From Dehalococcoidia bacterium (lineage in GTDB: Bacteria > Chloroflexota > Dehalococcoidia > DSTF01 > RBG-16-68-14), in NCBI GenBank assembly GCA_040882355.1, contig JBBEBM010000059.1:1-64000 (forward strand): DNA of 64,000 nt. The letters are read 5' to 3'. Positions 1-64,000 of this stretch are shown piece after piece (position 1 is the stretch's first letter; every line of letters begins with the position of its first letter). The notes below the pieces were generated by a model, which was given only the letters and a program-made list of their open reading frames with translations, was not told the origin of the DNA and ran no database searches. The position numbers and the translations under genes are program-made.

Positions 1-163
1 CGCCACGGAACACGATCAGGACGCCGGCGGCGATGAAGGCGGCGACGACGGCGAGCAGCACGCCGTACTCGGCCAAGGTCTGGCCCTCTTCGTCGGTGAC
101 GCGAGCCTGGAGGTTCTGCCAGCCAGTCAGTACGCGGAGCAGCGCTTCGTTGAGAATACGCAT
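1..163 (-). CDS. flp: Flp family type IVb pilin (3' end runs off window)
   Basis: Not in ORF track. Manual translation from ATG at 163: MRILNEALLRVLTGWQNLQARVTDEEG|QTLAEYGVLLAVVAAFIAAGVLIVFRG..., with the Flp G|xxxxEY prepilin motif and a hydrophobic helix; GGAAGGAG RBS upstream. Confidence 0.9.
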   Translation of the reverse strand, partial: MRILNEALLRVLTGWQNLQARVTDEEGQTLAEYGVLLAVVAAFIAAGVLIVFRG

Positions 164-283
164 TTGGTTGTCTCCTTCCCTCAGGCTCTCGCCCCTGGCG
201 AGGCGCTCTCACGATGGAGTGCGTTCACTGCTATCATCGGCAGGGAGCCGCGGTTCTGGTGCGCGCGCAGGAGACGGCGGCGC

Positions 284-556
284 TTAGGACGGGGAATCGG
301 TGCGCCAACCGAGGTCAGCGGGCGAAGGCCGGCCATTCGGGCGGCCGAGGAGGCGCCGCCGGGTGCGTTCGCGGAAGGCCGGCGAGGGCGCGGTCTGGTC
401 CGGTAGCCTGGGGATGAGGCGGACGATCGCCAGCAGCTCCTCCAGCTCAACGCGGAACTCGGGGTAACGCTCCAGGCAGGCCCGGAGCGAGGCCTCGCCT
501 TGGTGCTGGGCGTCCAGGCAGTTCGCGAGCGCCTCAATCAAGGCGGCTTCAGCCAT
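284..556 (-). CDS. short anti-sigma-factor-like protein
   Basis: Overlaps the ECF sigma stop; LxxCL...CLERYP...ELxxLL...PSPAFR pattern typical of N-termini encoded downstream of ECF sigmas. Confidence 0.6.
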   Translation of the reverse strand: MAEAALIEALANCLDAQHQGEASLRACLERYPEFRVELEELLAIVRLIPRLPDQTAPSPAFRERTRRRLLGRPNGRPSPADLGWRTDSPS

Positions 557-1133
557 TGGCGGCCACCCCCTGTGATTCCTCGCGCTGCATCTGCTTGCGC
601 AGGGCGTTCAGGGCGCGGTGCTGAATTACGCGCACCGCTGCGACGCTCTTACCTACGATCTCCGCGACCTCCCGATAGTCCAGATCTTCTACAAAACGTA
701 GAATGATGACCTGGCGTTGCTCATCTCGGAGGCCCAATATCGCCTCCCGGACTCGTTCGCCCTCCAGTTGCTGCTGGACGGCCTCTTCCGGGTTGCGTTG
801 GCTGCCGTGGTCCACCAGGGTCTCCGGCAGTTGGGCGCCTTCCTTGCGAGATCGCAGGTAGCTGACGCCAAGGTTGTGAGCGATGCGCAGGAGCCAGGAA
901 ACGAAGGGAGCGCCGCGAATCTCGTAGCGTTCGATAGCTTCCCAGGCCTGAAGAAAGGCCTGGGCGGCTAGGTCTTCGGCTTCGGCGGCGTTGCCCACCA
1001 TGTAGTAGATATGGCGGTAGACGCGGACGACGTGACGGTCGTAGAGGGCGCCGAAGGCTTCGCGGTCGCGGCCAATGGCGCGGGTCACGAGCGTCCGTTC
1101 ATCCAGTTCCTGCAGGGCGGGGGCTTCGAGCAT
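549..1133 (-). CDS. ECF RNA polymerase sigma-70 factor
   Basis: Region 2 (AEDLAAQAFLQAW, FVSWLLRIAHN) and region 4 (QRQVIILRF..LDYREVAEIVGKSVAAVRVIQHRAL). Confidence 0.93.
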   Translation of the reverse strand: MLEAPALQELDERTLVTRAIGRDREAFGALYDRHVVRVYRHIYYMVGNAAEAEDLAAQAFLQAWEAIERYEIRGAPFVSWLLRIAHNLGVSYLRSRKEGAQLPETLVDHGSQRNPEEAVQQQLEGERVREAILGLRDEQRQVIILRFVEDLDYREVAEIVGKSVAAVRVIQHRALNALRKQMQREESQGVAANG

Positions 1134-1264
1134 TTGTTCGCGTCATCCTTGCCTGGGGCGAGACCCCGGGGTCCCGCGGCTGGTCACAAAGAAGGGCCTG
1201 GCGTCAGAGCGTTCTGCATGCAGGATCGGCACCATGGAAGCGATGCTGGAGTGGCGCTCCAGCG

Positions 1265-3661
1265 TTATTCGTCGCCTTGCGGCAGCGATTGCCACGGCGG
1301 CCTGGGCACGCGGTTACCGCCGTCGTCGCGCTTTGCCGGCCTCTCAGGCGGCCTGAACGGCTCCGGCGCGGGGTGGCCGAACGCTGGCTGCCCCGGGTTT
1401 GGCGGCTGTTCCTCGGCCGGTTCGGGCTGGGCCGGAACGGTATTGGTTGGATGCCCGTCCGGGACGTCTGGCTGCGCTGGCAGCGGGCTGTACATCGGGT
1501 CCGGGCGGTCTTGCTGGCCGGCACTCGCCTTCGGTGGTTCGCCCCCCAACGGCGAACCGGGCTGGGGCGGCGGTGGGCTGTACCACTGCAACGCAGGCTG
1601 TTCTGGCGGTGTTGGGGCGGTTATCGGTGGCTCGCCCGAAAAGGGGTCGGGGTGGGCCTGAGCCGTGCTCTGCCCGGGCGCCTGCGGCGCGTACTCCGGC
1701 GGCTGAGGCGTGTACTCCGGCCGCTGAGCCTGACCGGCGGGGAAGGGCTGGCCTTGGAGCGGCGCCTGGCTGATGGGATAGGGCAGGACCTGAGGCGACG
1801 GCTGGTCCGGCAACTGACCCGGGTACTCCGGACGCTCAGCCGGCTGCGGGTCAGGCTGGGCCGCGGGATCTCGCAGGATGTTGGGTATTGCGGGCGTCGA
1901 GTCCGCGCCTTCGGCCAGCAGCTCGAAGCGGAAGGTGCAGGGTCCGATCGGGAACGTGTCCCCGGCATTGAGGATCGCCCAATTTCCTCCGGTGGAGCCG
2001 GTGACGGTGAGGCGGCTCACCTCATGCACCATGAGGTGACCTTCGCGAATCCAGACACGCGCGAGCTCGGGTGGGGTCTCTTCGCCGCCTATCTCTTCCG
2101 GGAGGCGCACCACGCAGCGATGGCCGGAGCCGATGGCTGCGGGAGCGTCGCTGATGGAGAAGGACTGCCCCTGAAGGGGCCCCGACACGACGATCAGGCG
2201 GCCCAAGGGATCCTCAGGCACCACGGGCTGAGGGGGAGCTGGGTCATCGGGCCAGCGCAGAGGCTTACCTTCGAAGGCATGCAGGCGTCGCGGATCGATG
2301 GGCACAGGCGCCAGCGGTCCGGCGAGGCGACTGCCGGTGCGCGGGCCGCGGCGCCGCTTCAGAAGGCGCAGGCCGAGCCAGCCCGCCACCGCAACGATGA
2401 CGGCGATGACGGCTCCCCCGAGCAGCTTCAGTTTGGAGCTGAGGCCGCCGGCTGCCGGGCCGGTGCTGATCGCGATCTCGGTTGCGGTGGTCGCGCCGGA
2501 GCCTGTCGTGACGCTCACCGCGAGGGCGTGATTCCCGTCTTCAAGGGTGGTCGGGTCGATGTTGAACTGGTATGGGGGCGTGGTGAGCTCTCGCACCTGC
2601 TGCCCGTCGATCGAGACGACGACGGAGGTGACTGGTTCCGGTGATGCGACGTGAGCCGTGACGCTGAGGGCGCCTGCCAGCCGGTCGCCGGCGTTCACGC
2701 CGTCCAGGACCACGCAGAGCTGAGGGCAGAGCGTGCGTTCGCCGCTGCCGGTCCTTTCGCCCGCGATCACGTCGACGACGATCGCTGTCGGTTGGTCCGC
2801 CTCGAGCTCGAGGGCGGTCGCGTCCAGGGTGAGGATGTACTGGCCGCGCAGCAGCTCGCTGACGGACTGATAGAGGAGGGTGAGTCCTTCAGGAGTCGGC
2901 GTCTCGGCGAACTGCCCGCCGCTTGCGTCCGCCAGCTCGTTCAAGTACGCCCGGTCGAGCTCCGTGCCCAGCCCGATGACGAAGACCGGCACGCCCGTCG
3001 TGCCCACGTCGGCGAGCCCGTCCTCGCGGGAGACCTGGCTACCGAAGTCGAGCCCGTCGCTCAGGAGGACCACGGCGCGCCGCGTGCCGCCCGAGGCGGC
3101 GGCGATGCTGGTGCTGTCAACCGTGGCCTGGTAGAGCGTGGTGGCGCCGTCGGCCACGAGCGTGTCGATCGCTGCGGCGGCCGCGGCCTTGTCTTGCGTG
3201 AAAGGCAGCACCGTCTGCACGCCGGTCGAGAACTTGACGATGGCGACCGAGTCCTGCGGCCTGAGACCCTGCAGGAACTGCTTGGCGGCCGCCTTCGCCT
3301 GCTCAAGGAAGGCGCCTTGCATGCTGCTGCTGGTGTCCAGGGTTAGCACGATGCTGATCCCAAGCTCACTGTTGACGCCCTGCGTGACGCTGGTGAGCGG
3401 CACATCGGTCCCGTTCACGCGCGCGTGGAAGTTGTCCTGAGTAAGACCCGATAGGGGACGCTCGTCCTGGTCCAGGGCAGTGACGACGGCCTGAGCGGAC
3501 CCGTCCTGGGCGGCGGCGAAGTTCACTACGTCTACAGTGAGCGAATCTTCTTGAGCTGAGACGATCCTGGTTGTGAGCAGCACGGCCGCCAGGACCAGGC
3601 CCAGGCGCGTCAGCGCGGCCCACCCGGACGGGCGTTGCCGGATTCCTTGCTGTTGTAACAC
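1265..3661 (-). CDS. membrane protein: signal peptide, VWA domain, Ig-like domain, TM, FHA-like domain, Pro-rich tail
   Basis: MIDAS DTSSSM, GATTLY, LLSDG; Ig-like VVVSIDGQQV..PPYQF; TM followed by KRRR; FHA-like GRLIVVSGPLQGQSF...LNAGDTFPIGPCTFRF. Confidence 0.8.
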   Translation of the reverse strand: MLQQQGIRQRPSGWAALTRLGLVLAAVLLTTRIVSAQEDSLTVDVVNFAAAQDGSAQAVVTALDQDERPLSGLTQDNFHARVNGTDVPLTSVTQGVNSELGISIVLTLDTSSSMQGAFLEQAKAAAKQFLQGLRPQDSVAIVKFSTGVQTVLPFTQDKAAAAAAIDTLVADGATTLYQATVDSTSIAAASGGTRRAVVLLSDGLDFGSQVSREDGLADVGTTGVPVFVIGLGTELDRAYLNELADASGGQFAETPTPEGLTLLYQSVSELLRGQYILTLDATALELEADQPTAIVVDVIAGERTGSGERTLCPQLCVVLDGVNAGDRLAGALSVTAHVASPEPVTSVVVSIDGQQVRELTTPPYQFNIDPTTLEDGNHALAVSVTTGSGATTATEIAISTGPAAGGLSSKLKLLGGAVIAVIVAVAGWLGLRLLKRRRGPRTGSRLAGPLAPVPIDPRRLHAFEGKPLRWPDDPAPPQPVVPEDPLGRLIVVSGPLQGQSFSISDAPAAIGSGHRCVVRLPEEIGGEETPPELARVWIREGHLMVHEVSRLTVTGSTGGNWAILNAGDTFPIGPCTFRFELLAEGADSTPAIPNILRDPAAQPDPQPAERPEYPGQLPDQPSPQVLPYPISQAPLQGQPFPAGQAQRPEYTPQPPEYAPQAPGQSTAQAHPDPFSGEPPITAPTPPEQPALQWYSPPPPQPGSPLGGEPPKASAGQQDRPDPMYSPLPAQPDVPDGHPTNTVPAQPEPAEEQPPNPGQPAFGHPAPEPFRPPERPAKRDDGGNRVPRPPWQSLPQGDE

Positions 3662-4049
3662 CGCGAACGACCCTCCCGTTTAATCAGACGAAATCGTCTG
3701 TGACCCTCTTGACAGGAAGATGCTTCCTGTGGCAGAATTCGGCGCGACCCGACAGATGCGGCGCAGACCGCACGCTGGTTGGCTGCCGGGTCAGGCATCC
3801 AAAGGTAGTATCGGACGGACGACGCGACCGTTCAGGGCAAGGACGCCCGGACTTGGAGTTTCGCCACCGGCGCCAGGAGGGCGCGCTAGCGCGCGGACGA
3901 GGCGCCCAAGCGGGGAGCCTCCCATTTTCTGGGCGATCCACAGTCCAACCTTCGGGACGGGCTGCGAGATCGGGCTACGGGCCCAGGGGATGCGCGTTCA
4001 GGAGGCGGGGCCTGGCTAGCATCTCCTGGCCCCTCTCACAACCGAATAG

Positions 4050-4183
4050 CCTCCGAAAGGGCGCGGCGCGGGTAATCGCGCCAGGCCAAATGGCCCCCCG
4101 CGGTGCGCGGGGCGCAAAGCTCCGGGTCCACCCCAGCTTTGGGGAGGGCGGCCGAGCTGCCGAAGAGGGAATCGTTTCGGAGG
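4050..4183 (+). ncRNA. candidate c-di-GMP-I (GEMM-I)-like riboswitch aptamer, atypical
   Basis: GNRA-capped stem GGCGCGG-GTAA-TCGCGCC, then GGCGCAAAGC-TCCGGGTCC-(hairpin)-GGCGGCCGAGCTGCCGAA resembling the GEMM-I 3' half; enclosed by CCTCCGAAA/TTTCGGAGG. Confidence 0.55.
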
Positions 4184-4188
4184 TCTTC

Positions 4189-4224
4189 AGTCGCCGCCTT
4201 CGCGCTGGAGCCGGCGGCTTTTTC
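4189..4224 (+). terminator. intrinsic terminator in the 5' leader (putative expression platform)
   Basis: AGTCGCCG...CGGCGGCT stem followed by a T-run, just upstream of the GAGGAG RBS and ATG at 4241. Confidence 0.7.
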
Positions 4225-4240
4225 TATTGAGGAGTCTTCG

Positions 4241-4573
4241 ATGAGGGAACTGGTCAGGCGATCGATCTTCGTCACGCTCCTGCTGGGCATCGCCCTGGGC
4301 GCCCTGACGTTCTGGCTACCCGCAGCGAGGCCGGCGATGAGCGAGACGCCGTCGGCGGCCCTGGCGGCGCAGCCCACGCCCACCTACATATCCGAGCTGG
4401 CCCCGGCCGTCAGCATCGCGCCCCGCCCGGCCGCCGCGCTGCCCGCTACCGGCGGCGTCGACGGTATTCGCGGCGTGGTTCCCACGTCCAAGATTGCCGG
4501 GCTGGCGCTGGCTCTCGCGGGCCTGGCCCTGATCCACGCTGGCCTTCGCCTGGGCCCCGGACGCGCCGCATAG
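4241..4573 (+). CDS. small secreted protein with LPXTG-like (LPATG) sorting signal
   Basis: N-terminal signal/TM, LPATG, C-terminal hydrophobic segment and Arg-containing tail; start moved to ATG 4241 (GAGGAG RBS). Confidence 0.7.
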   Translation: MRELVRRSIFVTLLLGIALGALTFWLPAARPAMSETPSAALAAQPTPTYISELAPAVSIAPRPAAALPATGGVDGIRGVVPTSKIAGLALALAGLALIHAGLRLGPGRAA

Positions 4574-4652
4574 CCTCCGTTCCAGCTACTGCCCGCTTCT
4601 GCCGATATTCTCCGTGAGGCCTTGCCGGGGGGACGGCCTCCCGGAGGTACTC

Positions 4653-5060
4653 GTGTCCCATCCGTTCGCGACGTTGCTGAAGCGTCGATCGTTCCGCGCC
4701 GACGTGCGGCGGGCGCTGGAGGGCGGCATCGGCCTCTATCACACGACCTGGCGGATCGACCGGAGCGCCGTCGATCTCGCGGACGAGGTGGTCGATTGGT
4801 GCCGCCAGATGCTCGCCCAGATGCGCCGCCCCTACGGCCTGGACTACGTGACGCTGGCGGTTGCGTTGCTGGATGCCGAAGGCGAACGAGGGGCGAGCGC
4901 GACGTACGATGCGTTTCGACCGGTCGATTTCTACGATGCGAGCAAGGTGGAGGTCCAGGTGCGCGAAACGCTGCGCTCCTGGCCACCCGGCGACCGGCTC
5001 TCGGCGGTGCTGTTCAGTTGGGGCGATCTGACTCGCGAGCTCTTGACGGAGGAGATCTAG
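4653..5060 (+). CDS. hypothetical protein
   Basis: GGAGG RBS before GTG 4653; high GC3 codon usage. Confidence 0.7.
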   Translation: MSHPFATLLKRRSFRADVRRALEGGIGLYHTTWRIDRSAVDLADEVVDWCRQMLAQMRRPYGLDYVTLAVALLDAEGERGASATYDAFRPVDFYDASKVEVQVRETLRSWPPGDRLSAVLFSWGDLTRELLTEEI

Positions 5061-5125
5061 CGAGAACAAGGCCGATAACAAAACTACCGCCACTGTTTGG
5101 ACGAAGATGTCTTTAGAGGTGAGTT

Positions 5126-6496
5126 ATGACGACTGAGACCATGCCCGTAATTACCCGTCTGGAGGCGCCCGAGGACGAAGGTCCGATGTCTCCCTTCGTC
5201 TCGCAGGCGAACACGATCGAGGAGACCGGCCTGGACCTGTCGCTGCTCGTCGACATGGCTGTGAAGTCGACGTACTTTACGGGCCGGCCCACGGGCCGTC
5301 AGCTCGCGGCGCACCTGGCCCTGGCGTACTCGGTGGTCGAGGAGCTGATCGCCTTCCTGCGCCAGGCCCAGGCGCTGGAGATCGTGGGCAGCTCCGGCAT
5401 GGGCGAGCAGGGCTATCAGTACGCGCTGACGGCCCGCGGCGTCCAGAAGGCGGAAGAGGCGCTGGAACGCAATCAGTACGTGGGCCCGGCGCCCGTGCCC
5501 TTCGATCAGTACGTGAAGATCGTGAAGGAGCAGGCGGTGAGCACAATCGAGATCGACCGCGACAAATTCCTGGACGGCCTCTCGCACCTGGTGCTGAGCC
5601 GTCGCGTGCTGGCTGCGCTTGGCCCGGCGATCAACTCGGCGCGTTCGCTGATGGTGTACGGCGGCGCGGGCAACGGCAAGAGCACGATTACGACGGCTGT
5701 GGGCAAGATGCTGCCCGGCCTGGTGCTCATCCCGCACGCCGTGGAGGTGCACGGACAGATCATCAAGGTGTTCGACCCGCGTCTCCACCAGCAGGAGCTG
5801 GACGATATTGCGGACGACGACCGCCGCCAGAGCATCCTCTCCTCGCAGTCCGAGAGCCGGGAGCGCCGACGCGACAAGCGCTGGGTGGTCTGCCGGCGCC
5901 CGCTGGTGACGATTGGCGGCGAGCTGGTGCTGGAGGACCTGGAGCTGCGTTACTCGCCCGTTTCCAAGTTCTATGTGGCGCCGTTGCAGTGGAAGGCGAA
6001 CTGCGGCGTGCTGGTGGTCGACGACTTTGGCCGGCAGCGGATCGCGCCGCAAGACCTGCTCAACCGCTGGATCGTACCGATGGAGCAGGGCGTGGACCAC
6101 CTCTCGCTCCATTCAGGCGATACGCTGGAGCTCCCCTTCGAGGTGCTACTGATCTTCTCGACGAACATCGCGCCGGCGATGCTGGGCGACGAGGCGTTCT
6201 TCCGTCGCATCCGGCACAAGGTGGAGATCCCGAACCCGGACGAGGACGAGTTCCTGCAGATCCTGCGCCGCGTGTGCGACCAGAAGCACGTGCAGTACGC
6301 GGACGAGGGCGCCCGCTACCTGATAGAGACGTTCTATTACGGGCAGAGCCGCGACTTCAAGGGCTGCCACCCCCGCGACATCATCGACCTGCTGCTGGAC
6401 ATGACCCGTTTCTACGACGAGGAGCCGAAGCTGGCTTCGGAATGGATTGACCTGGCCTGCACGTCCTACTTCGTGGACGCTGAAGAGGCGAACTAG
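5126..6496 (+). CDS. AAA+ family ATPase of the type associated with Flp/Tad pilus loci
   Basis: Walker A GGAGNGKS, Walker B LVVDDFGRQ, LLNRWIVP, FSTN, DEAFFRRI, CHPRD. Confidence 0.85.
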   Translation: MTTETMPVITRLEAPEDEGPMSPFVSQANTIEETGLDLSLLVDMAVKSTYFTGRPTGRQLAAHLALAYSVVEELIAFLRQAQALEIVGSSGMGEQGYQYALTARGVQKAEEALERNQYVGPAPVPFDQYVKIVKEQAVSTIEIDRDKFLDGLSHLVLSRRVLAALGPAINSARSLMVYGGAGNGKSTITTAVGKMLPGLVLIPHAVEVHGQIIKVFDPRLHQQELDDIADDDRRQSILSSQSESRERRRDKRWVVCRRPLVTIGGELVLEDLELRYSPVSKFYVAPLQWKANCGVLVVDDFGRQRIAPQDLLNRWIVPMEQGVDHLSLHSGDTLELPFEVLLIFSTNIAPAMLGDEAFFRRIRHKVEIPNPDEDEFLQILRRVCDQKHVQYADEGARYLIETFYYGQSRDFKGCHPRDIIDLLLDMTRFYDEEPKLASEWIDLACTSYFVDAEEAN

Positions 6497-6517
6497 CACC
6501 AACCCTTCACTGAGGAG

Positions 6518-6557
6518 ACAGCAGAGCCCCGGGGCGAACGCCACGGGGCTCTGCTGT
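6518..6557. terminator. 14-bp stem hairpin downstream of the ATPase gene
   Basis: ACAGCAGAGCCCCG...CGGGGCTCTGCTGT inverted repeat. Confidence 0.7.
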
Positions 6558-6620
6558 GCGCCCGGCTCGCGTTCGCGGCGGCGCCGCCATGCCGTTGTGC
6601 GACGGTGGTAGGATGGCTTC

Positions 6621-7436
6621 GTGACGATCAAGGTCGTGCGCAGCGACGACCCGGGCTGGGTCCTGGAACACGGCGCGACGTTTCTCAACGCGGAGCCGGT
6701 GCTCCACAACGTCATCCTCACGCTCCTGCACGAGCGCGAAGCGCATGGCGAGCCCGGTCGCTACTGGCTGGCGACGGAGGCCGGGGCACCGGCCGGCCTG
6801 GTCTTCCAGTCGCCGCTCACGTTCTTCGCGAGCCTCGCCTGCATGACGCCGGAGGTGATCGAGGCGATGGTGGATGCGATCTCGGAGGAAGGCGTCGCGC
6901 TGCCGGGCGTGATCGGCGAGGCGGCGACCGCGGCGCGGTTCGCGGGTCAGTGGACCGAGCGCCGCAAGTCGGCCGCAAGGCCGCTCGACGGGCAGCGCGT
7001 CTACGAGATCGAAAACGTCGCGGAGGGGGCGCTGGTGTCAGGGCAATTTCGCAAGGGGCTCCGCGAGAACCGGGACCTCATCGTCTCGTGGCTGCGCGAG
7101 TTCCAGGAGGAGGTTGGCGAGGGGGGCGGCAGCGACCCCGAGCTGATCGTGGACCGCCGGCAGTACTGGCTGTGGGATGACGGCAGGCCTGTCTCGATGG
7201 CTGGCAGCACGGAGCCGGTGGAGGGTGTCGCGCGGGTGCAGGCGGTCTACACGCCGCCCGCGAATCGCAACCGCGGCTACGCCGGCGCCTGCGTCGGCGA
7301 GCTATCGAGGCTGATGCTGGAGGGCGGGCGCCGGTGCATGCTCTACACCGACCTGGGCAACCCCGTATCGAACTCGATCTACCGCCGCATCGGCTACCGG
7401 GCCGTCGCCGAGGTCCTCCGCTACCGGTTCGAGTAG
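6621..7436 (+). CDS. GNAT family N-acetyltransferase
   Basis: VYTPPANRNRGYAG and LYTDLGNPVSNSIYRRIGY motifs. Confidence 0.9.
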   Translation: MTIKVVRSDDPGWVLEHGATFLNAEPVLHNVILTLLHEREAHGEPGRYWLATEAGAPAGLVFQSPLTFFASLACMTPEVIEAMVDAISEEGVALPGVIGEAATAARFAGQWTERRKSAARPLDGQRVYEIENVAEGALVSGQFRKGLRENRDLIVSWLREFQEEVGEGGGSDPELIVDRRQYWLWDDGRPVSMAGSTEPVEGVARVQAVYTPPANRNRGYAGACVGELSRLMLEGGRRCMLYTDLGNPVSNSIYRRIGYRAVAEVLRYRFE

Positions 7437-7535
7437 CCAGCGCTCACGTCGAGGAGGCGTTTCCTGCACTCTCCGCCGCACACAGAGGCGATGGAGCGGG
7501 CGCCGGGTGCGGGAGGTTAGCAGGCTGTGACATCG

Positions 7536-8072
7536 CTACTCCCACGAGCGTTGCGCTTCGAAGCTTGCCTCCGTCTCTGCGAGCACGTCAGACCAATCAG
7601 CCCGCAAGGGGACGGTATTGAACTCGGCAATTGCGAAGCGAAGCACCTGTTCGATGGCGATTCGGCCCGTGGGTAGGTGCGCCTTCTGCAGCTCCTCACG
7701 GCCGATGCGAGAACCGGCCAGCAGGTGGAGGTGAGGGAACCTGACGCCGCTGGATGGGTGCCAGTGGTACGCGACAATCTCGTTACCTCCGTATTCTTCG
7801 AGGGCGTAGTAGTAGCCTGCTGTGGACACACGCCAGGGTCCGCGAGTGCCCGCGGCTTCGACAACGCGATAGTGCTGGAAGACCGACAGGGTGATGCGGC
7901 TTGGCCCTTTCAGTCTGACTGGCGCTCCGCCCGCGAGGGTGAGGACGTGCGGCTCGCCGGCTGAGTAGTAGCCGGCCCGTACGTGCAGGACGGCGGCTGT
8001 AACACAGAGGAGAGCCTTCCTGATGGGATCGATGTAGCTCTGAACGGCTTCTGCAGGCGTCGCGCCAGCCAC
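7536..8072 (-). CDS. hypothetical protein with YHWHP..FPHLH His cluster, putative toxin
   Basis: 178 aa, His-rich motif, directly downstream of a 66-aa gene. Confidence 0.6.
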   Translation of the reverse strand: MAGATPAEAVQSYIDPIRKALLCVTAAVLHVRAGYYSAGEPHVLTLAGGAPVRLKGPSRITLSVFQHYRVVEAAGTRGPWRVSTAGYYYALEEYGGNEIVAYHWHPSSGVRFPHLHLLAGSRIGREELQKAHLPTGRIAIEQVLRFAIAEFNTVPLRADWSDVLAETEASFEAQRSWE

Positions 8073-8090
8073 CAGCCTGTCTCGCGCGGG

Positions 8091-8291
8091 CTATGCGCCC
8101 AAAGGGAGAAGCATGGCGACGCGCATTACGTCGGGCTGGTCAGGATCCTCGAACTCGCCAGCATGCCACTTGCGGATGAACTCCTTGCCGGACATGCCCA
8201 GGTAGCGTCGTGCCTGTCGGTCGAGGAGCTTGCGCCCTTCCTCGGCTGTCATTACCTTGAGGCCGTCGTTTCTTCCGTTCTTGGAGATCAT
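8091..8291 (-). CDS. small hypothetical protein, putative antitoxin
   Basis: 66 aa, ARRYLGMSGKEFIRKWHAGEF helical motif reminiscent of small antitoxins. Confidence 0.6.
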   Translation of the reverse strand: MISKNGRNDGLKVMTAEEGRKLLDRQARRYLGMSGKEFIRKWHAGEFEDPDQPDVMRVAMLLPLGA

Positions 8292-8432
8292 CGTAGCTGC
8301 CTTCCGTCCTCGATCTCATTGTCGCCTGATCGAGAAAGGCTGTCAACTCGCCGATGGGCGAGCGGAGATGAACGTTGTTCCGAAAGCCAGGAAGCACGCC
8401 CCGGCTTGGTGACGTGTGACCGGGCTCGCGCC

Positions 8433-9305
8433 CTACGGAGGGCCGGTGAAGACCATCGTGAAGTAGTGCATGCCGCTGCCGTCCACGGCGTAGCCGATGC
8501 CCATGCTGGTGTAGTTGCCGCTGAGGATGTTGGCGCGGTGGCCCGGGCTGTTCATCAGGTCACGGATGGCAACGCTGACAGCCTCGTTGGAGGGGTAGTT
8601 GTTGCGGGCCAGGTTCTCGCCGGCCCAGCCGTAGGGCACGTTGTACTGGTCCATCAGCGTGAAGGCCGTGCTGCCGTTCGGGCTGGTGTGCGAGAAGTAG
8701 TTGTTCGCGGCCATGTCCGCCGACCGGATCTGGGCGACATACGTCACGCAGCCGGACGCGCTCAGCGCTCCCATGCCGTTCTGAGCGCGGGCGCTGTTGG
8801 TGGCGCTGAAGAGCGCCTGCGCCATGCCGTTCATCGAGGCTGACGGGCAGCCTCCCGACGAGGGCGGCGGCGGTGGCGGCGGGTTGTTGTTGTCGTCGTT
8901 CGACGCGGGCGGCGCCGAGGGCGGGTTGTACGAAGGCGCCGGCTGGGGCGTCGGGGTTGGCTGGGGTGTGGGCGTGGGCGTCGGCGTGGGCTGGAAGTCG
9001 GCGACCATGTGCAGCAGCCCGCCGAGGAGCGCGTCCTGGTCGAGCCGGCCGAAGGCGGCGCTGACGCTGAGTGGCGGGTTCTCGTCGGATACGCCCGGGT
9101 CGGTGCCGTCGATCGAGGCGGCAGCGCTGGATGGGGGCTCGTCGCTCCAATCGGTCGCCAGGAAGAAGGCGGAAGCGACGGCGACGAGGGACGCGCCGCC
9201 AGAGATGAGCGCGACGCGCGCCAGGCCCCAGCGGTTCAGGTGGCGGAAGAGGCTGGCCAGCGGGCCGGGGCGCTGCGGCTGTTCAGCTTCGGGCGGTTGC
9301 TCCAC
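8433..9305 (-). CDS. CAP (SCP-like) domain protein with TM and Pro-rich linker
   Basis: NSARAQNG, SADMAANNYFSHTSP, GENLA, MNSPGHRANIL; start moved to GTG 9305 (GGAG RBS). Confidence 0.88.
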   Translation of the reverse strand: MEQPPEAEQPQRPGPLASLFRHLNRWGLARVALISGGASLVAVASAFFLATDWSDEPPSSAAASIDGTDPGVSDENPPLSVSAAFGRLDQDALLGGLLHMVADFQPTPTPTPTPQPTPTPQPAPSYNPPSAPPASNDDNNNPPPPPPPSSGGCPSASMNGMAQALFSATNSARAQNGMGALSASGCVTYVAQIRSADMAANNYFSHTSPNGSTAFTLMDQYNVPYGWAGENLARNNYPSNEAVSVAIRDLMNSPGHRANILSGNYTSMGIGYAVDGSGMHYFTMVFTGPP

Positions 9306-9405
9306 GATACTCCAGGGCCGCCCGGATGTGCGCTCGTCGCGCTTAGGGGCTAACCAGATGAGTATCGACCCCGATGGCGGGAATCTTGAGGCGAGTGCGG
9401 GCGGG

Positions 9406-9904
9406 CTAGCCCGGCGAGTCGTCTTCGAGGCGGCGGAGGGCGGCCTGGAGTAGCGCGTCGGCGTCGAGGCTGTCGCGGCCGAACGTGGCGACGCCCGCCT
9501 GCCACCTGCCGAGCGTCTGGACGCGGGTCTGGAGGTCGCCCTTGATGCGATAGCCCACCGTCGCGATGCTCGGCTGGTCCGTGTCGAAGACGAGGGCGAC
9601 GAAGCGCCCGTCATCGGCGCGGGCGGCGATGTCGTAGGAACGGAGGTGGGAGGCGATCAGCTCCGCCGCGCGCTCTACGACGAGCGCGTCAGGCTGCTCG
9701 CCCGGGCAGGAGGTGGAGGCGCCAGGCGACGAGCGAGAAGACGCCCTGGCTGCGAGAGGCGCGCGCCAGCTCGTCGCGCAGACGGGCCTCGAAGTACCAG
9801 GGCTGGTCCAGTCCCAGCTCGTCGCGAAGGCCGTCCGCGGCACTTGCTTGCGGTCCGGCGGACGTCGACGGCGCGGCTGCGCTCCGAGCGCGCTTGAAGA
9901 ACAT
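9406..9904 (-). pseudogene. degenerate GGDEF-domain gene split by a 1-nt frameshift near 9700
   Basis: ORF 9689-9904 (DELGLDQPWYFEARLRDELARASR) joins the frame of 9406-10248 (EQPDA...LRSYDIAARADDGRFVALV...GVATF..D.DALLQAA) if one G is removed from CCCGGGCGAG; span is 499 nt = 3n+1. Confidence 0.7.
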
Positions 9905-10020
9905 GCATGGCTCCTGATCGTCTTACCTTCGGCCGGGAGGGCTTGTCGTATCGGGGTTTCGGTGGATATTCGACCCGCTGCAGCTTCCGAGCACGGATCA
10001 GCCGCTCTGTTACAATGGCG

Positions 10021-11049
10021 ATGCCCATGCAGTACGTGCCCTACGGCCCCGAGTTGGAGCGCGTTCCGAACATCGTCGTCGACGGGCGCGGGAATCCGGC
10101 GACAGTGCTCACGCTGAGCCACTGGCCGCGCAATCAGACGCCGCTCGAGCTGAAGGCGGACAGCAGCACCGAGATCGTGATCAACTACCTCCGCTCGCCA
10201 AAGCGCGAGGCGTATCGCCAGGGCGCCGAGGCGGCGTCGAACAACCACTATGACGTCGATGGCCTAATGTCGCTGTGGGCGGTGCTCAATCCGGACGCTG
10301 CGCTCGAGCGGGCCGACCTGCTCGTCGCCTGCGGTGAGTGTGGCGACTTCGACCGCTGGTCGGGCGAGCGTGCGACGAAGGTGACGTGCGCGCTCTACGG
10401 GCTCGAGTCGCTGCCGTCGTCGCCCATCCGGCAGGGGCTCGCGGGCATCCGTGACTACCTGGAGCGCACCGCGTACCTCTACCGCGAAGCGCTGCCGCTG
10501 GTGCAGGAGCTGCTCGATACGCCTGAGCGGTTCGAGGAGTACTGGCGCGACGAGTATGCGAAGGTGGAGGCGGGCCGCGAGCTTTTCGCGAGGGGCGAGG
10601 CGACGGTGCAAGAGGTCGCGGAGCTGGACCTCGCCGTCTTTGAGCTGCCGCGCGAAGTCCACGACATGGCCCTCTACGAGCAGACGCAGTGCACGCGCGT
10701 CGCGCTGGTGCTGGAGGGCTTCCGCTACCAGGTGCGCTACCGCTACGAGAGCTGGGTGGAGCTCCAGAGTCGTCAACCGCCGCCGCGCATCGACCTGCGC
10801 CCGTTCGCCGGCGAGCTGCAGGCGATCGAGGGTAACGCGGGCGAGTGGGCCGCCGACGACATGCAGCGGACGCTGCCCCGGCTGCGCCTGCGCGGGCCGG
10901 AAGGCGGCACGTCGCCTAGCTCGATCACGACAGGGCTCTTTCTGCGCCTGCTCACCAGGTACCTGAGCATGAACGAGTCGAACGCGGATCTGCTTTGGTC
11001 GCCTCAGGACGCGGACATCGAGTACGTTTCGGCGCTGCCAAGTGACTGA
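10021..11049 (+). CDS. DUF6687-like protein (DHH-like fold)
   Basis: VVDG..LTLSHWP..TP..LKAD.STE and NNHYDVDG motifs; TACAAT -10 just upstream suggests a leaderless start. Confidence 0.7.
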   Translation: MPMQYVPYGPELERVPNIVVDGRGNPATVLTLSHWPRNQTPLELKADSSTEIVINYLRSPKREAYRQGAEAASNNHYDVDGLMSLWAVLNPDAALERADLLVACGECGDFDRWSGERATKVTCALYGLESLPSSPIRQGLAGIRDYLERTAYLYREALPLVQELLDTPERFEEYWRDEYAKVEAGRELFARGEATVQEVAELDLAVFELPREVHDMALYEQTQCTRVALVLEGFRYQVRYRYESWVELQSRQPPPRIDLRPFAGELQAIEGNAGEWAADDMQRTLPRLRLRGPEGGTSPSSITTGLFLRLLTRYLSMNESNADLLWSPQDADIEYVSALPSD

Positions 11050-11467
11050 CGACTGCGTCTTCTGCGGCATCGTCGCCGGCGAGGTCGAGGTGAGCGTCGC
11101 CTACGAGGACGAGGCGACGCTCGCGTTCATGGACCTCAGCCAGTTCGCGCAGGGACACACGCTGGTCGTGCCCAAGCGCCACGTCCGAGACATCTTCGAG
11201 CTGGACGACGAGACGGGCGCCGCGGTGATGGCCGCGACGGCGCGAGTGGCGCGAGGCGTGGACGCCGCCTTCTCGCCGCACGGCGTGACGATCTGGCAGT
11301 CGAACCGGGCGCCGTGGCAGGAGGTGTTCCACCTCCACGTCCACGTGCTGCCGCGCTGGCGCGAGGACGGCCTGATGCGCTTCACGCCGCCCAGCCGCGA
11401 CCGGCCGCCGCGGGCGGAGCTGGACCGGCAAGCGGCGGCGATCCGGGAGGCGCTGGCAGGCAGGTGA
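11042..11467 (+). CDS. HIT family nucleotide hydrolase
   Basis: CVFC, GHTLVVPKRH, HLHVHVLPR histidine triad. Confidence 0.93.
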   Translation: MTDDCVFCGIVAGEVEVSVAYEDEATLAFMDLSQFAQGHTLVVPKRHVRDIFELDDETGAAVMAATARVARGVDAAFSPHGVTIWQSNRAPWQEVFHLHVHVLPRWREDGLMRFTPPSRDRPPRAELDRQAAAIREALAGR

Positions 11468-11943
11468 TGAAATCGCTGGCGCTGTTCGCTGCCCTGGCCG
11501 TCGCGTTCACCTTGGCCTGCGGCGCCGACAAGGACGATTACGTCCGGGAGAACGAACGCATTCTTGAGGAGCTTCCCGTGTTTCCGGGGGCCGTCGTAGA
11601 ACGGCTCACCTCCAACCCTTATGACGAACCAGAAGGCAGCGGCGCACCTCCATATGAGGTCATCGGCTACACGACGAACGTGGTCTATGAGGCCCCGCCT
11701 GACGCGACGGCGCAGCAAGTCATCGACTTCTACGCTGAGCGTCTCGCGGGCGGGTGGGAGGTCCGCTTCGAAGAGATCCCGATCGTAGTCGGGGGGACGG
11801 GAGAGCGCAGAGGGACCGTGCTGATCGCGCACTTCATGCGAGGCGAGGCGATCGTCTCAGTGAACACGGACGGGATCGTTGCCGCCGCCGCCGGCCGGAC
11901 CTTCGAGGTAGTGGTGGACCAGCGAGGAAACCGCGACCGCTAA
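11467..11943 (+). CDS. putative lipoprotein
   Basis: TGATG overlap with the HIT gene; MKSLALFAALAVAFTLAC lipobox. Confidence 0.75.
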   Translation: MKSLALFAALAVAFTLACGADKDDYVRENERILEELPVFPGAVVERLTSNPYDEPEGSGAPPYEVIGYTTNVVYEAPPDATAQQVIDFYAERLAGGWEVRFEEIPIVVGGTGERRGTVLIAHFMRGEAIVSVNTDGIVAAAAGRTFEVVVDQRGNRDR

Positions 11944-11950
11944 GCTTTTC

Positions 11951-12001
11951 GCCAGGCTTCAGCCTGGCCTTCGGAAGAGGATGGGCAGCTCGCGAGCTGC
12001 C
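11951..12001. repeat. REP-like palindromes between convergent genes
   Basis: GCCAGGCTTCAGCCTGGC and GGCAGCTCGCGAGCTGCC hairpins. Confidence 0.6.
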
Positions 12002-12002
12002 G

Positions 12003-12386
12003 CTACGATGTTCCGGCGAAGCGGGCGATGTCGATCAGGGCGCGCTCGTGGATCCCTTCGCCGATCTTGACGCCGTCCTCGTTCCAGCACTCCACGTCGA
12101 AGAGGAAGCGGCGCCCGTTGATCTCGCGCAGGACGACCTTCGCCGTCACCTGCTTTCCCACCGGCGTCGGTGCGAGGTGACGGACGTCGACGTGAAAGCC
12201 GACGGACTGCTCACCGGGCTCGACGTAGCGCGAGAGGAGCCGGACGCAGGCGTCCTCGATGAGGGCGACCATCGACGGCGTGGAGTACATCGATGGCGCG
12301 TCCGGGCCGAGGTGGGTGATGCCCATCTCGGGCGTGGTGGTGATCGTCTGCTCATCGCTGACGCCGGGCTTCAGGTCGGGCTTCAC
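12003..12386 (-). CDS. FlK-like (fluoroacetyl-CoA) thioesterase, hotdog fold
   Basis: STPSMVALIEDAC, SVGFHVDVRHLAPTPVG, IGEGIHER. Confidence 0.9.
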   Translation of the reverse strand: MKPDLKPGVSDEQTITTTPEMGITHLGPDAPSMYSTPSMVALIEDACVRLLSRYVEPGEQSVGFHVDVRHLAPTPVGKQVTAKVVLREINGRRFLFDVECWNEDGVKIGEGIHERALIDIARFAGTS

Positions 12387-12446
12387 GAAGGGTCCTCCTT
12401 GCGGATGTCGGAGATGATCCTAGCACAGGCGCGCCTTGGCGGCGCT

Positions 12447-12657
12447 CGTGGGGGCTCGGTGGCGCGCAGGTTCTGACAGGCTGAAGCCTGTCCCGCGGAG
12501 AACGGGATCGCCGGTCGCCGAGAGGTTGGGCCGGGCTGAAGGCCCGGCCGTCCGGCCAGGCTGAAGGCCTCGCCTACACCAAGGCGCGGTCGTGGGGCCT
12601 CGGTGGCGCGCCGGTTCCGACAGGCTAAAGCCTGTCCCGCGGAGAAGGGGATCGCCG
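12447..12657. repeat. cluster of REP-like palindromes within two ~67-bp direct repeats
   Basis: 12447-12513 and 12591-12657 are near-identical, each with GACAGGCT(G/A)AAGCCTGTC; CCGGGCTGAAGGCCCGG and AGGCTGAAGGCCT lie between them. Confidence 0.8.
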
Positions 12658-12663
12658 TGTGCG

Positions 12664-13200
12664 TCAGACGCTGAATTGGCCGAGGGCGGCGCGCACGTTC
12701 GCCTCGACGAGGCCGCGCACGTCGTCGCGATTGGCCTCGGTCAGCTCGAAGAGCGTCGTGTCGGGCTGGGCCTTGAGCTCGTCGGCGAAGGGGTGCGCAG
12801 CGAGCATGATCGTGGCGAGGAGTGGCCGGTGGCGGCGAAGGACTTCGATGACGGCGCCCTGGAATGCGGCCGAGAACAGCTCCATCTTGCCGATCTCGTC
12901 GATGACTACGAGCCGGCCGGCCTCGACGGCCCGCTCTATCGCGGGCACGCCGACGCGGTCGAGCGCGGCGATGTCGACGCCGTAGCGGCCGAGATGGTGG
13001 GTGCCCTTCGCGCCGACGCGCGCGAGCGGAACGGTCTGCCCGTCCAGCGTCACGACGTCGAAGCCGGTGCGCCGACCGGAGGCGTCGCGCACCTCCGGGC
13101 TGAAGAAGCCGCCGGCAGCCGACGGCAGCGTTTCGAGCACGGCGCGCAGCAGTGTGCTCTTGCCGGCGCCCGCGCGCCCGGTGACGAGAATCGCTGCCAT
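12664..13200 (-). CDS. NTPase_1 (THEP1/HCR-NTPase) family
   Basis: GRAGAGKST, GGFFSPEVR..GRRTGF, VIDEIGKME. Confidence 0.92.
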   Translation of the reverse strand: MAAILVTGRAGAGKSTLLRAVLETLPSAAGGFFSPEVRDASGRRTGFDVVTLDGQTVPLARVGAKGTHHLGRYGVDIAALDRVGVPAIERAVEAGRLVVIDEIGKMELFSAAFQGAVIEVLRRHRPLLATIMLAAHPFADELKAQPDTTLFELTEANRDDVRGLVEANVRAALGQFSV

Positions 13201-13221
13201 GATGCGTAGGTGCGGCTACCG

Positions 13222-14259
13222 CTAGGCGCCGTTGCAGCCGATGCCCGACCGCGCCAGCGGGATCTGGTCTTTGTTTGTCTCCAGCGATCCGTCGCCGAGG
13301 TTAGACGAGTCGTTGCCGATCAGGCCGAAGACATCAAACGGCCAGTAGGAGACCCACGCCATGCCGATGATGTTCTCCCTGGGGACGGGCCCCCAGAGGT
13401 GCGAGTCGGAGCTGTTGTTCCGGTTGTCGCCGAGGACGAAGTAGTGCCCTTCGGGTATGCGCTCGGGCGCGCAGGTATAGCTCGGCTTCTCGAAAATGTA
13501 CGGCTCGTCCAGCGGGCGCCCGTTGATGAAGACGGTCTGGTCCCGCACCTCGACGACGTCGCCCGGCTCACCGATGATCCGTTTGATGAAGTCCCGTTCC
13601 GGCTGGCCCTGGGCGATGGCCGGGTCGCGGAAGACGATGACGTCGCCGCGCTGCGGGCCGCGGAAGAGGTAGCGCGTGGGGTCGTCGCCGGGGTCGACGA
13701 AGGGGACGAACTTGTGGACGTTCTCCAGGTTGATCTCGAAGTAGATAGCCTTGTTCACGAGCAGGTACCAGCCGTTCTGCAGCGTCGGCTGCATGCTGGA
13801 GCCTTCCACCTGGAAGTTCTGCACGACGGCGCGCACGAAAAGGAAGATGAGCACGGCCAGGATGACGGTCTCCGCCGCCTCGCGGAGCACGCGTCCGAAG
13901 GCGTGGCCGCGGCGCCGCTCGGCGGGTGGCGCGGCGGCCACGCCGCCGTACGGTCCGTAGTACGGTGCGCCGTAGGCCGGCTGCGGCGACGAGAGCAGCG
14001 CGGGGTCGGTCACGTCGCGCGGTTGGGCGAGCGCCCAGGCGAAGGGATCGTCGAGCGCCCAGGCGTCCGGCGCGGCCGGCTGGGGCTCGGGTATCGTGGG
14101 CACGACCGCAGGTCGAGGCGGTTCGCTTGGCGCCGACCAGGCGCTTGGCGCGGCGCCTGATCCGCCTAGAGGGCGGTGCGCGTCCGCGAACGGCGACGCG
14201 AACGGCCCTTCCGGGGACGGCTCTTGGTCAGGGAAACGGTCGGGGGGGAGTTCCGGCAT
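13222..14259 (-). CDS. lepB: signal peptidase I, paralog 1
   Basis: Catalytic Ser (GSSMQPTL), Lys (DFIKRIIG), YFVLGDNRNNSSDSH. Confidence 0.93.
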   Translation of the reverse strand: MPELPPDRFPDQEPSPEGPFASPFADAHRPLGGSGAAPSAWSAPSEPPRPAVVPTIPEPQPAAPDAWALDDPFAWALAQPRDVTDPALLSSPQPAYGAPYYGPYGGVAAAPPAERRRGHAFGRVLREAAETVILAVLIFLFVRAVVQNFQVEGSSMQPTLQNGWYLLVNKAIYFEINLENVHKFVPFVDPGDDPTRYLFRGPQRGDVIVFRDPAIAQGQPERDFIKRIIGEPGDVVEVRDQTVFINGRPLDEPYIFEKPSYTCAPERIPEGHYFVLGDNRNNSSDSHLWGPVPRENIIGMAWVSYWPFDVFGLIGNDSSNLGDGSLETNKDQIPLARSGIGCNGA

Positions 14260-14352
14260 TATGTGTGTATCAGTATAACAGGGGCGCTCGGTCGCGTCGT
14301 CGGCGGGTGCAGGGGCGTGGACTCAAATGGTGCGGCGCAAGGCAGGAAGGAG

Positions 14353-15378
14353 CTATGCGTCGCATCCGCTGGGCGGGGGTTTGAGGAAGGGCACGTCTTG
14401 CTTGTTCCCTTGCAGCGACCCTTCGCCGAGCTTTGCATCATTGTGGTCGATCAGGCCGAAGATGTCGGACGGCCAGTAGTTGATGAAGGCCATGCCGATG
14501 ATGTTCTCCTTGGGCACGGGTCCCCAGGCGTGGGAGTCGGAGCTCTGGTTGCGGTTGTCTCCCAAGACAAAATAGTGGCCGTCCGGAACACGCCGTGGAG
14601 GGCACGTGTAGTCCGGCGGGTCTGCGATGTAGGGTTCGTCCAGCGGCCGGCCGTTGATGAAGACGGTCCGGTCGCGCACTTCGACAACGTCGCCGGGCTC
14701 GCCAATGACGCGCTTGATGAAATCCTGTTCCGCCGCGCCGTCCGGCAGGTTGGGGTTGCGGAAGACGATGACGTCGCCGCGCTGGGGGCTGCGGAAGAGA
14801 TAGCGGGTGGGATCGTCACCGGGGTCGACGAAGGGGACGAACTTGTGGACGTTCTCAAGGTTGATCTCGAAGTAGATCGCCTTGTTCACCAGAAGGTACC
14901 AGCCGCTCTGGAGCGTCGGCTGCATGCTCTGGCCTTCCACCTGGAAGTTTTGCACGACGGCGCGCACGAAGAGGAAGATGAGCACGGCCAGGATGACGGT
15001 CTCCGCCGCCTCGCGGAGCAGGCGGCCGAACGTGTGGCCGCGCCGCCGCGCACCGGGCGGCGCGGTCGCGATGCCGCCGTACGGCCCGTAGTACGGTGCG
15101 CCGTAGGAAGGCTGCGGCGACGAGAGCAGGGCAGCGTCGGTCACGTCGCGGGGTTGCGCGACCGCCCATGCGTACGGATCGTCGAGGGCCCAGGCGTCGG
15201 GCGCAGCCGGCTCCGGTGACGAGCGAGGGGCAGGTGGCGGCGGCGCGTCGCCGGCGGCTGACCATGCGCCGGCCGCTGGCCGGACGAACGGGTCGGGCAT
15301 GTCGGCAGGGCGAGGCGCGAACGGCCCCTGTGGGGTCGGTTCTGACTCAGGGAAGCGCTCTGGGGGGAGTTCCGGCAT
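14353..15378 (-). CDS. lepB: signal peptidase I, paralog 2
   Basis: GQSMQPTL, DFIKRVIG, GDNRNQSSDSH; start MPELPP chosen by homology to paralog 1. Confidence 0.93.
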   Translation of the reverse strand: MPELPPERFPESEPTPQGPFAPRPADMPDPFVRPAAGAWSAAGDAPPPPAPRSSPEPAAPDAWALDDPYAWAVAQPRDVTDAALLSSPQPSYGAPYYGPYGGIATAPPGARRRGHTFGRLLREAAETVILAVLIFLFVRAVVQNFQVEGQSMQPTLQSGWYLLVNKAIYFEINLENVHKFVPFVDPGDDPTRYLFRSPQRGDVIVFRNPNLPDGAAEQDFIKRVIGEPGDVVEVRDRTVFINGRPLDEPYIADPPDYTCPPRRVPDGHYFVLGDNRNQSSDSHAWGPVPKENIIGMAFINYWPSDIFGLIDHNDAKLGEGSLQGNKQDVPFLKPPPSGCDA

Positions 15379-15533
15379 CTTTGTGTCAATCAGTGTAACA
15401 AGGGGCGCGACGATTATGAAAAGCAGTCTTTCCTGAGTGTCGGCAGCGCCCGTTTGGCTCGACAGCGCCCGCATCGTGCGCTCGTGCTAGACTATCGCTG
15501 CCCAAGCACACCTGTGACGAGAGGAGACCCCCG

Positions 15534-16403
15534 ATGCGCCCTTCGACCACTCTGCGCCGGATGCTCGACGAGCCGGAGATCATCGTGCTGCCCGGCGCTT
15601 ACGATGCGCTGACAGCGCGGCTCGCGGAGCGCGCCGGCTTTCGGGCGGTGTTCACGACGGGCTTCGGCTTCGCGGCGACGGTGCTCGGGATGCCGGACTT
15701 CGGTCTGCTAACGATGTCGGAGACGATGGAGCGCGTACGTCATGTCGCGCGGGCGCTGAACGTGCCGCTGGTGGCCGACATGGACACGGGCTATGGCAAC
15801 CCGCTCAACGTCGTCCGGACGGTGCGCGAGTGCGTGTCGCTGGGCGTAGGTGGGATCATCCTGGAGGACCAGGAGTGGCCGAAAAAATGCGGCCACTTCG
15901 AGGGCAAGCGGGTGATCCCGGCGGAGGAGCAGGTGGCGAAGCTGCGCGCCGCCGCCGACGCGCGCGGTGAGGACGACCTGGTGATCATCGGGCGCACGGA
16001 CGCCCGCCAGCCGCTTGGCCTGGACGAGGCGATCCGGCGTGGCAAGCTCTACCGCGACGCTGGCGCCGACGTCGTCTTCGTCGAGGCGCCGCGGTCGGTC
16101 GACGAGCTGCGAGAGGTGGCGCGGGCGATCCCGGACGCGCCGCTGTTCGCGAACATGATTGAGGGCGGCAAGACGCCGCTGCTGAGCTCCGCGGAGCTGC
16201 AGGAGCTCGGCTACAAGATGGTCGTCTACCCGCTCTCCGCGCTCTTCTCGGCGGCGAAAGCCGTGGAGGCGACGTACCGCGCGCTGTTCGAGGAGAAGAC
16301 GACGGCCTCGCGCCAGGGCGAGCTGGTCTCGTTCGAGGAATTCGAAGAGATCATCGGCGTGCCGGACTGGCGGGAGCTGGAGCAACGCTACGGCGTCGCG
16401 TGA
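15534..16403 (+). CDS. isocitrate lyase/PEP mutase family enzyme (methylisocitrate lyase-like)
   Basis: DMDTGYG, LEDQEWPKKCGH, GRTDA, ANMIEGGKTP. Confidence 0.9.
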   Translation: MRPSTTLRRMLDEPEIIVLPGAYDALTARLAERAGFRAVFTTGFGFAATVLGMPDFGLLTMSETMERVRHVARALNVPLVADMDTGYGNPLNVVRTVRECVSLGVGGIILEDQEWPKKCGHFEGKRVIPAEEQVAKLRAAADARGEDDLVIIGRTDARQPLGLDEAIRRGKLYRDAGADVVFVEAPRSVDELREVARAIPDAPLFANMIEGGKTPLLSSAELQELGYKMVVYPLSALFSAAKAVEATYRALFEEKTTASRQGELVSFEEFEEIIGVPDWRELEQRYGVA

Positions 16404-16418
16404 GGCGCGCCTGCTCGG

Positions 16419-16868
16419 CTACGCCCCGACATCCACGGTGATGTTGTCGGGCCCGATTGCGCGGACCCTTCGCTCCGGGCTCCGGAAGACGAAGGCGATG
16501 GACACGGTATCCTGTCCGCTGCTAATCTCCGTCTCTTCGTCCGCGCCGTCGTGGACCGTCCAGTAGAAGCCAACTGACTGGTCCTCCTCTATGGCCTGGA
16601 CAAGCGCTTCCCGCACCTGCTCCTTCTGGTCGTTGGGCCACTCGTCGAGATGATTGATCTCGGCCGAGCCGAGGCCGACCTTGCGTAGCTCCCTGCGCGC
16701 CCACACCGGGAGCGTATCGAGCGCGCCGGATTGAGCGAACTCCTCGAAGTTCGGATGGTCGGCGAGCTCGCCGGGTGTGGCGAAGATGATGTCCAGAGCT
16801 TCTGTGGTATCGGTCTTGCCCGTTCGGACCGCTTGCAAGAACGTGCGCATCGAACTGTGTGTCGGCAT
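16419..16868 (-). CDS. hypothetical acidic protein
   Basis: AAGGAGG RBS; 149-aa ORF; no recognised motif. Confidence 0.7.
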   Translation of the reverse strand: MPTHSSMRTFLQAVRTGKTDTTEALDIIFATPGELADHPNFEEFAQSGALDTLPVWARRELRKVGLGSAEINHLDEWPNDQKEQVREALVQAIEEDQSVGFYWTVHDGADEETEISSGQDTVSIAFVFRSPERRVRAIGPDNITVDVGA

Positions 16869-16927
16869 GACTGCTCCCTCCTTATCTGCCCGGATCGCTC
16901 CAGCCGCCTTGCCGCATCCGGGACCGG

Positions 16928-19459
16928 CTAACGCCTGGATGACCCGCCCATGACGTCCTCGATGAAGGCTTCGATCGCTTGATAGACCTCCTCTGCGAAT
17001 AGCGCGCCCGCGCTGCCTTCGGTGATCAGCAACCTGCTAGCAGTGATCTGGTCGTGGAGCAGGTTCGCCGCTTCGACCGGGATATAAGTGTTATCCGGAT
17101 CGTGGACGATGAGTGTGGGGACGCCAACGCGTCCGAGGACCGATCGGGCGTCCGCTGCGGCGAAGGCGCCCAGGATCTTCGACCAGACCGGCTGCGGCAC
17201 GCGGCGCAGCACTTCCGCGATCGCCCGCGCCTCGTCAGGGTCGTGTCTGGTGCCGGCGAGCTGCGACGCCGCCCGCTCGCGGTCGAGGGCGTCGATGCGG
17301 AGGAAGGGTTCGAGGGCCTGGGGGTTGATGCCGAAGGCGAAGTCGCTTGAGCTGACCAGCTTGGGCGTCGTGCCTACGAGCACGAGCCCGGCCACGCGTT
17401 CCGGATACTGGGCGGCGAAGGTGATGGCAAGCGGGCCTCCGTCACTGGCGCCCCACACTACCGCTTGATCCGCGCCGGCAGCGTCGAGGACGGCTCGTAT
17501 GTCCTCGACGCTGCCGGTCAGGCTGTAACCTCGTTCCGGGGCGTCGGAGGAGCCAACGCCCCGCCTGTCGTAGAGCGCGACGCGGCAGCGCCTGCTCATG
17601 CGTTCCCAGGCCGCGGCAACGTTGCGCTGGCGGAAGGCGACCGCCGGGCAGTTGGTCAGACCCACCGCCATGAGGTACGGTCCGGTCGATCCCAGCACCT
17701 CGTAGGCCAGCTTCACCTCGCCGCTCTCGGCATAGCGGAGCGATTGTTGATGCAGGTGGAGCCTTCGCGCTTCCGTGTGGTCGCTGTAGAGCGATTCGCG
17801 GAGGAGGCGCTGGCGGAACCCGTATCGGCCCGCGGCTCCGGGTATCTCCGATAGGACTTGGACGCGGACCGCCTCCTCCATGAGCTCCAGCGCCTCGGTA
17901 TGCGTCGACCCTGAGGCTCGCTCCAGCGTCTCGAGATCGAACTCGCGGCCGAGGACGGCGGCGACCGCGAGGAGCCGCGCGCACTGGCCTGACAGCGCCG
18001 ACAGCCGGACGCGCATGACCTCTCGCACGCTCTCTGGCACCGCTATCTGGTCCTCCGCGAGGTCCGTGGAAAGGCGGCCATCCCGCTGGTTGAGAGCGCC
18101 CAGATCCGCGAGGTCGCGTAGAAGCTCGATGATGAAGAAGGGATTCCCTTCGGTCTGCTGGTGGACTACGCTCACCAGCGAGCGACTCGCCTCCTGCGCT
18201 GCCCAGGAGCTGATCAGCGCGCGCACTTCCGCCTCGTCAAGCCTGCCAAGTGTGAGCCGTTCGACGACATGGTCCCGGCGCAGGTCCGCGAGCACGTCCG
18301 GCAGCATTCCAGAGCGAAGGTCTGGTTCGCGACAGGTCACGAGCACGAGCATCGGAAGAGGCTCGGGGGCGAGGAGCAGCCGGCGCAGCAGGAGCAGGGT
18401 CTCTTTGGCGGCCCAGTGGAGGTCGTCCAGTACGAGCAGGCATGGGCTGTCCCCGCAGATCGCTGCGATCAGGCCGGACACGCCGGCGAACACCTGCTGC
18501 GCGTCGCCGCCCGCAGTAGGCGGCCGCGCTGTCGTCGACTCGGGCAGGCGGCCGGTTAGCTCAGAGATAAGCCGGCCCAGCTCCTCGTCACCCGCGCGGG
18601 CCAGCGCCTGCAGCCGGTTCGCCGGGCAGGCCGAGACGTAGGATCCGAGTGCCTGGAGCAGAGGTTCCCGGTCGTCGAGGGGCCGCTCATGGCACCGGGC
18701 GTACAGGACGGCGGCGCCGCGGTCGTGTTGGCGTCGCGCGAACTCCGCGGCGAGGCGGGTCTTGCCGATGCCGTCGTCGCCGGTGAGTGCGAGGAGACTG
18801 CGGCGGCCTGCCCGCGCCAGTTCCCACGCGTCCCCGAGCCGGTCGAGCTCCCGCTCGCGGCCGACGAAGCGGATCCAGGTCGCACGATCGAGCGGCGCCG
18901 GGAGGGGTGGCCGCGCGGCGTCACGCTCGACCGCGGGCTGCCAGGCTACCTCGCAGGCGGCGACCGGCTCGGCGAGGCCCTTGAGCGAGAGCGGGCCGAG
19001 CGCGCGGTACGCGTGGCCTCCGCGCGCGCCGACCAGCGCTCGCACCAGCTCAGAGGCCAGGATCTGCCCGCCCTCCGCGCTGTCGCACAATCGCCGCGCG
19101 ATGACGGGAGGCTTCCCGAAGTAGTCTTCCTCGTCCCGGATCGGGTCGCCGACGTGGAGGCCGATCCGCACGTGGAGACGCTGGTCTTCCGGCTGCTCCT
19201 CGTTGTGGCGAAAGACGGCCTGCTGCATCGCAACGGCGCAACCGACGGCGTCGACCGCGCCGGAGAAGACTGCCATTACGCCATCGCCCATCGTCTTGAC
19301 CTCGTGGCCGCTGGTCGCGGCCATCGCCTTCCGGAGCAGCCGGAAGTGTGTGCGGCGCAACTGCTCGTACTGATCGTCGCCCAGCCGGTCGAGCAGGGTG
19401 GTAGAGCCGACCAGATCGGTGAAGAGGAAGGTGACTGTACCGCCCGGCCGCTCAGTCAT
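16928..19459 (-). CDS. class III nucleotide cyclase - AAA/STAND-like NTPase - alpha/beta hydrolase fusion
   Basis: FTDLVGST, KTMGDG; FVGREREL, GDDGIGKT, LDDLHWA, GNPFF; YDRRGVGSSD, WGASDGG. Confidence 0.88.
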   Translation of the reverse strand: MTERPGGTVTFLFTDLVGSTTLLDRLGDDQYEQLRRTHFRLLRKAMAATSGHEVKTMGDGVMAVFSGAVDAVGCAVAMQQAVFRHNEEQPEDQRLHVRIGLHVGDPIRDEEDYFGKPPVIARRLCDSAEGGQILASELVRALVGARGGHAYRALGPLSLKGLAEPVAACEVAWQPAVERDAARPPLPAPLDRATWIRFVGRERELDRLGDAWELARAGRRSLLALTGDDGIGKTRLAAEFARRQHDRGAAVLYARCHERPLDDREPLLQALGSYVSACPANRLQALARAGDEELGRLISELTGRLPESTTARPPTAGGDAQQVFAGVSGLIAAICGDSPCLLVLDDLHWAAKETLLLLRRLLLAPEPLPMLVLVTCREPDLRSGMLPDVLADLRRDHVVERLTLGRLDEAEVRALISSWAAQEASRSLVSVVHQQTEGNPFFIIELLRDLADLGALNQRDGRLSTDLAEDQIAVPESVREVMRVRLSALSGQCARLLAVAAVLGREFDLETLERASGSTHTEALELMEEAVRVQVLSEIPGAAGRYGFRQRLLRESLYSDHTEARRLHLHQQSLRYAESGEVKLAYEVLGSTGPYLMAVGLTNCPAVAFRQRNVAAAWERMSRRCRVALYDRRGVGSSDAPERGYSLTGSVEDIRAVLDAAGADQAVVWGASDGGPLAITFAAQYPERVAGLVLVGTTPKLVSSSDFAFGINPQALEPFLRIDALDRERAASQLAGTRHDPDEARAIAEVLRRVPQPVWSKILGAFAAADARSVLGRVGVPTLIVHDPDNTYIPVEAANLLHDQITASRLLITEGSAGALFAEEVYQAIEAFIEDVMGGSSRR

Positions 19460-19756
19460 TGGACCGCGTCGCTCCTCCAGCGTGCCCGCTTGTTGTGTTA
19501 GGCGTCCAGACGTTTCCGGAACCCTGCTGGCCGCTGTCTAAGCTCTCGCTGGCAGATTGAGACCCCATATCCGCCTCGAGCGCGCTCCAGGATACCACGC
19601 CCAACGGTTGTGGTGCGGCGGATGCCACTGCGCCGCGCGTCGCCGTGCGCGCCTGCTTCGCATCGACCTGTTGGGAGATGGGCTTTCCGCCTTCAGGCGA
19701 ATGCCGATTGGCGTCAGCGTTCCGACTATCAAAGACGAAAGGGCTTGCGGCTGGGA

Positions 19757-21970
19757 ATGAGCAACGCTGTGTTTTCTAGTCTACGCGCGCGCCTGGTGGC
19801 GCTCGTGCTGATCGCGGTGGTACCAGCCTTCGCGGTAATCCTCTATACCGGTATTGAGCAACGCGCCAATGACCGGGACAAGGCGGAGCAGGACGCCCTG
19901 CGATTGGTGGAGCTGACCGCCGCGCAGGAGGGGCAGTTCATTGAGGGCGGACGGCAACTGCTCTCCGGCCTTGCCCTGATACCTGAGATTCGCAGTCACG
20001 ACGCGGCTGGCTGCGCCGCGCTGTTGAGTCAGTTGGTAGCCGAAGAGCCGCGATACAGCGGCCTGGCTGCGGCCGATGCAAACGGCGACGCCTTCTGTAT
20101 CGCGCCGCCCGCGCCGGCGCCCGTGAACATCTCCGACCGCCTGTACTTCCAGCGCGCCATGCAGTCGAAGGACTTCGCGGTGGGCGAGTACGTCATCGGT
20201 CGGGCCTCGGGCAAGCCAACCCTCGGTCTTGGCTATCCCATATTCGACGCTGATGGCGGCCTGAAGACCTTCTTGGTTGCGTCAGTGGACTTGGCCTGGT
20301 TGAACGACCTGGCTGCTGAGGTGGACCTGCCTGACGGGGCGGCGCTGACGATCATCGATGGGCAAGGGACTGTGCTTGCCCGCTACCCGGAATTGGACAG
20401 CGTTGTGGGACGGCCCCTTCCGGTAACGCCGCTCGCTCAGGCCATTCTGGCTGAGGGGACGGGCACAACACAGGCGTCGGGCATCGACGGAGTCGAACGG
20501 CTCTACGCTTTCGCTCCCCTGGGTGACGCGTCGCAGGCGGGCGCATACGTGAGCGTTGGTATCTCGACGGATGCGGCGTTTGCGAATGCGAACAGCGTGC
20601 TCCTGCGCAACCTGATCGCGCTGGCCGGCGTCGCGGTGCTTGCGCTGATGGCAGCCTGGGCGGTGGGCGACCTGTTCATCGTGCGGAACATTCGCGGCCT
20701 CATCGCGGCAGCGGCGCGCCTGGGCGCGGGAGACCTGACAGCGCGCGCGATGCGGCCGCACAGGACGGGAGAGCTTGGCCAACTGGCGCTCGCCTTCAAC
20801 GACATGGCAGGAAACCTGGAGGTCCGCGAACGCGAACGGGCGGAAGCGGGCCAGGCCTTGCGCAAGAGCGAAGAGCGTTTTCGTTCGCTTGTGGAGCAGC
20901 TCGCCGACGGGCTGGTGGCTGTCGATCGCGAGGGCAGCATCACCATGATGAATGCGGCAGCCCAGGGGATGTTTGGCTACGATTCCGACGAGGTCCTGGG
21001 CCAACCAATCGAGCTCCTGTTGCCGGAACAGGCGGGCCAGGCCCATGTCGCGCACCGCAATGGGTACATGGGAGAACGGACTCCGCGTCCGATGGGTACC
21101 GGGCTTGACCTGCGCGGGCGTCGCAAGGACGGCAGCGAGTTTCCCGTCGCGATTAGCCTGACACCGCTCGAAACAGGCGATGGTCCGCTGGTAGCCGCCA
21201 CGGTGACGGACATGACACAGCGAAAGGAGGCGGAGGACCAGCTCCAGAGGGCGATGGATGAGCTGACCCGCTCGAATATGGAGCTGGAACAGTTCGCCTA
21301 CGTGGCCTCGCACGACCTGCAGGAGCCTCTGCGCATGGTATCGAACTACACGCAGCTCCTGGCGCGCCGCTACGGGGACCAGCTCGACGAAGCAGCACAC
21401 GAGTTCATCGCCTATGCGGCGGACGGCGCCACGCGCATGCAGCAGTTGATCGATGACCTGCTCGCCTTCTCGCGCGTTGGCACTCGAGGGAAGGAGTTCG
21501 CTCCGACGGACTGCGAAGCGGTGCTGGAGCGGACGCTCGACAACCTGAGACCGTCCATCGAGGGGGCAGGCGCGACGGTGACGCACGATGCGCTGCCCAC
21601 CATCCCGGCGGACGGCGTGCAGGTGGGTCAGGTCTTTCAGAACCTGATCACGAACGCGATCAAGTTTCGAGGCGTGGAGCCGCCGCGAGTCCACATCTCG
21701 GCGAAGCAGCAGGCCCAGGAGTGGCTCTTTGCGGTGACGGACAACGGCATTGGTATCGATCCAGAGTATGCGGAGCGGGTGTTCGTGATCTTCCAGCGGC
21801 TGCACGGGCGCGAAGAGTACCCGGGCACCGGCATTGGCCTCTCCGTCTGCAAGAAGGTTGTGGAGCGGCATGGCGGGCGCATCTGGGTGGAGCCGGCGCC
21901 GGACGGCGGCGCAACATTCGCTTTCACGGTGCCGGCGAGACACGAGGTCGCTGAGCTAGCCGCCGCTTAG
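19757..21970 (+). CDS. sensor histidine kinase (dCache-like, HAMP, PAS, Cph1-type kinase core)
   Basis: Two TMs, HAMP ([13 protein letters not shown]), PAS ([10 protein letters not shown]), [25 protein letters not shown]. Confidence 0.93.
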
Positions 21971-21987
21971 GGGGCAGGGGAGGAGCG

Positions 21988-22452
21988 ATGACGACAGTGG
22001 CAATGCTTGGCAGGCCGGCGGAGATCCTGCTGGTGGAAGACAACCTGGGCGACGTCCGGCTGACCGAGGAGGCGTTGAGGGAGAGCAAGGTAAGCAACCG
22101 GCTGAGCGTTGCGCGCGACGGCGTGGAGGCGCTGGCCTTTGTTCGCCGCGAAGGAGGCTTCGCGGAAGCGCCTAAGCCGGACTTAATCCTGCTGGACCTG
22201 AACCTGCCGAGGAAGGACGGTCGTGAAGTGCTGGCCGAACTGAAGGCCGATGAATGGTTGCGGAAGATCCCGGTGGTGATCTTGACGACCTCGAAGGCAG
22301 AGGAAGACGTGCTCAAGAGCTACCGCCTGCATGCCAACTGCTACATCACAAAGCCGGTCGACTTCGAGCAGTTCATCGACGTCGTGCAGTCCATCGAGGA
22401 CTTCTGGCTGTGCATCGTCAAACTGCCTTTGGAGGGTGCCAATGGAAAGTAA
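21988..22452 (+). CDS. single-domain response regulator, Rcp1-like
   Basis: [32 protein letters not shown]. Confidence 0.93.
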
Positions 22453-23587
22453 CGCGATTCGCGTCCTGCTCGTCGAGGACAATCCCGGAGACGCCCGCCT
22501 GATCCGTGAGATGTTGGGCGATGCGCGCGGAATTGACCTATCGCTGGAGGAGGTGGACAGGCTGGAGACCGGCCTCGATCGCCTCAAGTCCGATCACGTC
22601 GATGTGGTCTTGCTTGACCTCGGGCTGCCCGACGGCAACGGGCTGGAGACGGTGATCCGCACGCAGCAGCAGGCGCCCGGCGTCCCGATCGTGGTGCTGA
22701 CCGGTCTGGATGACGAAGTCGTTGCGCTGGATGCGGTGCATGCCGGCGCCCAGGACTACCTGGTGAAAGGAGAGATCGAAAGCAGCCCGCTGGCACGAGC
22801 TATCCGCTACGCCATTGAGCGTAAGCAGGTAGAGGAGGACCTGAGGCGGGCGATCGCTGAGCTGGAGCGAAAGACGGAGCTACTGGAATCGTTCACCTAC
22901 AGCGTCTCCCACGACCTGAAAGAACCGCTGCGAACGATTGAGGCGTTCAGCCAGTTCTTGCTTGAGGACTCGGCGGACCGGCTTGACGAGCAAGGCCGCG
23001 ACTACTTGCAGCGCCTGACCCAGGCCAGCGCGCGCATGAAGCGCCAGATCGAGGAGCTGCTGACGCTCTCCGCGATCGATAGACAGCCGGCTGCGGAAGG
23101 GCGCGTGAGCGTGAGCCACGCCGTGGCGGAGACACTGGAGGGCATGCGCTTCGTGCTCGATCAGCGGAAGGCGCGCGTCGTGGTGGAGAACGAACTGCCC
23201 GACGTGCAAGGCGATGAGGTCTGGATCCAGCAGATCGTGGGCAACCTGATCAGCAACGCGCTGAAGTTCAACGAGAGTGAGGAGCCGTTCGTGCAGATAG
23301 GTGTGCGCGACATGACGCCCAAGACCGCAACGTTCTACGTGCGCGACAACGGCATAGGAATCGACCCGGAGTACCACGAGCGGATCTTCGGGGTATTCCA
23401 GCGCCTCCACCGCCGCGAGCAGTACGACGGTACCGGCGCCGGCTTGACGATTGCGAGGCGGGCCGTCGAGGCGATGGGAGGGCGGGTCTGGGTGGAGTCA
23501 CAAGCCGGCGCGGGTGCGGTGTTCCTTTTCTCGTTGCCGCTCTGGACAGAGACGACTGCGCACCTGACGACGGCGATGGCCGCCTAA
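22442..23587 (+). CDS. hybrid receiver-histidine kinase
   Basis: [40 protein letters not shown]; start moved to ATG 22442. Confidence 0.92.
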
Positions 23588-23601
23588 GGGAAGGGAATGT
23601 T

Positions 23602-24051
23602 GTGCAGGAGTACCGGCCAATTCAGATCCTCCTGGTGGAGGACAACTTGGACGATGTGACCATCCTACGCCGGGCGCTGGACCGGGCTCAAGTCCCCAGC
23701 GAGCTGCACCTGGTGCGGGACGGCGAGGAAGCCGTCAATCTCCTGTTCACGGGGCATGACGCTGAAGGGCGCGCGGCGCCCCGCCCGGACCTGGTGCTGC
23801 TGGACATCAACACGCCCCGCCTCAGCGGACTTGAGGTGCTCCAGCGTATCAAGGAAGACGATGAGCTGTGCACCCTGCCGGTGGTGATGCTCACCGTCTC
23901 CGCGCGTAACGAGGACGTGACGCGCGCTTACCGGTTGGGCGCCAACACGTACGTGCAGAAGCCCGTGGAGTTCAAGCAGTTCGTTCGCGTGCTCGAGGTA
24001 CTGGGGGAATATTGGTTTGAGGTGGCCAAGTTGCCACCGAAGGCGGGGTGA
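23602..24051 (+). CDS. single-domain response regulator, Rcp1-like
   Basis: [28 protein letters not shown]. Confidence 0.92.
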   Translation: MQEYRPIQILLVEDNLDDVTILRRALDRAQVPSELHLVRDGEEAVNLLFTGHDAEGRAAPRPDLVLLDINTPRLSGLEVLQRIKEDDELCTLPVVMLTVSARNEDVTRAYRLGANTYVQKPVEFKQFVRVLEVLGEYWFEVAKLPPKAG

Positions 24052-24066
24052 GGAGAGAGGATCGCG

Positions 24067-25041
24067 GTGTCTGAAGAAGCGGTTCAGGTACTGCTGGTTG
24101 AGGACAACGCCGATGATGTAGCGATCATCGGACGGATGCTCGCAGCCTTCAAGTACTCGGAACTCAAGATGCAGCATGCCACCTCCACGAAGGAGTGCGT
24201 GCAACGGCTGCGGCGGAACGGCATTGATCTGCTGCTGCTGGACTATGGCCTGCCCGGCGAAGATGGGCTGACCTTCCTTCGGCGGCTGACGGCCCGCCAC
24301 GACGCGCCGCCGGTGATCATCCTGACCGGGCAGGGCGACGAACGGATCGCGGTCGAAGCGATCCGCGAGGGAGCCTTCGATTACTTCCCAAAGAGCGCAG
24401 TCTCGCCCCAATTGCTTGGCGAAGCCATCTACCGGGCTGTGCGGCGTTTCCGCGAAGAAGAGGACCTGCGTCGCTATGACGAGCAGATCGTGTTTGCGCT
24501 GGCGGCTACGGCGGAGCGCAAGGATTCGACCAGCGGCGGCCACCTCCGGCGGATCGCGTATTACGCCGTCCGGGTCGGCCAGGAATTGGGGCTGGACGAC
24601 CGCGACCTGACGCTGCTGCGCTACGGGGCGTTGCTGCATGACATCGGGAAGCTGATGGTGGACCAGGCCATGCTGCGCAAGCCAGGCAAGCTGACGAGCG
24701 ACGAGTGGGACGAGATCAGGCAGCATCCCATCGTGGGCGAGCGGATGTGCGCGCCGCTGACGCTGGGGCGAGAGATCGGTCCCATCGTCCGGCATCACCA
24801 CGAGCGTTGGGACGGGGGCGGCTACGTCGATGCGCTGAAGGGAGATGCCATCCCGTTTCTCGCGCGAATCATCAGCGTCGCGGACGCCTACGATGCCATG
24901 TCGACCGACCGTCCGTACCGGCTGGCGCTGCCGCCGACGGAGGTCAAGTCGCGCCTATCGCAGGGCGCGGGAACGCAATGGGACCCGCGCATCGTGCGCG
25001 TCTTCCTGGACTCGCTTGACGCGCGGGGAGGCCGAGCATGA
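24067..25041 (+). CDS. response regulator with HD-GYP phosphodiesterase domain
   Basis: Receiver plus LLHDIGK, HHHERWDGGGYV, ADAYDAM..DRPYR. Confidence 0.92.
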   Translation: MSEEAVQVLLVEDNADDVAIIGRMLAAFKYSELKMQHATSTKECVQRLRRNGIDLLLLDYGLPGEDGLTFLRRLTARHDAPPVIILTGQGDERIAVEAIREGAFDYFPKSAVSPQLLGEAIYRAVRRFREEEDLRRYDEQIVFALAATAERKDSTSGGHLRRIAYYAVRVGQELGLDDRDLTLLRYGALLHDIGKLMVDQAMLRKPGKLTSDEWDEIRQHPIVGERMCAPLTLGREIGPIVRHHHERWDGGGYVDALKGDAIPFLARIISVADAYDAMSTDRPYRLALPPTEVKSRLSQGAGTQWDPRIVRVFLDSLDARGGRA

Positions 25042-25517
25042 CCCGGACGAACGTACTGAACACCAACATGCGCATTCTGGTCGTCGAGGACAGCGAGGTG
25101 GATATGGAGGTGCTGAAGCGCATGCTCGTGACCAGCCGCCTCTCGGTTTCGCTCGACGTCGCGCGAGACGGCCGCGAGGCGCTGGAGCTGCTCCTCCGGC
25201 GTGAAGGCGCTCGACCCCGTGCAGAAGGCAACCTGCCGAAGCTCATCCTGCTCGATCTGCGTCTGCCGGACATGGACGGCATTGAGCTGCTGCGCCGCAT
25301 CAAGCGGAGCCCCCGTCTCTACACCATCCCCGTGGCGATGCTCACGGGTGTCTCAGGCGAACGGCCGATGTTGGAGTGCATGGCCGCCGGCGCCAACATG
25401 TACTTCGAAAAGCCGATGACGATGGAGGACGCGCTGGCCGCCCTCACGACGGTCGAGACGTACTGGAAGGTAATCGCGAAGTTCATCGGCGGACGCACTA
25501 GGGGAGGAGAGCCTTGA
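25038..25517 (+). CDS. single-domain response regulator
   Basis: ILVVEDS, LLDLRLPDMDG, GANMYFEKP. Confidence 0.9.
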   Translation: MTRTNVLNTNMRILVVEDSEVDMEVLKRMLVTSRLSVSLDVARDGREALELLLRREGARPRAEGNLPKLILLDLRLPDMDGIELLRRIKRSPRLYTIPVAMLTGVSGERPMLECMAAGANMYFEKPMTMEDALAALTTVETYWKVIAKFIGGRTRGGEP

Positions 25518-25993
25518 GAATGCTGCTGATTGAGGACAACCCTGACGACGTGGCGGCCGTGGCCCGCTTGACGGCGACCAGCTCCGTGCCGGTCACCCTG
25601 ATGGTGGCGACCGATGGGCAGGAGGCGCTGGAGCGAGTACACCGCCACGACGACGACGCATCGGCGGCGGAGCTGATCCTGCTGGACATCCACCTGCCCG
25701 TCCTGGACGGCGTCGAGGTGCTGCAGCGGCTGGCCTCGGACGTTGCGCTGCGGGACGTTCCCGTGGTGATGCTCACGGGCTCCGAAGACGTGCAGGACAT
25801 CCGCCTGGGACAGGAGCTAGGCGCGAAGGGACACATCCTGAAGCCGATGAGCCAAGGCGACTTCACCTGGATTGTCGCGTCCGTGACGAACTACTGGAGG
25901 CGGCTGGCGAAGGCACCTGGAGAGTTGAAGAAGGGAGGGCGCCATGGTCTTGAGGCCCTTACACCCCGGAGCGACAACAGTCCTCATCGTTGA
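25514..25993 (+). CDS. single-domain response regulator
   Basis: LLIEDNPDD, LLDIHLPVLDG, LTGS, ILKP. Confidence 0.88.
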   Translation: MRMLLIEDNPDDVAAVARLTATSSVPVTLMVATDGQEALERVHRHDDDASAAELILLDIHLPVLDGVEVLQRLASDVALRDVPVVMLTGSEDVQDIRLGQELGAKGHILKPMSQGDFTWIVASVTNYWRRLAKAPGELKKGGRHGLEALTPRSDNSPHR

Positions 25994-26774
25994 GGACGAT
26001 CCGAACGACACCCTGCTGGAAGCGAGAGCGCTGGAGCGCTTCGGCATCAAGCAGATCCACGCGGTGGAGACCGCCGAGCAGGCGCTTGACGTGCTAGCCA
26101 AGGAGCCGCGCGACATTGTCCTCGTCGACTACAACCTGCCGGGCATGGACGGCCTGACCCTGCTGGAACGAATCCGAGAGCTACAACCCAATACGCGGTT
26201 GGTTGTGGTGACGGGTGTGCGAGACGAGCACCTAGTGGTTTCCGCCATGAAGGCCGGCGCGGTGGACTTCCTGTGCAAGGACGACCTGCTCACGTCCGGT
26301 ATCATCCGTTCGTTGCAGGCACTCCTGCGGGCGCGCGACGCGGAGAAGGAGGAGCGGCTGGCCGCTCCCGAAAGCAGCCACGTGCTGGAGAGCGCGATCA
26401 CCAACCTGGACTGGTTGCTGGAGTCGTTCTCTGGAGACGCCACCTTCTCAGGCAGGCTGACGGGTGGGCGGTACAACGACGATCTCTGGACCGGCGCTCT
26501 AGAGGCGCTCCTTCGATACGTTGATGAGGCGTTTCGCGTGTATCCGGACACGCCGAGGGCAGCGGAGAACCAGCTCATTCGGATGCTGGTTGGGCGAGGC
26601 TCCGCGCCGCTTGAGGTGCTGGTGCTCTATGGCGCGGCCCTGCGCTCCCTGCTCGCGGCGGGAGTCACGCCCCCCATGAGCCCGGGCGTCTGCCTGATCC
26701 GTCTGCTTGCCCGGCTCATGGAACAGTACCAGACCGAGCTTTCACTGGAGGCGGTAGCGCGACTGGAATCTTAG
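25944..26774 (+). CDS. response regulator with unrecognised helical C-terminal domain
   Basis: VLIVEDD, LVDYNLPGMDG, GAVDFLCK, followed by an unrecognised C-terminal half. Confidence 0.85.
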   Translation: MVLRPLHPGATTVLIVEDDPNDTLLEARALERFGIKQIHAVETAEQALDVLAKEPRDIVLVDYNLPGMDGLTLLERIRELQPNTRLVVVTGVRDEHLVVSAMKAGAVDFLCKDDLLTSGIIRSLQALLRARDAEKEERLAAPESSHVLESAITNLDWLLESFSGDATFSGRLTGGRYNDDLWTGALEALLRYVDEAFRVYPDTPRAAENQLIRMLVGRGSAPLEVLVLYGAALRSLLAAGVTPPMSPGVCLIRLLARLMEQYQTELSLEAVARLES

Positions 26775-27415
26775 CTGAGGCGCTGCTGGAACTCCGCCAG
26801 GCGCTTCTCCAGCTCGCGCTGGCGGACGGAGACCGTGAAGTCGCCGCGGGTGCGTTCCAGGATGCCCCGGACGGCGTCGGTCGTGCGACGGAGGCCGCCG
26901 GTCATGGCGTCCGGGTAGTCCAGGGTGACGAGCACGCTGTAGACGTCGTCCATGGCGGTGAGGACGTTTTCGCAGTGCTCGACGTCGCCGGCCCGCAGCT
27001 TGTCCAGCAGGTGACGGCGCAGCTCGCCGACGGCCTCACCCAGGCCGTTCAGGTAGGCGGGCAGCTCGACGCCCAGGGCTTCGGGCGCAGGCAGCGCGCG
27101 GCCCGCGATGATGGCCTGGGTGGCGCAGGCCTCCACATATTCCTTCTGCGCATCGTGGACGAAGCCGGCGTGGTAGATGTCCGGGTGGCCGCCCAAACTC
27201 TCCTTCGCCTGGCGCAGCAGCCCGCCGGCGCGCGCGATGAGCTCGTCGGCCTCCGCGAACCCCTCGCGGTGGACGGCGCGAATGGCGTTCGCGGAGTGGC
27301 GCAGCGCCTCGCGGCAGAGGGGGAGCGCCCGCTCGCGCGCCACGTGCTTATCGGCGTAGAGCGCCCGAACGCCGTCCATGATCGGTTCGAGCTGCTCTCC
27401 GACGGTGTCCATCAC
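26771..27415 (-). CDS. translin/TRAX-like protein
   Basis: AIRAVHR, AQKEYVEA, YLNGLGEAVGELRR, GLRRTTDAVRGILERTR. Confidence 0.8.
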   Translation of the reverse strand: MMDTVGEQLEPIMDGVRALYADKHVARERALPLCREALRHSANAIRAVHREGFAEADELIARAGGLLRQAKESLGGHPDIYHAGFVHDAQKEYVEACATQAIIAGRALPAPEALGVELPAYLNGLGEAVGELRRHLLDKLRAGDVEHCENVLTAMDDVYSVLVTLDYPDAMTGGLRRTTDAVRGILERTRGDFTVSVRQRELEKRLAEFQQRLS

Positions 27416-28053
27416 TCGTACTTCACCCAGTCCTGGTAGAGGATGACCGCGCTTGAGGGCTCGATCAGGTCGACGGCGGTTGGGAAGCTGGCGGCCGTCT
27501 CGCCGGGGATCACCCAGCGGCCGTCCACGAGCTGGAAGTCGATGCCGCGGACCGCGCGCCCGACGACGTTTTCGCGGTTGTGGACCGCCGTGATGAGCGC
27601 GGTGTGGACATCGCCGCCGTCGGTGGGCGACTCGGCCGGTCGGGCCGTGGCATAGAGACGCACAGAGCCCGGGCCGTAGTCGTCCACTTCGTCCGGTAGC
27701 GCTCCCTGGAAGAAGAGCCCGATTTCGTTGATCAGGTCGTCTTCGGTGGTGGTGTTGCCGGGCGCGCCGTAGTTGACGATGTAGACCTGGTTGAACTCGA
27801 AGCCCTCCTCCAGGCAGATCGGGTCGGCGGGGGCGTCCGGGCCGGTGCTCTCGGCGACCTCGTCCGCGGTGCAGGTGTGCGGCGTGCCCGCCACGCGGCC
27901 GGCGAAGAAGTCGACGTCGCCGTCTTCGGCGGCCTGAGCGACTTTCGCGGCGAACTCGGCGAAGTCCTCCGGGTCGCCGTCATCGCTGCTGCAGGCGGAT
28001 AGCCCGACCATCAACACGATGCCCAGCCCGGCGAGAACCAACCAGCGAGACAT
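27412..28053 (-). CDS. putative lipoprotein
   Basis: MSRWLVLAGLGIVLMVGLSAC lipobox; acidic mature region. Confidence 0.75.
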   Translation of the reverse strand: MSRWLVLAGLGIVLMVGLSACSSDDGDPEDFAEFAAKVAQAAEDGDVDFFAGRVAGTPHTCTADEVAESTGPDAPADPICLEEGFEFNQVYIVNYGAPGNTTTEDDLINEIGLFFQGALPDEVDDYGPGSVRLYATARPAESPTDGGDVHTALITAVHNRENVVGRAVRGIDFQLVDGRWVIPGETAASFPTAVDLIEPSSAVILYQDWVKYE

Positions 28054-28057
28054 GCTG

Positions 28058-28396
28058 CTACAACTCATCGACGGGCTTCGGGAACTCGCCATCACGGGCG
28101 GCGTCAATCATCTCGCGGGCTTCGCCGGGAAGGTCCATGCCGTACTCGTCGAACTTGCGCTCGACCCAGCGCCCGATCTGACGGGGGTCCTTGTACTCGT
28201 CCAGGCTCCGGGGTTCGGCGCCGTACTCCTCCAGCACGCGCTGCCCCGACTTGTGGTAGGCGAAGCGGGAGAGAGCGCGTGAGAGCTTCTTGCTGCCGCA
28301 GTGGCCGCACGCCGGCTTCGTAGCAGCGCCCATCGACTTCACGAAGACGCTGGTGAGACGGCCGCACGCGCCGCAGGTGTACTCGTAGATGGGCAT
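28058..28396 (-). CDS. FmdB family zinc-ribbon protein
   Basis: MPIYEYTCGACG...CGHCGS, DPRQIGRW. Confidence 0.9.
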   Translation of the reverse strand: MPIYEYTCGACGRLTSVFVKSMGAATKPACGHCGSKKLSRALSRFAYHKSGQRVLEEYGAEPRSLDEYKDPRQIGRWVERKFDEYGMDLPGEAREMIDAARDGEFPKPVDEL

Positions 28397-28397
28397 G

Positions 28398-28751
28398 TTA
28401 GCCGTCCGGCGACCAGTCGTCGCCGTCCTCCTCGGGGAAGCCGCCGGCCTCCATCTGGTCGATCGCCTCGTCGAAGTCGGAGCCCAGGTCGTCGCCCATC
28501 TCGTCCTTCATGCGACGGGCCCAGCGCGCGACGCTGCGCGGGTCGTTCTCGTCCACGTCGGCGAGCATGCGGTCGTCGAAGTCGTCGGACGAACCGCCGG
28601 CGGAGCGCACGACGGTGACGCGCGACATGAGGCGGCTGAGGCGCTTGCTGCCGCAGTGCTCGCACTTGGCCTGGACCGCGGTGCTCATGCTGCGCACGAA
28701 GACGCTGGTGCGCTTGCCGCACTTGCCGCAGCGGTACTCGTAGATCGGCAT
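28398..28751 (-). CDS. FmdB family zinc-ribbon protein
   Basis: MPIYEYRCGKCG...CEHCGS, DPRSVARW; TATACT -10 just upstream. Confidence 0.9.
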   Translation of the reverse strand: MPIYEYRCGKCGKRTSVFVRSMSTAVQAKCEHCGSKRLSRLMSRVTVVRSAGGSSDDFDDRMLADVDENDPRSVARWARRMKDEMGDDLGSDFDEAIDQMEAGGFPEEDGDDWSPDG

Positions 28752-28822
28752 GGCGAGCACAGTATACCGAGCGTCCGCGAGGGTGCGGCAAGCGGGGTTC
28801 GGCATGGTAGCTCGAAGCTGTC

Positions 28823-29191
28823 TCACTCGCCCTCGACCGCGCTCTCGATGTGCTGGACGGAGAGGACGCGGCCGCTCGTGTCGAGGTCGATGGCGATGAG
28901 GTCGATGCGGCGGCCTTCGGGCAGGTCCGGGTGCTGGACGCCGAACGCCTCGGCGACGAGCAGCAGGCGCTGCGCCTTGCGGGCGTCGATCGCTTCGAGG
29001 GCGGAGCCCATGGCGTTGCCACGGCGCGTCTTCACCTCGACGAAGGCGACGGTCTCGCCCTGCTGCGCGACGATGTCGACCTCGCCTTCGCGCACACGGA
29101 ACTTGGTGGCGAGGATGCGGTACCCCTTCGCCTCCAGGTGCGCCTTGGCGACGCGCTCACCGAAGTCACCGAGATCGCGGCGTGCGGCCAT
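28823..29191 (-). CDS. yraN: YraN family (UPF0102) endonuclease-like protein, intact copy
   Basis: LGDFGERVA..HL..KGYRIL..FR..EGEVDIVA...FVEVKTR, RIDLIAI; TGTATGAT -10 six nt before ATG. Confidence 0.92.
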   Translation of the reverse strand: MAARRDLGDFGERVAKAHLEAKGYRILATKFRVREGEVDIVAQQGETVAFVEVKTRRGNAMGSALEAIDARKAQRLLLVAEAFGVQHPDLPEGRRIDLIAIDLDTSGRVLSVQHIESAVEGE

Positions 29192-29286
29192 GGGCGCATC
29201 ATACACGGCAGCCCCGCCGGTAGCCTGCCGCGCGTCGGTCGGTCCGGCCTTTGCCGGAGGATCGCCGCAACCGCTGGTGGTGAAGC

Positions 29287-29763
29287 TCAGCGGCTGTGCC
29301 GGCGGAGTGCCTCTGTGACCGCAGGCGGAACATAGTCCTCGACGCTGCCTCCGTGCCGCGCAACATCCTTTATCAGGCTCGACGAGATGAAGCTCCACTG
29401 GGGATTCGTTGCGATGAAGAATGTGTCGACGTCTGGGGCGAGGCTGGAATTCATCTGCGCTTGCTGGAGTTCATACTCAAGGTCAGAGGCCGCTCTCAAG
29501 CCTTTTACGATTACTCGGATGCCGTGCTTCTTGGCGAGATCGACCGTCAGGCCAGCGTGTGGCACGACCTCGACGTTGCCTACATGCGATAGTACACCCT
29601 TCAGGAGAGAGACACGTTCATCAATGCTAAACAGTGGCGCCTTCGCGGCGTTCGTCACCACGGCGATCACAACCGACTCAAAGTGGCGACTGGCTCGCTC
29701 GACTATGTCGATGTGGCCGTTGGTCGGCGGATCGAACGAACCAGGATAGATGGCCCTTGTCAT
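29287..29763 (-). CDS. coaD: phosphopantetheine adenylyltransferase
   Basis: YPGSFDPPTNGHIDI, KGLRAASDLEYE.Q.A.MN, FISSSLIK. Confidence 0.95.
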   Translation of the reverse strand: MTRAIYPGSFDPPTNGHIDIVERASRHFESVVIAVVTNAAKAPLFSIDERVSLLKGVLSHVGNVEVVPHAGLTVDLAKKHGIRVIVKGLRAASDLEYELQQAQMNSSLAPDVDTFFIATNPQWSFISSSLIKDVARHGGSVEDYVPPAVTEALRRHSR

Positions 29764-29963
29764 CGGAAAGCCTCCCTAACCCCCGAAGGAGCGATGGGCA
29801 GGAAATGAATGCCAGCCCATCGCCGCGGCTCCTCGGCTTCTGATCATACCGCCGGATACCCTGGCCACATCGCCACCACCGCCCGGGCCACCGGCGCGGG
29901 AGCCGTTCATAGGCGATCTTGCACCCCAGCGGAGTCATCGTAGGTCTGTCCGGCCGCGCATCG

Positions 29964-30017
29964 GTGCGCCTTCGCGACGCGCTCGCCGAAATCACCGAGG
30001 GCGCGGCGGGAGGTCAT
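29964..30017 (-). repeat. yraN 5' remnant, copy 1
   Basis: Translates MTSRRALGDFGERVAKAH, then diverges; starts 3 nt after the GNAT stop codon. Confidence 0.92.
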
Positions 30018-30020
30018 GGG

Positions 30021-30530
30021 TTACGTGCCGAGCTCCTTGCGAAGACTGATCTCGATCAACCCGGACGTATGTCTCGACCCGGCCGAGCTGCCGTCTGGCG
30101 CGTATCCTGCACTTTCGTAGAGCTGCCTTGCGGCGGTAGCTGTGCTGGTCACGGACAGTCGTACAATGGTGCCGCCGCAAGCGGCGATCCATCCCTCGAT
30201 GTCGCTCAGGAGCCTCCTGGCGATCCCGCGGCGGCGAGCTTCCGGCGCCACAAACATCTCAACCCCGTGGAAGAGCTCGCGCTGTGATCCGTCACGGATC
30301 GCCGTGAAGAGGCCTACCGACTCGTCACCGCGCATCGCTAACAGCGTCATCGCGTCGTCTCCCGCCGCGCTGCGCGCCGCCCGCCCGGCCCATGTCTCAT
30401 CAGGAAAGGCGGCTTCCCGTTCGTAGGTCGAGCCGAATGAAGCGGGGTCGGTAACAAGCGCGCGCAGCCGGATCCGCTTCAGGAGCGCACCGTCCGAATC
30501 CTCCACTCGCCGAACAACGATGTCGCTCAC
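30021..30530 (-). CDS. GNAT family N-acetyltransferase
   Basis: RLRALVTDPASFGST, MFVAPEARRRGIA, ARQLYESAGY; start moved to GTG 30530. Confidence 0.88.
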   Translation of the reverse strand: MSDIVVRRVEDSDGALLKRIRLRALVTDPASFGSTYEREAAFPDETWAGRAARSAAGDDAMTLLAMRGDESVGLFTAIRDGSQRELFHGVEMFVAPEARRRGIARRLLSDIEGWIAACGGTIVRLSVTSTATAARQLYESAGYAPDGSSAGSRHTSGLIEISLRKELGT

Positions 30531-30589
30531 GACGTTCAGTCTAGCCTGCCGTTCTGTTCGGCCGCGGTGCGTTCGCCGTCTCGTTGCAC

Positions 30590-31042
30590 CTAGGAGCCTC
30601 GGTCTTGGCGCCAGCGCGCGATCCAGGCGGTGTGCTGCGCCTCGTGGCTGCTGACGAGACCGGCCTCGCCGTAGAGCGAGGTGTCGAGGCCGCGGTCGGT
30701 CGCCGAGGCGATGGCGTCGAGCAGGCGTTGCCGGGACGTCGCCAGCTCCCACCGTACCTGCTCGAGCGAGAGGTCGCGGCGCTCGTCGTACACGATCTCG
30801 TTGAGCGCCTCGTCCTGCTCGGGGCGCATGCGCCAGGCGGAGTCGTAGCCGGCGGAGATGCGTTCGACCTCGCTCGCGCGGATGTCGTCCCAGAAGGCGA
30901 TGTGCCCCAGGTGGTCTTTGACCGACCAGCCATCGACCGAGCGCTCCGTCAGCAGCTCGTCGCTGAGGCCGTCGATGGTGGCTAGCAACGCCTCGCGGGT
31001 CTCGCGGTAGTGTTGCAGCAGGGCGTCACGGTCCTCGGTCAT
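30590..31042 (-). CDS. DinB/ClbS/DfsB-like four-helix bundle protein
   Basis: GWSVKDHLGHIAFWD, HEAQHTAWI; AGGAG RBS. Confidence 0.85.
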   Translation of the reverse strand: MTEDRDALLQHYRETREALLATIDGLSDELLTERSVDGWSVKDHLGHIAFWDDIRASEVERISAGYDSAWRMRPEQDEALNEIVYDERRDLSLEQVRWELATSRQRLLDAIASATDRGLDTSLYGEAGLVSSHEAQHTAWIARWRQDRGS

Positions 31043-31058
31043 GGTTGTCTCCTAGACG

Positions 31059-31139
31059 GTGCGCCTTCGCGACGCGCTCGCCGAAGTCACCGAGGTCGCG
31101 GCGGTCGGTCATGGGCGCATGATACACGCATAGCAGCCG
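31059..31139 (-). repeat. yraN 5' remnant, copy 2, including its leaderless promoter
   Basis: Translates MTDRRDLGDFGERVAKAH; upstream GTGTATCATGCGCCC-ATG matches GTGTATGATGCGCCC-ATG of intact yraN. Confidence 0.93.
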
Positions 31140-31206
31140 TGGTAGGCTGCGCCCTGCGGCGTGCTATACTCCGCACAACGTTGATACGGAAGAAGGAGGT
31201 CCAACC

Positions 31207-31251
31207 ATGAGAACAACAACGCTCCTGCGCCCCGAGGTCCGAGCGGCCTAG
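31207..31251 (+). CDS. putative 14-aa leader peptide MRTTTLLRPEVRAA
   Basis: AAGGAGGT RBS, TGCTATACT extended -10 upstream, overlapping hairpin; precedes the nucleotidyltransferase gene. Confidence 0.6.
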   Translation: MRTTTLLRPEVRAA

Positions 31252-31368
31252 CCAAGGCAACCTCCGCTCGACATCGGGTGCGCTCCTGCCCGACTGTCGT
31301 TTCGTATCGCGCGCCATCCCACGCCGGCTCCGGCCGTGGACGCGGCGCCCCACCACAAGGAGCATCTC

Positions 31369-32019
31369 TTGTCTACCTCTGTCTCACATCAACCGACGAC
31401 GCCCGTGCCGGAACCGGTCGCCCGCGTCGCCGACATCATGTCCTCCTACGGCCCCACGTGGTGCCTGTGCGGCGGCTGGGCCGTCGATGCCTGGCTCGGC
31501 CGCCTGACTCGCGACCACGGTGACGTCGACTTCGCCATCTTTCAAGACGACCTGAGCGCCTTCTTCGATCACATGGCCGGCTGGCACCTCATCGCCCACG
31601 ACCCGAACGTCCCGGACAACACTTCCGAACCCTGGGACGGGCGCTCCCTTGATCTCCCCGCCCACATCCACGCTCGCTCGTCGGAAGCTGGCGACCGGCT
31701 CTCGGACCGCCTGGACGACCCCGCGCAGCAGGGCTTCGAGCTGGATATCCAGATCAACGAGCACTCCGGCGGGGACTGGATCATGAGCCGCGAGCCCCGC
31801 ATCACCATACCGCTACGCCAATGTGTCCGGCGGTCCGGCTGGGGTCTGCCCACACTGGCCCCGGAAGCCGTCCTCCTCTACAAGGCCCAGGAACCGCGCC
31901 GCCGCGACAAGCTGGACTTCCTCGCCCTTCTCCCTCAGCTCACCGATGGGCAGCGCGACTGGCTCCGGAGCGCGATCTCACTCCTCGACCACCCGTGGCT
32001 GACTCATTTCGGCGAATAG
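31369..32019 (+). CDS. ANT(2'')/Lnu-like nucleotidyltransferase
   Basis: WCLCGGWAVDAWLGRLTRDHGDVD, LAPEAVLLYKA..PRRRDKLDF, HPW; TTG start after AAGGAG. Confidence 0.82.
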   Translation: MSTSVSHQPTTPVPEPVARVADIMSSYGPTWCLCGGWAVDAWLGRLTRDHGDVDFAIFQDDLSAFFDHMAGWHLIAHDPNVPDNTSEPWDGRSLDLPAHIHARSSEAGDRLSDRLDDPAQQGFELDIQINEHSGGDWIMSREPRITIPLRQCVRRSGWGLPTLAPEAVLLYKAQEPRRRDKLDFLALLPQLTDGQRDWLRSAISLLDHPWLTHFGE

Positions 32020-32043
32020 AGCGAGTCGCACTCCATGCCTACA

Positions 32044-32200
32044 AGCGTTTCATGTCAGTACGTTTTGCAAAATCGCCTTTTTCGCCGGAACACGGCGATC
32101 CTCTCTTCCTGCGCCGAGTCTGGCAACGCGGCCCGACGGCGCGGGTTCCCACGACGTCTTGTCGAGCATGAGGGTAAGGCCGCGTGGCGAGAGCGCCAAG
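32044..32200. repeat. 157-bp direct repeat, copy A
   Basis: AGCGTTTCATGTCAGTACGTTTTGCAAAATCGCCTTTTTCGCCGGA... shared with 32758-32914. Confidence 0.9.
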
Positions 32201-32277
32201 CGGTGGGTGGCTCGCCCGACGCGCGGGTCGGAGTTACCGAGGACGTGGGCGGGAGGTCGACTCGCTATCCGCCGCGG

Positions 32278-32646
32278 TCACGGCGTGTACAGCTCGATCT
32301 CGTAGCCGTCGAGGTCGGTGAAGTAGATGAACGGCTGGCCCTCGCCGTGGGCGCCGGTGCGGAGCACGGTACCGCCGGCGGCCTCGATCTCCGCGACCGC
32401 GGCGGCGATATCGACGCCCGATTCGAGCGCGAATCCGAAGTGGACGACGCCGCCAGGGGCGCCGGCCGGGCCATCGGGCGACTGGTGCAGGGTGATCAGG
32501 TCGCCGCCGCCGGGCACGCTGACGAAGATGAGGTCGCCCTCGCGGAACTGCTCTTCGACACCCAGCAGGCGCTGCCAGAACGCGAGCGAGCGCTCGCCGT
32601 CGCGGACGACGAACTGGATGTGGCGCAGGCCCTTGGTGCGGATCAT
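32278..32646 (-). CDS. VOC/glyoxalase family protein
   Basis: GLRHIQFVVRDGERSLAFW..LLG, HFGF, YFTDLDGYEIEL; AGGAGG RBS. Confidence 0.9.
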   Translation of the reverse strand: MIRTKGLRHIQFVVRDGERSLAFWQRLLGVEEQFREGDLIFVSVPGGGDLITLHQSPDGPAGAPGGVVHFGFALESGVDIAAAVAEIEAAGGTVLRTGAHGEGQPFIYFTDLDGYEIELYTP

Positions 32647-32757
32647 GCGGCGGTCCTCCTGTCGCGCGAGTTCGCGAGGCTCATGATACCTCGATCGCCG
32701 GTTTCGGACGGGGCCGCGAGGCCGGGTCAGGCTCGACAAGGCCTCCTCCGGCGGGTG

Positions 32758-32914
32758 AGCGTTTCATGTCAGTACGTTTTGCAAAATCGCCTTTTTCGCC
32801 GGAGTGCGGCGGTCCTCCCTTCCTGCGCCGAGTCTGCGAGCGCGGCCCCGAAGCGTGCCTTCCCACGACGGGTTGTGTAGCACGAGGGTAAGGCCGCGCG
32901 GCGAGATCGCCAAG
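32758..32914. repeat. 157-bp direct repeat, copy B
   Basis: Same length and same first ~45 nt as copy A, more diverged centre, shared end GAGGGTAAGGCCGCG.GGCGAGA.CGCCAAG. Confidence 0.9.
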
Positions 32915-32928
32915 GCGCAGGTGGCGCA

Positions 32929-32980
32929 TAGGTGCGCAGCGGCGTCGCGCTTGTCGAAGTCAGCGAGGCGCTGGCGGGGG
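32929..32980 (-). repeat. yraN 5' remnant, copy 3 (decayed)
   Basis: Translates RQRLADFDKRDAAAHL versus RRDLGDFGERVAKAHL. Confidence 0.75.
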
Positions 32981-33039
32981 CGGCTTGAGCGTGTGTCGCA
33001 TCGGAGCGTGGTAGCGGCTGTGGTACCATCTCGGCTGCG

Positions 33040-33555
33040 ATGCGACGCGCTCTTGTGGTACTGGCAGCTGGCGCTCTGTTGCTGGCCGGCGCAGGCTTTG
33101 CCATCTTCATCCTCTGGATCAGCGGTGCTCTCTGGGCGGGCAGCGAGGAGGTCCGGCAGTCCTTGTGTGACGATTTAGGCGACTGGCATGCCACGCAGTC
33201 TGCATTCTTGAAACGGGTGAACGAACCCCGCAGTCTTGAGGAACCTCGCCTTCAAACCACTCAAGACCTGTTTGTAGACTCCGCCCGGTTAGCGCTGCCC
33301 CCAGCTGATGGAGAGCAGGAAGAGGAGCTGCGAGCGAACCTCCGAGAGGCCGTGCGTCTGGAGGAGCAGTGGCTGTCTGAACTGAGCCTCTATGAAGGCC
33401 TGACCAGTACAGGATCGTCGGCTTCTAGTGAGCAGCGCGTGGCATCGTACAGGCGAGCCGAGGAACTCCGGGTGTCGCTCAATGACGCGCTGCGGGAGGC
33501 CAATGCCCAACTCGAAGGGTCATGCGGCCTCGCGCCGCTGCCTCTTTACGAGTAA
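33040..33555 (+). CDS. hypothetical membrane-anchored protein
   Basis: N-terminal hydrophobic helix, helical body with two Cys; atypical codon usage. Confidence 0.65.
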   Translation: MRRALVVLAAGALLLAGAGFAIFILWISGALWAGSEEVRQSLCDDLGDWHATQSAFLKRVNEPRSLEEPRLQTTQDLFVDSARLALPPADGEQEEELRANLREAVRLEEQWLSELSLYEGLTSTGSSASSEQRVASYRRAEELRVSLNDALREANAQLEGSCGLAPLPLYE

Positions 33556-33567
33556 GCCTACCGCCCA

Positions 33568-34134
33568 TTAGTCCCCTGCGCTTATCACGTTCTCGATCCG
33601 CCGGTTCAGGTCGTACCGGCGCTCGCTCGATTCATCGAATTGCTTCCTAGTCGCGTCATATGCCTCGCGCAGCACTTTCTCGTCGCGCGGCAGCTGGGCC
33701 GTGATTCCCAGGGCGAATAGCTGGCGGCTCGAATTGTAGTAGTCGTCCGCGAGCTTCTGGGCCAGTTCCGCGACCTGCTTGTCCGCCACCTGCATCGACG
33801 TCTCAAGGATTCGGCTGCTCAGATTGACGTCCAGGAAGTGCTGCGCGGCGGCGACCATGCGATCCTGCGCTGCGCGATCCGTGCCGCCTGAGAGCGCAAG
33901 GTTCATCCTCCTCACTGCGGCGTGGAACTCGCCGAAGGCAGCGAGTAGTTCGCCATAGCGTTCTCGTCGCCACGCCGTCAACCGCTCCCTGCGCTGGTGG
34001 TCGCCCTGCGCCGTCGTCGTCTTGTCCAGAGTCTCGCGTTGCGTCCGGTTCTGTTCGTGGACCGCGTAGAAGCCGATCAGGGCAACGACGACTCCACTGA
34101 CCAACGGCACCAGCGTCCTTAGCACCTCATCCAT
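33568..34134 (-). CDS. hypothetical protein with N-terminal TM
   Basis: AGGAGGG RBS; TM followed by helical region. Confidence 0.7.
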   Translation of the reverse strand: MDEVLRTLVPLVSGVVVALIGFYAVHEQNRTQRETLDKTTTAQGDHQRRERLTAWRRERYGELLAAFGEFHAAVRRMNLALSGGTDRAAQDRMVAAAQHFLDVNLSSRILETSMQVADKQVAELAQKLADDYYNSSRQLFALGITAQLPRDEKVLREAYDATRKQFDESSERRYDLNRRIENVISAGD

Positions 34135-34215
34135 GACATGTCCCTCCTAAGAGGAGTGCTATCGCGCCGGCCGAGGCGCGAGGAGGAATCACCTTAGGCA
34201 CCCTCCGATCGCGCA

Positions 34216-34272
34216 TAGGTGCGCCTTCGCGACACGTTCACTCAAGTCATCCAGGGCGCGGCGGGCGTTCAC
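34216..34272 (-). repeat. yraN 5' remnant, copy 4
   Basis: GTG start overlaps the upstream gene stop (GTGA); translates MNARRALDDLSERVAKAHL. Confidence 0.88.
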
Positions 34273-35273
34273 GTCACAATCAGCTTCGTCCCGGAACTGG
34301 CGATCGTTCGCCCGGCTGCGGACGCGTCCGCAAGGGTTGTGACGCAATCTCCGTCAACGAGGAGGACCAGGTCAATGTTGGCTGGGAGATTGAGCGTTGG
34401 AAACACCCGCTTCGCGTCCTCGGCTACTGCGTTGGAATAGCCTATTCGTTCCAAAATCACGACATGATTCTCCGCCCATCGTTCTCGAAACTTGACAGCC
34501 GCCTTGTCCAGCGCTTCCTGTAGCTCTTCACGCAATCCTGGCTCGGCCCAGCCGAAATGCATAGCGGAGACGTGTACACCGTCTCTGGTGCTCGTCGCAA
34601 ATCGGGTAAGCTTCCACTCCTCTTCCCACTCGACGGCAGCAGGCTGGCCTTTTTCGCTTCGGTGGCAGGCTTCAATTAGGCTGGTCTGGAAATCGCGGCG
34701 GGCAGCGTCTGTGATGAAGGAGTGGTGCCAGCGATTCGCGGCGTCGCCATCGTTGAAGTAATAAATGCCAGTAACAGAGTTTCCGATTTCACGCACAACC
34801 TCGTCTGTCCGATGAGCATGCCAGCAGTTGACGAATGGTCCGTCGGACTTGGAGATGCACGTCATCTCGCCTGATCGTGAAATGCGGATCGCGCCCTCTC
34901 CGCCGGGGCGAATGGTCTTGCCCACCCTCTCAAGTTCCCTCTTGACCCTCGGGATGAGCGGGGGCGGCATCGGCAGTCGAAACCCAGGGCAGGGCCAAAG
35001 TGAGTAGCTCCCGCCGTAGGAGGGCACGAGCCGCCGGAACAGCGACTCATTGCTCGTCGAATACGCGCGGGTCGCAGCATCGCCCACAAGTCGCTTCACC
35101 TCGATGGCCGCTGTCGTGACGCCGTTCGTGACCATGCACTCCGGCGTTGGCTTCCAAGGGTACCTCTCCGCCAGGGTGCTGCCGTCCGGCGGCTGCCACT
35201 TCGCGCCGATTACGGCATCAAGGGTTGGCAACACGAGCCGAATGACACGCTCTTCCTGGGCGGTGAGAGGCAT
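34269..35273 (-). CDS. hypothetical protein, possible PD-(D/E)XK nuclease fold
   Basis: TPEC...AIEVKRL motif; lower GC; TATAAT -10 eight nt before ATG 35273. Confidence 0.6.
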   Translation of the reverse strand: MPLTAQEERVIRLVLPTLDAVIGAKWQPPDGSTLAERYPWKPTPECMVTNGVTTAAIEVKRLVGDAATRAYSTSNESLFRRLVPSYGGSYSLWPCPGFRLPMPPPLIPRVKRELERVGKTIRPGGEGAIRISRSGEMTCISKSDGPFVNCWHAHRTDEVVREIGNSVTGIYYFNDGDAANRWHHSFITDAARRDFQTSLIEACHRSEKGQPAAVEWEEEWKLTRFATSTRDGVHVSAMHFGWAEPGLREELQEALDKAAVKFRERWAENHVVILERIGYSNAVAEDAKRVFPTLNLPANIDLVLLVDGDCVTTLADASAAGRTIASSGTKLIVT

Positions 35274-35340
35274 GGCTAGCATTATATGGGCTAGGACGGG
35301 CGTTCTACAAGGTGGCATGGAAACTGACGCGGAAAGGGCC

Positions 35341-35482
35341 GCCAATCGCCGAGGTCACCGAAGGCCCCGTCCCTCACCCGCCGGCCAGCGCGAGCTGCTC
35401 GCCCTCGATGCGGGCGCGGGCGGGGGCGAAGGAGCGGCGGTGGATGGCGCAGGGGGCCGTGCTCGGCGAGGGCGCGCTGGTG
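35341..35482 (-). pseudogene. duplicated rnhB 3' end followed by a heavily decayed yraN start
   Basis: HQRALAEHGP(+1 frameshift)CAIHRRSFAPARARIEGEQLALAGG* matches the RnhB C-terminus; then TTCGGTGACCTCGGCGA (FGDLGD versus LGDFGE). Confidence 0.88.
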
Positions 35483-35528
35483 GGCGACTGAGGCGCGACG
35501 CCTGAATCCTCGCACTGCGCGTCGCCGC

Positions 35529-36875
35529 CTATTCCCCGTCCCGCCAGCGCACTTCGTAGAGGCGCACCGGATCCTCGAAGCCTCGGAGGGCCACCGAGCC
35601 GCGCTCCGCGAACAGGAAGCCCTTGCCCGTCACGAGCTGGCGCACGACGTCCGTCACGACGATCTCGCCCTCGCCTGCGCTCTCCTTCGACCGCGCCGCC
35701 AGGATCACCGACGCGCCGAACAGGTCGTCGCCCTCCGTAATCGGCTCCCCTGCGTTGATGCCCGCCCTGATGCGGACTTGCTCACCGCAGACCTCTTGCG
35801 ACGAGAACGCGCGCTGCAGTGCGATCGCGCACTCGACCGCCTTCTGCGCCGACGTGAACGACGTCATGAAGCTGTCACCGATCGTCTTGATCTCCGAGCC
35901 GCCGTGCGCGCGCAGCGCGTCGCGCGTGATGCGCTCGTGCTCGCGGAGAACGTCGCGGCCCTTGGCGTCGCCAAGGCGCTCCATCATCGCCGTGTGCGCG
36001 ACGATGTCGGTGAAGAGGATCGTCCGAAAGACGCCGGTGTCCAGCTCGGGCGCGGAGAGCGGCCGGCCAGCGCCGGCGCGCGTTGTGATGAAGTCATGGA
36101 TCACGGCAATGCCCGCGGCGTTGGGGTAAGCAAGGCTAAACTCGCCTGGAATGGCCGCCATCTGGGCGCCGACGACGGCGGCGGCCAGGCTCCTCGCGGC
36201 GGCGGCACTCGCGTCGTTTCCCAACTGATGTAGGATCAGTGTGGGGACGCGGACTTGAGGCGCCAGCGCAAGCGGCTCATGAAGCGCCAAGACGTCATAC
36301 GCCGCACGGAACGTTTGGTTGGAATGAGAGGCGCGGACCAGCGCTGCGAGAGGCGTTGCGTCCGGCGAGTCCCATCCCGCATTCAGCCGCGAAAGGAGGT
36401 TGGTATACACTTCCCACTCGTCATCGAGGAGGGGCAAGACCGATGCCGTGACGCGGAACCAGGACGTATCGCGTGTCACGCCGAGCCGGCCGCTGAGCAC
36501 GAGCTGGGTGACGCGGTCCGGGCGCCGCACGGCGTACGCCAGCGGCAGGTCGCCAGCCGGGGCGCGCCAGAACAGAGCGACCTGATCGAGACCGAGCGAG
36601 TCGAGAACGGCCTCAAGGTCACGAGTGCCGGCCTCGACCGTGAAGTCGATCACGTCGTGTGGGGACATGCCCATACCACGAGGGTCGTAACGCACGACGG
36701 TTGCCCGTTCCGCCAGCCGCTCGTAGAATGCCCGCCTTCCGGGCAGGCTCCACTCGAACTGCAGGTGACTTGCGATCAGGCTGGGCGGGATTACCAGTGG
36801 CGGCCCTTCGCCGAACACCGTGTAGGCGATCTGGACGCCGTCGTCGGTCTTCGCGTACTGGATGCGCGGCTCCAT
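35529..36875 (-). CDS. alpha/beta hydrolase-like + class III adenylate/guanylate cyclase (LipJ-like architecture)
   Basis: IQYAKTDDGVQIAY, RYDPRGMGMS; FTDIVAHT, KTIGDSFM, LRGFEDPVRLY. Confidence 0.9.
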   Translation of the reverse strand: MEPRIQYAKTDDGVQIAYTVFGEGPPLVIPPSLIASHLQFEWSLPGRRAFYERLAERATVVRYDPRGMGMSPHDVIDFTVEAGTRDLEAVLDSLGLDQVALFWRAPAGDLPLAYAVRRPDRVTQLVLSGRLGVTRDTSWFRVTASVLPLLDDEWEVYTNLLSRLNAGWDSPDATPLAALVRASHSNQTFRAAYDVLALHEPLALAPQVRVPTLILHQLGNDASAAAARSLAAAVVGAQMAAIPGEFSLAYPNAAGIAVIHDFITTRAGAGRPLSAPELDTGVFRTILFTDIVAHTAMMERLGDAKGRDVLREHERITRDALRAHGGSEIKTIGDSFMTSFTSAQKAVECAIALQRAFSSQEVCGEQVRIRAGINAGEPITEGDDLFGASVILAARSKESAGEGEIVVTDVVRQLVTGKGFLFAERGSVALRGFEDPVRLYEVRWRDGE

Positions 36876-36948
36876 GGCGACCCTATCTTACATCAGCGCG
36901 TGTCGGCCATGGGCGGCGCCCAGTAGGACGCGCCGAAGGCACCGCCCA

Positions 36949-37605
36949 TCACCCAACCGCCAGCGCGAGCTGTTCGCCCTCGATACGTGCGCGGACGGGG
37001 GCGAAGGAGCGGCGGTGGATGGCGCAGGGGCCGTGCTGCTGCAGGGCGCGCTGGTGGTCGGGCGTGCAGTAGCCGCGATTGTGGTCGAAGCCGTAGGGCG
37101 GGTAGGTCTCGTGGAACCCGTCCATGAGCCGGTCGCGCTCCACCTTGGCGATGATCGAGGCGGCGGCGATCGATGCGCTGAGCGCGTCGCCGTGGATGAT
37201 CGACCGCTGCGGGCGGCGGTCGCGCGGCAGGGTCATCGCGTCGAGCAGCAGGAGGTCGGGCGCGCAGGGCAGGGCGTCGAGGGCGCGGCGCATGGCGCGT
37301 CGCGTCGCTTCCATGAGGCCGGCGGTATCGATCTCGTCGCTGCTGGCGACGCCGGAGGCGACGGCGGCGCTGTCGCGCAGGCGGACGGCGAGGCGCTCGC
37401 GCTGGGGTGCGGTGAGCAGCTTGCAGTCGCGCAGGTCCGACCACCAGTCGACGGCGGCCTGCGGGTCGAGGACGGCGGCGCCCGCGACGACGGGGCCGGC
37501 CATGGGGCCGCGCCCGGCCTCGTCCACGCCGGCGACGTGTCGATGGCCCGCGCGCCAGGCGCGGATCTCCTCGCTCAGCGTTGGGATGGCGCGAAACAGC
37601 CCCAC
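36949..37605 (-). CDS. rnhB: ribonuclease HII
   Basis: GVDEAGRGPMAGPVV, SIAAASIIAKVERD, HNRGY, IHRRSF; TTGACC-17-TAGCAT promoter upstream. Confidence 0.96.
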   Translation of the reverse strand: MGLFRAIPTLSEEIRAWRAGHRHVAGVDEAGRGPMAGPVVAGAAVLDPQAAVDWWSDLRDCKLLTAPQRERLAVRLRDSAAVASGVASSDEIDTAGLMEATRRAMRRALDALPCAPDLLLLDAMTLPRDRRPQRSIIHGDALSASIAAASIIAKVERDRLMDGFHETYPPYGFDHNRGYCTPDHQRALQQHGPCAIHRRSFAPVRARIEGEQLALAVG

Positions 37606-37871
37606 AAGCGACTCTCAGGGCGATGCTACGCCGCCCAGGCGGAACGGTCAACGTGCTGGTCCCTTCGCTGCGCTCAAGGGCAGGCGCTGGTTGCTTGTCG
37701 CTGGTCGCTGGTACCGCCTGGGGAGGGGGCCTCGCACGAGGTGCTTCGAGCACGCGGTGGTTAATAGGGCGGCGGACGGGCGCATAACGGGCATCGCGGT
37801 GGCGGGCAGATTCGCGCTGAGATGGTATGATTCGGCTACGAGGTCGTTTCTATCTACGCTGGAGGTTTACG

Positions 37872-38060
37872 ATGCCCATCGTTCGAGTGGAGATGTGGCC
37901 GGGCCGGACGCAGGCCCAGAAGCGGGAGCTCGCCCGCGCGATCACGGAGGCTGTCTGCAACATCGCCCATACGACGCCGGAGGCGACGATCGTCGTCTTC
38001 CAGGACGTGGCGAAGGACGATTGGGCGCAGGCGGGCAGGCTGGCTTCGGAGGACGAGTGA
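37872..38060 (+). CDS. 4-oxalocrotonate tautomerase family protein
   Basis: MPIVRVEMWPGRTQAQKRELARAITEA, N-terminal Pro; GGAGG RBS. Confidence 0.92.
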   Translation: MPIVRVEMWPGRTQAQKRELARAITEAVCNIAHTTPEATIVVFQDVAKDDWAQAGRLASEDE

Positions 38061-38226
38061 ACCGTGCCCTGTCGCAGGTCGATACTATCGCCGGAGGCCT
38101 CAGAATCGAAGGCCGGGGCTCGTTCACAAGCGCCTTCCGCTCTGATATAATGAGTCCGATGCTCAGATTTGGCTTCCCTGCCTGGTCGAAGCTCGAGCGA
38201 CGGCACAGAAAGCAGGTGCGCATAGC

Positions 38227-40218
<1,992 letters not shown>

Positions 40219-40241
40219 CTACGTGAATCCGAACACCGCTT

Positions 40242-40271
40242 CAGAAGGCCCGCTGCAAAGCGGGCCTTCTG
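40242..40271 (+). terminator. hairpin downstream of ftsH
   Basis: CAGAAGGCCCGCT-GCAA-AGCGGGCCTTCTG. Confidence 0.75.
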
Positions 40272-40371
40272 CTATGCCGGATGCAGCGCCTCTTCACAAA
40301 GGTCGATACTTACGTGATCCGCCAAAGGCGGACGGGCGGGCCCGCCAACGGCGGACGGGCGCAGGACAGCG

Positions 40372-40704
40372 ATGCGACGCAAGGTGCTTGGGAACAGCTA
40401 CACCCGGCAGGAGCCACGGCTCGCGGCCGTGCTGGCGTATCTGCTCTGGGTCATCGGGGGCATGCTGCTGCTGACGATCGAACGCGAGAGTCGGTTCGTG
40501 CGCTTCCACGCCCTGCAGTCGATCCTGTTCTCGAGCGTCGTCGCAGCCGGCCTCACGGCGGCGATGCTGGCCGGGCTGTGGGCGGTGAGCGCGGCGCTGG
40601 GGTTCGTCGCGGTAGGGGTGTGGCTCTGGCTAATCTACCGGGCGGCCCGCGGTGATTGGTACCAGCTTCCGGCCCTCGGCTGGCTGGCGGAGCGGAGCGC
40701 CTGA
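40372..40704 (+). CDS. DUF4870-like small membrane protein
   Basis: LAYLLWVIGG..ESRFVRFHALQS...YQLP..G.LAE. Confidence 0.8.
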   Translation: MRRKVLGNSYTRQEPRLAAVLAYLLWVIGGMLLLTIERESRFVRFHALQSILFSSVVAAGLTAAMLAGLWAVSAALGFVAVGVWLWLIYRAARGDWYQLPALGWLAERSA

Positions 40705-40742
40705 CATGGGCGGCGGAGGCATTCGAGGACGCCGGGCGGCGG

Positions 40743-40787
40743 TTGATCGTCCCCCGGGCCGGTGCTACATTGTGCCCGCGTGCGCAA
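40743..40787 (+). promoter_or_regulatory. rex promoter with overlapping Rex-operator-like site
   Basis: TTGATC-17-TACATT; TTGTGCCCGCGTGCGCAA (40770-40787) resembles the TTGTG-N8-CACAA Rex operator. Confidence 0.6.
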
Positions 40788-40831
40788 TCACAAAGTGGCC
40801 ACACGCGGGGGAGCATCTCGAGGAGTAACGG

Positions 40832-41470
40832 ATGCCTATCGCGATCCCGGAGGTGGTCATCGACCGGCTCCCCGTCTACGCTCGCGCTCTCGCGCTGCTT
40901 GAGCGCCAGGGACGGGACGTGGTCAGCTCTCAGGAGTTGGGCGAGCAGCTCGGTGTTACACCTGCGCAGATCCGGAAAGACCTGAGCTACTTCGGCCGCT
41001 TCGGCAAGCAGGGCCGCGGCTATAACGTCGGGCGGCTGCTCGCTGAGCTGCGCCAGATCCTGGGCCTGACGCGCGACTGGTCGATGGTGCTGGTAGGCGT
41101 CGGGCGGCTGGGGCGCGCGATCGTCGGCTACGCCGGCTTCGCGCCGCAGGGCTATCGCATCGTCGCGGTGTTCGACAGCGACCCGGCGATCGTCGGCAGC
41201 GACGTGGACGGCCTGATCGTGAAGCCGGTCGACGCCCTGGAGAGCGCGCTGCGCGACCAGCAGGTCGACATCGGCATCGTGGCGGTGCCGGGAGCGAACG
41301 CGCAGGAGGTGATCGATAAGCTGGTGGCGGCGGGCGTGAAGGCGATCCTGAACTACGCGCCGATCGCGGCGCAGGTGCCGCCGGACGTGCACGTCAAGGA
41401 CATCGACCCGGTGCTGGCGCTCCAGAGCATGACCTTCTACGTGAAGGACCAGACGACGGCGGCGAAGTAG
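40832..41470 (+). CDS. rex: redox-sensing transcriptional repressor Rex
   Basis: RLPVY, QIRKDLSYFGRFGKQGRGY, GVGRLG, ILNYAP. Confidence 0.96.
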   Translation: MPIAIPEVVIDRLPVYARALALLERQGRDVVSSQELGEQLGVTPAQIRKDLSYFGRFGKQGRGYNVGRLLAELRQILGLTRDWSMVLVGVGRLGRAIVGYAGFAPQGYRIVAVFDSDPAIVGSDVDGLIVKPVDALESALRDQQVDIGIVAVPGANAQEVIDKLVAAGVKAILNYAPIAAQVPPDVHVKDIDPVLALQSMTFYVKDQTTAAK

Positions 41471-41472
41471 GC

Positions 41473-41820
41473 CTACTCCAGCCGTCGCACTCGCATTCGT
41501 CCAGGCGTCAAGACGAGGAGCTTCCCGGCGATTTCGTCGCCCAGCTCGCGGACGGCGTCCGCCAAAAACCCAGCCTCGGTGGCTGTCGAGACTCGATCGA
41601 AGCCACGGAGGAGCATCACTGCGATAGGCGTCGGCTTCGGATGAGGGAAGCCAAGGTCAGCGGTCACGAAGATTCGCTCCTCCCGGACCGCCAAGGCCCA
41701 CAGCGCCTCGTCATCCGACCCGCGCAGGTCGCTGTGCGGCACCCAAACAACATCGTGGCCCTCATTGCGGAGGGCCAGAGCTGCATCTCGTGGGACGTTC
41801 TCGTCAAGCAGGAAGCGCAT
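41473..41820 (-). CDS. DUF5615 PIN-like toxin
   Basis: [27 protein letters not shown]. Confidence 0.88.
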   Translation of the reverse strand: MRFLLDENVPRDAALALRNEGHDVVWVPHSDLRGSDDEALWALAVREERIFVTADLGFPHPKPTPIAVMLLRGFDRVSTATEAGFLADAVRELGDEIAGKLLVLTPGRMRVRRLE

Positions 41821-42031
41821 AGACGCGCTCGTCGCCGAGGACTTCGGCCGCGTAGGCTAACGCCGCGCGCACGTCCGCTTCCGTAATCACGAACTGGTCG
41901 CACACGCGGGCGACGTCATCGCCGCCGGCAAGGGCGGCGATGATGGCCTGAACGGGCACACGCGTCCCCTGGATGACGGGCCTGCCGCGCATGATCTTGG
42001 CGTCGACGCTGATGCGGTCTTGCCAGCTCAT
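41804..42031 (-). CDS. DUF433 antitoxin
   Basis: [22 protein letters not shown]...[10 protein letters not shown]. Confidence 0.92.
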
Positions 42032-42040
42032 GGCCCTATT

Positions 42041-42188
42041 CTAGCACGGTGCTGAAAACCCCAAGAAACAATGTCATTCGTTCCCACCCGCCCGCCCAGG
42101 GGAGTATTGGTGAATCTGGGGGGACACCCCCCAGGCCCCCGGCAGGGCGCTGCGCCCCCTGCACCCCTGCTCTTCAGCCGCGCGTTAG
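42041..42188. mobile_element. MITE-like non-autonomous element (~148 bp)
   Basis: Imperfect terminal inverted repeats CTAGCACGGTGCTGAAAA / TCTTCAGCCGCGCGTTAG; internal GGGGGACACCCCC hairpin motif; no ORF with a recognisable product. Confidence 0.6.
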
Positions 42189-42212
42189 GAGTTGGCGGCG
42201 CAGGGAGTCTCC

Positions 42213-44105
<1,893 letters not shown>

Positions 44106-44139
44106 GGTCCGTTCCTCTCTTACGGGTGTGTTGTATTCT

Positions 44140-44394
44140 TCAGACGGTCGCCGGTTCCTGTTCGGCGCCGGGATTCACCCTGAGATAGGTCGAAACGGCC
44201 GCCTTGGTTCGCCATGCAGAGTGCACTACAGGCGGCAGATCCCTACCCAGGGCGTAGTGCAGGATAACGTAGTAGTGCCGGTTGCCGTGCCTCTTCCATT
44301 CGACCTTCACGTTTTCCTGGTTATGCCAAGGCACATCCTCTCGGATGGCGGCGATGCTTCGTACGCTCTCCTCATCTACGATTCCACAACTCAT
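44140..44394 (-). CDS. small hypothetical protein between grpE and dnaK
   Basis: ATGA overlap with the grpE stop; fills the intergenic space; lower GC than its neighbours. Confidence 0.5.
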
Positions 44395-45008
44395 GCTTGT
44401 CCCTCCGCATCTATTCTCGTTGTGTCGTCTCCCGCGTCCCGCGTCTCGTCTGACGTGCCGTCTGCGGCAGGCGGCGTGCCGCGGCCCACGACGACCATGG
44501 CCGGGCGGATGACGCGGTCGCCGAGCGTGTAGCCCTTCTGGACGACGGAGACGACCTTGCCCTCCTCGCCGGGCGCTTCGCTGATCGCTTCGTGGACGTT
44601 CGGGTCGAAGGGCTGGCCCTCGGCCTGGATCTCTTTGACGCCGGCGCTCTCCAGCACGTTCTGGAACTTGCGGTAGATGAGCCAGATGCCGTCGATCCAG
44701 GTGAGCCCGGCGAGCTTCGTGTCGACGTTGCGCAGGGCGCGCTCGAGGTCGTCGACGAGCGGAAGGAGGTTGAAGATGACGGCGGCGTTGGCGAGCCGGC
44801 CGACTTCACTGCGCTCCTGCTCGACGCGACGCTTGAAGTTCTGGTAGTCGGCGGCGGCGCGCTGCCAGCTCGAGAGGTAGTCCTGGGCCTTCTGCTTCTC
44901 CTCTTCGAGGCGCGCGCGCAGGCCCGCGACGTCGTCGGGCTCGTCGGCGGGCGGCTTGGGCGCCGCCGGCTCCTCCTGGGTCGCCTCCGATTCTCGTTCC
45001 TGCGTCAT
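44391..45008 (-). CDS. grpE: nucleotide exchange factor GrpE
   Basis: RAAADYQNFKRR, LLPLVDDLERAL, FDPNVHEA, KGY.LGDRVIRPAMVVV. Confidence 0.97.
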   Translation of the reverse strand: MTQERESEATQEEPAAPKPPADEPDDVAGLRARLEEEKQKAQDYLSSWQRAAADYQNFKRRVEQERSEVGRLANAAVIFNLLPLVDDLERALRNVDTKLAGLTWIDGIWLIYRKFQNVLESAGVKEIQAEGQPFDPNVHEAISEAPGEEGKVVSVVQKGYTLGDRVIRPAMVVVGRGTPPAADGTSDETRDAGDDTTRIDAEGQA

Positions 45009-45030
45009 CCTTGATCGCCCTCGTTTGGTC

Positions 45031-46074
45031 TTATGGGTAGTACTGCGCGAGCAGGTCGCTCATCACGTTCGCCAGGTAGCGGACGGTCGAGATCGTGCGC
45101 GGGTAGCGCATGCGCATCGGGCCGAGCACCGCGATCACGCCGGAGGCGACGCCCTGCGAGCCGTACGAGCCGAGGATGACGCTGCACTCGCGCATCGCCT
45201 CGCTCGCCGAGCCGAGACGCGGGTTGTCGGCGCCGATAATCACGGTGACGCCCTCCTGCGCAAGCGCGTGCAGGGGAATGGTGCGGGCGAGGTTGCCCTG
45301 GTCGAGCAGATCGAGCAGCTCCAGCACGCGGGCGCTGTCGGCGAACTCGGGCTGTGCAAGGATGTGGCGGATCCCCTCCAGATACGTCTCGTCGGCGCTG
45401 CCCTCGTCCACGGCGCGCATCGTCGACTCGACGATGTCGAGCACCTGACGCTCCACGGGCGTCAGGATGGCCGCGCGCTCAGCGACACCGGCGATCTCGT
45501 GAGCGGTGAGGCCCTCGACGGGATGGTTCAGCTTCGCGGCGGTGGCGCTCAGCTCCTCTTGCGTGGCTGCGGCATCGAGCGAGACGACCTGCTGCTTGAG
45601 GCGCGCCTGGTCGAGCACCAGGACGAGCAGCGCGGCGGTGTCGTTCAGGCTGACGAGCTCCAGGTGCTTGAGACGGCAGGCGGTCGTTCGCGGCGCGGTG
45701 ACGACAGCGGCGTTTTCGACGACCTGGGCCAGGATAGAGGCGCCCAGGTGCACCCAGCCCTCCTGACCGCCCTCGAGCTGGTGAAACTGGTGGCGGATCG
45801 TCTCCTGCGCCTCGGCGGGCAGCTCTTCCTCGCCCATGAGCCACTCGACGTAGAAGCGATAGCCCTGCTCGGTGGGCACCCGGCCGGCCGACGTGTGTGG
45901 GTGGCCGAGGAAGCCCTGCTCCTCGAGCTCGGCCATCTCGTTCCTCACGGTGGCGGACGAAACGCCCAGCCGGTACTTGCGCGTGATCGACTGCGACCCG
46001 ACGGGCTGCGCCGTGTCCACGTGCTCCCGGACGACGATGTCGAGAATGCGGGACTGACGTTCAGTCAGCATCAA
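45031..46074 (-). CDS. hrcA: heat-inducible repressor HrcA
   Basis: PVGS, SSATVRNEMAELE, PHTSAGRVPT..GYRFYV, GPMRMRY. Confidence 0.97.
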   Translation of the reverse strand: MMLTERQSRILDIVVREHVDTAQPVGSQSITRKYRLGVSSATVRNEMAELEEQGFLGHPHTSAGRVPTEQGYRFYVEWLMGEEELPAEAQETIRHQFHQLEGGQEGWVHLGASILAQVVENAAVVTAPRTTACRLKHLELVSLNDTAALLVLVLDQARLKQQVVSLDAAATQEELSATAAKLNHPVEGLTAHEIAGVAERAAILTPVERQVLDIVESTMRAVDEGSADETYLEGIRHILAQPEFADSARVLELLDLLDQGNLARTIPLHALAQEGVTVIIGADNPRLGSASEAMRECSVILGSYGSQGVASGVIAVLGPMRMRYPRTISTVRYLANVMSDLLAQYYP

Positions 46075-46092
46075 CAGCCTCCATATAGGCGA

Positions 46093-46119
46093 TTAGCACT
46101 CTCAAGGCAAGAGTGCTAA
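46093..46119. promoter_or_regulatory. CIRCE element
   Basis: Perfect TTAGCACTC-N9-GAGTGCTAA; TTGACA-18-TAGACT promoter on the minus strand at 46128-46157. Confidence 0.97.
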
Positions 46120-46177
46120 TCGATATCAGTCTAGCGTTCAGAACGGGAGGGTGTCAAGGTGAGCGGGCGGGCGGCGC

Positions 46178-46699
46178 CTAGCCGCTGTAGTTCCAGCCCG
46201 TGTACGAAGACGTGAGGGGCTGCGAATCGCGCAGCAGGTTGCCATCGGTCACCCTGGCGATGACGAGTGTGTGATCACCTGTGGCGACGAACTGCTGCGA
46301 CTCGCAACCGAGCCAGGCCATAGCGGTATCGAGGACGGGACAGCCACCAGCGGTCAGCGTGTGGCCGATGCCCTGGAGCTTGTGGTGGACCTCGCCTGCA
46401 GCCGTCCGGGTGCGGCCTTTGACCTTGGCGCCATAGTACGGCTGGGCGAACCTGGCTGCCAGCTCCATGCTGTCATGGTCCTGAGAGAGTGCGTTGACCG
46501 TGAACCCGCCATTGTCGCGGATGTTCCTCAACGTGTGAGCATCATTCTCGAATGCCACAGCCACGAGCCGCGGCTGAAACGAGACCTGCATCACCCAGTC
46601 CGCCATCATGCCGTTCACTTCACCGCCCAACTGCGAGCCGATGATATACAGCCCGTAGGGCATCTCGTCCATCACCTGCGCGATCCGGTCTTCGCTCAT
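46178..46699 (-). CDS. flavin reductase family protein
   Basis: PYGLYIIG, WVMQVSFQP, GCPVL, TGDHTLVI. Confidence 0.88.
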   Translation of the reverse strand: MSEDRIAQVMDEMPYGLYIIGSQLGGEVNGMMADWVMQVSFQPRLVAVAFENDAHTLRNIRDNGGFTVNALSQDHDSMELAARFAQPYYGAKVKGRTRTAAGEVHHKLQGIGHTLTAGGCPVLDTAMAWLGCESQQFVATGDHTLVIARVTDGNLLRDSQPLTSSYTGWNYSG

Positions 46700-46947
46700 C
46701 ATCCACCTCCGGCCGGCTGGCGGGCCTGTTGGCACCGGGCAGCGCCAGCCACTAACAAGGGCACACCGTCACTTTACGTTCGGTGCCCGCGCCCTGGCCC
46801 CTGCCAAAGCGCCCTAAGCGAGGGGGTTGTTACGCCTATTCCGCGCGGGTCGCGCGGATTCGCCCGAACTCGCGCGACCCGGGCCGTTCGGTCGGATCAA
46901 AGGAACGTGGTATACTTCCGACATCTAGGGCAGGACGCTCACCTCGA

Positions 46948-47988
46948 ATGGAGCCAGCTTCGTTGACGCATCGCGCGCGGGTCGCCGGTCTCGGCAAATA
47001 CTTGCCGGAGCGGGTGCTCACGAACCACGACCTGGAGCGGTTGGTCGAGACCTCGGACGAGTGGATCCGCGACCGCACGGGAATCGTCGAGCGGCACATG
47101 GCGGCCGACAACGAGACCGCCAGCTCGATGGGCATCGAGGCGGGGCGCCAGGCGCTCGATCAGGCGGCGATCGATCCTTCAGACATCGACCTCGTCATCG
47201 CGGCGACGACAACGCCCGACGGCATGTTCCCTTCGGTCGCGTCGCTGATCCAGCACGGCCTCGGGGCGAAGCGGGCGGCCGCGTTCGACATCAACGCGGC
47301 CTGCGTTGGCTTCGTGACAGGTGTCGCGACCGCTTCGCAGTTCATCGCCAGCGGCGTCTATCGCCGGGTGCTCGTCGTTGGCAGCGACGTGCTCTCGCGC
47401 ATCATCGACTGGGAAGACCGCTCAACGTGCGTCCTCTTCGCCGACGGCGCGGGCGCTGTCGTGCTGGAGGCATCGGAACGGGGCGGGCCGCTCTCCTTCG
47501 TCCTGCACAGCGACGGCGGGGGCGCGCAGGTCCTGCACGCGCCCGGCCCCTGCGGGCCACCCGGGTCGGCTGACCCCGGACGCTACTTCGTCGAGATGGA
47601 CGGGCCGCAGGTGTTCAAGTTCGCCGTTCACGCGATGGAGTCCGCTACACGTGAGGCGTTGAGATCGGCGGGCCTGGGCCTGGACGACGTCGACCTGCTG
47701 ATCCCCCACCAGGCGAACCTACGCATCATCAACGCGACGGCGAGGGCGCTCGGCCTGCCGGCGGAGAAGGCGATGGTGAACGTCGACCGTTACGGCAACA
47801 CCTCGTCAGCGTCGATCCCGATCGCGCTGCGCGAGGCGTGGGAGCAGGGCCGTCTGCACGACGGCGACCGCCTGGTGCTCGTCGGCTTCGGCGGCGGGCT
47901 GGCCTGGGGCGCGATGGTGCTCGAGTGGGCACCCGTCGGGCCGGTGCCCGACCCTCAGCAGACGGCGGAAGTTGTCGCGGGAAGCTAG
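46948..47988 (+). CDS. fabH: 3-oxoacyl-ACP synthase III
   Basis: ETSDEWIRDRTGI, NAACVGF, IPHQANLRII, YGNTSSAS, FGGGLAWG. Confidence 0.95.
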   Translation: MEPASLTHRARVAGLGKYLPERVLTNHDLERLVETSDEWIRDRTGIVERHMAADNETASSMGIEAGRQALDQAAIDPSDIDLVIAATTTPDGMFPSVASLIQHGLGAKRAAAFDINAACVGFVTGVATASQFIASGVYRRVLVVGSDVLSRIIDWEDRSTCVLFADGAGAVVLEASERGGPLSFVLHSDGGGAQVLHAPGPCGPPGSADPGRYFVEMDGPQVFKFAVHAMESATREALRSAGLGLDDVDLLIPHQANLRIINATARALGLPAEKAMVNVDRYGNTSSASIPIALREAWEQGRLHDGDRLVLVGFGGGLAWGAMVLEWAPVGPVPDPQQTAEVVAGS

Positions 47989-48051
47989 CAGCGCGGGCAT
48001 GACGCGCGACACGACCTCCCCGTTCGGGGCGGTCTCTTGTGAGAGTAACGC

Positions 48052-49287
48052 TTGACAGACGAACGAGAGGTCGTGATCACGGGCATGGGCGCGGTCAGCG
48101 CCTACGGCCGTGGCGTCGACATACTGTGGGACGGGCTGGTGGCGGGCCGGAGCACGATCGCCCGGATCAGCGGCTTCGATCCCGCGCCCTACGCTTGCCA
48201 GGTCGCCGGCGAGGTGCGCGGCTACGAGCCGCATCCGGACGTGCCGCCGGAGCTGGCGGCGCGGCTCGACCGGGGCGCGCTCTTCGCTGTCGATGCGGCG
48301 CTCCAGGCGCTTGCCGACTCCGGCCTGCCGCTCACGCCCGAGAACGCCGTTCAGGTAGGCGCCGTCGTCGGCTCCGCGCGGCCTGGCGAGTCGAGCGTCT
48401 GGCAGGGGCAGCGCGCATTCCGCGAGCAAGGGCCGCAGGCGCTCACGGGCGGCTACATCGGGCGGACGCTGGCAAACTCGTCGGCGATCCAGGCGGCGTC
48501 CGCTATCGGTGCGCGTGGCCCGACGATCGCCGTGTCAGCGGGCGGCGCGTCCGGCGATGCCGCGCTGGCGCTAGCCGCGAACATGGTGCGTCGCGGCGAG
48601 GTCGAGGTCGCGATCGCCGGCGGGGCGGACGCGGCGATCACACCGCCCGCGCTCGCGGCATTCTGCGCGATGACGCTGCTGACCGAGCACAACGACGACC
48701 CTCCGCGAGCCTGCCGCCCCTTTGACGCGGAAGGCGACGGCTTTGCGCTGGGCGAAGGCGCGGGCATGCTGGTGCTGGAGAACGAGGAGCTGGCGCGCGA
48801 ACGGGGCGCGCGCGTCTACGCGCGCCTCTCAGGCGCGGCGTCGATCACCGAGCCGGGCGTGCTGCTGCCGACCGCGCCTGAGGCGGGCCGCGCGTTGCAG
48901 GCGGCGCTGCGCGAGCCGGCGCTCCTGCAAAGTGAGATCGACTACTTCTGCGCCTACGCGCCGGGGACGCCGCAGCTCGACCGGCTGGAGACGGAGGCGA
49001 TCAAGCGCATCTTCGGCGAGCTGACGGCGTCGAAGCTGACGATCAGCGCGCCTAAGTCGATGCTCGGGCATGCGTTGGGCGCGGGCGGGGCGTTCGAGGC
49101 GATCGTCTGCGCGAAGGCGATCGAGACGGGCGTGGTCCCGCCGACGATCAACTTCGAGCGAGCGGCGGAGGGCTGCGACCTTGACTACACGCCGAACGAG
49201 GCTCGACAGCAGCAGGTGCGGCACGCGCTGAGCTACGCTATCGGTTTCGGCGGGCACCACGTGGCGCTCTGCTTCTCCGCGCCGTAG
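48052..49287 (+). CDS. FabF-like ketosynthase homolog lacking the catalytic Cys and first His
   Basis: VVITGMG, CRPFD..DGFALGEGAG, KSMLGHALGA; TACAS becomes AGGAS and NAHGT becomes CAYAPGT. Confidence 0.85.
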   Translation: MTDEREVVITGMGAVSAYGRGVDILWDGLVAGRSTIARISGFDPAPYACQVAGEVRGYEPHPDVPPELAARLDRGALFAVDAALQALADSGLPLTPENAVQVGAVVGSARPGESSVWQGQRAFREQGPQALTGGYIGRTLANSSAIQAASAIGARGPTIAVSAGGASGDAALALAANMVRRGEVEVAIAGGADAAITPPALAAFCAMTLLTEHNDDPPRACRPFDAEGDGFALGEGAGMLVLENEELARERGARVYARLSGAASITEPGVLLPTAPEAGRALQAALREPALLQSEIDYFCAYAPGTPQLDRLETEAIKRIFGELTASKLTISAPKSMLGHALGAGGAFEAIVCAKAIETGVVPPTINFERAAEGCDLDYTPNEARQQQVRHALSYAIGFGGHHVALCFSAP

Positions 49288-49308
49288 GCTGAGGTTATCG
49301 AAGGGGCC

Positions 49309-49334
49309 GGACAGACCTGAAGGTCTGTCCCTAC
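49309..49334. repeat. REP-like palindrome with CTAC foot
   Basis: GGACAGACC-TGAA-GGTCTGTCC-CTAC. Confidence 0.75.
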
Positions 49335-49366
49335 GGAGCGCCCGAGGCAGCACAGGAGGGGATTGC

Positions 49367-50030
49367 ATGGAGATCACGTGGCTCGGGCACTCGTGCTTTC
49401 GCCTGAGGGGAAAGGACGCGACGGTGCTGACCGATCCCTGCGCGAAGACGACCGGCTACAACATCGGCAAGCCGACGGCGGACATCGTGACCGTGAGCCA
49501 CGACCACCCGGCGCACAACAACGTCGCGGCGGTGCCCGGTTCGCCGCGCGTCGTGCAGGGGCCGGGCGAGTTCGAGATGGCCGGCGTGCTGATCATGGGC
49601 GTGAGCACGTACCACGACGCGGAGAAGGGCGAGAAGCTGGGCAAGAACACGGCCTTCATCTTCGAGCTGGACGACGTGCTGGTCTGTCACCTGGGCGACA
49701 TCGGTCACGTGCCCACTGCGGCGCAGGTGGAGGAGATGAGCGGCGTCGACGTGCTGCTGGCGCCGGTCGGCGGCGGCACGACGATCGNNNNNNNNNNCCC
49801 GCCCCCCCGGCGCCGCCGCCGCTGAGATCGTGAGCATGATCGAGCCGAAGCTGGTGATCCCGATGCATTACAAGACGCCCGCGACGAAGGACGATCTGGA
49901 GCCGCTAGACCGCTTCCTGAAGGAGATCGGGGCGCCGTCGGCGCTGGACGAGAAGCAGCCCAAGCTCGCGGTGACGAAGAGCACCCTGCCGCACGAGACG
50001 AAGGTGATGGTGCTGGACTACCGGGGCTGA
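49367..50030 (+). CDS. MBL-fold metallo-hydrolase (interrupted by assembly gap)
   Basis: ITWLGHSCF, VSHDHPAH, HLGD, PVGG..., PKLVIPMHY; frames differ across the N gap. Confidence 0.85.
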
Positions 50031-50059
50031 CGTCTCGAGGCTCGACGCTCGAAGTTCGA

Positions 50060-50088
50060 TCACGGGCGGGTCTTAGACCCGCCCGTGA
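50060..50088. repeat. REP-like palindrome
   Basis: TCACGGGCGGGTC-TTA-GACCCGCCCGTGA, preceded by heptamer repeats CTCGAGG CTCGACG CTCGAAG. Confidence 0.7.
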
Positions 50089-50187
50089 CTCTCTTTGACG
50101 GCGGCGACCGCAGGACGCTATGCTTTGCCGCACAAGGAGCCGGGTGGGATGGGTGCCTTGCCTCCCGGCGCCGGAGCGAATCACACC

Positions 50188-50595
50188 ATGGCCCAGATGG
50201 AGATCGAGCTGATCCTCATGCGCCAGTTGGCGAGCCACCTCACCATGCCCATCTTTCTCTACGGCCCTGACGAGGACCTGCTCTACTTCAACGAGGCGGC
50301 GGAGAAGCTTATCGGGATCTCGTTCGACGACGCCGCGCCCATGCCGCCGGACCGGCTCGCGGCGCTGTTCCGGACGAAGACGGAAGAAGGCAAGCGCCTG
50401 CCCTCCAGCCAGTTGCCGATCGTGATCGCGCTGAGGGAGCGGCGGCCGGTACACCAGCCCGTTCGTTTCCGATCGCTGGACGGCGTTTCGCGGACCATTG
50501 ACCTGACAGCCATCCCTCTGGACGGGCAAGGCGGCCGGCAGCTCGGGGCGGTCGCGATCTTCTGGGAGAGGAAGGAAGAGGAGGCGGCCGAGTGA
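50188..50595 (+). CDS. PAS-domain protein
   Basis: IELILMRQLASHL.MPIFL...LLYFNEAAE..IG, GAVAIFW. Confidence 0.75.
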   Translation: MAQMEIELILMRQLASHLTMPIFLYGPDEDLLYFNEAAEKLIGISFDDAAPMPPDRLAALFRTKTEEGKRLPSSQLPIVIALRERRPVHQPVRFRSLDGVSRTIDLTAIPLDGQGGRQLGAVAIFWERKEEEAAE

Positions 50596-51434
50596 AGGTG
50601 ACGCTCTGGGGCACGCGCGGATCGGTGCCGAGCCCGGGCCCCGAGAACGTTCGCTACGGCGGGAACACCGCTTGCGTGGAGGTGCGCGGCGCCGACGGCT
50701 CGCTCCTCATCCTCGATGCCGGGTCGGGTGTGCGCCGGCTCGGCACGGTGATCGGTCCCGAGGTCGGCAGGATCGACATCCTCCTGACGCACCTGCACAT
50801 GGACCACATTCTCGGGCTCGGCTTCTTCGCGCCGCTCTACCAAGAGGGGCTGGAGGTGCACATCTGGGGCCCGCCCTCCGCGGGGCACGACCTGGGCACG
50901 CGCCTCGCGCGGTACTACCTGTCGCGGCCGCTCTTCCCTGTCCGGCTGCGCGACCTGCCCTGCGACCTGAAGCTGCACGATGTAGAGCGTGGCGTCTTCT
51001 CCATCCCTGGCTTCGAAGTGACGGCGGACCTGGTCCTTCATCCGGGGCCGACGGTGGGCTACCGGATCAGGGAGAACGGCGCATCGCTGGCCTACCTACC
51101 GGACCACGAGCCGGCCCTGGGGGCGCGCGAGTTTCCCGGTAGTCCAGAGTGGATCTCGGGATTCGACCTTGCGCACGGGGCCGACCTGCTCATTCACGAT
51201 GCGCAGTACACCGTCGCCGAATATTCGGACCACGTCGGGTGGGGCCACAGCGCAATGAGCCACATGCTGGCATTCGCCAGGGCGGCGGACGTCGCGCGAC
51301 TCGTCACCTTCCATCACGACCCAGCGCACTCAGACACTGACATCGATTGCTTCGTTGAAGAGGCGCAAGCGGCAGGCCTGCCGTTCCCCGTTGAGGCCGG
51401 GCAGGAAGGCGCGACCTACCAGGTAGGAGACTAG
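50592..51434 (+). CDS. MBL-fold metallo-hydrolase (phosphodiesterase-like)
   Basis: WGTRGSVPSPG..RYGGNT, THLHMDH, IHDAQY, GWGHS, FHHDP. Confidence 0.9.
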   Translation: MKVTLWGTRGSVPSPGPENVRYGGNTACVEVRGADGSLLILDAGSGVRRLGTVIGPEVGRIDILLTHLHMDHILGLGFFAPLYQEGLEVHIWGPPSAGHDLGTRLARYYLSRPLFPVRLRDLPCDLKLHDVERGVFSIPGFEVTADLVLHPGPTVGYRIRENGASLAYLPDHEPALGAREFPGSPEWISGFDLAHGADLLIHDAQYTVAEYSDHVGWGHSAMSHMLAFARAADVARLVTFHHDPAHSDTDIDCFVEEAQAAGLPFPVEAGQEGATYQVGD

Positions 51435-52960
51435 CGCGCCACCTGGAGCGCCCGCAGCTCCTCGCGGGCGACTTCGCGGTCGTCCCAGGGCAGGTACTCC
51501 GTGCCGACGATGAGGTAGGGCTCGTGGCCCTTGCCTGCAACGAGCACGACATCGCCCTCGCGGGCGAGGCCGAACGCGTGGCGCATCGCCTCGCGCCGGT
51601 CGGGGATGCGCACGAAGCCGCCGCCCTCGGCGGCGGCCGCGGCGAGCATCGACTGCGCGATCTGATCGAGGATGCGCGCCGGGTCTTCGGTGCGCGGGTT
51701 GTCGTTGCAGAGCACTGTGAAGTCGGCGAGCTCGGCTGCGGCGGCGCCCATGCCGGTGCGCCGGCCGGGATCGCGGTCGCCGCCCGCGCCGAAGACGGCG
51801 ATGAGCCGGCCCGAGGCGACGGGACGCAGCGCCTGCAGGATCGAACGAAGCGAATCGCCGGTGTGGGCGAAGTCGACGACGACGCCGAAGGGCTGACCGC
51901 AGTCGACCGGCTCCAGCCGGCCGGGCACGCCTCGGAATGCTGCGAGGCCCTCAACGACCTGTTCCAGCGACACGCCCTGGCTGAGCGCGACGGTCGCCGC
52001 GCCGAGGCTGTTGTAGACGCTGAACAGGCCGAGGAGCGGGACGCCGGCCTCGATCTCGCCCTGCGGCGCGATCAGGCGGAAGCGCGACCCCTTCTCCGAG
52101 AGCTGCACGTCGACCGCGCGCACGTCGGCGGGCGACTCGACGCCGTAGGTGAGAACGCGCGCCTTCTTCGTGCTCGAACGCATCGCGGCGCTGGCGGGGT
52201 CGTCGGCGTTGAGCACAGCGAGCTTCTCGATTCCCTTGTGGGCGGCATCGTCGAGCATGGCGAAGAGGCGCGCCTTCGACGCGCGGTAGTGCTCCATGTC
52301 CGGGTGGAAGTCGAGGTGGTCCGGGTAGAGGTTTGTGAAGACCGCGACGTCGGGCTCCAGGCGCGCCAGCCGGTGCAGCGCCAGCGCGTGCGACGTCCCT
52401 TCGACGACGGCGTAGCGCGCGCCGGCGTCGCGCATCTGCGCGAGCAGCGACTGCACTTCGAGCGACTCCGGCGTCGTCGTCTGCGAGCTATTCGCGACGA
52501 AGCGGTCGCCGACCTTGAACTCGACGCTCGAGATCAGGCCGGTGGGCTGGCCGCCCGCCTCCAGCAGGGCTGTCGCGAGGTAGCTCGTCGTGGTCTTGCC
52601 TTTCGTGCCGGTGACGGCGACGATGCGGAGCGCCCGCGCCGGGTGGCCGTAGAACGCGGCTGAGGCGTCGGCGAGCGCGCGCCGCGTGTCGGGTACGGCG
52701 ATGACGGCGACTGCCCTGTCCGCAAGTGCCGTCTCCCACGCTGCCCGTCGGTCCTCCTGCACGAGCAGGCCGGCCGCGCCGCGTTCGAGCGCCTGAGCGA
52801 GGTACTCGTGGCCGTCCGTCTCGAAACCGGGGACGGCGACGAAGAGCGCGCCGCGCCCGACCTTGCGGGAGTCGTACGCGATGGCGGTGATGTCGAGCTG
52901 CTCATCGCCCTGGATGAGGTAGGCGCCGGTGATGTCAGGCAGAAGGAGGCGGAGCAACAT
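51431..52960 (-). CDS. murE: UDP-N-acetylmuramoyl-tripeptide synthetase MurE
   Basis: YDSRKV, VTGTKGKTT, TTPE, DHLDFH, DFAHT, DNPR, AGKGHE. Confidence 0.95.
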   Translation of the reverse strand: MLLRLLLPDITGAYLIQGDEQLDITAIAYDSRKVGRGALFVAVPGFETDGHEYLAQALERGAAGLLVQEDRRAAWETALADRAVAVIAVPDTRRALADASAAFYGHPARALRIVAVTGTKGKTTTSYLATALLEAGGQPTGLISSVEFKVGDRFVANSSQTTTPESLEVQSLLAQMRDAGARYAVVEGTSHALALHRLARLEPDVAVFTNLYPDHLDFHPDMEHYRASKARLFAMLDDAAHKGIEKLAVLNADDPASAAMRSSTKKARVLTYGVESPADVRAVDVQLSEKGSRFRLIAPQGEIEAGVPLLGLFSVYNSLGAATVALSQGVSLEQVVEGLAAFRGVPGRLEPVDCGQPFGVVVDFAHTGDSLRSILQALRPVASGRLIAVFGAGGDRDPGRRTGMGAAAAELADFTVLCNDNPRTEDPARILDQIAQSMLAAAAAEGGGFVRIPDRREAMRHAFGLAREGDVVLVAGKGHEPYLIVGTEYLPWDDREVAREELRALQVAR

Positions 52961-52995
52961 CTGCCTCGATTATAGCGAGGCGGTGGGGACGCGGC

Positions 52996-54141
52996 TTACG
53001 GGAGGTAGTTCATCGGGTTCACCGGCGAGCCGTTAATCCGCACCTCGAAGTGGAGGTGGATGCCGGTCGCGTTGCCGGTCGCGCCGATGATGCCGAGTTG
53101 CTGGCCCTGCGAGACCGACTGGCCTTGCGAGACGCTGATACGCGAGAGGTGGGCGTATCGCGTCAGCAGGCCGTCTGAGCGCCGCACATCGACGTAGAGG
53201 CCGTAGCCGTTGCCTCCGCCGCCGGCGAAGGTCACGACACCGCCGTGGGCGGCGACGATGGCGGCGTTCGGGCAGCAGTAGCCGTCGATGTCGATCCCCG
53301 CGTGGCCGCCGCCGAAGCCGCGTGAGAGTGGCGCCACAAACGGCCAGATCAGGCCGGACCCGGAGCTGGCCTGCGGGGGCGGCGTCGAGACTGGTGGAGG
53401 CGAGGAAGGCCCCGACGGTTCGGATGGCGCGTCCGGGCGCGGCACAGGCGTGGCGGCGGCGACCAGGACGGGCTCCTCCGTTGGCTCTGGGGCGACGGAC
53501 GAAGCCGGCACGCCGTTCGGGACGAAGACGAGCTGACCCTCGATCACCTGGTCGGGCGAGGAGAGGTTGTTGCCGGCGAAGCCGACGATGTCGTCGACGT
53601 TGACGCCGAAGTGGCTCGCGATGCTGCTGATCGTCTCGCCCAGGCTGACGTAGTGCAGGATGCCGTTGCCGGTCGGGATGAAGACGACGTTGCCGACCGA
53701 GAGGACGTCGCCGTCACGCAGCTCAGGGTTGTTCCAGAGTAGGTACTGCAGCGTGACGCCGAAACGCTCCGCGATGGAGCTGGCGGTGTCGCCGGACTGG
53801 ACGGTGTAGCTGACGAAGAGCGGTCGTGGGGCGGCGGTCGGGGCCGCGGTGGCCGCTTCGGCGCCCGGCGCAGGTGGCAGCTCCGTTCCGGAGACGGCGG
53901 CGACGTAACGCTCAAGGTCCTGGCGGCGCATGGTGTCGGGCACGATGCCCGACGTGAGCACGGCCTCTTCGGGTGGGGCGGCGCCCAGGCTGGGCAGCGA
54001 GAGGTTGGTGACCGTGGCTGAGTTGTCGAGCTGGAAGGGGAAGGTCTTGGAGACGAAGACGGAGGAGAAGACGCCGAAGGCGATCAGGCCGAGGACGAAG
54101 CCGTGTAAGAGCGGCCTGCGTCGCCGGGCCATCGCCTGCAT
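52996..54141 (-). CDS. LysM x2 + M23 peptidase, paralog 1
   Basis: YTVQSGDT, HYVSLGET; HAGID, YAHL, HLHFE. Confidence 0.92.
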   Translation of the reverse strand: MQAMARRRRPLLHGFVLGLIAFGVFSSVFVSKTFPFQLDNSATVTNLSLPSLGAAPPEEAVLTSGIVPDTMRRQDLERYVAAVSGTELPPAPGAEAATAAPTAAPRPLFVSYTVQSGDTASSIAERFGVTLQYLLWNNPELRDGDVLSVGNVVFIPTGNGILHYVSLGETISSIASHFGVNVDDIVGFAGNNLSSPDQVIEGQLVFVPNGVPASSVAPEPTEEPVLVAAATPVPRPDAPSEPSGPSSPPPVSTPPPQASSGSGLIWPFVAPLSRGFGGGHAGIDIDGYCCPNAAIVAAHGGVVTFAGGGGNGYGLYVDVRRSDGLLTRYAHLSRISVSQGQSVSQGQQLGIIGATGNATGIHLHFEVRINGSPVNPMNYLP

Positions 54142-54408
54142 CGAGGGCTGACGCGGAAGTCGCCGGTCCAGCAGCCCTGTTGGGCTGCGACCAGCGACGC
54201 GAAAGGCGGGGTCGCCTTGGTCAGACAGAATACGCGCTTCCCCCTATCTTGCTACTACCTACCTTCGGCCCAAAATCCGTCGTAGTCTACACCCGCCCGT
54301 CAGGAGGGTCAACCCCTCGAATCTAGTCAGGGTTGAGCCGATGCGAATCCAGAGCGAGCCGGGCTGCGTGGGAGTACCGGGTCCGGGGCGCGTCCGGGTG
54401 GCAAGGGG

Positions 54409-55524
54409 CTAGGGCAAGTAGGCCATCGGGTCGACCGCCACGCCGCCTGAGTGGACCTCGAAGTGAAGGTGTGTCCCCGAGGCGTTGCCGGTGCGTCCGA
54501 CGCCGCCGACTGTCTGCCCCTGCGATACGCTCTGCCCGATGGAGGCTGAGACGTACTGAAGGTGCGCGTACAGCGTCTCGAGTCCGTTCGAGTGACGAAC
54601 GATGACGTAGAGCCCGTAGCCCGTGCCGCCGCCGCCGGCGAAGGTCACCGTTCCGGACGCCGCTGCCACGACGGCCGCGCCGTCCCTGCCGATGCCATCG
54701 ATATCGATACCCCGGTGGCCGCGTCCGTCGCCGAAGTACGAACTGATGTTACCGCTGAACGGCCAGATCAGGCCGGAGCTGGCTTGTGGCGGGGACGTGG
54801 ATTCCGGCGGCGCGTCCGGGCGCGGGACAGGCGTCGCCCCGGTGACGAGCACCGGCTCCTCCGTTGGGTCGGGCGCAACGGACGACGGCGGCACGCCGCT
54901 CGGGACGAAGACGAGCTGACCCTCGATCACCTGGTCGGGCGAGGAGAGGTTGTTGCCGGCGAAGCCGACGATGTCGTCGACGTTGACGCCGAAGTGGCTC
55001 GCGATGCTGCTGATCGTCTCGCCCAGGCTGACGTAGTGCAGGATGCCGTTGCCGGTCGGGATGAAGACGACGTTGCCGACCGAGAGGACGTCGCCGTCAC
55101 GCAGCTCAGGGTTGTTCCAGAGTAGGTACTGCAGCGTGACGCCGAAACGCTCCGCGATGGAGCTGGCGGTGTCGCCGGACTGGACGGTGTAGCTGACGAA
55201 GAGCGGTCGTGGGGCGGCGGTCGGGGCCGCGGTGGCCGCTTCGGCGCCCGGCGCAGGTGGCAGCTCCGTTCCGGAGACGGCGGCGACGTAACGCTCAAGG
55301 TCCTGGCGGCGCATGGTGTCGGGCACGATGCCCGACGTGAGCACGGCCTCTTCGGGTGGGGCGGCGCCCAGGCTGGGCAGCGAGAGGTTGGTGACCGTGG
55401 CTGAGTTGTCGAGCTGGAAGGGGAAGGTCTTGGAGACGAAGACGGAGGAGAAGACGCCGAAGGCGATCAGGCCGAGGACGAAGCCGTGTAAGAGCGGCCT
55501 GCGTCGCCGGGCCATCGCCTGCAT
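54409..55524 (-). CDS. LysM x2 + M23 peptidase, paralog 2
   Basis: Same LysM part; HRGID, YAHL, HLHFE. Confidence 0.92.
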   Translation of the reverse strand: MQAMARRRRPLLHGFVLGLIAFGVFSSVFVSKTFPFQLDNSATVTNLSLPSLGAAPPEEAVLTSGIVPDTMRRQDLERYVAAVSGTELPPAPGAEAATAAPTAAPRPLFVSYTVQSGDTASSIAERFGVTLQYLLWNNPELRDGDVLSVGNVVFIPTGNGILHYVSLGETISSIASHFGVNVDDIVGFAGNNLSSPDQVIEGQLVFVPSGVPPSSVAPDPTEEPVLVTGATPVPRPDAPPESTSPPQASSGLIWPFSGNISSYFGDGRGHRGIDIDGIGRDGAAVVAAASGTVTFAGGGGTGYGLYVIVRHSNGLETLYAHLQYVSASIGQSVSQGQTVGGVGRTGNASGTHLHFEVHSGGVAVDPMAYLP

Positions 55525-55918
55525 CGAGGGCTGACGCGGAAGTCGCCGGTCCAGCAGCCCTGTTGGGCTGCGACCAGCGACGCGAAAGGCGGGGTCGCCT
55601 TGGTCAGACAGAATACGCGCTTCCCCCTATCTTGCTACTACCTACTTTCGGCCCAAAATCCGTGGTAGTATACACCCGCCCGTCAAGCGGGTAAACCCCA
55701 CGGACCCCGGATCTAGATTCACGTCGACGTGGTAGCTGCTATCCGGCCGGCGGTAACCGGCCAGATTCTCCGCAGAGTTCAGCGTGAGCCAGCGACGAGC
55801 CCAAGGTGACATAATGGCGATTCGCCCAATACCAAATCGAGTAGGCGCTTGCCTGCTTGGGCCAGTGGTAGTATGATGGGGGAAACATCCGTTCGGAGAC
55901 GCGAGGTGAGGGACCACC

Positions 55919-56995
55919 TTGGGAGCATCGGTCGAAGGCGCTACGAGCGCTGATCTACGTTCGCTGGCGCAACGATACGGCGTTCAGGCGATAGACGACG
56001 TCCCGTTCGGCGCGCTGCCGCTGGGAGACCAGACGCTAGAGGACGACGAGGACGCGTTGCGCATCCGCACCCGCCAGCTCTCCTACGAGCTGCCTGCCGG
56101 CGAATGGCGGCCCATCCAGTGCTCCGGCGAACCTAGCGAGCCGCCCCGGCGCTTCATCGACGGCAGCGTCTTCTCACGCACCGTAGCTGTGCTGACGGTG
56201 GACGGGCGCCGCCGGCCAGCCATCCTGGCCTGCCTGGGCGCGCTGGCGCTCGAACTCGACGGGAGGCGGCTCATACGTTCAGAGGGCAGTCTGAGGGCGG
56301 AGACGGTGCTCTGTCTGCTCAGCAACGGCATACCGGACGGCGACCTCCAGGGGCTCGCTGATGGGTTAGAACGGCTCGAAATCGCGTTTTTGGCTTCGGA
56401 AACGGTAGAGCTTGCGGCTGACTTCGAGGTGCTGCGACGGCGCACCTGGGACCTCGCCAAGCAGCGGATGGAGGAGGCGGAGCAGGCCGTGCTCTTCGAC
56501 CAGCCAAACGTGCCGGCGCTCGTTGACGGCCTGCTGGAGCGGCGCGTGGTGACGGCGGCTTCGCAGGAGATGCCGTCGGTCGGGATGGTGAAGACCCACC
56601 ACAAGCAGTACGTGGAGGAGGGCCACTTGAACCTGCTCTACGGGCTGCAGCCTGCCGAACGCAGCCCGGCTTTCCTCATCGAGACGAAGAACGCCGGCTT
56701 CGTAAGCTGGTACCTGCGTCTCTCCTCGGCCGAAACAGTCTCGCCCAGCTACGGCATCGTGCGGCTGACGTCGCCTCAGGACTACCTGGAGCACCGTTTT
56801 CCGCGCCCGGACGAGCGCTGGTCGGAGATATCGGCGCTTTCGCAGTACATTTGCGGTCTACGACACCGGCAGGGTAGCTACGCCCGCATGGGCATCTCGC
56901 TGGAGCCGATCGTGCGGGTTGAGGACGAGCTGCACGCGGTCCTGCCCGACATCAAGCAGGCGACGGCTCGATTGCACCGGGCGCTCGGCGTCTGA
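55919..56995 (+). CDS. NurA-like 5'-3' nuclease
   Basis: RRFIDGS, LVDG.L, GMVKT, SWYLRL, PIVRVEDEL; first gene of the herA-sbcD-sbcC operon. Confidence 0.7.
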   Translation: MGASVEGATSADLRSLAQRYGVQAIDDVPFGALPLGDQTLEDDEDALRIRTRQLSYELPAGEWRPIQCSGEPSEPPRRFIDGSVFSRTVAVLTVDGRRRPAILACLGALALELDGRRLIRSEGSLRAETVLCLLSNGIPDGDLQGLADGLERLEIAFLASETVELAADFEVLRRRTWDLAKQRMEEAEQAVLFDQPNVPALVDGLLERRVVTAASQEMPSVGMVKTHHKQYVEEGHLNLLYGLQPAERSPAFLIETKNAGFVSWYLRLSSAETVSPSYGIVRLTSPQDYLEHRFPRPDERWSEISALSQYICGLRHRQGSYARMGISLEPIVRVEDELHAVLPDIKQATARLHRALGV

Positions 56996-57006
56996 GGAGG
57001 CGAACC

Positions 57007-58884
57007 ATGGCAGAGTCGACAAACGGGCAGAGCAACGGCGCGCGACCGGCGGGGGCGACGGCGCTCGGGCGGGTTGGGGCGCCCAAGGACGCGGAGGCGA
57101 CGAGCGAGGAGTTCTACTTCTGGGCGCCCGACGACCGCCTGGTCGAGAAGACGCAGCTCGTCTACGTGGAGAGCCCGGCCGGTCCGAAGCCGGCGCACTT
57201 CTACGGCCTGGTAAGCGAGGTCTTCCGGCGCTCGCGGCGCATCGACATGCTGGAGGAATCGGACCGCTTCGACGGGCGGCCGGAGGAAGAGGTGCCGGTC
57301 GAGAGCCGGGGCGTGACCTACGCGCAGGTGCGCGTGCTCGCCTCGCAGACGGAGGCTGGACACGCGGTGTTCACCTCGCCTCGAGAAGAGAGCGTCGTCT
57401 ACCCGGCGTCCGAGGCGGACGTGCGAGTCGCGTACGGCTTCGGCGAGATGGAGAAGTCGGTCGCGATCGGGCTCGTGCGCAATGGCGGCGACCAGGTGAT
57501 CGGGCCGGCGTACATCGACTTGGACTACCTGCTGGGCGCGCAGGGCGGGCACATGAACGTCACGGGCATCGCCGGCGTCGGCACGAAGTCGAGCTTCCTG
57601 ACGGCGGTCCTGAGCCAGGTGCTGCGCTACTGCCAACGCGAGGCCCAGGAGCACCCGGAGAACGGCGAGAAGACGCAGGTGCGCCCGGTGATCCTGAACG
57701 TGAAGGGCTTCGACCTCTTCTGGCTCGACCACTGGTCGAAGGAGTTCACGGAGGAGGACCTGGCGTTCTGGCGCCAGATGGGCTGGGAGGAGCCGCGGCC
57801 GATGGACGTGGCGTTCTTCGCGCCGCAGCGTCCGGAGAGCGACAGCCTGTCGGTGACGGTGCCCGGCCGGAGCGACGTGCAGCCGTATAGCTGGTCGCTG
57901 GAGGACATCCTGGCGAGCGGCCTGTTCGTCTACCTGTTCAACGACAGCGACCGCGAGGACGACAACTTCGCGCTGCTGGTGGCCGATATCGAGCGGCTGC
58001 TCAGCCGCGAGCGACGCCAGCCGGACGGGACGCCGGTGCGCGAGATGCGCCGCGACACGATCGCGAAGACGTTCCAGGAGCTGTTCGACTGGTTCGAGCG
58101 CGGGCTGCAGCGCGAGACCGGCGAGGACAAGGGCGAGCCCTTCCCCGCCGACGCGCTCTTCATGCGCCTCGAGTCAGTCCATCATCCGGGCACCGTTCGC
58201 CGCTTCTACCGGAGGTTGCGGCGCGTCGTCTACGAGAGCGCGGGCATCTTCCGGCTCGACGGCGCTGGCAGCCACCCGCTCGACATCACGTCGATCGAGC
58301 CGGGGGGGGCNNNNNNNNNNATCGACATCGACCGGCTGCCCGACCGCCACTTGCAGCGCTTCGTCGTCGCGGCCCTGTTGAGGCAGGCGATCGATGATCG
58401 GACGCACGTCGCGCTGCAGGGCATGCACTACCTCTTCGTGCTCGACGAGCTGAACCGCTTCGCGCCGAAGGGCCACAGCGATCCAATCACCCAGCTCATC
58501 GAGACCGTCGCCGCCGAGATGCGCTCGCGTGGGGTGATCCTGCTCGGCGCGCAGCAGCAGGCGTCGCTCGTCTCGCCGCGTGTGGTCGAGAACAGCGCGA
58601 TACGCGTGCTCGGGCGCACGGGCGGCCACGAGCTGCGCCACGAGGTGTTCAGCTTCCTGGACGAGAGCATCCGCGACTACGTCGAGCAGCTCGGCGGATC
58701 GGACAAGGTCGTCCACCAGCCGAGCTTCCGGGAGCCGATGCACGTGCGCGTGCCGCGGCCGCCCTGGGCGATGCGCCGCGCGGAGGCGTCGCCGGAGCCG
58801 CCGGCGTTCCTGCGCGAGGCGAGCGCCGCGACGGTCGCAGGGCCGAAGCGTCTGCCGCCGCGCTCCTACGGGGAGATCCCGTAG
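57007..58884 (+). CDS. HerA-like helicase/ATPase (spans assembly gap)
   Basis: N-terminal HAS-barrel-like region, HMNVTGIAGVGTKSS Walker A variant, NVKG.DL, VLDELNRFAP, RSRGVILLGAQQ. Confidence 0.82.
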   Translation: MAESTNGQSNGARPAGATALGRVGAPKDAEATSEEFYFWAPDDRLVEKTQLVYVESPAGPKPAHFYGLVSEVFRRSRRIDMLEESDRFDGRPEEEVPVESRGVTYAQVRVLASQTEAGHAVFTSPREESVVYPASEADVRVAYGFGEMEKSVAIGLVRNGGDQVIGPAYIDLDYLLGAQGGHMNVTGIAGVGTKSSFLTAVLSQVLRYCQREAQEHPENGEKTQVRPVILNVKGFDLFWLDHWSKEFTEEDLAFWRQMGWEEPRPMDVAFFAPQRPESDSLSVTVPGRSDVQPYSWSLEDILASGLFVYLFNDSDREDDNFALLVADIERLLSRERRQPDGTPVREMRRDTIAKTFQELFDWFERGLQRETGEDKGEPFPADALFMRLESVHHPGTVRRFYRRLRRVVYESAGIFRLDGAGSHPLDITSIEPGGXXXXIDIDRLPDRHLQRFVVAALLRQAIDDRTHVALQGMHYLFVLDELNRFAPKGHSDPITQLIETVAAEMRSRGVILLGAQQQASLVSPRVVENSAIRVLGRTGGHELRHEVFSFLDESIRDYVEQLGGSDKVVHQPSFREPMHVRVPRPPWAMRRAEASPEPPAFLREASAATVAGPKRLPPRSYGEIP

Positions 58885-60080
58885 TGCGCATTCTCCACAC
58901 CAGCGACTGGCACCTGGGCGCGCGCCTGGGCTCGCAGGACCGGCTGGACGACACGTTCGCGCGGCTGCAGGAGCTGTGCGACTACATCGACAGGGAACAG
59001 GTCGACCTGCTGCTCGTCGCGGGCGACGTCTTCGACGAGCACCGGGCGGAGGCGCTGGCTCGCATCGTCGGGCGTCTCGGCAAGCTGCTGACGCCGCGCA
59101 TCGAAGCCGGGCTGACGTGCGTCTTCGTCGCGGGTAACCACGACCGCGAGCACGTCTTCCCGCTGCTCAGCGGCCTGCAGGAGCTCGTCGCGCCCGATCA
59201 TGAACAGCGCGTCGTCTTCGCCGACCGGCCGCGCATGCTGCCGGTGACGTCGCGCAGCGGCGAGGCCGCGCAACTGATGCTGCTGCCCTACCCGACACCG
59301 ATTCGCTACGCCCTCGCCGACCAGCGCTGGCCGAGCCCGGAGGAGAAGCGCAAGACGCTGGCCGCGGCCGTGCGCGCGTCGATCCAGGAGCTGGGGCGCG
59401 ACGCGACGAAGGGTGTGCCGGTGGTGCTCTGCGGCCACTTCCTGGTGCGCGGCGTGAAGGAGGGCATGTACCAGCTCAGCGAGCAGGAGGACGTGCCTGT
59501 CGAGCCGAGCGATCTGCCCAGCTACGCCTACATCGCGCTCGGCCACATCCACAAGCCGCAGCAGGTCGGCGCGCACTACATCCGCTACTGCGGCAGCCTG
59601 GACCGCATGGACCGCGGCGAGGCGCGCGATGCCAAACAGGCGTTGCTCGTCGAGCTGAGCAAGACGGGCCTGCGCGACATCCGCGAGTTGCCGCTGAACG
59701 CGACGCCGTTCCGCCACATCGAGGCGTCGTCCGAGGAGGAGCTGGAGCGCGCGGCGGAGTCGATGAGCGAGCCCGAGCGCACCCTTGTCTCGCTCACGCT
59801 GAAGCTGCGGCGCGAGCAGCGGCTGAGCCCGTTGCTGGCGCGCGCACGGCAGCTCTTCCCTCGGCTCTACGCGCCGCCCGACATTCGCTGGCAGGACGCG
59901 CGTTCGCCGGAGCGAGCGCAGTTCGCGCACGACCGGCGCGACGTGCGCGGCACGGTGCGTTCGTACCTGCAGCAGACGCTGACCGACGACAAGGAGGCCG
60001 GGGCGCTCGTGGCGCTGGCGGAGGAGCTGCTCGCCGAGGTCGACGCGTCGTCTGAGCGAGCGGAGGCGCCGACAGCATGA
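58884..60080 (+). CDS. sbcD: SbcD/Mre11 nuclease
   Basis: HTSDWHLG, AGDVFD, GNHD, ALGHIH, YCGS. Confidence 0.93.
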   Translation: MRILHTSDWHLGARLGSQDRLDDTFARLQELCDYIDREQVDLLLVAGDVFDEHRAEALARIVGRLGKLLTPRIEAGLTCVFVAGNHDREHVFPLLSGLQELVAPDHEQRVVFADRPRMLPVTSRSGEAAQLMLLPYPTPIRYALADQRWPSPEEKRKTLAAAVRASIQELGRDATKGVPVVLCGHFLVRGVKEGMYQLSEQEDVPVEPSDLPSYAYIALGHIHKPQQVGAHYIRYCGSLDRMDRGEARDAKQALLVELSKTGLRDIRELPLNATPFRHIEASSEEELERAAESMSEPERTLVSLTLKLRREQRLSPLLARARQLFPRLYAPPDIRWQDARSPERAQFAHDRRDVRGTVRSYLQQTLTDDKEAGALVALAEELLAEVDASSERAEAPTA

Positions 60081-62845
60081 TCCCGAGCCGGGTGCAGGTG
60101 CGCAACTTCCTCTGCTACGGCGAGGCGGACGGCGGCGGGCCGATCGAGTTCGACTTCGAGAACTCGCGGCTGTGGAGCATCTCCGGCGACAACGGCGCGG
60201 GCAAGAGCGCGATCTTCGACGCGATCACGTACGCGCTCTACGGCAAGCACCGAGGCGGCGCCCAGCGCGACGCGCGCCTGATCCACAAGGGCGCGACGGA
60301 GTGCGAGGTGTCGTTCGAGTTCGAGCTGGACGGCGAGCGCTACCGCGTCCGGCGCACGGTCGGCCGCCCGCGCAAGTCGGGCCAGGAGCCGAAGACGTGG
60401 CAGGCGGCGTGGTTCGACCCAGAGGCGCAGGACTGGCAGCCGGTTCCCGACACGGACCGCCAGGCGTGGTTCGACCGCTGGGTGCGTCAGAAGCTGGGCC
60501 TGGGCTACGAGACGTTCGTCGCGTCGGTGCTGCTTCTGCAAGGCCAGAGCGACCAGCTCATCCTGGCCGAGCCGCGCAAGCGCTTCGACATCCTCGGCGG
60601 CCTGCTGGAGCTGGAGGCGTACAAGCGGCTCGAGACGCTCGCCAAAGACCGCGAGCGCCAGGCCAAGGCCGACGCGAAGTCGCGCGAGGACCAGCTCTCA
60701 CACCTGCCGGCCGTCGACGCGGCGGAGATCGCGAAGGCGCGCCACGCCGTCGACGAAAGCGAGAGCGCGCTCGACGCCGCGCAGCAGGTCGCGACGCGGG
60801 CCGAGCTGATCGTGAGCGAAGCACGCCGATTCGCCGGCCTGCAGGGCGACCTCTGCGCCGCGAATCGCTCGTTGGACGACACACAACGGCTGCTCTGCGA
60901 CGCCGAGCGCATCCGCTGCGAATACCACGAATGGCGCTGCCTGTCGGACCACCTGCCGAAGCTGCGCGGCGCCGCGAACGACCTCGCGCAGGCAGACGAA
61001 CGCGCGGCGCAGGCGGAGCAGGCGCGCGTCGCTGTCGCGAATCACGATCTCGGAGCGCTGGAATGCGCCGCGACGCAAGCGGACGAGCGGGAGCGCGACG
61101 CCGCGCAGGCGCTCTGCCGGCTACGCGGCGACCACGACTCGCTTGGTGCGGCGCTGCCGCCGCTGCGCGAGGTGCTCCACCGCCGCCGCGACCTCGAAGA
61201 GCGCGAGCGCGCGCTGACCGACGCCGGAACGCCGGAGGCGCGGCAGGCCGCGCTCGGCGCAGCGACCGCAGCGCTGGCTGCGCAGCGGACGCAGCAGGGC
61301 GACGTTGAGGCGACCCGGACGCAGGCGCTCGAAGCGCGCGCGACCGCCGAGGCGGCGCTGCGTCAGGCCGAGGCGCAGCTTGGCGCGCGACGCGAGGCGA
61401 AGGGCGAGGCGGTCTGCTCGCACTGCGGCCAGCGCGTCGACGCGGAGCACATCCGTCGCGAGCTGACGGAGGCGCAGCACGCCGTCGCGACGGCGAAGGC
61501 GTCGCTCAATGACGCGGACGCTGCCCTCAAGCAATCCACGCATACGCTGAAAGACACGTCGTCGCAGGTCGGAGCTGCCGAGCAGACCGTCCGCGACGCC
61601 ACGGACGCGCTCGCGAACGCCGAACGCGCCGCGCAGGAGCGCGAGCGCGCCACGAACGCGATGAGCGACGCGCTGGACGCAGTCGATGACGTGCCGGAGA
61701 TGCTGCGAGTCGGGGTTGTCGAGGGGGCGCTGGGCGAGGCGGAGCAGTCGTACGAATCGAGCGCCAGCCAGCTCGCCGCGCTGAAGAAGGAGCTCGCGAA
61801 CGCTGAGCGGGCCGAGGGCGAGGCGCGCAAGCAGGCGCGACAGGCGCAGGAGGCGCTGCAAGGCGCCGCCCAGGAGCGCCAGCGCCTCGATGGCGAGGCG
61901 CGGCTGCACGATGAGCGGGCGCAGGCGCTGCGCGAGCAGGCGGACGTGCGCCTGGCCGACGTCGCGGCGGAGTGGCGCGAGCGCGCGCTGGCCCGGGACG
62001 CCGGCTTCCTCGATGCGCTGGAGACGCGCTTCGAGGCGCTGGACGGCATCGAAGCGCGACACGGCGCGCTGCAGGAGGCGGCGGCGGAGCGCGAGCGGCT
62101 CTCGCTGCGGATCGACGAGATCGAGCGCGGCATCGAGGGCATCGCGGCGGAGCACCGCCTGTCGTCGGACGACGCGGAGGCGCTTGGGCGGGCCGCGCGG
62201 GACGAGGCGTCGGCGGCGCAGCGCGCGCGCGACGGTGCCATCGCGACGCTGCGGCGGTTCGAAGAGCAGGGCGCGCGGCGCTGCACGCTCGAGAAGGAGG
62301 CTGGGGAGGCGCAGCGGCGGCGGGCGCTCTACGACCGGCTCGCCGACCTGCTCGGCCGGGGCGGGCTGCAGGCGCACCTCGTCGACGCGGCGGTGGGGGA
62401 CATCGCCGTGCTGGCGAACGAGACGCTGGCCCGCATCTCGGGCGGCCAGCTCCAGCTCCACCTGGAGCGCCAGCAGAACTCACGTGGCGAGGAGGAGATC
62501 GTGATCCAGGCGAGCGACCTCACCTACAGCGACGAACCGATGGACGTGCAGTTCCTGTCGGGCAGCCAGAAGTTCCGCGCGTCGGTGGCGCTGGCGGCGG
62601 CGATCGGCCAGTCGGCCGGGCGCGGCGCGGGGACGATCCGGGCGCTGATCATCGACGAGGGGTTCGGCAGCCTGGACACGGCGGGGCGCCAGGAGATGAT
62701 CGACGAGCTGCACAACCTGTCGGGCGTGCTCGACCGGGTGATCGTCGTCTCGCACCAGGAGGACTTCCGCGACCGCACCCTCTTCCCGACGGGCTACGTA
62801 CTGCACAAGAACGGTCGGGACACCGTGGTGGAGCGGTTCGTCTAG
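60077..62845 (+). CDS. sbcC: SbcC/Rad50 SMC ATPase
   Basis: GDNGAGKS, Q-loop LLQGQ, zinc hook CSHCG, LSGSQ, IIDEGFGSLD, VSH. Confidence 0.93.
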   Translation: MIPSRVQVRNFLCYGEADGGGPIEFDFENSRLWSISGDNGAGKSAIFDAITYALYGKHRGGAQRDARLIHKGATECEVSFEFELDGERYRVRRTVGRPRKSGQEPKTWQAAWFDPEAQDWQPVPDTDRQAWFDRWVRQKLGLGYETFVASVLLLQGQSDQLILAEPRKRFDILGGLLELEAYKRLETLAKDRERQAKADAKSREDQLSHLPAVDAAEIAKARHAVDESESALDAAQQVATRAELIVSEARRFAGLQGDLCAANRSLDDTQRLLCDAERIRCEYHEWRCLSDHLPKLRGAANDLAQADERAAQAEQARVAVANHDLGALECAATQADERERDAAQALCRLRGDHDSLGAALPPLREVLHRRRDLEERERALTDAGTPEARQAALGAATAALAAQRTQQGDVEATRTQALEARATAEAALRQAEAQLGARREAKGEAVCSHCGQRVDAEHIRRELTEAQHAVATAKASLNDADAALKQSTHTLKDTSSQVGAAEQTVRDATDALANAERAAQERERATNAMSDALDAVDDVPEMLRVGVVEGALGEAEQSYESSASQLAALKKELANAERAEGEARKQARQAQEALQGAAQERQRLDGEARLHDERAQALREQADVRLADVAAEWRERALARDAGFLDALETRFEALDGIEARHGALQEAAAERERLSLRIDEIERGIEGIAAEHRLSSDDAEALGRAARDEASAAQRARDGAIATLRRFEEQGARRCTLEKEAGEAQRRRALYDRLADLLGRGGLQAHLVDAAVGDIAVLANETLARISGGQLQLHLERQQNSRGEEEIVIQASDLTYSDEPMDVQFLSGSQKFRASVALAAAIGQSAGRGAGTIRALIIDEGFGSLDTAGRQEMIDELHNLSGVLDRVIVVSHQEDFRDRTLFPTGYVLHKNGRDTVVERFV

Positions 62846-62918
62846 GGGGCGGGGATGCTGGGAGGCGGGAGATTACTCTGCGACGAAACACCTTATGCGG
62901 AAATGGTAGTGTAGTCCA

Positions 62919-63668
62919 GTGTTACGCCTACGCCCGAAATGGCTCCGGCCTTGGGTTTCCTTGTTGGTGCCGCTCCGCGCTCTGGCCGATGCGCCAGACG
63001 TAGCCCAACTAGTAATCGTTGTGTTGGTCGCTTGCGGTATATCCGCCGGCGGCGGTTTTGGCATCGCCCAACTGGTAAATGCCACCGCTGGAACTGCTGG
63101 CGGCATAGCAATGGTCCTTGGGCTCCTATTTGGATTCGCAATGACAGCACTCTACCGCTCCTTTGCTGAGTTAGACCGCTATGTTGACTGGCGTCCATTA
63201 GAGGCTCAATACAACGCACCGGACGATTCCAACAAGGACTCTGTCTTTCTTGGCCTTCTCGTGCATAATCCTAACAGAATGGCGGCACCGAGGTGCTTTG
63301 GCGCCGTCTGGACATATACCCCGATTGGCGATGCATTAGGAATCGACTGCCCGCCACAGACGTTCCACTACACGTGGAGTACCCATAGCAGCCCGACCAT
63401 GAAGGCGGAGCGTCTCCTCACAATCCCTGGTGGAGCAAGTCGGGTTCTCGATCTTGGTTTCGTACCAAGGAGGTCGAACACATTCTGCCACGCGATTCCA
63501 CACGGAGAGGACTTAACGGTTACGTGCTTCCGTCCGCTTCCGCCAGGACTCTATCAGGTAGAAGTGGACTTGGGCTCCGAAGAAACGGGGCTTCCGACAA
63601 CGCGCATCACGCTGAGAATCCGCTACAGAGGTAACGACAGGATCGACTACTCTATCCTGCCAAGCTGA
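62919..63668 (+). CDS. hypothetical protein with N-terminal TM helices
   Basis: 249-aa ORF in lower-GC DNA, two hydrophobic segments then a beta-rich region; start uncertain. Confidence 0.6.
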   Translation: MLRLRPKWLRPWVSLLVPLRALADAPDVAQLVIVVLVACGISAGGGFGIAQLVNATAGTAGGIAMVLGLLFGFAMTALYRSFAELDRYVDWRPLEAQYNAPDDSNKDSVFLGLLVHNPNRMAAPRCFGAVWTYTPIGDALGIDCPPQTFHYTWSTHSSPTMKAERLLTIPGGASRVLDLGFVPRRSNTFCHAIPHGEDLTVTCFRPLPPGLYQVEVDLGSEETGLPTTRITLRIRYRGNDRIDYSILPS

Positions 63669-63759
63669 AGTCAGCGCGGCTCCCTGGAGTGATATGTGCT
63701 GGGGTCAAGAACCCGCGGGACCTATCACTTTCATCCGGAGATAGTGGCAAAGGAGTAGC

Positions 63760-64000
63760 ATGGGATACGGCAGGCTCGGCGTCGCTGCTGCGGTCGTCTC
63801 CTTCACTTCGTACATCACGCTGGAGATCTTCCAGGCACAAGGTTGGACCATGCCCGACCTTCTGGCCGCGAGCTTGGTCGCGCTCATGGTCTTGACGGGC
63901 AGCATGGCCTTCTTAGTAGTAGCCTATGAGTGCTGGCACGTGACCGGGCCTGTGCGATCCGCTTGGGGTTGGCGATGGCCTCTCTATCGACAGAATGCTC
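63760..64000 (+). CDS. hypothetical membrane protein (runs off window)
   Basis: Not in ORF track; AAGGAG RBS, open to the window end: MGYGRLGVAAAVVSFTSYITLEIFQAQGWTMPDLLAASLVALMVLTGSMAFLVVAY... Confidence 0.6.
   Translation, partial: MGYGRLGVAAAVVSFTSYITLEIFQAQGWTMPDLLAASLVALMVLTGSMAFLVVAYECWHVTGPVRSAWGWRWPLYRQNA

Follow-up and report, generated by a model that had tools for sequence, protein, structure and literature searches.

The long rnhB–yraN interval of a Dehalococcoidia genome is best explained by an array of cassettes at the start of yraN

The window analysed here, a 64,000-nucleotide stretch of a Dehalococcoidia genome, raises the question of what fills the interval between rnhB and yraN, two genes that are less than 110 nt apart in 16 of 20 genomes outside the family. 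Pfam confirmed the identities of the upstream anchor gene rnhB, coding for RNase HII (36949-37605, minus strand; PF01351, E 6.5e-33), and of intact yraN, coding for a UPF0102 protein of 122 aa (28823-29191, minus strand; PF02021, E 2e-24). By sequence and -10 box count, a TATGAT box lies 7 nt before the yraN ATG (gene and box, 28823-29215, minus strand). The gap measures 7.76 kb, in agreement with the original prediction of about 7.7 kb with four clear copies, or stubs, of the yraN start. The interval is best explained as an array of cassettes that has its anchor at the beginning of yraN; the original interpretation as a whole is partly supported.

The existence of yraN-start copies in the interval is confirmed. 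Four clear stubs, each repeating the initial 57 nt of yraN and all in the same orientation on the minus strand, are significant by R1, a profile of the yraN start built from sequences of 32 relatives: stub 1 (29963-30019; E 1.5e-17), whose ATG lies 3 nt past the stop codon of a GNAT gene; stub 2 with a TATCAT box 7 nt before its ATG (31058-31136; E 8e-18); stub 3 (32930-32980; E 1.2e-9); and stub 4 (34217-34272; E 2.6e-11, nhmmer 41.2 bits). A repeat scan placed them in one family, D1 (29963-30009, 31058-31104, 32931-32977 and 34218-34264), together with a 66% copy at 32205-32251. When a 91-nt yraN-start query was run against the whole 3.33-Mb genome, it matched 31058-31128 (E 1e-21), 29963-30020 (E 3e-13) and 34217-34267 (E 9e-7), and no copies were found elsewhere, the next best match having an E of 0.02; the stubs are confined to the array. 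Stub 2 is 90% identical over 71 nt to the start region of yraN itself, including the region upstream of the ATG.

All four stubs terminate at GCGCACC(T/G), the breakpoint in codons 18-19 that had been predicted, and over the 24 nt that come next only 5-9 positions still agree with yraN. Across 16 sources, 30 stubs and 14 intact yraN starts are all co-oriented, and the profile alignment reaches position 58-60 in 23 of the 30 stubs, identity to yraN being lost within 0-2 nt in 20 of these and within 6-7 nt in the other 3; some stubs are truncated at position 38-54. These alignments support the view that one fixed junction in yraN, at codon 19, has been used repeatedly. The upstream neighbour is an HD-domain gene instead of rnhB in four array genomes, indicating that the target is yraN codon 19 and not the rnhB–yraN gap. 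Of the intact yraN genes, 7 of 14 have a -10 box 6-7 nt ahead of the start codon, as do 4 of 28 stubs (shuffle rate 0.016). Stubs inside a genome resemble that genome's own yraN, the pattern that gene conversion would produce.

Decayed traces on the minus strand at 32232-32259, behind a glyoxalase gene (nhmmer E 0.56), and at 35346-35363 (E 3.2) are not significant alone, and their context supports both: the former is syntenic with a yraN start behind the homologous glyoxalase gene of the relative G004, and the latter, predicted at about 35341-35370, comes after 130 nt that repeat the 3' end of rnhB at 82-90% identity. The trace predicted just after the rnhB stop codon was read from the sequence as a weak remnant directly 3' of it (36915-36948, minus strand), likewise not significant alone; in relatives the yraN start comes 2-105 nt after rnhB. 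From yraN outwards, stubs and traces score 57.8, 59.0, 7.6, 31.3, 41.2 and 5.1 nhmmer bits, so that the proposed age order, with decay rising with distance, holds only loosely.

Directly past the breakpoint, most cassettes open with a head element of about 60-85 nt that is found only in these arrays (for example L083:1984, ATGCGCGCCAGGACAGACCTACGGTGATCCCGCTACGGTGGACGATCC). At E<0.01 there are 22 copies, 12 of them outside the seed alignment, and by a tally from coordinates the head directly follows the stub in 18 of 30 stubs; four head elements retain only about 12-18 nt of stub (...GCGCACCT). In the window, family A heads lie on the minus strand at 29899-29961 (nhmmer E 9.9e-10, whole-genome scan) and, opening the next cassette after stub 4, at 34144-34216 (E 1.2e-5 to 2e-4). 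A whole-genome scan found the head only at the array, and its 15-nt junction-spanning core is unique. The head shows no detectable homology to yraN downstream of codon 19, alignment scores equalling the shuffle mean, and no conserved fold was detected in head units (RNAalifold -0.81 kcal/mol, 5 pairs, no covariation). Variants start with either ATGC or a yraN-like GGAG, and the element is conserved across genera and in a second family. Of the predicted absence of integrase and attC site, the first part extends to all arrays, none of which contains a recombinase gene, but a conserved head element occupies the place of attC. Most junction types are diverged copies of one head family, and only about three junctions are clearly independent (L001, L007:2842 and stub 2 of the window); a single founding event could therefore account for much of the constancy of the breakpoint.

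The cargo of the window lies on the minus strand unless stated otherwise. Next to rnhB is a 448-aa protein with alpha/beta-hydrolase and adenylate/guanylate cyclase domains (35529-36875; PF00211, PF00561), paralogues of which flank a stub in G004 (L010). It is followed by a second copy of the final ~110 nt of rnhB and the 16 nt beyond them, found by the repeat scan (35358-35486 against 36933-37060; D4, 98 nt, 90%; D20, 34 nt, 82%; tblastn 92% over 26 aa), and then by the decayed stub. A 358-aa protein without Pfam family (34269-35345) is encoded by a gene 69% identical over 795 nt to the sole cassette of G005 contig C200. The next block (33040-34134, mixed strands) encodes a 188-aa protein (33568-34134) and a 171-aa protein (33040-33555, plus strand), both outside any Pfam family; cassettes of G006 and G011 share 69-71% identity with the gene for the 188-aa protein. 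Two copies of a dispersed ~170-nt repeat, D3, were found by the repeat scan at 32758-32925, starting 4 nt past the stub 3 breakpoint, and at 32044-32211; the repeat occurs genome-wide, sits twice in the array at cassette heads, and in one copy adjoins a Y1_Tnp-type gene. The original prediction contained neither this repeat nor the rnhB 3' duplication, the head element or the variable upstream neighbour.

The glyoxalase/VOC-family gene (32278-32739; PF00903) matches the G004 cassette closest to yraN at 83% identity over 442 nt, and G026 at 78%. An oppositely oriented nucleotidyltransferase gene with a weak ANT(2'')-like N-terminus (31336-32019, plus strand; PF10706, E 8e-7) is 74% identical over 646 nt to a G007 gene beside stubs, likewise in opposite orientation. 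The DinB_2-family cassette opens without a head element (30590-31042; PF12867), and the G009 array contains a DinB fragment with 82% identity to its gene. The Pfam-assigned GNAT acetyltransferase gene (30021-30530) has a TAGACT box 7 nt before its GTG start; homologous GNAT cassettes in G008, G032 and L069 open with a stub and head element, and the unit upstream of the window gene is lost or decayed. Closest to yraN is an extra phosphopantetheine adenylyltransferase gene, coaD-like (29287-29763; PF01467; G+C about 0.58), a second copy of which (44% identity) is present elsewhere on this contig, outside the window. Across arrays the cargo comprises more than 20 different families, mostly one gene per unit, in cassettes of 0.14-2.7 kb, many with their own -10 box. 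Many units are decayed, and irregularities include stub-less units and a GNAT 3' fragment fused behind a dioxygenase gene; this fusion, the rnhB 3' duplication and the truncated stubs are non-site-specific events at the locus.

Stubs occur in 8 of 16 genomes of this family, and the same structure was found in one genome of a sister family and in five JGI metagenome contigs. Among 93 genomes of the order, only those 8 and G032 have at least two matches. As anticipated, cargo and its order vary between arrays while the breakpoint recurs. Six window cassettes recur in other genomes at other positions; DinB precedes glyoxalase in G004 and comes after it in the window. Cassettes common between genera are 69-83% identical, the range of the flanking genes, whereas the GNAT cassettes of G008 and G032, from two families, are 87.4% identical over 514 nt with flanks of 68.7% (rnhB) and 69.8% (yraN). 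Two G005 contigs share their flank and first stub (55/57) and carry unrelated cassettes past CACCT; the first 21 nt of their functional yraN match at only 12/21 positions, though the flanks are about 95% identical. The functional start can thus differ with the cassette, in line with the predicted supply of a new yraN 5' end at each insertion.

The ORFs scanned in the window and the other arrays include no member of an integrase, resolvase or transposase family, and none of the 16 family genomes reaches the TIGR02249 cut-off for an integron integrase. In the MAG that contains the window (94% complete), both non-Xer tyrosine recombinases adjoin tRNA genes, the resolvase match is a 150-aa fragment, counterparts of a 471-aa Recombinase-domain protein occur in 40 of 41 genomes of the order, with or without arrays, and two of five Y1_Tnp matches are strong. 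No recombinase specific to array-bearing genomes was found, and the suggested search for one encoded elsewhere in the genome yielded no candidate tied to the arrays. A dif-like candidate in this genome is not conserved in relatives (4/41).

We lean towards the interpretation that the arrays are an integron-like cassette platform of a new kind, served in trans by a recombinase not encoded in them. A cassette consists of the head element (~60-85 nt), usually one accessory gene, often with its own -10 box, and then yraN codons 1-19, with a TATCAT-type -10 box ahead of some of these terminal copies. In a putative circular form, the copied yraN start would abut the head at ...GCGCACCT/ATGCGCG..., giving a junction that is a short palindrome, GCGCA-CCTA-TGCGC. 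Recombination of this junction with the same position of chromosomal yraN or of any array unit would insert the cassette, leaving the old yraN start upstream as a stub and bringing a new start, often with a new promoter. The enzyme acting in trans would preferably be a site-specific recombinase whose gene lies outside the arrays. We infer that intermediates are circular, where the crossover falls and what type of enzyme acts; neither a circular junction nor an empty site was seen, which counts against the model. Of the predicted repeated insertion at one yraN site, the fixed codon 19 junction stands, site-specific insertion is putative, and other rearrangements also occur.

The main rival, possible though rather doubtful, is RecA recombination between repeated units in the absence of a dedicated recombinase. 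The ~140-nt units of yraN start and head would be portable homology through which cassettes loop out and in, and DNA of relatives, acquired for example by natural transformation, would be integrated by crossovers in units or flanking core genes; gene conversion would keep stubs like the resident yraN, and the sharp breakpoint would be the homology edge from one founding junction. This agrees with the lack of a recombinase in any array or specific to array-bearing genomes, with genome- or genus-specific stubs that match the resident yraN, and with the G005 pair, in which the new yraN start is specific to the cassette only up to about nt 21 and not as far as nt 57 (12/21, then 35/36). Conversion tracts of unequal length would yield both the ATGC and the GGAG head starts, insertion by a single crossover fits the rnhB 3' duplication, and YraN is reported as a nuclease resolving the transformation D-loop with ComM (bioRxiv 10.1101/2024.02.06.579203). 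However, 57 nt is a short RecA substrate, and RecA leaves unexplained the more than 20 unrelated genes between units, mostly one per unit, the exact ...GCGCACCT/head junction in units with only 12-18 nt of stub, and the conservation of the head across genera and in a second family.

An old immobile relic, assembled once in the family ancestor and subject afterwards only to loss, decay and local rearrangement, is unlikely: the many decayed units and the between-genera identities within the range of flanking genes would fit, but not the varying cargo order, the two alternative G005 cassettes behind near-identical flanks, or the GNAT cassette, 87% identical between families with flanking genes at 69-70%. 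Still less probable are non-autonomous single-strand transposons of the IS200/IS605 kind (PATE-like), inserted 3' of ...CACCT by a Y1 transposase encoded elsewhere, so that every cassette ends in the same target sequence. The genome has the Y1_Tnp matches and the D3 repeat, and the junction fits insertion 3' of a fixed short sequence with target duplication only as element-carried; the units nevertheless lack a conserved subterminal hairpin by the RNAalifold result above and occur at one locus only, in contrast to the genome-wide repeat. A chimera of the rnhB–yraN regions of several strains, raised with the original prediction, is very hard to credit. Although yraN lies at a contig end in several MAGs and the G005 locus is on two contigs, independent assembly of the best-holding run placed yraN and stubs 1 and 2 on a single contig of 2,892 nt and gave another across stub 4, at an even depth of 13.6-18.9, and stubs 1 and 4 are also bridged in contigs from two further runs. 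Contigs of four runs (from one study; one run may be the source sample) bridge the stub 1, 2 and 4 junctions with no differences, and the same architecture is present in nine species-level genomes and the five JGI contigs.

The favoured platform resembles known systems in part. SXT/R391 integrates in the 5' end of prfC, bringing a replacement 5' coding end and promoter, as yraN cassettes would do in their housekeeping gene; SXT is conjugative, measures ~100 kb and encodes an integrase, whereas the yraN units are single genes without integrase and stack. Like integrons and like CALINs (clusters of attC sites that lack an integrase; PMC4889954, PMC11389934), the arrays consist of small, mostly single-gene, mostly co-oriented cassettes with a conserved recombination-site-like element between genes, repeats alike within one genome, cargo of GNAT, glyoxalase, DinB and nucleotidyltransferase type and, as in CALINs, no nearby integrase. 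Unlike integrons, they occur in a family without integron integrase, the insertion point falls within a housekeeping gene and the start of that gene is replaced, -10 boxes of their own are present in many cassettes, and the unit has neither the conserved hairpin of attC nor, in the sequences read, a GTTRRRY box.

Tandem accumulation at one conserved gene, with a direct repeat of the gene's end left by each element, is shared with the ssrA islands of Dehalococcoides, of the same bacterial class, with cis-mobilizable elements and with SCC elements. The islands are reported to be large (PMC3146451), 16 have a six-gene integration module including the serine recombinase DsiB, and some tandem units without recombination genes are proposed to be mobilised by neighbours. 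The yraN cassettes differ in their small size and in having no recombinase in any array, and what they repeat is 57 nt from the 5' end of a protein-coding gene, as against 20 nt from the 3' end of an RNA gene. The Xer-dependent dif modules found on Acinetobacter plasmids (PMC6449649, PMC13141974) are likewise small recombinase-less accessory-gene modules; short conserved sites bound them, and with a host enzyme acting on them they are shuffled among replicons. The yraN arrays lack a dif-like 11-6-11 site, their core palindrome having a 4-nt spacer, and are chromosomal and at one locus only.

Arrays of this anatomy thus recur among these Dehalococcoidia, draw on a common cassette pool and include one cassette transferred between families. 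Since the cassette would itself supply the new start, yraN would stay intact as cassettes accumulate.

The rnhB (36949–37605) and yraN (UPF0102; 28823–29191) genes of the window, both identified by Pfam, lie on the minus strand and are separated by a gap of 7.76 kb. The cargo of this gap begins on the rnhB side with an alpha/beta-hydrolase–cyclase gene (35529–36875) and a 358-aa gene without a family (34269–35345), followed by a 188-aa and a 171-aa gene without a family and a glyoxalase-family gene (32278–32739). Closer to yraN are a nucleotidyltransferase gene (31336–32019), which is on the opposite strand, a DinB_2 gene (30590–31042), a GNAT gene (30021–30530) and a yraN-proximal coaD-like gene (29287–29763); the last is an extra copy, as a second coaD gene, 44% identical, is located outside the window on the same contig. 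The 3' end of rnhB is duplicated inside the array as a 130-nt copy with 82–90% identity (repeats D4 and D20). The G+C content, 0.65–0.72 in the surroundings, dips to 0.575–0.62 at 29400–29800 (the coaD-like cassette) and to 0.56–0.60 at 34200–35000 (the 358-aa gene). Directly downstream of yraN are two adjacent Zn_ribbon_8 (FmdB-type) genes (28058–28396 and 28398–28826, minus strand), whose 5' ends have a 58-nt repeat (D8) in common; on the metagenome contigs L069 and L073, yraN is followed by this pair of genes as well. A 214-aa ORF 1.4 kb downstream of yraN (26771–27415, minus strand) weakly matches the Translin family, with an E of 0.0012 that is below the Pfam cut-off. A dispersed repeat of ~170 nt (D3) occurs in the array at 32044–32211 and 32758–32925, each copy at a cassette head and in the same orientation. 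D3 runs from GCCACC... to ...GAAACGC, has no Rfam match and is present in at least 14 near-full copies with 69–85% identity in the window's own genome (G000), including contigs C44, C70, C57, C50, C29, C13, C42 and others. Since the copy on C50 has a Y1 (IS200/IS605-type) transposase gene ~150 nt away, D3 is probably a non-autonomous derivative.

The original prediction described four clear stubs, copies of the start of yraN with a common breakpoint, and several analyses bear this out. A repeat search of the window has identified a family of six 47-nt copies whose members include the yraN start and the four stubs. BLAST of the 91-nt yraN start against the whole genome (3.33 Mb, 82 contigs) finds strong matches only in the rnhB–yraN interval: three other places have E<1e-6, and the next best match has E 0.02. 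The four window stubs are also detected, with E 8e-18 to 1.2e-9, by a sequence-only model derived from 32 yraN starts and stubs that belong to relatives. All four end in GCGCACC(T/G) on the coding strand, and in the 24 nt past the stub end they match yraN at only 5–9 positions compared with 18–23 in 14 intact genes. Neither of two fainter traces reaches significance by itself (E 3.2 and E 0.56), but their context supports both: the former follows the 130-nt rnhB 3' copy, which had not been reported in the original prediction, and the latter aligns with the yraN start behind a homologous glyoxalase gene in the relative G004. In 16 sources, 30 stubs and 14 intact yraN starts are all oriented like yraN. 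Profile position 58–60 is reached by 23 of the 30 stubs, and identity with yraN is lost within 0–2 nt in 20 of these and 6–7 nt in the other three; the remaining seven stubs end early, at position 38–56. The yraN gene is intact in all 14 loci that reach it.

The window sequence is found in runs of sediment metagenomes, and the reads were consulted as Logan contigs of four runs of one study, of which the best-matching run may be the source sample. Independent Logan contigs of this run cover the interval at an even depth of 13.6–18.9; one of 2,892 nt spans yraN, stub 1 and stub 2 (counted outward from yraN), and another crosses stub 4. Two further runs of this study also yielded contigs across stub 1 and stub 4, and no differences were seen in any of these contigs. 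The Logan contigs end at repeated parts, namely the D3 copies and the rnhB 3' copies. Of 32 joints, none of the 15 listed goes from stub to stub, and most of those listed have 20–37 nt on the shorter side and resemble other organisms or repeats. The array is not an assembly artefact, an explanation to which we attach next to no weight.

Stubs, counted as extra copies with E<1e-6, are present in eight of the 16 genomes of the window's family (four in G000, five in G004, two each in G005, G007, G009 and G011, and one each in G006 and G008). Five more family genomes show the gene's own start only, and in three of them (G002, G003 and G012) yraN lies within ~1 kb of a contig end; the other three of the 16 have no strong match to the stub model. 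Across the order (93 genomes, including G060 with a single match), two or more matches at E<=1e-5 are found only in the same eight genomes and in G032 of the sister family. A pattern scan of JGI metagenome contigs has added five further arrays (L062, L064, L069, L073 and L083). The array is a lineage feature and not a one-off. In 20 genomes outside the family, rnhB and yraN are less than 110 nt apart in 16 and 0.9–1.2 kb apart in three, and rnhB is not nearby in one. The placement of the array between rnhB and yraN, as originally predicted, is valid for the insertion point in yraN but not for the other flank: in G006, G007, G009 and G011 the array is preceded by an HD-domain gene, and so the constant element is codon 19 of yraN, not the rnhB–yraN gap. 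In G026 (L032) and G023 (L030) of the sister family, ~0.9–1.0 kb of genes lie between rnhB and yraN without a detectable stub or head; those of G026 are a glyoxalase gene, 78% identical to that of the window, and a PNPOx-like gene. Such stubless genes are either very old cassettes or came in by a different way.

Complete cassettes are 137–2671 nt long, and several of the longer ones are subdivided by heads without stubs. The arrays consist of small, mostly single-ORF, co-oriented cassettes whose content varies between relatives, with cargo that includes PNPOx-like, DinB, methyltransferase, catechol dioxygenase, HAD, SET, NUDIX, DUF429, AAA_18, GNAT, glyoxalase and cyclase genes, so that relatives have variable cargo at the same breakpoint, as anticipated in the original prediction. 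"Empty" cassettes of 137–157 nt between stubs (17023–17260 in L001 of G007 and 2900–3054 in L007 of G004) hold only short hairpin-forming repeats, for example of the ccgacggtt...aaccgtcgg type. Six window cassettes are found again in other genomes at differing positions: the nucleotidyltransferase cassette in G007, that of the 188-aa gene in G006 and G011, that of the 358-aa gene in G005, the glyoxalase cassette in G004 and G026, the GNAT cassette in G008, G032 and the metagenome locus L069, and the DinB cassette in G009. DinB precedes glyoxalase in G004 and follows it in the window. A purely vertical relic appears improbable to us. Between G008 and G032, the GNAT cassette is 87.4% identical over 514 nt whereas rnhB is 68.7% and yraN 69.8% identical, and this excess points to transfer of the GNAT cassette between families into the same site. 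Two MAG contigs of G005 have the rnhB end and the first stub in common (55/57 in the stub) and past CACCT carry unrelated cassettes (17/40 identical); their functional yraN genes agree at 12 of the first 21 nt and from nt 22 agree again, at 35/36 and then 94/99. The yraN start of G032 resembles the window family in its first 23 nt and its own family in its last ~20 nt, but a clean donor/recipient hybrid was not accepted on a stretch as short as 57 nt. In G009, the unit adjoining yraN has a catechol dioxygenase gene and behind it, at 6750–6880 of L004, the final ~130 nt of a GNAT gene with 93% identity to L069, and so cargo is also replaced by events inside cassettes.

Most cassettes have a conserved stretch of ~60–85 nt directly past the breakpoint, the head element, and stub and head together form a unit of ~140 nt. 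A head profile detects 22 copies at E<0.01, including 12 that were not part of the seed alignment, and a tally of coordinates shows that the head directly follows 18 of the 30 stubs. Four heads are preceded by only 12–18 nt of stub, always ending ...GCGCACCT. Where the stub ends and the head starts there is a short palindrome, GCGCA-CCTA-TGCGC, and some heads start with the yraN-like GGAG in place of ATGC. In G000, the head is confined to the array, and the 15-nt core across the junction is found at no other place in the genome. A strict head pattern run over the GTDB species collection matches 24 stretches, of which five (on four contigs) belong to arrays of this family; the remaining 19 are from unrelated phyla and lack the stub. 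The head is not a decayed continuation of yraN past codon 19, because the alignment scores equal the shuffle mean. Two seemingly distinct junction types (L005/L009 and L002/L005) were judged by eye to be in register with the head or to involve a cassette that has a head in the window. About three clearly independent junctions are then left (L001, L007 at 2842 and window stub 2). Neither head nor unit has a consensus fold, as RNAalifold on 21 units gives -0.81 kcal/mol with five pairs and no compensatory changes, and an Rfam scan of window 27000–39000 at E<=1 gives no match. Counted by script, a TATCAT- or TATGAT-type box precedes the start codon by 6–7 nt in 7 of 14 intact yraN genes and 4 of 28 stubs (shuffle rate 0.016). 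These -10 boxes have no canonical -35, and a simple sigma-70 scan finds no site at the units. The box counts suggest that the promoter of a leaderless yraN message is often supplied by the cassette. The stub/head arrays are real, recurrent and well beyond chance.

No integrase, resolvase or transposase family is present among the array ORFs scanned (sets of 16, 114, 119 and 39, selected on length and third-position G+C), and the contig of the window has no PF00589 match, in agreement with the integrase-free array originally predicted. No autonomous integrase-bearing member is found in ten genome loci (nine genomes) or in five metagenome loci with 2 kb on each side. The integron integrase model (TIGR02249) gives no match over its 265-bit cut-off in the 16 family genomes, the best scoring 91.7 bits, and the unit is absent from the viral, phage and plasmid collections IMG/VR, PLSDB and INPHARED. 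The search for a recombinase elsewhere in G000 (94% complete) has yielded matches of which none is array-specific. Five PF00589 matches comprise two Xer-like proteins, two integrases beside tRNA genes and a fragment; the tRNA-adjacent integrases, on C17 and C38, were rejected as helpers because their position points to tRNA targets. Y1 transposases account for five more matches, and a resolvase for a fragment of 150 aa. An ORF of ~471 aa carries a Pfam Recombinase domain (PF07508; C19:12336–12599), and a resolvase catalytic domain was not detected in it. An ORF of the same size with this domain is conserved in 40 of 41 genomes of the order, in all five families, and so it resembles a core gene rather than the integrase of a mobile element and does not discriminate as an array-specific large serine recombinase. 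Xer/dif was likewise rejected: the motif scan that found a dif-like candidate on C75 finds it in 4 of 41 relatives compared with 5 of 41 genomes for a reversed-pattern control, and the unit core has the wrong geometry, with a 4-nt spacer.

The array has the anatomy of a cassette system that docks at one fixed point. In a circular cassette, stub and head would lie side by side, and recombination at ...CACCT| with yraN or any array unit would insert the cassette, stranding the old yraN start as a stub while the cassette supplies a new one. SXT in prfC is a known case of an integrating element that replaces the 5' end of a gene. Docking by recombination at a fixed point in yraN would explain several features: yraN is always intact, each inserted cassette supplying a new start; the stubs all point the same way; the copy begins at the start codon or promoter and stops exactly at the junction; and interior units manage with so short a piece of stub. 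The head carries two similar GATCC-ending blocks and may be an arm bound by the recombinase or an accessory protein. We lean toward a site-specific recombinase acting in trans as the enzyme. The main alternative, RecA recombination together with gene conversion between the ~140-nt units, to which natural transformation may supply the DNA, would be consistent with the lack of an enzyme among those searched, with genus-specific stubs, with the boundary near nt 21 in G005 and with other homology-type events at the locus, namely the rnhB 3' duplication and the GNAT 3' fragment in G009; it leaves unexplained how so many unrelated single genes got between the units, and we regard it as the less likely of the two. 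Single-strand transposition by a Y1 transposase is very improbable, because non-autonomous elements derived from IS200/IS605 have subterminal hairpins and dispersed copies, whereas the array units have no conserved fold and occur at one locus only. A bolder proposal, which we hold to be rather unlikely, is a gene-capture platform of a new kind, in which an enzyme of the core genome, and not an integrase encoded by a cassette or the array, would recognise the ~140-nt unit. The yraN start would then serve for docking, the uptake of accessory genes would be tied to natural transformation, and yraN would have its promoter rewired with every capture. Candidates for such an enzyme are the Xer pair, the order-wide ~471-aa Recombinase-domain protein and the ComM/YraN transformation machinery.

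To our knowledge, no well-understood system other than integrons stacks single-gene cassettes, and the defining features of integrons are an integrase and folded attC sites. The yraN arrays share with integrons and CALINs the modular logic of small, mostly single-ORF, co-oriented cassettes of variable content, but neither defining feature, an integron integrase or a folded attC, is found: attC sites are imperfect palindromes that fold single-stranded and have conserved R and L boxes, whereas the units show no fold by RNAalifold or Rfam. Like the tandem ssrA islands and cis-mobilizable elements of Dehalococcoides (PMC3146451), the units are bounded by direct repeats of the end of a target gene that is restored; unlike those islands, each is a single gene, and none was found to carry an integration module. 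The dif modules of Acinetobacter (PMC6449649 and PMC13141974) also have no recombinase of their own, but the array borders have no dif-like 28-bp site and the core has a 4-nt spacer. Full-text literature searches, supplements aside, found no account of these yraN arrays. The yraN array site is a new type of site.

The yraN arrays bring integron-like modular logic to uncultured Dehalococcoidia, with an unfolded site and with docking in a housekeeping gene that is repaired at each insertion. YraN is reported (bioRxiv 10.1101/2024.02.06.579203) to be a nuclease that resolves the transformation D-loop together with ComM, and because the docking gene encodes this nuclease, a link between gene uptake and cassette storage is testable. 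Should RecA alone suffice, the arrays would clearly illustrate from nature how portable homology can organise cassettes into an array. Should an enzyme turn up, they would represent a second, independent cassette system and would offer a handle on the movement of accessory detoxification-type genes in a class that is hard to cultivate.
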